Shown here: positions 1 to 32,000 of the stretch, in pieces
Position numbering within the stretch: the first letter of the stretch is position 1
Layout of the letters: every line of letters begins with the position of its first letter
Source: an archaeon
Lineage (GTDB): Archaea > Asgardarchaeota > Thorarchaeia > Thorarchaeales > Thorarchaeaceae
Direction of reading: 5' to 3'
Assembly: GCA_024275415.1 (NCBI GenBank)
Contig: JAJRZD010000031.1
Location: 1-32,000, forward strand
Length of the DNA stretch: 32,000 nt
Translations under genes and position numbers: made by a program
The notes under the pieces: generated by a model
Told to the model about the DNA's origin: nothing
What the model saw: only the letters and a program-made list of their open reading frames with translations
The model's database searches: none

Positions 1-1302
1 AATCAGGAGTACCAATATGACTTTTCCATCTACAACACAAACTGGAATGGTTTGAGTGAGTTCAGGACAGATATCGAACAAAGTGGGTATCGTGTACAGA
101 CAATACAATCCTCTATGAGCGTTATCAGTAGGTATCGCGGGAATGCGACCCTTGTCATCATGGGGCCAGTTCGCGATTTCACATTTGATGCGACATTGAC
201 CATCTTCCAACACCTTGCGCAAGGCGGCGGAGTCATTATCGCCGATGATTTCGGTACCACGAATACATCCTTTACTCTGTTGAACGAGTATTTGTTCAAT
301 CTTACTGCACCCGACTCCCCCTATTTACAATACATAGACGGATTCCTTTCATTCACAAAGGGAATAGTTATGGATCTCGACTCCTATTATGAAAGTCCCC
401 GTCTGCCAATAATACGGGATTTCAACCCACATCCATTATTTGCAGGAGTCACATCAATCACCCTGAATAATGCATCTGCCATCACTCCGACCTGCGTTCT
501 TGGAGCAACTGGCATCGCTTGGACCACTAACCGTGCATGGAGTGAGCACAATGTCAGCGACCCCAATCCAACCCCCAACCCCGAAGAAGGTGAATATGCA
601 GGTCGCCTCCCAGTGATTGGCGTACTTGATGATAGCTATGGCATCCCAATTGAGGGAAGACTAGTCGCCATCTCTGATCCGAGCATCTTCATAAATGAGA
701 TGTTAACCACATTCGATGGGAACCGGAGATTCGGGCAGAATCTCATAGACTGGATAACTGGCGGTAATAGGGACATCCCTATCATATTCAGTGAACAGCT
801 ACTTGCAACACCGCCCCTCAGCGCAGAGTTCTTTTTCGGAGGCTACATGTCCAGAATGTTGTGGGCCAGCACCAATTTCTTCCTCGCACCCATTTACCCG
901 CTGATGACAGTTATTGGGATCAAAAAGTACCTTCCAGACCTGAAAAAGCCCGAGGTCAAAAGTGTATCCGAGGTCTTCATGCGCCGGGGTCAGACCTATT
1001 TCAGCGAACGGATGACATACTATCGCACGGAGGGCAATTATGCGCGAGTCGTGAAGATGATATATCGCAAATTACGCAGAGGACTGCGGAAGAAATACCA
1101 GTGGTCTGACTACAAGCCAACCAAGGTATGGGACTTGCTGCGCTACAAGGATCCCTCCATTAAGGAGAGCGATTTTTACAAGACGATCAAACGTATTGAG
1201 GAGATATCATCAAAGCCATTCATGAAGATTAAGGAAGGCGAGATGATGAAACTCTTCTTCTGGATGAAGAACATCCAAGACAAGTTAATAGAATCAAAAT
1301 GA
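1..1302 (+). CDS. DUF4350-like (GATase-like fold) membrane-associated protein, 5'-truncated by the window edge
   Basis: Frame is open from base 1 (NQEYQYDFSIYNTNWNGLSEF, the SxYNxxWNGLS start typical of DUF4350). It has GGxVIIADDF and ISDPSIFINEML motifs, a hydrophobic segment and a basic C-terminal domain, and lies directly upstream of moxR. Confidence 0.7.
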   Translation, partial: NQEYQYDFSIYNTNWNGLSEFRTDIEQSGYRVQTIQSSMSVISRYRGNATLVIMGPVRDFTFDATLTIFQHLAQGGGVIIADDFGTTNTSFTLLNEYLFNLTAPDSPYLQYIDGFLSFTKGIVMDLDSYYESPRLPIIRDFNPHPLFAGVTSITLNNASAITPTCVLGATGIAWTTNRAWSEHNVSDPNPTPNPEEGEYAGRLPVIGVLDDSYGIPIEGRLVAISDPSIFINEMLTTFDGNRRFGQNLIDWITGGNRDIPIIFSEQLLATPPLSAEFFFGGYMSRMLWASTNFFLAPIYPLMTVIGIKKYLPDLKKPEVKSVSEVFMRRGQTYFSERMTYYRTEGNYARVVKMIYRKLRRGLRKKYQWSDYKPTKVWDLLRYKDPSIKESDFYKTIKRIEEISSKPFMKIKEGEMMKLFFWMKNIQDKLIESK

Positions 1303-1317
1303 GGTGGAACAAACGAA

Positions 1318-2304
1318 ATGACATTAGATGCTACGAAAAGCAATACAGGCGACTCGATTCCACTTATGACCATTTCAGAGGTTCATGATCTCACTTCTGA
1401 GATACTACGTGAATGTGGCCGCATAATCGTCGGGAAGATTGATATCATGCGGGACACACTCATTGCGTTCCTATCCAATGGTCATGTGGTACTTGAGGGT
1501 GTACCTGGGTTGGCCAAGACCTACATGGCCCGAACTTTCGCATCGATTCTGGGATGTGCTTTCAAAAGGATACAGCTCACTGTGGATACGCTACCTGCTG
1601 ACCTGTTAGGAAGCAATGTGTTCAACCAGAAAAGCGGCGAGTTCTGGTTCAGAAAGGGCCCTGTGTTCTCCAATCTAGTACTTGCAGATGAGATCAACCG
1701 CTGTCCTCCCAAATCTCAGAGTGCATTGCTCGAGGTCATGGAAGAGCGACAGGTATCGATTGAAGGTGTCACGCGACCATTGCCAAGACCCTTCTTGATT
1801 ATCGCCACTCAAAACCCTGTAGAACAGGAAGGTACCTATCCATTACCCGAGGCACAACTTGACCGTTTCATGTTCAGATTGGTTCTCGATTATCCCACTG
1901 GATCCGAGGAGGCTGAGGTCATCCGACGAAAGCATGTGGGTGAGGCTACCGATCTTAGGACACTTGCAGACCCGACTACCATGATCAGGATGCAGGAAAC
2001 ATGTAAGACTGTCTATTTGGATGAGGACATCATCAACTATATCCGTGACATCATAGTCAAGACCCGAAATGACGCCCAGATACTCCTTGGAGGCTCGCCA
2101 CGAGCATCTTTGGTGCTGATGAATGCATCAAAGACCCGGGCTGCAATGCACGGCCGTGATTATGTTGTGCCTGAGGATATTCGAAAGCTCGTAGTTCAGA
2201 CTTTGAACCATCGACTTGTACTCAAACCTGAAGCCGAGCTTGAAGGTCTCACTGTAGAACGTGTTGTGTCCAAGATTCTCGGAGAGGTTGACTGTCCTAG
2301 ATAA
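1318..2304 (+). CDS. moxR: MoxR-family AAA+ ATPase
   Basis: Walker A GVPGLAKT, RIQLTVDTLPADLLG, Walker B LADEINR, ATQNPVEQEGTYPLPEAQLDRF; SD GAGGTGG upstream. Confidence 0.95.
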   Translation: MTLDATKSNTGDSIPLMTISEVHDLTSEILRECGRIIVGKIDIMRDTLIAFLSNGHVVLEGVPGLAKTYMARTFASILGCAFKRIQLTVDTLPADLLGSNVFNQKSGEFWFRKGPVFSNLVLADEINRCPPKSQSALLEVMEERQVSIEGVTRPLPRPFLIIATQNPVEQEGTYPLPEAQLDRFMFRLVLDYPTGSEEAEVIRRKHVGEATDLRTLADPTTMIRMQETCKTVYLDEDIINYIRDIIVKTRNDAQILLGGSPRASLVLMNASKTRAAMHGRDYVVPEDIRKLVVQTLNHRLVLKPEAELEGLTVERVVSKILGEVDCPR

Positions 2305-2328
2305 GACATAAGATGGAGCCTAACAGAT

Positions 2329-3651
2329 ATGCTTACACACAGAGGATTTGTGGTCGTTTTCGCAGGAGTTCTATTCCTTACCAGCGGTTTCTCATTCTTC
2401 AATTTCTACTTGACACTACTGGGGGTGTATCTCCTTGTAGGTCTGGTAGTAACGTTGCCACTTTTCGCAATGACTGCAAATCTCTCGGGGATTGAAGTTG
2501 ATCGTCAGATTGACAAAGTCAAGGTGTTCTCTGGTGACTTCCTTCGAGTCAAAGTTACCATCAAGAACACCTCACGACGGCATTTTGATTTCATTGAAGT
2601 GCATGACCAATATCCTGAGCTCTGGATTCTTGCTATCGGTGCTAACTTCATCGCTTCAAGGATTGAACCTGGGGGTAGTATCACGTTCTCATATATCCTC
2701 CAAGTGCGGATGCGTGGAAAGTACTATTTGGGTCCTACTGAGGTGATCATGCGTGATAGACTTGGGCTTCATTACTACAAGCGTGTTCTAAAGGAACAGA
2801 CAGAGGTCTTGGTCTACCCGACTTGGAAAGATGTCAGACGTCTGGAGGCATTGGGAAAACAAAGGCAGCTTGGTCTGATGTTTGGTGCACATCGAACGAA
2901 AGTCATTGGCATGGGAACGGATTTTGCTGGGTTCCGCGAGTATCAACCAGGTGACCCATTCCGTAATATCGATTGGAAGACCAGTGCAAAGCGTGGCGAT
3001 CTCGTCGTTAAACAATATGAGATGGAAAAGAACATCCAGATAATCTGCATGGTTGACACAAGTGGTTCCATGGGCAACGGCTATCCGGAGAACACAAAAC
3101 TAGAATATGCGATACGAGCAGCCGTCCTTCTTACCCATATGGGGATCGAACGAAAGGACCTTGTCGGCACTTGCGTCTTCAGCGACATTGTTCATGCATT
3201 TGTTCCACCGTCCCTCAAACCAAATCATATGTATGATGTGTTGGAGGCCCTTGCAATTGCTGAGCCCGTGGGTTGGAGTGACTATGAATCAGCAATATCC
3301 TATGTTACAAGCCAAACCAAAAAGCGAACCTACATCATTTGGCTAACTGACCTTGAAGAATCGCCTGCTCCACTGCTCAATGCGATGAAGAAGGTTGTTG
3401 CAAATGGCCACCGAGCCACTATCATCAGCCCTTTTGGACCTTGGTTCGAGGCACCCGTTGGGCAATTCGGCCCTGTCGAGAAGGTTCTATCGGAGGCTGT
3501 GTCTGAAGAACTCTGGGAAAGAAGGCAGAAGATAACTAGAGCCCTTGCACGATTCGGGATTAATGTAGTGAATGTCGGCCCTGAGGACTTCCTACCATCT
3601 ATCATCCGTCAATATGAAATGGCAAAACAGAGAGGTGTGGCAATGTTTTGA
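2329..3651 (+). CDS. DUF58 protein with N-terminal TM segments and C-terminal vWA domain
   Basis: DFAGFREYQPGDPFRNIDWKTSAK DUF58 signature, MIDAS-like VDTSGSMG, position after moxR. Confidence 0.9.
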   Translation: MLTHRGFVVVFAGVLFLTSGFSFFNFYLTLLGVYLLVGLVVTLPLFAMTANLSGIEVDRQIDKVKVFSGDFLRVKVTIKNTSRRHFDFIEVHDQYPELWILAIGANFIASRIEPGGSITFSYILQVRMRGKYYLGPTEVIMRDRLGLHYYKRVLKEQTEVLVYPTWKDVRRLEALGKQRQLGLMFGAHRTKVIGMGTDFAGFREYQPGDPFRNIDWKTSAKRGDLVVKQYEMEKNIQIICMVDTSGSMGNGYPENTKLEYAIRAAVLLTHMGIERKDLVGTCVFSDIVHAFVPPSLKPNHMYDVLEALAIAEPVGWSDYESAISYVTSQTKKRTYIIWLTDLEESPAPLLNAMKKVVANGHRATIISPFGPWFEAPVGQFGPVEKVLSEAVSEELWERRQKITRALARFGINVVNVGPEDFLPSIIRQYEMAKQRGVAMF

Positions 3652-5057
3652 AGCCCGTTACAGTCATCCTGCAAATTCTCTCGACTATCACATTTGTATT
3701 GATGTGTTGGTATGCCTATACCTCCCTTTCTGGTTACTGGGATTGGAATGCACCATATGTCTTCATAGTCACCGTATTCCGCTTGATTTCCTTGATCCTA
3801 TTCTTTATTGGAACTATGGTTCTTGCCGGATTGATTGCGCCTATTGCAGGAATCGCACCAGGTGAGGCTTTAGTAGGACTATACAATACTCAGCTTCTAC
3901 GGATGTGGTATATGCAACCCTATGGGGTTTCAGGCCCTTTCACCTCGATAGGACAAGTATTTTCCTCCGTAACTAGAAATTTTGGTGACATATTCATCAT
4001 CCTGTCGCAGTATATCTTCACCTTTCTTTATTTTCTCGCGGCCGCCCTTGGAATCGTGTTCTTTCTTCAATCCTTGTTTAGGATGGAACACAAGTTCGTG
4101 GGTGGTGCTTTGATCTCCATCCAGATGATATTCGTGATAGCAGCAGCTAGGGCACTGATATTTCCTGACTTGCCAGTGATTCCAATTCCCGAGTTCACGG
4201 GCGGTGAGATTCCTATCAATTTCGTTGACTTTCTTGTCGAGCGAGCACAGATTATTGCGCTTGTTTCATTCGCCTATTTAGAAACAAGCTATCAGATGAT
4301 TTACAGCTACTCTGTTGGAAAACCAGTTGAAGAGCGTGAAGAAACTCTGAAACGGCAACTCTTGGCTCTCAGACAGGCAACAAGGAAACGGGATGCCATT
4401 GAGAAAGGGGAAAAAATCAGCACGACAGCCATGAGCCGTTCGTCAGGGGCCACCGCTTTCTCGTTCTTGCGAGAAGCAATCGAACGAAGGCTGTTTGGTG
4501 GTGGTGAAGCAATAGAAAGCATGGATGCCATCGCGGATGTTCGACGGCTTCAAATCTTTGTGGACGAACTCCTCGCATCCGATCCTGATGCACGTGATCA
4601 ACTGACCGCTAAAGCAGCAGCTCCCTCATCAGCGTATATCCTGTCTTCCACAATTATCGGTTCTGCAATCCGCTTTATCGGAGTCATGACTATCGCTTTC
4701 CTGTTCATTAATCCCGTATTCTTTGTAGCCATTTTCAATCTGCCCCCAGGTATCGCGAACAGTGTAGAACTCGAACAACCAGAACTCGTGGTCTTCTTTA
4801 TGTTGCCGATACTTCTCGCATTTGTGCTAGTGGCAATGATTATTGGCTGGGCATCATCACGAGAGGTGGAGGAAAAACCAGTCTTGACCAAAGAAGAAAA
4901 AGAGGCCGAAAAAGCACGGAAGGCAGAGCTGAAACGAAGGCGTGCTGCAGCAAGAAAAGCAAGAAAGGAACGGGAAAAGGCGCGTAAGCGTGCGAAGATG
5001 GTTTCCGACTCGGGTGACGAATGGGACAAGGCCCTTGAGGAAACCTACAAGATGTGA
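3648..5057 (+). CDS. Polytopic membrane protein of unknown function with a Lys/Arg/Glu-rich helical C-terminal tail
   Basis: 469-aa ORF with a TTG start overlapping the upstream stop, multiple hydrophobic segments, a soluble middle region and tail EKEAEKARKAELKRRRAAARKARKEREKARKR. Confidence 0.8.
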   Translation: MKPVTVILQILSTITFVLMCWYAYTSLSGYWDWNAPYVFIVTVFRLISLILFFIGTMVLAGLIAPIAGIAPGEALVGLYNTQLLRMWYMQPYGVSGPFTSIGQVFSSVTRNFGDIFIILSQYIFTFLYFLAAALGIVFFLQSLFRMEHKFVGGALISIQMIFVIAAARALIFPDLPVIPIPEFTGGEIPINFVDFLVERAQIIALVSFAYLETSYQMIYSYSVGKPVEEREETLKRQLLALRQATRKRDAIEKGEKISTTAMSRSSGATAFSFLREAIERRLFGGGEAIESMDAIADVRRLQIFVDELLASDPDARDQLTAKAAAPSSAYILSSTIIGSAIRFIGVMTIAFLFINPVFFVAIFNLPPGIANSVELEQPELVVFFMLPILLAFVLVAMIIGWASSREVEEKPVLTKEEKEAEKARKAELKRRRAAARKARKEREKARKRAKMVSDSGDEWDKALEETYKM

Positions 5058-5075
5058 CCAAAGGACGGCAAAACC

Positions 5076-6050
5076 ATGCCCTCTGTAGTAATCTCTCATG
5101 GGGATGTCGATGGGATCACTTCTGGGGCAATTGGATTGTTGAAATTTCCTGGCTCGTCCTTCTATTTCTCTCGCCCCTCGCAGATACACTCCGATCTTAA
5201 TCGCATCGCAAAGGAAAAACCTGACACGGTCAGTATTAGTGACATTGCGGTCAATGAGATGCGGTTTGATGACATTTTGCAGGTATTGGATAGGTTTCCA
5301 GAGAGCACAGAGGTCTATTGGACCGACCATCATCCTCTTACACGCAAACAAAGGGGAAAGCTGGGCAAGCGTGTCAATCTTGTCCATGAAATTGGCCCAT
5401 GTGCTGCCGAACTCATGTACCGCCGTTTCAGTGACGATTTACCGGAACATGGTCTCCGACTTGCACTATACGGCGCGATTGCCGACTATTGCGACAATAC
5501 ACCATTTACCAATCAGCAATTCGATAACTTTGACAAACGGACATTGTACCTTGAGGGAGTCCTCCTTGTACAAGCATTGCAGGAAATTGATTACCGGCGA
5601 GAGTCAAAGGATCTTGTGTACGAGCTCACGCTCGGTATCTCACCAAGTGCGATGAACAACATCGTTTCCCTAGCAATGAAAGCGACGAGGATCGAAACTG
5701 AAGTATTTCGTCATGTGCAGACAAATGCCCGAAAGATAGGCCGTATCGGCTATATCCTTGACATGCCAATCAGCGGATATAGAGGAAAATCAGCCAAGTT
5801 CGCAGCCTATGTGACCGATTCCAATATTGGGATTAGTGCAAAGTCCTCAGAGGACGAGGTCGATATGAGCATAAGACGGCGAGCGAGTGCCATCGATTTA
5901 AACAAGGCTCTTGGCTCGATTCTTCCCGGCCTGACGAACGCCCATGGTGGCGGTCATCCCGCGGCAGCCGGTGCTACACTGGACAAGAACGACTTTCCAC
6001 GGTTTCTCCAACAGTTAGCTGAATATACCGAGGCAAACTTCAGACCGTGA
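5076..6050 (+). CDS. DHH/DHHA1-family phosphoesterase
   Basis: SHGDVDG motif I, ISD motif II, TDHH motif III and GGGHPAAAG DHHA1 motif. Confidence 0.9.
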   Translation: MPSVVISHGDVDGITSGAIGLLKFPGSSFYFSRPSQIHSDLNRIAKEKPDTVSISDIAVNEMRFDDILQVLDRFPESTEVYWTDHHPLTRKQRGKLGKRVNLVHEIGPCAAELMYRRFSDDLPEHGLRLALYGAIADYCDNTPFTNQQFDNFDKRTLYLEGVLLVQALQEIDYRRESKDLVYELTLGISPSAMNNIVSLAMKATRIETEVFRHVQTNARKIGRIGYILDMPISGYRGKSAKFAAYVTDSNIGISAKSSEDEVDMSIRRRASAIDLNKALGSILPGLTNAHGGGHPAAAGATLDKNDFPRFLQQLAEYTEANFRP

Positions 6051-8517
6051 ATAGGAGGAACGCATTGTATAGCACCCATATGACTGTCACGATGGCTTCA
6101 CCAGCAACGACCCCGCTGAGTAGTTTTGTCCATTTCTTATATTGTGGAGTTTCTGTCGGATCGCCATCTATCGGCACTGTTCTAGCCTGTCTTCTCAGTC
6201 TATAATCCATGAAACCACCGAATAGCATCGCGATTGTAGTCGCAGGAGGCACTAAGATTCCCACAGCCAAGCTGATTGGGCTGAGTCCCCGTTTGCTAAG
6301 CCCCCTTCCGGCCAGAAAGCCTGCTATCCCAAAAGCAAGCAGGTATGCGAAAGCAAACAAAGGGTGCACATCGGGGAATGCATCGAGTCCTGGGAGTTGA
6401 AATCTACTCAATCCCGTCAGGCTGACCACGAGGAAACCAAAGAGCTGGGCAGCAGGGGCTGGGAATTCAGTCCCTCCAAACCCATAGGTCTTGTATAACA
6501 TGAAAGTGATGAGCGACCCCACAAAAGTTCCTAAAAACACTCCAATGAGAACTCCTTTCATGATGTCCCGTCCACGGACACCTGTCATCGTTCCAAGCTT
6601 GAGATGTACCAGAAGTGTGATTGCAGCATCTTGGAGAGCTCCTAGCATTGCCATGAATGTTGTTATTGCTGAGAAGGTAATACGAAACAACAAGATTGCT
6701 GGGATCGAGATCATGTCTGAGATATATCCGGCAAGCATACCTGTTTCGCTGATGGATTTGGCAGTGAAATAGGCAGAAATCATAGCTATTGGTGACCCAA
6801 AGACGAATAGCAGTAATGGTATTTCTGCCCCAACAAACAGCTGGAGTGCAGAAAACACAAGGGCACCGACGATGATGAATAGCACCATTGACACTGTAGC
6901 AATCCATATCGGCACCTGTCCTCGTTTTGAAGTCATATACCCCCGCGGGTCGCGTACTATGAACTGAATCTCCTCTATTATTCGACTGAAGGAGAATACC
7001 TCCTTCTTGATTTTCAAGACTGTCAATGCCAGTTCCCTGCTATGTGTCCTGTCCTGAGCATTATCTTGTGGAGGTTCTGATTCCTCGGCTATCTCATCCT
7101 TCGTGGAGAAGATATCGCCTGCTATCACCGTCACAAAGATTCCTATCGCCAGATAAAGGATCTCTGGTCTTGTGAGGTGACTCGCGTAGTCCATTGGCGC
7201 TGCACCTTCTAGGATGATCCAAAATAGGACTGAAACGATGCTACCTATTGCCATAGTAAGGACTCGTTTCCAGCCTACAAAGAAACCGATGGCTCCTATC
7301 AATGGCGAGTTCGTAATCCCTATCCAATCTGGGACTGAAGGAACAAATGCGTGAGGCATAGCCGAGAGATTGACCCCTTCAACGACTTCAGCAACCTTTA
7401 TCGCTCCCACATACGAAGCTGAGAGTGCCATTCCCGTGAGTACAGTTACCTTCGATTCTGTGTCAGCCCCTAGAGAGTTAATCGTTTCCGCCTGGGGTCT
7501 TATCTGAGGCCATGGATCCTTCTCAAACCCTTTTCTGAACGGAATCAACAATAGTAAACCGAAGACCGAGCTGATTCCCGTTACAAATGCTATGAATTCG
7601 AATGTTATTATTGATGAAATATCCAGCCATGGCATCTGTGTCGGGCCAAAGATTGCAATTGCTGGGAACGTGATCAAAACGCCCACTGATACCATAGAAG
7701 ATGTATTCGCTATTGCCACAGAGATGGTATTCTCTTGCGGTGTGTATTTTCCGTTCAGGCTAAGCAGGAGGAATCCCAACAGTTCGGCCCCAACAAAATA
7801 GACAATCCCAAGTTTTAGCGCCAAGTATACTCCCAAGAATGTCATGACAACTCCTACGATGAGACCGGTTCCAATGGCTCTCTTGGTCACAGGGAATTTT
7901 GGTTCACTAGTAAGTCCCGCATATATCGCCATCCCTCCTGCCGTCATCACAACGACCTCCTCGAATGGCCCCAACAGGAACGAGAAGAGTACGTAAGCGA
8001 ATATGGACAGTGTGAACAAGCCAATCCCTTTCTTGTCAAGCGGGCCCTGGACAACAGACCCTACCAAGAGTGCTACTTCGATGATAATTGCCACCATGAC
8101 CTCATAGACGGGGCCCCACCTGCTGAAAGCGATTAATGCATACACCAATCCTGCGGAGTACAGGCCTACCAGCAAAAGTCTGGTCGAACTCATCTTCGTT
8201 TTGATTGGGTGGTCGAACACAGGATTTGTACCATCACCAGCCAATGCCACAAAGATTGCGAAGCCATCACAGGCAGCAATAACATAAAATGAGAACACCT
8301 GTAGAATGCCCGAAATAACTGCGTATGACACTATCACAATGATGGACACAATCAAGTTCTTCCGATTCACGGTCAAGTTATTTATTGATCCGACAAGAAG
8401 GAATCCGAATACTAGGAGTGCACCAACCATACCGAAATCGATGATGCCCTTGGACATGTTCAATAGCACAAAGAACAGACCTGCCGAATACATCAGTACC
8501 AGTATCACACGAGTCAT
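6040..8517 (-). CDS. OPT-family oligopeptide transporter with a duplicated N-terminal membrane module
   Basis: YLALKLG, ENTISVAIA, FPAI, DLKxG-like HLKLG and PAPAAQ segments typical of OPT; 825 aa and highly hydrophobic. Confidence 0.8.
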   Translation of the reverse strand: MTRVILVLMYSAGLFFVLLNMSKGIIDFGMVGALLVFGFLLVGSINNLTVNRKNLIVSIIVIVSYAVISGILQVFSFYVIAACDGFAIFVALAGDGTNPVFDHPIKTKMSSTRLLLVGLYSAGLVYALIAFSRWGPVYEVMVAIIIEVALLVGSVVQGPLDKKGIGLFTLSIFAYVLFSFLLGPFEEVVVMTAGGMAIYAGLTSEPKFPVTKRAIGTGLIVGVVMTFLGVYLALKLGIVYFVGAELLGFLLLSLNGKYTPQENTISVAIANTSSMVSVGVLITFPAIAIFGPTQMPWLDISSIITFEFIAFVTGISSVFGLLLLIPFRKGFEKDPWPQIRPQAETINSLGADTESKVTVLTGMALSASYVGAIKVAEVVEGVNLSAMPHAFVPSVPDWIGITNSPLIGAIGFFVGWKRVLTMAIGSIVSVLFWIILEGAAPMDYASHLTRPEILYLAIGIFVTVIAGDIFSTKDEIAEESEPPQDNAQDRTHSRELALTVLKIKKEVFSFSRIIEEIQFIVRDPRGYMTSKRGQVPIWIATVSMVLFIIVGALVFSALQLFVGAEIPLLLFVFGSPIAMISAYFTAKSISETGMLAGYISDMISIPAILLFRITFSAITTFMAMLGALQDAAITLLVHLKLGTMTGVRGRDIMKGVLIGVFLGTFVGSLITFMLYKTYGFGGTEFPAPAAQLFGFLVVSLTGLSRFQLPGLDAFPDVHPLFAFAYLLAFGIAGFLAGRGLSKRGLSPISLAVGILVPPATTIAMLFGGFMDYRLRRQARTVPIDGDPTETPQYKKWTKLLSGVVAGEAIVTVIWVLYNAFLLFTV

Positions 8518-8534
8518 ATCATAACGGTTCAGAA

Positions 8535-8618
8535 TGATGAACCTCCGGCAGTGTCCTCACGCAGCAAGATGGCATTCTAATCTAGGATGTCGTTGTGTGA
8601 GGATTGAAGGTTGAATCA
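8535..8618 (+). ncRNA. Candidate structured RNA: long hairpin with G-U pairs and a tandem GA/GA motif
   Basis: CCTCACGCAGC(8555-65) pairs with GTTGTGTGAGG(8592-602) and GGCATTCT(8571-78) pairs with AGGATGTC(8584-91). Full pairing needs four G-U wobbles, which are available only on the + strand. Confidence 0.35.
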
Positions 8619-8634
8619 ACCGACTATTTAGCAC

Positions 8635-8934
8635 TTATGCATTTTTCAGCCTATTCATAACTTGCTCTGAAGTGGCCCCTCTTATCAATAATGTCTTTTC
8701 TCTCGATTTGTGGCCAGCTGCAATGATAACTTCCGATGTAGCAACCCCAATACACTTGGCTATCCGCTTGATTAGCTCTTTGTTGGCCTTTCCTTCTTTT
8801 GCTGGACTTGCCAGATTTATGACTATCTCCTCGTCGGATATCACATGCACCAGACGTTTCCCTTTTACATGTGGGCGAACTGTTATGATAAGGAATGTAC
8901 CCTTTTCTGTTTCCCACGACAATGGTCTGTTCAC
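8635..8934 (-). CDS. DUF167 (YggU/UPF0235) protein
   Basis: VRP...INLASPAKEGKANKELIKRIAK...IIAAGHKSREKTLLI pattern. Confidence 0.9.
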   Translation of the reverse strand: MNRPLSWETEKGTFLIITVRPHVKGKRLVHVISDEEIVINLASPAKEGKANKELIKRIAKCIGVATSEVIIAAGHKSREKTLLIRGATSEQVMNRLKNA

Positions 8935-9049
8935 GATTATGCCATAGCCACAGGTCTTAAAGGTGTTTCATCAAGGATTGTTTTTTAAGCTCTTCCTGTA
9001 GTCTTAGGAAGTAGAAACCGTGTGTTTAGTCACAACGGGGTGAAAACAA

Positions 9050-9430
9050 ATGTCTGATCCTGTTATGGATGCATATACACAAGCATACAACGCCTCAGGT
9101 CAAATGGTCCAAGCCTTTGGTGTCATCAGGGGTGACGGCGCCGTTCTTTGGCAAAGTAATAACTGGTCTCTGGAAGCAGATGCGAAGGGACTTATCAGTG
9201 CAGTGAACAATCGTGCAGCGAGTGTCACTCAAAACCAGGTGAAATATAGCACGATGCGAACAAGTCCAGAAAGCCTTGTCGCCCGGAATGTCCAAGGCAA
9301 CGGAATTCTCATTCTTGCAAAGATCGAGAACGACAAGTGGGTTGTAGCATGGGCTTCACCTGATGCAGCTCCTGACAGCGTCTATGTTGATGTGGACAGA
9401 GCTGCAAAGTCCCTGAAAGGAAGAATCTAG
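9050..9430 (+). CDS. Asgard profilin-like protein (copy 1)
   Basis: 126 aa; AFGVI..G..LWQSNNW, VKYSTMRTSPESLVARNVQGNGILIL pattern matches Asgard profilins as I recall them; SD GGGGTGA. Confidence 0.75.
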   Translation: MSDPVMDAYTQAYNASGQMVQAFGVIRGDGAVLWQSNNWSLEADAKGLISAVNNRAASVTQNQVKYSTMRTSPESLVARNVQGNGILILAKIENDKWVVAWASPDAAPDSVYVDVDRAAKSLKGRI

Positions 9431-9442
9431 TTCATGGTGTGG

Positions 9443-9458
9443 GAGGTTTCTCCCTCCC
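9443..9458 (+). terminator. Short GC hairpin region after profilin 1
   Basis: GGGAGG-TTTCTC-CCTCCC (stem begins at 9441), followed by a pyrimidine-rich tract ending in ATTTT. Confidence 0.35.
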
Positions 9459-9515
9459 CCCTATCCCATTTTAGGTAGAATCAAGAGGTGTGGTCGTACC
9501 CTGTCGATTTCTGAG

Positions 9516-9860
9516 TTGTGGAACCATCTATATTCGTGTAATCCCAAGATTCAAGCGTTTGCCGTGATTGAGAACAAGGCTGTCATATGGCAGACTGAGA
9601 ATTGGAATCTTGTGAAGAGTGTGGATCACCTCTTAGAAGCAGTGTTCCTTTCGAGTGACACAATCGAGCTCTCTAAGGTGCGCTATAAAGTCACCAAGGC
9701 GACTGGAGATACGCTCATCGCATCTTCGCCGGATGGCAATGGGCATATATTGATGGTTCGGACAAAGAAAGGCATCTGGCTTGTGGCTTGGGCGACTTCA
9801 GACTCGATACCAGATCTGACACTCATAGACCTACGATATGCCGCCGCGAAGATGGCATGA
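9516..9860 (+). CDS. Asgard profilin-like protein (copy 2, tandem paralog)
   Basis: Aligns along its length with 9050..9430 (QAFAVI, WQTENW, GNGHIL, WLVAWAT). TTG start at 9516, or possibly in-frame CTG at 9501 behind SD GAGGTG (9485-9490). Confidence 0.7.
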   Translation: MWNHLYSCNPKIQAFAVIENKAVIWQTENWNLVKSVDHLLEAVFLSSDTIELSKVRYKVTKATGDTLIASSPDGNGHILMVRTKKGIWLVAWATSDSIPDLTLIDLRYAAAKMA

Positions 9861-9972
9861 CAGCAACATCCATGTGAACGATTCTCACCGGATGAGCATA
9901 CATCTCATCTCCACTCCACATAAAGAATAAGAGGAGAAGTGTTCAAAGATACTATTGGAGTGGAATTCATTA

Positions 9973-10206
9973 TTGACCGTGACAGCATTCATCCTTCTTA
10001 CCGTCGAAATGGCATCTCAACGGGACATCCTGAATAAAATTCGTGCACTTGATGGGGTTTTAGAGGCTCATCTTATCTTTGGGTCATTCGATATCATAGT
10101 CAAGGCAGAATTTTCAAGTAAGGAGGAGCTAAGTGTATTCGTAATGGACAGGATCAAGTCGATTCCTGGTGTTGGTGACACACAGACCAATATTGCTGCC
10201 GTGTGA
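9973..10206 (+). CDS. Stand-alone Lrp/AsnC ligand-binding (RAM) domain protein
   Basis: TAFILL...GVLEAHLIFGSFDIIVK...IKSIPGVGDTQT pattern; no HTH. Start placed at TTG 9973 (ORF track starts at 9955). Confidence 0.85.
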   Translation: MTVTAFILLTVEMASQRDILNKIRALDGVLEAHLIFGSFDIIVKAEFSSKEELSVFVMDRIKSIPGVGDTQTNIAAV

Positions 10207-10276
10207 TTTTCTACGTCCGTACAAGTTAATCTGGATGAGGCAGTGGTTCTCACCATGATTGCTATCCCAGTCACGC

Positions 10277-11008
10277 TTACTTGAAGATGAGTTCCCTGAT
10301 TCTTCTATGAATATCGATATACTCTTGAGACCCAAAAGCATACGTCTGTAGCAGGAAGTCGTACAGGTCGAGAACCTCCTTGTCTGCGATATCGCTCTTG
10401 ATCTTCTTGACAATCTCTTTTCTAGCAGCAAGTTCGACCTTGAATGCTTCGAGTTTCAACTCGATGAACTTTTTCATCTCTTCTTTTGTCAACTGGATAT
10501 CGAAGTGCTGGAACATCTTCTCGACCATGTATTTGCTCTTCCTGCGCAACATTTTCTCGTCAGCTGCACTCAGCACTCCAGTAACAAGAACGAACCCATC
10601 AGCAGTTCTCCTGTAGTAATCAGTGGTTCGTTTCCCGGTGGTGACAGTCCCAAGCTTGATGACGAATCCAGCCTCGATGAGCTTGGGAAGGTGATGGTAG
10701 ACCTGATTCTTTGTGACACACTCGATATGTTCCAGCTCTTCTGATTTTTTGACAATCTCGACAACAGACATCGCCTTCCGTATTACTTCCTTCTGGCGAA
10801 TGATCGTATCACCGGTTTCAGGATCCTTTGTGGTAGTGGTCTTTGTGTCTTCAATCCCCGTCCTGAGCACCTGAAGAATTGCCAGCCTTACTGTGTCGTC
10901 GAGCTCCTTGGCCCGATTCACATCACCAATGAACTCGACTTCGGGAACCGGTTTTTTTGCCTCCGGAGTCAGCTCGATGCCCTCTAAGGCATCTGTAATG
11001 TCATCCAT
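10277..11008 (-). CDS. ArsR-like winged-helix transcriptional regulator
   Basis: LDDTVRLAILQVL helix, KNQVYHHLPKLIEAGFV recognition helix, wing TGKRTTDYY; SD GGTGA. Confidence 0.85.
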   Translation of the reverse strand: MDDITDALEGIELTPEAKKPVPEVEFIGDVNRAKELDDTVRLAILQVLRTGIEDTKTTTTKDPETGDTIIRQKEVIRKAMSVVEIVKKSEELEHIECVTKNQVYHHLPKLIEAGFVIKLGTVTTGKRTTDYYRRTADGFVLVTGVLSAADEKMLRRKSKYMVEKMFQHFDIQLTKEEMKKFIELKLEAFKVELAARKEIVKKIKSDIADKEVLDLYDFLLQTYAFGSQEYIDIHRRIRELIFK

Positions 11009-11086
11009 TCTATCACCAGAATCAGCGTTCTTTCTCTGCCATACCCTCCTTTTTTTGATATTTTAACATTTTGCTATACCACAGTA

Positions 11087-11123
11087 TATATCAACATCGG
11101 TTTATACACCGAATGTTCATATA
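11087..11123. promoter_or_regulatory. Imperfect inverted repeat (candidate operator) in the divergent promoter
   Basis: TATATCAACATCGGT(11087-101)-N6-ACCGAATGTTCATATA(11108-123), one mismatch and one bulge; overlaps a TATATAT box at 11085-11091. Confidence 0.5.
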
Positions 11124-11146
11124 GCAAATAGTTTGTTATCCAAACC

Positions 11147-11153
11147 TTTATAT
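11147..11153 (+). promoter_or_regulatory. Putative TATA box of the micropeptide operon
   Basis: CAAACC-TTTATAT about 30 nt upstream of SD AGGTGA (11185-11190). Confidence 0.5.
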
Positions 11154-11200
11154 CGTTCTGATACTTAAGAAGCGTACAACCAATAGGTGATTTGACGAAT

Positions 11201-11293
11201 ATGAGAAACACAGACATGAACTCGATACGAAAGAAGAGAACTCATCAGACTACCACTGATGCGATATACCACGCGTATACTTACAGGAGGTAA
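11201..11293 (+). CDS. Micropeptide A, 30 aa: MRNTDMNSIRKKRTHQTTTDAIYHAYTYRR
   Basis: ATG preceded by SD AGGTGA; first of three tandem SD-led small ORFs; C-terminus similar to micropeptide B. Confidence 0.6.
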   Translation: MRNTDMNSIRKKRTHQTTTDAIYHAYTYRR

Positions 11294-11299
11294 GACAGA

Positions 11300-11380
11300 A
11301 TGGCACTTTCAAAGAAACAAGTACCAAAGAAACCGGTCACAACACAAGCTCTCCACTTCGCATTTGTGTACAATAGGTGA
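11300..11380 (+). CDS. Micropeptide B, 26 aa: MALSKKQVPKKPVTTQALHFAFVYNR
   Basis: Strong SD AGGAGGT (11285-11291) 8 nt upstream; C-terminus similar to micropeptide A. Confidence 0.65.
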   Translation: MALSKKQVPKKPVTTQALHFAFVYNR

Positions 11381-11386
11381 TCCCTA

Positions 11387-11503
11387 ATGTCAAATGCATC
11401 AGAAACATCCGAGCGGCGAAACCTGCAAGATTCACCGATCCATGATATGTTGCGCAAGAAGGAAATCGCCCTTGAGGATGTCTTAAATCTAGAGGCGACC
11501 TAG
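11387..11503 (+). CDS. Micropeptide C, 38 aa: MSNASETSERRNLQDSPIHDMLRKKEIALEDVLNLEAT
   Basis: SD AGGTGA (11375-11380) 6 nt upstream; protein-like amphipathic composition; stop codon lies within the terminator hairpin. Confidence 0.65.
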   Translation: MSNASETSERRNLQDSPIHDMLRKKEIALEDVLNLEAT

Positions 11504-11521
11504 TCGCCATTTCTTTTTTTT
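11494..11521 (+). terminator. Hairpin plus T-tract terminator
   Basis: GGCGAC-CTA-GTCGCC followed by ATTTCTTTTTTTT. Confidence 0.7.
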
Positions 11522-11538
11522 CTAATTCAAGGTATGCA

Positions 11539-12357
11539 TTATTTCCGAAACACTATCTGGTAGAATGCATCATTCATTACATAAGACACCTCGATATCTT
11601 TTGCCTTATCCGGAATATGCTCCAATGGTGGCTTTGCTGCGAAGAGACTGTTCGCTTTGATGATTTGTTTCCCTCTCTCAGTTTCTCTCAATGTAGGTGA
11701 TATCCCTTCATCGACGACTACCACAAAACCCCCCTTCCTTGCTATCCTCAACATCTCATTCAATGCTTTTGCTATATCTGAGAATGTGTTGATCCCGCCA
11801 GTATGAAGGACTACATCGAACAAATTGTCGTGATAAGGGATATTGAATACGCTGCCATGAGTGAGGTTGATGGTCAACCCGATGTTCATTGCTTTCCGTT
11901 GGGAAACACGTAGCATCCCCCATGAAACATCTAGTCCGTGAAGGTCAAGGCGCCTCATCTGGTCATCGAACGTTTCTTTCAGTGCAACGAAGTTTGCCGC
12001 AGTTCCTATGCTCACATCCATTATTCGTGATGTGTCCTCGATTGGTACGAACTGGGAGAATCGTTGTCGCTCCTCCAACATGTTGATGCCAAGCCAGTCG
12101 TCATATTGCTTTACCGCCTGGTCGTAGCCCTCCGCCATCTCGTCGTATTCAGCAATCCATTCCTTGTCCTCCTTACTCAGGTCGGGATATAGCAAGCTGG
12201 GAATTCCTTCTTCAATTGGCCATTGGTGTCCTTTTTCACATACTAAGGCCCCATTCTCGACTCCATTGTGATTTTCTGAGAGTTCTGATATCCTTAGCCC
12301 CCTCTTGCATCTAGGACAGCATAAGATATTGATATGTGATGGCATCATGATAATCAA
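11539..12357 (-). CDS. Class I SAM-dependent methyltransferase with N-terminal Trm112-like zinc-ribbon
   Basis: ILCCPRCK...LVCEKGHQWPIEEGIP, motif I variant MDVSIGTA, GLDVSWGML, FDVV, LNEMLRIARKGG. Confidence 0.85.
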   Translation of the reverse strand: MIIMMPSHINILCCPRCKRGLRISELSENHNGVENGALVCEKGHQWPIEEGIPSLLYPDLSKEDKEWIAEYDEMAEGYDQAVKQYDDWLGINMLEERQRFSQFVPIEDTSRIMDVSIGTAANFVALKETFDDQMRRLDLHGLDVSWGMLRVSQRKAMNIGLTINLTHGSVFNIPYHDNLFDVVLHTGGINTFSDIAKALNEMLRIARKGGFVVVVDEGISPTLRETERGKQIIKANSLFAAKPPLEHIPDKAKDIEVSYVMNDAFYQIVFRK

Positions 12358-12416
12358 TTCTCGCCATGGTCAAATACTAACCAGTATTTCTACTCATCGT
12401 GGGATATGTTGTCCTA

Positions 12417-13256
12417 TCATGTAGGCCTTTTTCCTAGCCAGCCAGTCAACGATTCTATCGTGGACAGCACTGTCTTCACTACTTGCCATTGTATCATGAC
12501 AATCAAAGGATTTCGAATATGGAGCCCCCAGGGCTTTTGACTATCAGAGGTTGGATTGAACACAGCAATGCTTTCGTTTCCATCGACGACTATGATTGAC
12601 ATGGCATCAGGATCTCCACCGATGGATTCTAACTTGATTTCTTGGAGCACATGTCCAATGTTCTCAACTAACACCGCGGAGCTTGGTATCGCACTGTGAA
12701 TTACCATATAATGTTTGAACTCGCTGAATTTATCCATCAGAGTACCTGTTGTATGCAGTTCAGACACGACCCCTCTACTCTTTGCCCTTGCCAGAGCGCT
12801 CCTGAGAGGGCTGACAAGCGAAGGTCGTCGGGTTGCAATGAATATAGACTTTCTCGCTCTATCAAAGGTAGAGATGATGTCCAGAGTGATCTGTTCTTTC
12901 CCCTGCGTCGTCCAAACGAATTCTTCTCCAATGGATTCCCTTTCCCTTTCTAAGGTTTCAAGCGCTGTGAGAACAGCATCACTTGAGGCTTCCAGCTTCA
13001 TACGTAGGTGTTCAATGGTGGCCCTAGGCGGGAGTGCCTGAAAAGTGGCAGGTTCCTTTCCAAGGATGCGTTGGACAAAACCTTTCCTTTCAAGTGATCC
13101 AAGAGTTTCGTACACTTTGCTTCGTGGAACTCCTGATATTTCTGCAATCCTTCTCGCATTCGAACTACCTACCATGACCAATGCCTTGTACGCTCTGGCT
13201 TCGTTGAATGTGAGCCCGAGCTTTGTCAGGTCATCAACAATCGAGTCTGAGATCAA
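12417..13256 (-). CDS. TrmB-family transcriptional regulator
   Basis: LTKLGLTFNEARAYKALV...ISGVPRSKVYETLGSLERKGFV and a PLD-like effector domain. Start placed at TTG 13256 (ORF track starts at 13283). Confidence 0.9.
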   Translation of the reverse strand: MISDSIVDDLTKLGLTFNEARAYKALVMVGSSNARRIAEISGVPRSKVYETLGSLERKGFVQRILGKEPATFQALPPRATIEHLRMKLEASSDAVLTALETLERERESIGEEFVWTTQGKEQITLDIISTFDRARKSIFIATRRPSLVSPLRSALARAKSRGVVSELHTTGTLMDKFSEFKHYMVIHSAIPSSAVLVENIGHVLQEIKLESIGGDPDAMSIIVVDGNESIAVFNPTSDSQKPWGLHIRNPLIVMIQWQVVKTVLSTIESLTGWLGKRPT

Positions 13257-13301
13257 ACCTGTTCCCCAACCACACCGTTGCACAGTAATATATCAATTAG
13301 C

Positions 13302-13423
13302 TGTCACTTTAGGAGTAACACAGTGGATGCTGGTTTTGCATCTTCTGTTTCTAGAACCGAGGAATCCTCAGAAACGACTTGTCCAAGTTCTCCTGATTCC
13401 GTCCTGTTACTCCCAACGTGACA
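13302..13423. ncRNA. Candidate multi-stem structured leader/element closed by a 19-bp inverted repeat
   Basis: TGTCACTTTAGGAGTAACA / TGTTACTCCCAACGTGACA (17 of 19 complementary) enclosing three smaller hairpins. Confidence 0.35.
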
Positions 13424-13460
13424 TCAGTCCTAAATCCACTTTTGTCCAATACCACTTGAG

Positions 13461-14423
13461 TTGATGTCTTTGATTGAAATCGACCATCTAAGCCATGTTT
13501 ACAAAGGTGGGATTAAGGCTCTTGATGATCTTTCGTTCTCTGTTGAAGAGGGAGAGATACTCGGGTTACTCGGTCCTAATGGTGCAGGAAAATCAACATG
13601 CGTGAAGATGATCACAGGAGCAATCCGGCCGAGTTGTGGCAGTGTTCGGGTATCAGGGTACGAGGTTTTCAGGAACCTCCGGAAGGTGCGTCATATCATC
13701 GGGGTGATGCCCCAAGAAACAGCTCTCTATCAGGATCTTACAGCTCAAGAAACCCTTGAATATCATGCTGATATCTATGGTGTGCCACGAGAGGTTCGGG
13801 ATGACCGGATCGCAGAGATGCTGAAACTTGCAGGACTGTCCCTTCGTAAGGACGACCTTGTCAAGACTTATTCGGGAGGAATGAAACGAAGGCTGGCTCT
13901 TGTTCGGGCACTATTACATGATTCGAAACTACTGATATTGGATGAGATGAGTCTGGGTATCGATGTTCAGAGCCGTAACCTCATCTGGCAACAGGTGAAG
14001 ATGCTCAAAAAGGAGGGCAAGACAATCATCTTTTGCACGAACTACATGGACGAGGCAGATGAGCTGGCTGACAGGCTGGTAATCATTGACCGAGGCAGAC
14101 TGGTAGCAGAAGGGTCTCCCCAGAGCCTCAAAAAAACACATGTCGGAAATTTCATCATCGAGCTAGAGTTCAGGGGACTTACAGATGAGCAAGACCAATC
14201 TTGGATCAGTGAGCAGATTGGCCTAGAGGTAGAGTTGGCTTCAGAGAATGAGGATCCCGGCATACAAACCGCAAGAATCCAGAGCGAAGACGGATACAAT
14301 GATTTGCCACAGGTCATCCGAATCCTTTCGAACCTCGGGATCACGGTCAGACAGGCCTCGATGCGCTCCCCCTCATTGGGTGATGTGTTCCTTACAATAA
14401 CAGGCTCCAAGCTGAGGGATTGA
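13461..14423 (+). CDS. ABC-2/DrrA-type exporter ATP-binding subunit
   Basis: Walker A GPNGAGKS, signature YSGGM, Walker B LLILDE; the H-loop reads TNY instead of THY. Confidence 0.95.
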   Translation: MMSLIEIDHLSHVYKGGIKALDDLSFSVEEGEILGLLGPNGAGKSTCVKMITGAIRPSCGSVRVSGYEVFRNLRKVRHIIGVMPQETALYQDLTAQETLEYHADIYGVPREVRDDRIAEMLKLAGLSLRKDDLVKTYSGGMKRRLALVRALLHDSKLLILDEMSLGIDVQSRNLIWQQVKMLKKEGKTIIFCTNYMDEADELADRLVIIDRGRLVAEGSPQSLKKTHVGNFIIELEFRGLTDEQDQSWISEQIGLEVELASENEDPGIQTARIQSEDGYNDLPQVIRILSNLGITVRQASMRSPSLGDVFLTITGSKLRD

Positions 14424-15559
14424 TAGTGGTGTTACGTCAACTAGCTGCGATTATCAGGAAAGATTTACGTATTGCCCGCAGAGACCCCCGATTCATCGCG
14501 CCTTCCCTCATTGTCCCATTCATTCTTCTCAGTGTATATCTCGTTCTGTGGTCCTCTGTGGGCGGGGGGGAGTCTTTTGTCTGTGGGCTCGTTGTCGAGG
14601 ACCAGACCTCATTCGGTGAAGAGATGGCAAAGATCATTGAAACTATGAAATCGTCAACCAACCATACTTGGTTCTCGGTCACCCGGTATGGCCTTGATGA
14701 GGCTGAACAGCTGTTCCTTCAGGGCGATTTGATTGCATACATCATCATACCTGATGGGTTCGGTGCTAACATCTCAAATAACCAGGATGCAACGGTGCTC
14801 ATGAGAATCAATAACGCCAATGATGACATCGTAAAGAACTATGTGCACAGAATTGAAGCTGCTGTTCTTCTCTACAATCAAGGCGCACGCTCCCCTGATT
14901 TCAACCAAAGCGAAGCCAAGGTTTCTCTTGAGGAGTATCATACGCTTGATATAACCCCTGGCAATGTTGAATATGCCGGAGCTGTAACTATAATCCTGTC
15001 GCTGATAACCTGTTCTCTTGCAGGACAAGTAATGAATACATCTTCCGAGTTCGAAAGCAAAGCAATAGAAGACACTTTGAACTCTCCAATCTCTCGTTGG
15101 GTGTTGGTCGTTGGGCTTACTCTGTCAGCAATCCCTAGGTCGGTACTTGTGCTGGTCATCGTCTTCCCAATCGTATCGCTAATCGTGGGTATCTCGCCCG
15201 TAGGAAATCCCATTCTTCTGGTGCTTGTTGTGCTTCTCTCAGTGCTTGCTCTGACCCCGCTAGGACACTTCATTGGAGTACTCACTAGAGAGAGGGAGAA
15301 GGCCCTGCTCGTTTCGGTGCTATTGGCAGTCATAGGATTCTTGGCTGGAGGAGGTCTGGCACCAGTATCTCTATTGCCCCTCCTCTTCAGGGTAGTGGCA
15401 CTGCTTATCCCTATCTCACATGTCATCATCCTCTGGACTCGCCTGTTCTTCTATGATACAATGTCCGGCTTACTGCTCAGTATCTTTGCTCTGCTTGCCA
15501 CTTGGGTACTCTTCACCCTTGCCGCGGTCTATGTCACGAATAAGGAGGTTGAAGGATAA
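14420..15559 (+). CDS. ABC-2 type exporter permease
   Basis: N-terminal AIIRKDLRIARRD plus TM, extracytoplasmic domain and five C-terminal TMs; overlaps the ATPase stop. Confidence 0.9.
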   Translation: MIVVLRQLAAIIRKDLRIARRDPRFIAPSLIVPFILLSVYLVLWSSVGGGESFVCGLVVEDQTSFGEEMAKIIETMKSSTNHTWFSVTRYGLDEAEQLFLQGDLIAYIIIPDGFGANISNNQDATVLMRINNANDDIVKNYVHRIEAAVLLYNQGARSPDFNQSEAKVSLEEYHTLDITPGNVEYAGAVTIILSLITCSLAGQVMNTSSEFESKAIEDTLNSPISRWVLVVGLTLSAIPRSVLVLVIVFPIVSLIVGISPVGNPILLVLVVLLSVLALTPLGHFIGVLTREREKALLVSVLLAVIGFLAGGGLAPVSLLPLLFRVVALLIPISHVIILWTRLFFYDTMSGLLLSIFALLATWVLFTLAAVYVTNKEVEG

Positions 15560-16695
15560 TGGGTTACTTTCTTCGTGTCTTGAGAGCAACTATCTTGAAG
15601 GAAATCAGGATTCTGCGTAGGAACAAGGTCACGATTGGTCTTGTTGTCCTTGCTCCACTAATGTTCTGGTCTGGCTTCGTGTTATTGATGGGAGGTGTAT
15701 ATTCGCAAGGCATTGAGGCTGGTCTTGTTGTGCTTGAAACAGAACCTGGCTACTTCACAAATGGGCTCATCGAGATCTTGGGAGCACCAGACGAGATTCC
15801 GCCGAACCTCATCCTTAGAGAGATGGACAATGACACAGCGTCAGCACTCTTCAAAACGGGCGAGATAATGCTGGTAATAGTAATTCCTGATGGGTTCGAG
15901 GAATCGTTATCTCAGAATGAGTCTACAAGTGTAGGGATCTGGGTGAACAACTTCCATGAGGACATGACCAAAAACCTAAGGATGCCTGTGATTCGAAAAC
16001 TAGACCTCTTCTATCAGACCTATCTCGGTGAAGATGCTTCAGTAGACTTTGACTACACCCTGCTTCGTCCCTATACGTATCCTCGCCTCGGGTACATGAC
16101 ATGGACCATGTCAATATATGCGGTAATGTTTGGAGCGCTGTTCATGGGTGGGTCGCTGATGACACAAGAGTTCGAGGACAAGACTATCGAGGAAATCGAA
16201 ATGGCGAGTCACTCTCCCGCAGCAATCACTGTGGGGAAGTTGCTGACCGGGGCGTCCATCGGTTTTATTGCTCCCCCCGTCCTGTTGCTTCTTGGTTTCG
16301 TTGGTTTTGGGATCTGGCCAAAAGGTGACATTATCACTTACATGCTTCTGTCATTGCCATTGTCTATAACCGCCTCTGGTATCGGAATCATACTGGGCTC
16401 TCTTGTGAAGCATTCCGTGTATATTGTTCCAATCTCGGCTCTTTCGTCCCTCTTCTACTGGATAATGGGCGGAGGGATGGTTCCTCTTCTTATCGCAGGT
16501 CTGAGTTTTGGTATAGCTGATACGTATTCTCCCATCTCGAATGCTTACAGGTCACTTACAGAGATGTTTGTTGATGGCACATCCAGTTCCCTATTTGTTG
16601 ATGCAGGCATACTATGGATGGCAGCTGTCGCATTCCTACTTTTTGCTCATCTTGCTGTGAAAAGGCTTTTGCGCCTCGGCAATCGTACTTTGTGA
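15559..16695 (+). CDS. ABC-2 type exporter permease (second)
   Basis: ATILKEIRILRR, TQEFEDKTIEE, GKLL, SPISNA motifs; translationally coupled to the first permease. Confidence 0.9.
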   Translation: MGYFLRVLRATILKEIRILRRNKVTIGLVVLAPLMFWSGFVLLMGGVYSQGIEAGLVVLETEPGYFTNGLIEILGAPDEIPPNLILREMDNDTASALFKTGEIMLVIVIPDGFEESLSQNESTSVGIWVNNFHEDMTKNLRMPVIRKLDLFYQTYLGEDASVDFDYTLLRPYTYPRLGYMTWTMSIYAVMFGALFMGGSLMTQEFEDKTIEEIEMASHSPAAITVGKLLTGASIGFIAPPVLLLLGFVGFGIWPKGDIITYMLLSLPLSITASGIGIILGSLVKHSVYIVPISALSSLFYWIMGGGMVPLLIAGLSFGIADTYSPISNAYRSLTEMFVDGTSSSLFVDAGILWMAAVAFLLFAHLAVKRLLRLGNRTL

Positions 16696-16718
16696 ATTGG
16701 ACAACATTGGGTCTAATC

Positions 16719-16741
16719 GTGTTTCTCTCAGAGAGCAACAC
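16719..16741. terminator. Hairpin after the ABC operon
   Basis: GTGTT-T-CTCTC-A-GAGAG-C-AACAC inverted repeat. Confidence 0.3.
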
Positions 16742-16887
16742 AGGAACCAACTCCGTGAATGACAAAGCATGAATGCTACCGTGAATCATCCCACGTTTTG
16801 CCTCCCTCTCTGAATTGAACTCGACATGCTATTATATGGGTGCTGCACATAGTCGTGAGTCAATCTCTGATGAGAGGAGCGAGAAAA

Positions 16888-18234
16888 ATGACAGATGAAG
16901 AACTTACTCCTGACACTGCATTATCCATGGCAAAGAATGAGCCTGAACCAATGCGATGGCTATATGTCTTCGTCATAGGACTTGGATTCTTTACAACAGG
17001 AGTCAGCTGGAGTGTGTACAACAGCTTCCTGCCTGCTGATTTCCTGCCATTGTTCATCCAAGGCGACCTTCAGAACACGATTATTGGAATCATAATGGTG
17101 CTTGATAATGTTCTTGCATTATTACTGCAGCCATACATCGGTGCCCGTTCTGACCGCCAGCGCTCGAAGCTCGGTCGAAGGATGCCGTACATTCTCATTG
17201 GCACTCCCGCCGCAGCTGTCTTCTTCGCGTTGATCGCACTTGGTTGGGCTGCCTTCAACTTTTGGTTGATGTTCCTATTTATCACTATATTCAACGTGTC
17301 AATGGCATACTATAGGGCTCCAGTGGTTGCACTTATGCCTGATGTTGTCCCCTCTGAGCATCGTAGCAAAGCCAATGGTGTGATCAATCTCATGGGAGGA
17401 ATTGGAGCCATCTACGCCTTCGCTATTGCTTCCCAAATATACAAGATCAAAGACCCCGGCCTAGCAGCATTATTTGCCACCACGACCACTAGGATCGGAC
17501 CTATCCTTGCTTTCCTGACCACCTCTATCATTATGGTTGTCGCAACCATCATCCTTTTCGTCGTGATCAAGGAACCCGAGGTGCCTCCTGTTGATCCTGA
17601 TAAGCCAGAGGAGGTTGGCATAATCGATGCAATACGACAGGTTTCTTTCAGCTCTGATAAGAGTGCCATCGCCCTGTTGCTAGCCATACTCTCGTGGTTC
17701 TTTGGCTACAACGCCATCGAAACGTGGTATACAAAGTATGGTAGTGAGGTTCTTGGTTTCGCCACGGCTGATTCTGCTTTCCAACTAACCGCATTTGCAT
17801 TATCCTTCGTGGTATTTGCAATTCCTGCAGGGTTGATTGCTGGTAAAATAGGGCGCAAAAAGACTATCATGGTGGGACTTGTCATAATGATTACTGGGAT
17901 CGCTCTCCTTATCGTTGTGATAGATTATTATCTCATGATGGTGATCCTAATCATCGCCGGTTTGGGTTGGAGCTTAACAAACGTTAATTCAATCGTCATG
18001 CTGTGGGAACAATTTGGAAAGGCGCGATTGGGGGCTGGAACTGGTCTTTACTATCTATTCAGCATGGGCGCAGCGATTTTTGGACCGGTCATCTCAGGTG
18101 TCATCTTCGACCTCACGACAATCGAGATTCTGTTTCCGCTCTCGATTACTTTTCTGATAATAGCACTCATTTTCATGTTGATGGTGCGGACTGGCGAAGT
18201 TGGAGATGAGGTAATCTCTGAATATGCATCATAG
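16888..18234 (+). CDS. MFS transporter (SLC45/sugar-H+ symporter-like)
   Basis: GARSDRQRSKLGRRMPY, ALMPDVVPSE, GLIAGKIGRKK motifs; 12 TM; ATG at 16888 after SD GAGGAG. Confidence 0.9.
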   Translation: MTDEELTPDTALSMAKNEPEPMRWLYVFVIGLGFFTTGVSWSVYNSFLPADFLPLFIQGDLQNTIIGIIMVLDNVLALLLQPYIGARSDRQRSKLGRRMPYILIGTPAAAVFFALIALGWAAFNFWLMFLFITIFNVSMAYYRAPVVALMPDVVPSEHRSKANGVINLMGGIGAIYAFAIASQIYKIKDPGLAALFATTTTRIGPILAFLTTSIIMVVATIILFVVIKEPEVPPVDPDKPEEVGIIDAIRQVSFSSDKSAIALLLAILSWFFGYNAIETWYTKYGSEVLGFATADSAFQLTAFALSFVVFAIPAGLIAGKIGRKKTIMVGLVIMITGIALLIVVIDYYLMMVILIIAGLGWSLTNVNSIVMLWEQFGKARLGAGTGLYYLFSMGAAIFGPVISGVIFDLTTIEILFPLSITFLIIALIFMLMVRTGEVGDEVISEYAS

Positions 18235-18237
18235 TCC

Positions 18238-18261
18238 ATGAAGGGGATCTATCCCCTTCAT
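18238..18261. terminator. Perfect 11-bp inverted repeat between convergent MFS genes
   Basis: ATGAAGGGGAT-CT-ATCCCCTTCAT. Confidence 0.65.
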
Positions 18262-18307
18262 CTTTGTCTTTAGGACTTGACAATTTTGCACATGTGCGAG
18301 CATGTAG

Positions 18308-19462
18308 TTAGGTACAACCTTCTCCAAGTGCAGAATCGTCCTCCATGACCACTTCAACCTGTTTCGGTTCGATGAGAGCACACTCCACATTTCGATTGGT
18401 GATGCTGAATATCAGAAATGAGAGAAACGCCATAAAAGCTGCAAAGAAGATGACCGTGTAATAGTTTCCACCAAGGGTAAATATGATTGCTGCGTAGATT
18501 GGTCCAACCACTCCCGATATCGCTAGCATGGACTGCAACAACCCCGAAGCGGTTGCTCGTTCTGTATTCCTTTCCGTGACGTATTTCAGAGCACCAACGT
18601 AGAGGCAAGCCCATGCAAAGCCAAGCAGAACCTGTGCAGTGAATATCTCTATGATGTTCTGTGCCATCCCAATCCAGACGAAAGTCATCGAGGATGCCAC
18701 AAGACCTGTTGCGACTAACTTCGAGCAATCGAATCTATCGGTAAGGCCAAGCATGAAGATGACCTGGGCCAATGAGTTGGTTGCTTGAACCAGTCCGATA
18801 ATGCCCAAATCGCCACCGAGGTTTGAAAGGATCAACGGCCAGTAAGTCCAGACTGCAAAAGCGCTACTGTGACGGATAAGGACTGCAAGGTATACAGGAT
18901 AGTTCCTCTTGAAGGTTTCAATAGGAAAGAGTGGGACTTTGATCGAGTGTACTTCTATCTTTGGCAGAGTAAAAGCACTGGCAAACGCAAACAGAAAGAA
19001 GAGTGCTGAAAACAGAAATGCGTAATATATGTTGAATCCTGCGGCATATCCTGCCAGTACTGTGCCAAATCCCCATCCGAGCGCCCCGAAGGAGGCAAAC
19101 CTCCCCATCTTCATTTTGGACTCGTAGGCAAAAGCTGCAAGCGCACCGGGATATATCCCGATGCAAAAGCCATTCAGCACTCGGACGATGAACAATATCT
19201 CTAGCGTACTTGAGAGTACAATCAATCCAAAACTCAGTGTCGATAGCAGAATGCCAATGCGGAGGATGATGCGTCGTCCATAGATGTCCCCAGCTCTGCC
19301 GAAGATATAGCTTGAGAAGAAGGATGCGGTAGCATAAGCAGAAACCATGAACGCGATGTAGAGGTCATCTGCTCCCAGATGATCTCTTGCAAGTATCGGG
19401 ATATACGTGATTGCAGAGAGTATCGCTGCACCTGCCATCATCTGTATTATTTCTGTTCTCAC
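18308..19462 (-). CDS. MFS transporter
   Basis: Motif A GRAGDIYGRR; 12 TM organisation; GTG start. Confidence 0.9.
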   Translation of the reverse strand: MRTEIIQMMAGAAILSAITYIPILARDHLGADDLYIAFMVSAYATASFFSSYIFGRAGDIYGRRIILRIGILLSTLSFGLIVLSSTLEILFIVRVLNGFCIGIYPGALAAFAYESKMKMGRFASFGALGWGFGTVLAGYAAGFNIYYAFLFSALFFLFAFASAFTLPKIEVHSIKVPLFPIETFKRNYPVYLAVLIRHSSAFAVWTYWPLILSNLGGDLGIIGLVQATNSLAQVIFMLGLTDRFDCSKLVATGLVASSMTFVWIGMAQNIIEIFTAQVLLGFAWACLYVGALKYVTERNTERATASGLLQSMLAISGVVGPIYAAIIFTLGGNYYTVIFFAAFMAFLSFLIFSITNRNVECALIEPKQVEVVMEDDSALGEGCT

Positions 19463-19595
19463 CTTCGTCTCCCACTCTTTCGTGAGTCACACATTCATAT
19501 TAAGCGTCTGATTGGGACAATGCCTGAAGTACATGTGGCAAACCTTTTTTCCCTTCAAAGGATAATAGAGATAGAGTGCGTTCGAGGAATAGAAA

Positions 19596-19976
19596 ATGGT
19601 TTCGCCAAGGGTCAAGTTCATCGCTATCACTGTGGACGAATTGGTATTAGTGCCACTTGCCATCGTATTTGTCTACTATTTTTTGCCAGATTTCTTCCTG
19701 GCAAGTATTGTGTTCGGGTTTGTCGGCTCAGTTATCTTTGTGGCAATCAAGTATTATCTTGTCTATCCTCAGCTGATAGACTCGTCTTATGCTTATTATG
19801 GCCTCAAGGGATTGCTTGGGATTGTGAACGAAACAGTCACAGCTCAGTCTGGGAAGATCAAGGTCGGTCAGGAAATCTGGGATGCACGTTGTGATTCTGG
19901 TGAGATTGCACCCGGCACAAGGGTCAAGATAGTCGCACGTGAGAGCATGCAGGTCAAGGTCATCCCAGAGGAATGA
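19596..19976 (+). CDS. Short NfeD-family protein (TM segments plus OB-fold)
   Basis: G.V.E......GKIKVGQEIWDA......I..GTRVKIVARE.....V pattern. Confidence 0.85.
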   Translation: MVSPRVKFIAITVDELVLVPLAIVFVYYFLPDFFLASIVFGFVGSVIFVAIKYYLVYPQLIDSSYAYYGLKGLLGIVNETVTAQSGKIKVGQEIWDARCDSGEIAPGTRVKIVARESMQVKVIPEE

Positions 19977-21026
19977 TCATTTCCCCTCAGACATAAGGAA
20001 CTGAAATACAAGCTCCACTGTTTTTTGCACATCAGACGGATCGATGCACTCGAAACTGCTGTGTGTGTATCTGCAGGGCACACCGACAGTCGAAACAGGC
20101 TGTCCTTGTGAGGCAATTGGAAAACCATCCGTGGCGTAGTTATGATACACTGCGCGCTGGATAGGAATGCCCTTCTCTTCTGCGACCTTGAATAATTGCT
20201 TGTTGATCTTATGCGAGTACACCAGTTGGTTGTCCTTAACAACTATAACAGGCCCCTTGCCTAATCCGACTGAAGCCTCACCACGAGTCCCAGGATAGTC
20301 GTCTGCAAGTCCTACCTCCAGAACAATCACACCATCCACATCGAGGTGTTTGGCAACTGCTGCGACACCTTTTGCGCCAATCTCCTCCATCACTGTCGAA
20401 ACAAGTGTCACACTGGGCCTGCGTTCCTTGTCAACCTTTGAGAGCCTTTCAGCAATTACAATCACCATTGCTAGGCCAACTCTGTCGTCAAATGACTTGC
20501 CCATCAGGTAATTGCCTACTCTCTTCACGGAAGTTGCATAGACCACTGGTGTTCCAATGTGAATCCCTGCACTCTCCACCTCTTCTGACGACCGAAGCCC
20601 GACATCTATGAAGACCTCATCCCATCTGGGGATGCTTGCCTTTCTCTTTGTTCCCGCAATATGAGCAGTTTGGACGCAGAAGCATCCTGGTAGCATCCCT
20701 GACTCGGTCATCAGGAGTATCCGTTGTCCCGGAAGTAGTCTGAGATCTGGCATGTGTCCTTGTGTGCTCCACTTTGCCTTTAGGAAGCCATTCTCATCGA
20801 TGTTGCTCACAAAGAAACCGACCTCATCTGCGTGTGCCACTAGCGCATAATGTTTTCCTGTGCCATCGATTGTCGCAACAAGATTACCTATCTTGTCTGA
20901 GGTGACAGCATCACAGGATTTTACAAGGTGATCCCTCACAAATTCTTGGACCAACTCCTCTCTTCCCACAGGCCCGTGGATACCACTTAGTTCTTCCAGA
21001 AGGTCAAACACTTTCTCGGACAACAT
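19977..21026 (-). CDS. M42-family (TET-like) metallopeptidase
   Basis: AHADEVG, KSFDDRVG, MEEIG, RYTHS metal ligands. Confidence 0.9.
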   Translation of the reverse strand: MLSEKVFDLLEELSGIHGPVGREELVQEFVRDHLVKSCDAVTSDKIGNLVATIDGTGKHYALVAHADEVGFFVSNIDENGFLKAKWSTQGHMPDLRLLPGQRILLMTESGMLPGCFCVQTAHIAGTKRKASIPRWDEVFIDVGLRSSEEVESAGIHIGTPVVYATSVKRVGNYLMGKSFDDRVGLAMVIVIAERLSKVDKERRPSVTLVSTVMEEIGAKGVAAVAKHLDVDGVIVLEVGLADDYPGTRGEASVGLGKGPVIVVKDNQLVYSHKINKQLFKVAEEKGIPIQRAVYHNYATDGFPIASQGQPVSTVGVPCRYTHSSFECIDPSDVQKTVELVFQFLMSEGK

Positions 21027-21038
21027 CAGACTCTCCCT

Positions 21039-21446
21039 TTACGACTCGACTTGGATGTTAAAAACTTGAGTTTCTGCATGATTGATTAGGGGAGCGTCAT
21101 CATAGGCTGTTATGAAGAACTTGACCGCATCCCCTTGTTCCAATGGCCCAAAGTTTGCTATCCAGCGTCCTCCAGCAGAGCAGAAACATGTGTAGAAGGT
21201 CATGTCCTTCACCTGCCACTCTTGACCATTTAGAGAGTAGCTCAGGCTAACGCTTGAGATTCCAGACGGATCCACACAATAGACAGTCACGCTGATTCTA
21301 TCTCCCACAACAGGTTTTTGCGGTGACACATTGACCTCGTATATTCTTGGCCCTTCTACATCATCAAATAGATCTATGACGATTATACCTGAAAGCATCA
21401 GGATGACCATCGTTCCAATTCCGATGAGTTTGGTCTGGTTTCTCAA
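21039..21446 (-). CDS. Membrane-anchored/secreted beta-sandwich protein of unknown function
   Basis: N-terminal hydrophobic helix after MRNQTK, then D..GP.I..V and Ig-like strands with a TCFC motif. Start placed at TTG 21446 because the longer 222-aa call overlaps the opposite-strand gene. Confidence 0.65.
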   Translation of the reverse strand: MRNQTKLIGIGTMVILMLSGIIVIDLFDDVEGPRIYEVNVSPQKPVVGDRISVTVYCVDPSGISSVSLSYSLNGQEWQVKDMTFYTCFCSAGGRWIANFGPLEQGDAVKFFITAYDDAPLINHAETQVFNIQVES

Positions 21447-21599
21447 ATCTCGTCCATCCCATAGATTTTCGGTTGAAGAACTAATTTCAAGAGGTATGTT
21501 ATTTAGTCTTTCTCGAAAGTTGGCTGTACCCCAGATGTGTTGTGGAGAGAATACGACACGATTACCTGAGAATATATTGGTGAAAGCCATTGTATTTGT

Positions 21600-22055
21600 A
21601 TGGCAATCATGGACACACTCCTTGGACTTGTGATGGGGCTCATCATAGCATTCTTCGTCTATATGGCAATGAAGGCAAGGCTCCGACATCGAATCGCTCA
21701 GGTCCAAGCGGAGTTCGAAAAGACATGGCTTGAGCAGGAATCAAGTATTCGAAAGGATGCTGCAAGCAGAAGCAGGAGTGTACTGAAGGGCAAGATTGCA
21801 GAGCATATGATTCCCATGATACCAGCGGTCTTTCATTATGAACCAGCAGATGCACGGTTCATTGGAGCCCCCATCGATTACATCATATTTGATGGCTATA
21901 CTCGGTTGAAGGACGACAAGGTCGATGAACCAATTACGATTGTGCTTGCGGACATAAAGACAGGGAATGCTCGGCTCAATCGGACTGAAAGAAAGATAAA
22001 GGAAGCAGTCGAAGCAGGGCGTGTCAAGTGGGAAACCATTCGAATTGATTTCTAA
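21600..22055 (+). CDS. Holliday-junction-resolvase-like PD-(D/E)xK endonuclease with N-terminal TM anchor (COG4741-like)
   Basis: SRSVLKGKIAEH..P, DARFIGAPIDYIIF, LADIKTG. Confidence 0.85.
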   Translation: MAIMDTLLGLVMGLIIAFFVYMAMKARLRHRIAQVQAEFEKTWLEQESSIRKDAASRSRSVLKGKIAEHMIPMIPAVFHYEPADARFIGAPIDYIIFDGYTRLKDDKVDEPITIVLADIKTGNARLNRTERKIKEAVEAGRVKWETIRIDF

Positions 22056-22071
22056 CAGGCAGCTATGATGT

Positions 22072-22527
22072 CTATAGCCTCGTGGCAATCATAATGCCGA
22101 ACTCTCGCGCCTTGTCCTCTTCCCCTTCCGCGAGAGGGCCCTTTCTTCCGTCAACCTTGGCTGAGAAACCAGCACCTACGAGGTCTATCCCTTCAAATTT
22201 CTCTTTTATTATCTGACCGAGCTTCCCCAGTGCAACTCCCTTGTTGCCTCCGGTATAGGTATCGAACACGCCTCCTACCTTGCCTTTCACATGGACGATT
22301 GCTGCGCGTTCCAAGAACCTGCTCATATTCAGGGCTGGGGCCTGATTATGGTTCGGACATCCGAAAATAATGGCGTCATAATCACAGATCTCATCGGTGT
22401 GGATTTCACCTGTCTTGACGACACGGCATTCAACATCCCCTCTTTGTCGTATTCCTTCTGCAATGGCATCGGCGACCTTTTTCGTGTTCCCATACAAACT
22501 CTCATAGATGATGATTGCGCTTTTCAT
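22072..22527 (-). CDS. Flavodoxin-family protein
   Basis: IIYESLYGNTKKVA FMN loop, FGCPNH, GVFDTY. Confidence 0.9.
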   Translation of the reverse strand: MKSAIIIYESLYGNTKKVADAIAEGIRQRGDVECRVVKTGEIHTDEICDYDAIIFGCPNHNQAPALNMSRFLERAAIVHVKGKVGGVFDTYTGGNKGVALGKLGQIIKEKFEGIDLVGAGFSAKVDGRKGPLAEGEEDKAREFGIMIATRL

Positions 22528-22662
22528 GTTCCTTCACTCAATCCCCATGTGACATGTGCTTTATGTGCATTACGACATCTCGCTACTTGATTTGTCTTAC
22601 TAAACTACAAAAGATGATTTCATCATGTTTGCACTTGGCTGAAAGTCCGTCAAGGTGAGCCT

Positions 22663-23556
22663 ATGAACGAGAGCTCTGAACAGAACTGCGAACAATTGCT
22701 GCGGCGCGGAGAACGGTTTTTGGCCTTCGGAGAAACCGATGCTGCCAAGGATGAATTCACAAAGGCATTGAATCTGAACGAAGACAATGCGAAGGCATGG
22801 TATCTCTTAGGGTTGGCACATCGGGACAGCAAGAACCCAGAACAAGCCAGAAAATGTCTGAAGGAAGCGATAGCTTCTGATCCTGAATGGCTAGAACCTC
22901 TTGCTGTCCTTGGAACCCTTGAGTTCTCTCTGGGCAATGATCGCCAGGCAGTGAAGACCCTCAAGCAGTACTTGGCTCTTGGTGGTTCAGATATTGACAC
23001 ATTGATGACCTTAGCACGCGCCGCATTCGAGGTCGATGATTGCAGGATCGTGCTCAAGGCTACTTCGAAGATCATAGAACAACAAGATGAATTGTCGCAG
23101 GTCTGGGTCATGCGTGGGCTGTGTCAAGCAAAGCTTAAGCGGTTCAATGCCGCTTGCACAAGTTTGAATGTCGCAGTTGAGTTGCATCCTGGCTTTGTGA
23201 GTGCCCTCAACACTGTGGGCGACCTGTCTTTCAAGGCAGGGAACTATCCCGTCGCCATAGAACTGTACACTTCGAGCCTGCAACAGGGTGCAGACCAACC
23301 TGATGTATTGTTCCGGTTGGGCGCTTCTTACTGGTTTGTTGGTGACTGGGCAGAGGCCATTCATCCCTTCGAAAAGTATGTGAAGCTGGTTCCTGATGAT
23401 CCTAAAGGATGGAACAATCTAGGGGTTGTGCTCAGAGAAAAGGGCGAAGTGAAGAGGGCAATGGAGTGCTACACGAAGGCCCTCGCATTGGATGAGTCCC
23501 TCGAAGTGGTTCGAAAGAACATGGACACTGCGAAAGACATGGAATTACTGATATAG
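22663..23556 (+). CDS. TPR-repeat protein
   Basis: Repeated 34-aa units (AWYLLG, ALNTVG, VLFRLG, GWNNLG...KALALD). Confidence 0.9.
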   Translation: MNESSEQNCEQLLRRGERFLAFGETDAAKDEFTKALNLNEDNAKAWYLLGLAHRDSKNPEQARKCLKEAIASDPEWLEPLAVLGTLEFSLGNDRQAVKTLKQYLALGGSDIDTLMTLARAAFEVDDCRIVLKATSKIIEQQDELSQVWVMRGLCQAKLKRFNAACTSLNVAVELHPGFVSALNTVGDLSFKAGNYPVAIELYTSSLQQGADQPDVLFRLGASYWFVGDWAEAIHPFEKYVKLVPDDPKGWNNLGVVLREKGEVKRAMECYTKALALDESLEVVRKNMDTAKDMELLI

Positions 23557-23649
23557 GCACAGCTGTCAACCTTCTCATGCACACAACACTTCAATGACAC
23601 GATTGTTATATAGCGGTCTTCTGGCTGTACTATACTAAGGTGCGATTAA

Positions 23650-24039
23650 ATGAATAGAGAAACATACCATAAACAGATGTTCATGGTTGCTGCATTATGG
23701 AACTGGGCCCTTGCAGTGACATTCCTCGTCTTACCACGAATTGACATCGCCTATTTCAGCCTTGCCGGAGATACGATTCCTCCAACTCTCCTGTGGTTTG
23801 ATAGCTTCATGGGGCTCGTCTTTGCCTTTGGCATAGGATTTTATCTTGTCAGCCTTGACATGAAAACCAATCATGGGCTAATCATGATAGCATCTTTTGA
23901 GAAGGTCTGGGTGTTTATCGTAGGATTCTCGTACTTCTTGCTTGCTGAAGCGTCAATCTTGGTGGCACTGATCGTGTTTGGTGACCTTATCTTCGGCTTG
24001 CTCTTCATGGAGGATCTTCGGGCAATCCGAAAGGCATGA
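23650..24039 (+). CDS. Small 4-TM membrane protein of unknown function
   Basis: 129 aa, four hydrophobic helices, ATG after a putative promoter. Confidence 0.75.
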   Translation: MNRETYHKQMFMVAALWNWALAVTFLVLPRIDIAYFSLAGDTIPPTLLWFDSFMGLVFAFGIGFYLVSLDMKTNHGLIMIASFEKVWVFIVGFSYFLLAEASILVALIVFGDLIFGLLFMEDLRAIRKA

Positions 24040-24044
24040 TCCAA

Positions 24045-25160
24045 TCAATTCCCGTACCTCTCGACGAGCTCCTCAAACCTATCAAAAGGGATAGCCCATT
24101 TTCCGAGTTCACTATCAAACAGATTGAACACTTCTCGATACTTTGACTCCACTCTGTCAGGAAGATGGAATTGGAAAAAGTACGATTCCATCTGCGGTCG
24201 AATTGCATTGAAACCTTCCATAAACTGTTTCAAGTCCGAGGTGGTGAAACCCATCCGCAGACAGAAGCTTTGGGGGTCTTCTGCCAATATAATGCCCGGG
24301 AATGGAAGATTCTGGAATCTTTGAAGGATGCCTCCAATCTTTGATCTCATCCTCATGAAGATAGAGACCCAAACGAGGTCTCCCGAGAATCCGTATGCCC
24401 TGGTGTATCCCCTGATCACGCCTCTTGTTCTCAGCCGTTGTATCCGGTCTCTGACCGTTGCCAGAGGAAGTTTTGTGATGCCTGCAAGGCTTGTCATTGA
24501 AGCATCTGGACTGTCCTTCAGGATCCTCAGGATAAGGATGTCTTTCGAGTCGTACTCTATGACTTCCTTCATACTACTAATCTCAAAAGGTAGCTTTTGG
24601 TCTTTTTCGCTCAGTGACATCAATTCCTCTTTCCAGACATCCCAGTTACATGACCATCCCTTTGTAGGATTGTACAGGTTGAAGTCAATTCTTTTTGAAT
24701 GATGGCTTGCAATATCAAAGAAGAAGTATTGATTGATCAGTCCATGTTTCTGCATCTTCTTTGCCAGCATCTCTATCCTGTCAGGCATGACAATATCATA
24801 TGCAGTGTGAACCAGATAACCATCATATCTGCCATGTGTCGGCACATACCAGTGGAAAATTGGGATTTCTCGAATGACACTCTCAAGAGTTCGAGTCCTC
24901 TCTGGTATCTCTTGGAACAAGAGGATTCCCTCACCTAGCCCCACCTTTCGTTCATCTGTTTCAAGGAACGACGGGAGCAGAATTCCCCTTTCCATCAAGG
25001 TTGAAAGGCGGTATCTTATCGTTCTTGCAGGAATGCGTTTTTCCTTCATCGTGTTTGCGATATAGTCGCTCAGTTCTTGAGCTGAAGCATTCCCTCCAAG
25101 CCTTTCAAGTGCAGTCAGTATCTTCTGGTCATCAGACCATCTCTTCATTCGCGAGAACAC
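24045..25160 (-). CDS. Lrp/AsnC-like regulator with two winged-HTH modules
   Basis: N-terminal HTH (ARTIRYRLSTLMERGIL) and second HTH (DILILRILKDSPDASMTSLAGITKLPLATVRDRIQRLRTRGVI). Confidence 0.8.
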   Translation of the reverse strand: MFSRMKRWSDDQKILTALERLGGNASAQELSDYIANTMKEKRIPARTIRYRLSTLMERGILLPSFLETDERKVGLGEGILLFQEIPERTRTLESVIREIPIFHWYVPTHGRYDGYLVHTAYDIVMPDRIEMLAKKMQKHGLINQYFFFDIASHHSKRIDFNLYNPTKGWSCNWDVWKEELMSLSEKDQKLPFEISSMKEVIEYDSKDILILRILKDSPDASMTSLAGITKLPLATVRDRIQRLRTRGVIRGYTRAYGFSGDLVWVSIFMRMRSKIGGILQRFQNLPFPGIILAEDPQSFCLRMGFTTSDLKQFMEGFNAIRPQMESYFFQFHLPDRVESKYREVFNLFDSELGKWAIPFDRFEELVERYGN

Positions 25161-25222
25161 ATCCCATGCTTGCGGTCGTCAGATATTTTATAAGAAACTT
25201 CCCACCTAGAAGACACAACGAA

Positions 25223-25250
25223 CGGCAAATTTTAAACAGTAAAATTGCCG
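25223..25250. promoter_or_regulatory. Inverted repeat overlapping a TATA box between two divergent regulators
   Basis: CGGCAAATTTTA-AACAG-TAAAATTGCCG; contains TTTTAAA. Confidence 0.5.
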
Positions 25251-25270
25251 ATTATTAATGAGGTATTTGA

Positions 25271-25555
25271 ATGAGTCTATCAGGATTGCCAATGAGTGCC
25301 TTGATAGTTCTGAATGAACTTGCTACAAAGGGCCCCATGACCCCCAAGCAGCTCAGGAACGAAGTCACCTTGTCCCCTCGATCCGTTTCTGATGCACTCA
25401 GACGGTTGACTGATAAGTCGCTGTGCAAAAGAATCCCAAACTTGCAAGATATGCGTCAGCCCATCTATAGCGTGAACATGCATGTTATCCGGGAACTCAA
25501 TGTGAGCTTCGAGCAGATACGCACCCTTGCTCAAATCTACATGAAAGTCGCATAG
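25271..25555 (+). CDS. Small MarR-like winged-helix regulator
   Basis: GPMTPKQL...LSPRSVSDALRRL...PNLQDMRQPIY; SD GAGGT. Confidence 0.85.
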   Translation: MSLSGLPMSALIVLNELATKGPMTPKQLRNEVTLSPRSVSDALRRLTDKSLCKRIPNLQDMRQPIYSVNMHVIRELNVSFEQIRTLAQIYMKVA

Positions 25556-25666
25556 GTCGGTCACACGAATCACCAACTGCATCTCTGCCAACCATAATGG
25601 CTGACGCGATGACGACCTCTTATCCCAAACAGAAGGGCGTCGCTTTATTCGTGATGTCCCAGATAA

Positions 25667-26497
25667 TTAGAATGGGGCATCAAACTCAACTTGGACTGCC
25701 TCAATTCTTTCTCCAGACACCCTCGGAGATAGGCTCCCCATGTTATTCTCGTTGGCAAGCATCAGATGTCGGACTCTTGTGACATCGAGCCCCATTACTT
25801 TTGTGACTATCGTATCGACAGAAACAGGATTCTTTCCGACAATGAATGCCCCGATGGGCCTGGTTTTTGGGCCATTCCATCCTTCAACACCAACTCTCGC
25901 ATCGACGATACAGAGGTCTGAAGGGACAATCCGATTCAGGTCTACCAGAATCTCGTCTATCTTGGCGTGGTAAGACGCTTTTCCCTTATTCGGGAGCAGA
26001 CCAAATTGATTCTTGAAGGACGCAGTAAGGAATGCGGTTTCGTGAGTCTTGGCGATTGCTAGCGAGATGTAATAATGTGGCTCGGTCAGGATCTCATGGA
26101 GTTTGATGGTGTCAAAGTACATACCATTGACTGCCACAGGCACCAGAGGCTCGTTGCTCAGGTCGACTATATCTACATCGAAACCTTGTTTCCGTTTTTC
26201 ATCTTTTAGACTAGTGTAGCCAAACTTCTCGAACGATTCCATCGCGTTCTTGCTTTGGCTATCGGATTCGATGATCCGTATTGAGGCATCAGGGAAGGTT
26301 TCGAAGAACAGATCTACTACAGCTTCGACCAGTCTGATATCGGTCACTGAGTGCCCTGTTCCATCTGAGATGGTACAAATGTTCGGTTTGATAAGGATGG
26401 GAGCATCAGTTTTCTCAAGACCTCCAATGTGCTCCAGTCCCATTCGGACAGATTCCCTTATCGAGTCTTGGAACCTGACGAGTGCTACCTTTTCCAC
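25667..26497 (-). CDS. DUF362-domain protein
   Basis: ILIKPNIC, ISLAIAKTH, FKNQFG, GKNPVSVD motifs. Confidence 0.9.
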   Translation of the reverse strand: MEKVALVRFQDSIRESVRMGLEHIGGLEKTDAPILIKPNICTISDGTGHSVTDIRLVEAVVDLFFETFPDASIRIIESDSQSKNAMESFEKFGYTSLKDEKRKQGFDVDIVDLSNEPLVPVAVNGMYFDTIKLHEILTEPHYYISLAIAKTHETAFLTASFKNQFGLLPNKGKASYHAKIDEILVDLNRIVPSDLCIVDARVGVEGWNGPKTRPIGAFIVGKNPVSVDTIVTKVMGLDVTRVRHLMLANENNMGSLSPRVSGERIEAVQVEFDAPF

Positions 26498-26597
26498 TAA
26501 GTGAACCTCTCCCCCTATGAATTATGAATGTCCTTAAAAATTCCCTTCATAATGTTTTATTAGTGTTCCCTCATTTGGTTTTCCCGGATTTGCTAGC

Positions 26598-27215
26598 ATG
26601 ACCGATATCACATTATGGAGCGAAACGAAAAAGGGTGGGAAAGTAGTTGAGCGTGTTGTGCCTGGGACCAGCACCATCAATCTTAGCGATAGACGCATCG
26701 CGACCACTGACCTTTCGCCACTAAAGGACTGTCCCAATCTGGAGGTACTGATTCTTTCAGGAAACGAGTTGCAGAGTATTGACCTCTCGCCCCTGTCCCA
26801 CTGTTCGAACTTGCTCGAACTATCACTTGGTAGCAACGAGATGGGATCCATAGACCTGACACCACTGGAGAACTGCAAGAACCTCATGCATCTTGACATC
26901 TCTTTCAACCGGTTAACGGAACTAGACCTCACGCCTCTTGCCTCATGCCCCGAGCTGAAAGCGCTTCATCTCTATCAGAACAAGCTCGGATCCATAGACC
27001 TCACGCCTCTCAAGAAGTGCAAGAAGCTTCGTAATATCACTCTAGAGAAGAACGAGTTCAAGAGTATCGACATCTCTGCTCTTTTCTCATGCCCCCGTCT
27101 TGTCAAGATTGGCTTCGATTCTGACACAATACTGACTGCAGCAGCGAAGAACAAAGAAAAGACAAAGCTGCCGATTGGTTTCAAACCTATCCGTTCTAGG
27201 ATAAAATGGACCTGA
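26598..27215 (+). CDS. Leucine-rich repeat protein (about six 24-aa repeats)
   Basis: LxxLxLxxNxLxxIDLxPLxxCxN units; DNA echo GGATCCATAGACCT at 26844 and 26988. Confidence 0.92.
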   Translation: MTDITLWSETKKGGKVVERVVPGTSTINLSDRRIATTDLSPLKDCPNLEVLILSGNELQSIDLSPLSHCSNLLELSLGSNEMGSIDLTPLENCKNLMHLDISFNRLTELDLTPLASCPELKALHLYQNKLGSIDLTPLKKCKKLRNITLEKNEFKSIDISALFSCPRLVKIGFDSDTILTAAAKNKEKTKLPIGFKPIRSRIKWT

Positions 27216-27237
27216 AATTCATGGATATAGAATCAAT

Positions 27238-27260
27238 GAAAGGGGAACATCTCCCCTTTC
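27238..27260. terminator. Perfect 9-bp hairpin between convergent LRR and rps19 genes
   Basis: GAAAGGGGA-ACATC-TCCCCTTTC. Confidence 0.6.
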
Positions 27261-27270
27261 TTGAATGATG

Positions 27271-27681
27271 TTATTTCAGTGGGACGTATGCAGAACTCTT
27301 TGTTGCGCCAATCCCCGGGTTGCCATGACTGACACGCCTAGTAGTTATTGAGAACTCGCCTAAGACATGACCGATCATCTGGGGAAGTATTTTGACCCGT
27401 TGAAAGTCTTTGCCATTATGGACTGCGATGGTAAGATCGACCATCTCAGGAAGAATGACCATATCACGACAATGAGTCCTGACCACAACATCCTTGCCTT
27501 TTCTCTGGGCTTTGCGGGCATTTCGCAACTTGACGAGGAGTTTCTTTTGTCTAGAAGGTAATCCTCTCTTGAGCGTTCTTCTTCTGCGTGTAGGTAGAAG
27601 TTCGATGAGCGAGTCCATATTCATCCTGACAAGCTCTGAGAGTGGAACTCCTCTGTACATTGGTTCGCCTTTCCGTGACAT
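27271..27681 (-). CDS. rps19: 30S ribosomal protein uS19 (archaeal S19P)
   Basis: YRG..L.EL, RTHCRDMVILPEMV, HNGK, IGHVLGEFSIT, HGNPGIGATKSSAYVPLK. Confidence 0.98.
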   Translation of the reverse strand: MSRKGEPMYRGVPLSELVRMNMDSLIELLPTRRRRTLKRGLPSRQKKLLVKLRNARKAQRKGKDVVVRTHCRDMVILPEMVDLTIAVHNGKDFQRVKILPQMIGHVLGEFSITTRRVSHGNPGIGATKSSAYVPLK

Positions 27682-27825
27682 GTTGTAATCACCTGATATG
27701 GTCAGACGGGGTCATAGCGCCGTCAAAAACTGCGATGAGTCAAGAGAATGTTGTTTTAAAGCTTATCATCTGGCTGACCCTTCCGCCAACTCCTGTTATG
27801 TCCCTGAAGCACCTTATAGCGCTTT

Positions 27826-28383
27826 TCAGAACATCCTAGGTTGTTTTTGGGGTCTGTCAATGGGATTACCTTTCTCGTCGAGCAATCCTGCCTTCTCCAT
27901 AGCATCCTTCACCCATGTCAGCGTACTCGCCACGGTAGGGTCACGGATTATTGCAAGTCTTGCAAGTTCGATAGACTCCTCATAGTTCTCCAGCTCGTAG
28001 TTTATCTCAGCTTTGTGAAGGATGGCAAGTGTGAAACGCTTCTCGATGGCAAGCACTCGGTCAAACAGCTCCAGTGCCTCTTCCGCTCTTCCGAGGTCTC
28101 GTAAGCAGACTGCCTTGTTGAACAGGGGGACGGGGTCTTTCGGATTCACTTCCGCAGCTCTATCCAGATACGAGATGGCCTTCTCGACTACCACAGGATT
28201 TTTCTCGCCATTGCCAAGTGATTGGATAATCGCTACACCCAATGTGGTAAGTGCATTTGTATGGTCTGGATGATTCTCGATTATCTCCTGAAGTTTCATC
28301 ATAGCCAAGTCTATGTCTCCATCTGCCAGTAATCGGGCAGCCTCATTGTATTCCTTGTTTTTTGAACGACCAAACAGTGGCAT
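27826..28383 (-). CDS. TPR-repeat protein
   Basis: ALTTLG, PLFNKAVCLRDLGRAEEALELFDRVL, AILHKA repeats. Confidence 0.88.
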   Translation of the reverse strand: MPLFGRSKNKEYNEAARLLADGDIDLAMMKLQEIIENHPDHTNALTTLGVAIIQSLGNGEKNPVVVEKAISYLDRAAEVNPKDPVPLFNKAVCLRDLGRAEEALELFDRVLAIEKRFTLAILHKAEINYELENYEESIELARLAIIRDPTVASTLTWVKDAMEKAGLLDEKGNPIDRPQKQPRMF

Positions 28384-28463
28384 TGCAGTTCAGGTTCCCA
28401 CGATGGCAGGACAACTCTTAAGTCCTGACCTAGCGCAGACTTTGTACTATCGGATGTGATGAC

Positions 28464-29822
28464 ATGGGCAGGCTGTTTGGGACGAACGGTGTACGCGGAA
28501 CGATTAACGATGAGCTAACAGTCGATATGATGCTTGACCTCGGCAGGGCGATTGGTTCCGTCCTAGGGCCCGGGAAGATAGCTATTTCAACCGACTCTAG
28601 GATGGGTGGCGAGATGTTCAAGCAGTCCGTTATCTCAGGACTACTATCGACCGGTTGTGATGTGGTCGACATTGGCCCATGTCCAACTCCTTGCCTTCAG
28701 TTCAACACCCGTGAGCTCGGATGCATCGGAGGTGTGATGATCACTGCATCACATAATCCCCCCGAATTCAATGGGATCAAGGTGATGGGCTCTGATGGCA
28801 TCGAGGTGACTCGTGAAGTAGAGTCCGTGATTGAGGATGTTTATTTCTCGCGCGAGTTCAAAGTGGCCCCTTGGGATGAGATTGGAACGCAATATTCCGA
28901 TGACCTTGCGATTCGCAGGTACATTGATGGCATCAAGAAACATGTGGATGTGGGCGCGATACGCAAGAAAGCCCCCAAGGTCGTAGTGGATGGTGCTAAT
29001 AGTGTGGGTGCATTGGCCACCCCACTCCTGCTTCGTGAACTCGGATGCAAAGTCATAACAATCAACTCGCAGATGGATGGTATGTTTCCCGGAAGGAATC
29101 CTGAACCTACTCCCGAAAACATCGTTGACCTGTCCAAGACTGTTATCTCTGTTGGTGCTGATATCGGCATTGCCCATGACGGTGATGCAGATCGTGCAAC
29201 ATTTGTCGATGAGAATGGTGCGATTCTTTGGGGCGACCAGTCCTTTGCCATCATTGCCCGTCACGTGCTTTGGAAGAAGCCTGATTCCACTCTGGTCACT
29301 CCCGTAAGCAGCGGTCGGCTTATTGAGGATATTGTCAAGGAATCAAATGCTCGGGTTGACTGGACAAAGGTTGGTAGCGTGATTGTATCACATCGCGTTG
29401 TGGAGATTGGTGCAGAGCTTGGTGGTGAAGAGAATGGTGGTGTGTTTTATCCTGATCATATTGCGGTACGCGATGGAGCTATGACTGCTGCACAGATGAT
29501 TGATATAATGGTTTCAAACAACTCCTCACTCTCCGGACTTGTGAAGAGCTTGCCCCAGTATTATAGTACAAAGACAAAAGTACCTGTCCCTCCCGATAAG
29601 AAGGACGCTCTCCTTGAAACCCTTCTTGAATTGACAAAGGATGAGAACCGGATAACGATGGATGGCGTCAAACTGACGTACGCTGAAGGTTGGATTCTTA
29701 TTCGTCCTTCGGGCACTGAGCCTCTCTGGAGATGTTTTGCCGAAGCGAAGACCCAAGAAATTGCCGATACCTTATGTGAACGGGGAGTGAACCTGATCCG
29801 AGATGCTGCTGCAAAGACCTAG
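28464..29822 (+). CDS. Alpha-D-phosphohexomutase (PMM/PGM or GlmM-type)
   Basis: LFGTNGVRG, phosphoserine loop TASHNP, metal loop DGDADR, sugar loop GEENGG, phosphate loop RPSGTEP. Confidence 0.95.
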   Translation: MGRLFGTNGVRGTINDELTVDMMLDLGRAIGSVLGPGKIAISTDSRMGGEMFKQSVISGLLSTGCDVVDIGPCPTPCLQFNTRELGCIGGVMITASHNPPEFNGIKVMGSDGIEVTREVESVIEDVYFSREFKVAPWDEIGTQYSDDLAIRRYIDGIKKHVDVGAIRKKAPKVVVDGANSVGALATPLLLRELGCKVITINSQMDGMFPGRNPEPTPENIVDLSKTVISVGADIGIAHDGDADRATFVDENGAILWGDQSFAIIARHVLWKKPDSTLVTPVSSGRLIEDIVKESNARVDWTKVGSVIVSHRVVEIGAELGGEENGGVFYPDHIAVRDGAMTAAQMIDIMVSNNSSLSGLVKSLPQYYSTKTKVPVPPDKKDALLETLLELTKDENRITMDGVKLTYAEGWILIRPSGTEPLWRCFAEAKTQEIADTLCERGVNLIRDAAAKT

Positions 29823-30118
29823 CTTGTTCTTCGAAGCCTCCTGATTTGTATCATCACATCCACTGCCATGATGAGAACGGGTATCAACACGATAAAGTTC
29901 AGATTTTCAATGATGACTAGCAAGTGAAGTCCTGTTGGGGTCCAGAGAAATGCAAGCATGCCAATGACCCATATGACCAACAGTGAGGTTGAGATACTCG
30001 CACATACATCGCTAAGATCTTTGTCCCGTATTCCTCTTTCTTTCACTAGTAGCCATGCGATGAGGATTATCCCTGTCCATGATGCTAATATTCCCAAGTA
30101 GTTGAATGCCTGCATCAA
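29819..30118 (-). CDS. Small 3-TM membrane protein of unknown function
   Basis: 99 aa with three hydrophobic helices; stop overlaps the phosphohexomutase stop. Confidence 0.65.
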   Translation of the reverse strand: MMQAFNYLGILASWTGIILIAWLLVKERGIRDKDLSDVCASISTSLLVIWVIGMLAFLWTPTGLHLLVIIENLNFIVLIPVLIMAVDVMIQIRRLRRTS

Positions 30119-30253
30119 GTGCTATCCCCGCACATCTCACTCGTTCATCAAGTATTCATTATGCATTCTATGAATATGAATCTTGGCAATCTCATCCGTC
30201 ACTTTTTCTAATTGATACGTGAGATGCTGTAGAATTAGTAAATGTTGGTAGAA

Positions 30254-30271
30254 GGGATCCTGCTGGATCCC
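30254..30271. terminator. Hairpin downstream of the DPM2-like gene
   Basis: GGGATCC-TGCT-GGATCCC. Confidence 0.4.
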
Positions 30272-30307
30272 TACCCCGGTTGAATGAGTTGTTGCTGAGA
30301 AGAGGAC

Positions 30308-30634
30308 TTACTGGGATTCTTCCTTCTCAACTTCCTTGTCCATATCCGAACTCTCGCTTTCGAAATCGAAATCTTCGAGTGGTTCAGGTGCTGGAGTTGT
30401 AAGCATAGTCCAACCAATCCACATGGCTATGACCATGATCAATACTGCAGCAAGCCAGACTGGCAGGATGACAAGCCATTTCCAATCGGGAGCGAACAGC
30501 CATTCCCAACCCTCTGGGGCGAGGCCGGCGAGATCTGGGAATATCTGGATTAAGAGCAGCCCCCATGTATAATAGATAAGCACGAGAAGCGCAAAGACGA
30601 ATATGAGCGCACCAATTATTTTTTCCTTGCCCAT
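30308..30634 (-). CDS. Two-TM membrane protein resembling DPM2 (Dol-P-Man synthase regulatory subunit), with acidic tail
   Basis: KIIGALIFVFALLVLIYYTW...LPV...WIGWTMLTTPAP; recalled resemblance to eukaryotic DPM2 (DQVVG...YYTAW...IP) and to the archaeal WIGYT-TTPPP family. Confidence 0.6.
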   Translation of the reverse strand: MGKEKIIGALIFVFALLVLIYYTWGLLLIQIFPDLAGLAPEGWEWLFAPDWKWLVILPVWLAAVLIMVIAMWIGWTMLTTPAPEPLEDFDFESESSDMDKEVEKEESQ

Positions 30635-30840
30635 TTTGCAAAACCTCTTTCAAATAGTGACAATTTTAGATAGTCACAACTGGTTTGTACTAGTACAGGT
30701 ATTCCCTGTCGTCTCAGATAAAAGGCTTGCGTAATACCTCGATTTCATTTCCCTGCGGTCATAGTAAAGGTATGGTATGAATTGATTTGTTTGATTCAAT
30801 CCTTAATACTGAGTAAATTACTTGAATCGAGTCCTCCTTT

Positions 30841-30864
30841 GACTTGTATCAGGTGATACAAGTC
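30841..30864. promoter_or_regulatory. Perfect 11-bp inverted repeat upstream of the ETF operon promoter
   Basis: GACTTGTATCA-GG-TGATACAAGTC, about 25 nt upstream of CTTATAAT. Confidence 0.55.
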
Positions 30865-30947
30865 GTAAAAGAGCTGCTTGCGTATTGCTTATAATGGGGG
30901 CATATCTGTTTCACGGAATAAATAGCAGCCAATTTGGTGGTGGATGT

Positions 30948-31745
30948 TTGAAGATTATCGTACCAGTCAAACAAGTTCCGGAGGTTGCCGAGGTAAAGGT
31001 CAACCCCGAAACAGGCACGCTGATCCGCGACGGTGTTCCCAGTATCCTGAACCCGTTCGATGAGCTTGCTGTTGAAGAGGCCATAAGAATCAAAGAGGCA
31101 CATGGCGGTGATGATAGTGAGGTCACCGTAATCACCATGGGCCCCCCTCAAGCAGTTGATGTCCTGTACAAAGCGATGGCAATGGGTGCTGACAAGGCCG
31201 TCCATATGACAGACCGCATTTTTGCAGGAGCCGACACTTGGGTTACCGCATTGACTCTTGCAGAACAGATACGGAAGATGGAGTTCGACCTCATTATTTG
31301 TGGAAAACAGGCAATCGATGGTGATACAGCACAGGTTGGCCCTGAGATTGCAGAGATCCTACGCATCCCTCAGATATGCTATGTCCGCAAGGTCGAGATA
31401 TCTGAGGATGGCAAGTTTGTGACAGCCCACAGGGAAACGGACGAGGGCTATGAGGTTGTCAAGGCAAAACTCCCAGTCCTGCTAACCGCAACCAAAGGAC
31501 TGAATGAGCCTCGCCTTCCTAATATCATGGGCATCATGAAAGCCAAGAAGAAGCCCCTCGAGGTCGTCGATGCAGAAAAGCTCGGAGTATCCGAAGACCG
31601 CCTCGGGTTGAAGGGCTCGCCCACTACTGTCAGGAAAGTGTTCCCACCTGAGCAGAGAGCAGGTGGTATTAAGATCGATGGCGAGAATCCCAAGGAAGCC
31701 GCAAGGCAACTGGTGGAATTCCTCGCAAAGAAGGGGGTAATCTGA
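30948..31745 (+). CDS. etfB: Electron transfer flavoprotein beta subunit
   Basis: KIIVPVKQVP, NPFDELAVEEA, MGAD, GKQAIDGDTAQVG, PRLP, GSPT. TTG start at 30948 after GGTGG. Confidence 0.95.
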   Translation: MKIIVPVKQVPEVAEVKVNPETGTLIRDGVPSILNPFDELAVEEAIRIKEAHGGDDSEVTVITMGPPQAVDVLYKAMAMGADKAVHMTDRIFAGADTWVTALTLAEQIRKMEFDLIICGKQAIDGDTAQVGPEIAEILRIPQICYVRKVEISEDGKFVTAHRETDEGYEVVKAKLPVLLTATKGLNEPRLPNIMGIMKAKKKPLEVVDAEKLGVSEDRLGLKGSPTTVRKVFPPEQRAGGIKIDGENPKEAARQLVEFLAKKGVI

Positions 31746-31746
31746 G

Positions 31747-32000
31747 ATGGGACTCATCTATGACAAGGACAAGTGTACTGGCTGCATGCTCTGTATTAAG
31801 GCCTGCAACTTCGCTGCCATCGAAAAGGATGGTGACAAGGTAAAGTTCGATTTTGACAAATGTGTCCTCTGCGGCTCTTGTGAGGAAGTCTGTCCTGCTG
31901 ACGCCATCTTGATCGAACGACAGACGGTCGATAAAGAGGCAATCGCCCAGTACAATGATGTCTGGGTCGTCACTGAGATCCATGATGGACGACTCCGGAG
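31747..32000 (+). CDS. etfA: ETF alpha subunit with N-terminal 2x[4Fe-4S] ferredoxin domain, 3'-truncated (absent from the ORF track)
   Basis: MGLIYDKDKCTGCMLCIKACNF...KCVLCGSCEEVCPADAI, then DVWVVTE...G.L, the start of an EtfA domain. Confidence 0.85.
   Translation, partial: MGLIYDKDKCTGCMLCIKACNFAAIEKDGDKVKFDFDKCVLCGSCEEVCPADAILIERQTVDKEAIAQYNDVWVVTEIHDGRLR

Follow-up and report, generated by a model that had tools for sequence, protein, structure and literature searches.

An intergenic gap in the genome of a thorarchaeon holds three tandem micropeptide genes, here called A, B, and C, that appear to form one compact transcription unit. They belong to a gene family confined to a single Asgard family and are connected by a common operator to a winged-helix regulator and an MFS transporter. 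The window (the whole 32,000-nt stretch of DNA that was analyzed) contains this unit at positions 11130–11521. That the micropeptide genes are coding, that the unit is compact, that the lineage restriction is real, and that the operator is shared are, from comparative evidence, points we hold with high confidence. The whole explanation adds to these an inferred control by the regulator, a translational coupling, and a cytosolic role in a transporter-centered response; for it we would give a probability of about 0.45.

The unit lies between a divergent regulator gene (10277–11008, minus strand) and a convergent methyltransferase gene (11539–12357, minus strand). It begins with a 17-bp palindrome, AGTTTG-N5-CAAACC (11130–11146), a putative operator in the BRE position. 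The palindrome abuts the TATA box of the peptide operon, TTTATAT (11147–11153, plus strand, as are all the features that follow), which lies directly 3′ of it and is kept across genera. An SD, AGGTGA, can be read from the sequence at 11185–11190 ahead of ORF A (11201–11293), which encodes a basic peptide of 30 aa (pI 10.5) ending DAIYHAYTYRR, with an N-terminus shorter than that of the usual 35-aa form. The two final Arg codons of A are at the same time the SD of ORF B (AGGAGG, 11285–11290), with the TAA stop next to them. ORF B (11300–11380) encodes a basic paralog of A, 26 aa long (pI 10.6), ending TTQALHFAFVYNR; its last Arg codon and TGA stop make up the SD AGGTGA (11375–11380) of ORF C (11387–11503), whose product is an acidic peptide of 38 aa (pI 4.8) ending LEDVLNLEAT. 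A GC-rich hairpin of 6 bp overlaps the C stop (11494–11508) and, with the T-tract after it (11510–11521), is the likely terminator. All of these elements from the TATA box to the T-tract had been proposed in an earlier sequence-only reading of the window, and each lies where that reading placed it. The hairpin is common only to the closest relative, and in other genera just a T-rich tract follows the C stop. Elsewhere in the window are two profilin genes, which agrees with an Asgard genome.

Whether three such short frames are genes at all can be judged from their orthologs. Comparison of the 1.5 kb upstream of each of 30 regulator orthologs (~16 genera, 45–75% protein identity) finds A, B, and C in the same order and orientation in 26 of the 30 loci, and these loci also have the coupling of each SD to the preceding stop. 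Nearly all A genes (24/27) end [A/C]GG-AGG-stop, and most B genes end AGG-TAG or AGG-TGA, so that what had been described from one sequence as SDs written into the final Arg codons and stops is a conserved feature of the family. GGTGA is kept 7–10 nt before the A start codon in most orthologous loci; ORF length, start, and SD are kept across genera whose regulators share only 45–60% identity; and hundreds of six-frame HMM matches have stop-to-stop frames of 35–40 aa. Over the conserved C-terminal codons the third position is by far the most variable: base entropy (positions 1/2/3) comes to 1.08/0.85/1.51 in A, 1.23/0.98/1.59 in B, and 0.76/0.53/1.48 in C, where the final Thr is written AC plus any base. 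Pooled pN/pS over whole ORFs in same-genus pairs is 0.33 for A, 0.29 for B, and 0.45 for C. Conservation in 26 of 30 loci, variable third positions, and pN/pS values of 0.29–0.45 together show that the three ORFs are real protein-coding genes, kept by purifying selection. The expectation that a tiling of this kind would be unlikely by chance is well supported by these comparisons, as is the idea that three micropeptide genes, mostly missed by annotation, make up a transcription unit complete in itself.

Other ways of reading the same DNA fare poorly. Gene callers mostly passed over these ORFs, and 8 of 10 peptides checked are missing from the protein collection, observations that might seem to favor chance frames within a conserved non-coding RNA or promoter region; we give them no weight. 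The three-base periodicity of substitution, pN/pS well below 1, and preservation of length, start, and SD across genera speak against that possibility, and Rfam has no family anywhere in the window, leaving it hardly any probability. The codon-position entropy and pN/pS tests thus reject a non-coding RNA, and they dispose equally of the antisense ORFs at 11281–11457 and 11337–11510 (minus strand), since the periodicity follows the plus-strand frames. A single ORF created by readthrough of in-frame stops or by another genetic code is rejected as well: the three ORFs have a common frame in the window, but not in the orthologs.

Alignments distinguish three peptide families. A peptides are usually 33–36 aa long, start MA-x-x-KN, and end [ST]-T-x-A-[ILV]-x-[YFH]-A-Y-x-Y-R-R; B peptides (26–32 aa) end I-S-T-x-A-I-x-[YH]-[AS]-Y-x-[YF]-R; C peptides (37–41 aa) end [IL]-[TS]-x-E-E-V-L-x-[WL]-E-A-T. 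From their sequences A and B are clearly paralogs, and some loci have an extra A-type copy. In all three alignments the strongest conservation falls on the last 10–13 residues, with the middle and N-terminal part variable; peptide lengths are kept too, and A also keeps an N-terminal MALAKN motif. The A and B families have a median pI of ~10 and a net charge of about +5 each, and the C family a pI of 4.4 and a net charge of about −4. Since all three are hydrophilic (mean GRAVY −0.82 to −0.93) and have at most 8 apolar residues in a row, neither a signal peptide nor a membrane segment is predicted. The I-x-Y-A-Y-x-Y pattern of A and B, with hydrophobic or aromatic residues alternating with Ala or Ser, may form a beta-strand with one aromatic face. 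Fold prediction gives nothing confident for any of the three, and a prediction of the A+B+C complex with alignments, using the trio of one locus (L024), scores 0.03 with pLDDT 45–51, which counts neither for nor against binding.

Searches of existing resources find few relatives. Neither the window peptides nor 26 A-family and 23 C-family members fall in any Pfam family (best E 0.1), NCBIfam has no family for the peptides, a profile search of the PDB gives a single chance match (E 2.5), and one C-family peptide, the single query put to the ESM Atlas, has no usable match. A profile search of 1.84 billion protein representatives gives only 22 matches, all 33–49 aa long, and none that is a longer or fused relative. 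An exact look-up in a collection of 15 billion proteins finds none of the three window peptides and 2 of 7 checked orthologs, one of these under the name "hypothetical protein." Short-motif resemblances were also considered and set aside. The MA-x-x-KN start recalls ribosomal protein eL29, and no ribosomal chain was matched in the PDB profile search. HbYX tails are proteasome-activating peptides with Hydrophobic-Tyr-X at the extreme C-terminus; as a proteasome-gate tail the motif is not universal here, with [LFMQK]-Y-R ending about half of the B peptides, Y-R-R ending A, and V-Y-N-R ending the window's own B. The spacing is unsuitable for a PIP-box.

The distribution of the family is sharply bounded. 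Six-frame searches with an HMM of the A alignment match 74 of 85 genomes of the family Thorarchaeota and 0 of 315 genomes sampled from all other Asgard families; an HMM of the C peptide matches 67 of the 85. A DNA scan of one genome per species for 185,579 prokaryotic species, with a degenerate pattern encoding T-x-A-[hydrophobic]-x-Y-A-Y-x-Y-R-R-stop, finds 40 stretches, every one in a MAG labelled Thorarchaeota, Promethearchaeota, or "uncultured archaeon"; IMG/VR has 0 matches to the pattern. The genomes analyzed for the family are all MAGs. The counts point to a micropeptide family that is restricted to one Asgard family, the Thorarchaeota, and near-universal there.

The divergent gene encodes a winged-helix protein of 243 aa with a C-terminal helical domain, and orthologs are present in 34 of 36 genomes of the family. 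Among Pfam profiles HTH_20, PadR, and HTH_5 all stay under their cut-offs (PadR, PF03551, reaches 17.7 bits against a cut-off of 27), NCBIfam has nothing over its cut-off, and no TPR domain is matched; nor does a conserved Cys/His cluster stand out among the invariant columns of the alignment. The best PDB match of an AF2 model (pLDDT 84.7) is 1uly/2cwe, PH1932 of P. horikoshii, an "ArsR homologue" (Foldseek E 2e-8, TM 0.48–0.59), with PadR structures in second rank (E 2e-3, TM 0.25–0.35). "ArsR-like," the term used in the earlier reading, is therefore a fair label for the modeled protein, one that fits by fold only. The likeness to PH1932, which concerns the regulator alone, lies in the winged HTH and the C-terminal helical domain; the two differ in having ~20% identity and in an insertion that forms a long beta-hairpin, and we know of no function of PH1932 that could be transferred. 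Paralogs of the regulator at 35–44% identity are without a cassette, the exception being a diverged single peptide in one genus.

The operator links this regulator to the peptides and to a transporter. The palindrome next to the regulator (type 1) has the consensus [A/G]GTTTG-N5-CAAACC and lies directly against the TATA box. With up to 3 mismatches it is found in all 26 of 26 regulator-adjacent intergenic regions, at 66 sites where shuffled sequence gives 2.1. In many genomes there are three of them: at the regulator promoter, abutting the peptide TATA box, and between that box and the SD of A. In the window only the TATA-abutting copy is recognizable, together with a degenerate site near the regulator promoter. 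A search for the exact operator-plus-TATA string gives 29 occurrences, spread over 25 genomes of the family, and 0 in a reversed control. Of the 29 sites, 20 have a regulator-family gene on one side and a cassette, or what remains of one, on the other; the other 9 lie 200–600 nt upstream of one MFS transporter ortholog, and none is found anywhere else. The regulon marked out in this way contains no enzyme and no protease.

The transporter gene of the window's genome (contig 116, 3028–4479; Pfam MFS_1, E 4e-16) is preceded by a palindrome of a second type, described below, and two decayed small ORFs, and in four other genomes copies of A or of A and B stand directly upstream of the MFS gene. 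Because all 29 sites fall at the regulator and cassette or at the MFS gene, and because A and B copies precede the latter, the three share cis-elements and, in part, position; a common operator and TATA element thus defines a three-member regulon of regulator, cassette, and MFS transporter. The palindrome, the transporter, and the dispersed copies described below all go beyond the earlier sequence-only reading. A second strict GTTTG-N5-CAAAC in the genome, near a histone gene on contig 18, was not counted, since two strict sites genome-wide are about what chance would give.

The cassette is not peculiar to the regulator locus. Six-frame HMM searches, counting A and B genes jointly, find up to 11 matches per genome, and most of the 20 extra loci that were fetched are complete A-B-C cassettes. 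They are located after a PolX gene, before the MFS gene, or beside an esterase, DsrE/Tsr3/TiaS, or DsbD; the contexts are unrelated, the neighbors are housekeeping genes, and the regulator adjoins none of them. In two genomes of one genus the dispersed copies are a sharply bounded unit of ~400 bp with unrelated flanks. This unit starts at a perfect palindrome, GTCACAA-A-TTGTGAC (GTAACAAATTGTGAC), ~95 nt before the A start codon; this is the type-2 palindrome of the dispersed cassettes. The TATA box lies inside the unit, which ends a few nucleotides 3′ of the C stop. A second cassette in the window's own genome (contig 117, 2173–2507, minus strand) has the same type-2 palindrome. Control by the divergent regulator, as first proposed, is plausible insofar as the conserved type-1 palindrome adjoins the TATA box and is found again elsewhere in the intergenic region common to regulator and peptides; the link does not extend to the cassette as such, full copies of which stand elsewhere under another operator. 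Since these dispersed copies have a different palindrome and no adjacent regulator, the ArsR-like protein cannot be the sole controller.

Within a genome, copies of the unit are 84–96% identical, versus 80–82% between positional orthologs, four of which are recognizable by their flanks at orthologous sites in two species. Copies within a genome being more alike than positional orthologs, the cassettes are evolving in concert by gene conversion. The same figures, along with the sharp borders of the unit from palindrome to just past the C stop and the unrelated flanks, could also suggest a selfish or toxin-antidote-like repeat that spreads or homogenizes, in which the basic peptides A and B are harmful and the acidic C neutralizes them; the complementary charges (+5 and +5 versus −4) would suit such a pairing. 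However, occupation of orthologous sites in two species implies that the copies are of long standing and do not transpose actively. The dispersed units show no terminal inverted repeats, target duplications, or transposase, IMG/VR contains no match, and the regulator-adjacent copy is stably syntenic across ~16 genera. A selfish cassette is accordingly a poor candidate and seems distinctly improbable.

How the unit works can be sketched from its layout. The regulator is predicted, from the position and symmetry of the palindrome, to bind it as a dimer. Most simply, the neighboring winged-helix protein would gate transcription over the BRE and TATA box, and at the 5′-UTR site where one is present, and its binding would control both divergent promoters as well as the transporter. 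A, B, and C would be carried on a single leadered polycistronic mRNA, and ribosomes finishing A or B may re-initiate at the SD embedded in the stop region, yielding roughly fixed A:B:C ratios. Re-initiation at SDs placed in this way would also explain the terminal Arg-Arg or, in a subfamily, Val-Val-Arg. The peptides themselves probably act through their conserved C-terminal motifs.

The same junctions permit a reading in which the peptides act in cis, the C-termini of A and B stalling termination in the exit tunnel over the next SD so that a small molecule tunes how well C is translated or, where A and B stand ahead of it, the MFS gene. Conservation limited to the last ~13 codons, an SD of the next ORF within the stop region, and the presence of A/B copies and other short ORFs directly upstream of, or coupled to, the MFS gene are all features that leader or arrest peptides would have. 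C, however, has the same pattern of conservation although no gene follows it, most cassettes are stand-alone units closed by a T-tract, and the N-terminal MALAKN motif and the lengths are conserved as well. Five to ten stand-alone copies per genome, subject to gene conversion, would be unexpected for a cis-regulator, and translational arrest therefore seems a distinctly improbable account.

As the most likely role we tentatively suggest cytosolic effector micro-proteins of a transporter-centered response, with the MFS transporter or the regulator as partner; this is a possibility to be held lightly, at odds clearly below those of the explanation as a whole. By analogy, a modulator of this kind would resemble the small transporter and regulator modulators MntS and SgrT. 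Signal and anti-repressor roles, as put forward in the earlier reading, are hypothetical. Up to 11 matches per genome and gene conversion are odd for a regulatory modulator and suggest high dosage.

The peptides could instead be precursors of a pheromone-like signal or an antimicrobial, with the conserved C-terminal part cut off and exported by the co-regulated MFS protein; the regulator would then be the responder, and uptake could use an OPT oligopeptide transporter encoded four genes away. The operator common to regulator, peptide genes, and MFS transporter is consistent with this, as are the concentration of conservation at the C-terminus, like that of RRNPP/Rgg-type pro-peptides, the several gene copies, which suggest high output, and the OPT gene (6040–8517), which is syntenic across the family. 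On the other side, the peptides are strongly hydrophilic and have no signal sequence, hydrophobic segment, or double-glycine leader, a protease is missing from the regulon, and the regulator is ArsR-like rather than a TPR peptide receptor. Synteny with the OPT gene extends over more than 15 genes and could be a coincidence. Peptides are rarely the cargo of MFS pumps, which also counts against export, and on balance we consider export unlikely. Its fullest form, an Asgard circuit of peptide communication or self-regulation with three co-translated precursors, ArsR-like control, MFS export, and possible re-import by OPT, is more doubtful still; if true, it would be the functional counterpart of peptide quorum sensing in bacteria, assembled from unrelated components.

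The peptides might instead be modified. Precursors of RiPPs, a possibility raised in the sequence-only reading, or of cofactors would have their Tyr-rich cores altered by enzymes with genes at other sites, such as a radical-SAM enzyme, a P450, or the convergent SAM methyltransferase, which is present in 12 of 16 extended loci compared. The Tyr/Phe-rich conserved C-terminal motif and the multiple dispersed precursor-like genes lend this some appeal. Yet several loci and every dispersed copy are without this methyltransferase, neither type of cassette has a conserved modifying enzyme, peptidase, or RRE protein next to it, and the operator regulon is without an enzyme. A variable "leader" and a conserved "core" are, moreover, the reverse of most RiPPs. 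Given the C-terminal conservation and the lack of a conserved modifying enzyme nearby, the classical RiPP layout is not seen, and a biosynthetic role of this sort must be called very improbable.

No known group is closer to the eukaryotes than the Asgard archaea. To our knowledge no member of the Thorarchaeota is in culture, so their biology is read almost wholly from annotated genes, and annotation mostly skips genes of the size of A, B, and C. Because no described family or system fits, and our search of the literature on Thorarchaeota or Asgard micropeptides found no paper, we rate the gene family as new on present sequence comparisons; how it acts could yet prove to be a variant of small-protein regulation already known. 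Should the peptides prove to be signals, or modulators of transporter or regulator, the Asgard archaea would have their first defined micropeptide regulon. More generally, comparison of sub-100-codon gaps across MAGs can recover real genes. The parts offered here for testing are three synthesizable peptides, a 17-bp operator, one candidate regulator, and one candidate transporter.

Known systems match the arrangement in pieces. The leader peptides that attenuate translation of the MFS efflux genes cmlA and fexA, and the arrest peptide TnaC, share with it short ORFs with conserved C-terminal codons before an MFS gene and the next SD placed beside a stop; they differ in that most of the present cassettes have no downstream gene and that several copies stand alone. 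The RRNPP, Rgg-SHP, and ComRS systems of Gram-positive bacteria likewise set a small peptide gene divergent from a regulator and have the C-terminus as the conserved part of the peptide. Their receptor is a TPR protein, whereas the regulator here is an ArsR/PH1932-like winged helix, and the A, B, and C precursors are without a hydrophobic secretion segment. Phenol-soluble modulins (psm-alpha) of Staphylococcus aureus and the leaderless bacteriocins garvicin KS (GakABC) and aureocin A70 are amphipathic or hydrophobic helices exported by ABC transporters. With these the unit has in common tandem paralogous micro-ORFs of 20–35 codons with their own SDs and no signal peptide, a dedicated regulator, and a link to a transporter. 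The amphipathic or hydrophobic helical character does not carry over: with a GRAVY of about −0.8 to −0.9, all three peptides here are strongly hydrophilic, and the third is acidic.

Closest to the role favored here, that of cytosolic effectors, are MntR-MntS-MntP of E. coli, SgrT-PtsG, and sP36-AmtB of M. mazei, in which small proteins modulate transporters or regulators. The likeness to the MntS type lies in a single regulon that joins a transcription factor to a membrane transporter and a hydrophilic micro-protein of ~40 aa. The sequences are unrelated, and binding of peptide to transporter is here a candidate only; the thorarchaeal version also differs in having three coupled peptides instead of one, several copies per genome, and an archaeal host.

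Gene order across positions 1-11008 of the window is very stable in about 16 genera (loci L062-L077, the extended loci of relatives), running through DUF4350, MoxR, DUF58, an unknown gene of 469 aa, DHHA1, the oligopeptide transporter OPT, YggU, two tandem profilins and a stand-alone AsnC ligand domain to the ArsR/PH1932-like regulator and the divergent A-B-C micropeptide cassette. That an OPT peptide transporter lies so near the peptide genes could have a meaning or be incidental. On the far side, convergent to the cassette, lies a UbiE-like SAM methyltransferase (11539-12357, minus strand) that carries a Trm112-like zinc ribbon fused at its N-terminus (NCBIfam Trm112_arch, 2.6e-13); a comparison of 16 extended loci places such a methyltransferase beside the cassette in 12 of them.

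Within the window, A, B and C (11201-11503) share one reading frame, each separated by a stop and two codons. Orthologs do not retain this common frame, so it seems to be fortuitous. ORF A of the window is itself atypical: it has 30 aa and does not begin with MALAKN as A peptides usually do. Elsewhere in the family, one genus (loci L170, L171 and L178) carries a regulator paralog with 41-44% identity, beside which the same operator and TATA element as the regulator's is kept; here a single diverged 36-aa peptide, MALAKK...YRVSFRR, follows the paralog in place of A-B-C.

The window's own genome holds a second cassette, of the dispersed type 2 (contig 117, 2173-2600, minus strand; L191), preceded by the palindrome GTAACAAATTGTGAC. 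Its peptides A', B' and C' end in AVGYAFAFVVR, AICEAYFRR and LEDVLALEAT, respectively, and C' probably starts at TTG. Judged by eye only, the gene upstream of this cassette resembles one for an EamA-type transporter.

As for the type-1 palindrome of regulator-adjacent cassettes, strict GTTTG-N5-CAAAC occurs at a single further site in this genome outside the window locus (contig 18, 6895), and the number of such sites is at chance level. A TATA-like box lies 8 nt away; the downstream gene (91 aa, 6576-6851, minus strand) looks histone-fold-like, again only by eye.

Type-2 palindromes recur at other genes. The regulon's MFS transporter ortholog, with its leader (contig 116, 2737-4479; L190), has the type-2 palindrome and promoter upstream, along with two short ORFs, a first one of 31 aa and a second of 34 aa that ends in YRYHWRLDE; these ORFs are apparently coupled to the MFS start. 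MFS leaders in other genomes contain an inverted repeat, GGTCAC...GTGACC, whose arms are about 25-30 nt apart and enclose a TATA-like core; it could be another operator or else act as an RNA element. The same type-2 palindrome and a TATA box also stand directly 5' of a gene for a beta-helix-repeat protein of roughly 420 aa (contig 113, 21255-22600; L192), a protein that looks bactofilin-like by eye. This placement directly upstream argues that the type-2 operator controls non-peptide genes as well.
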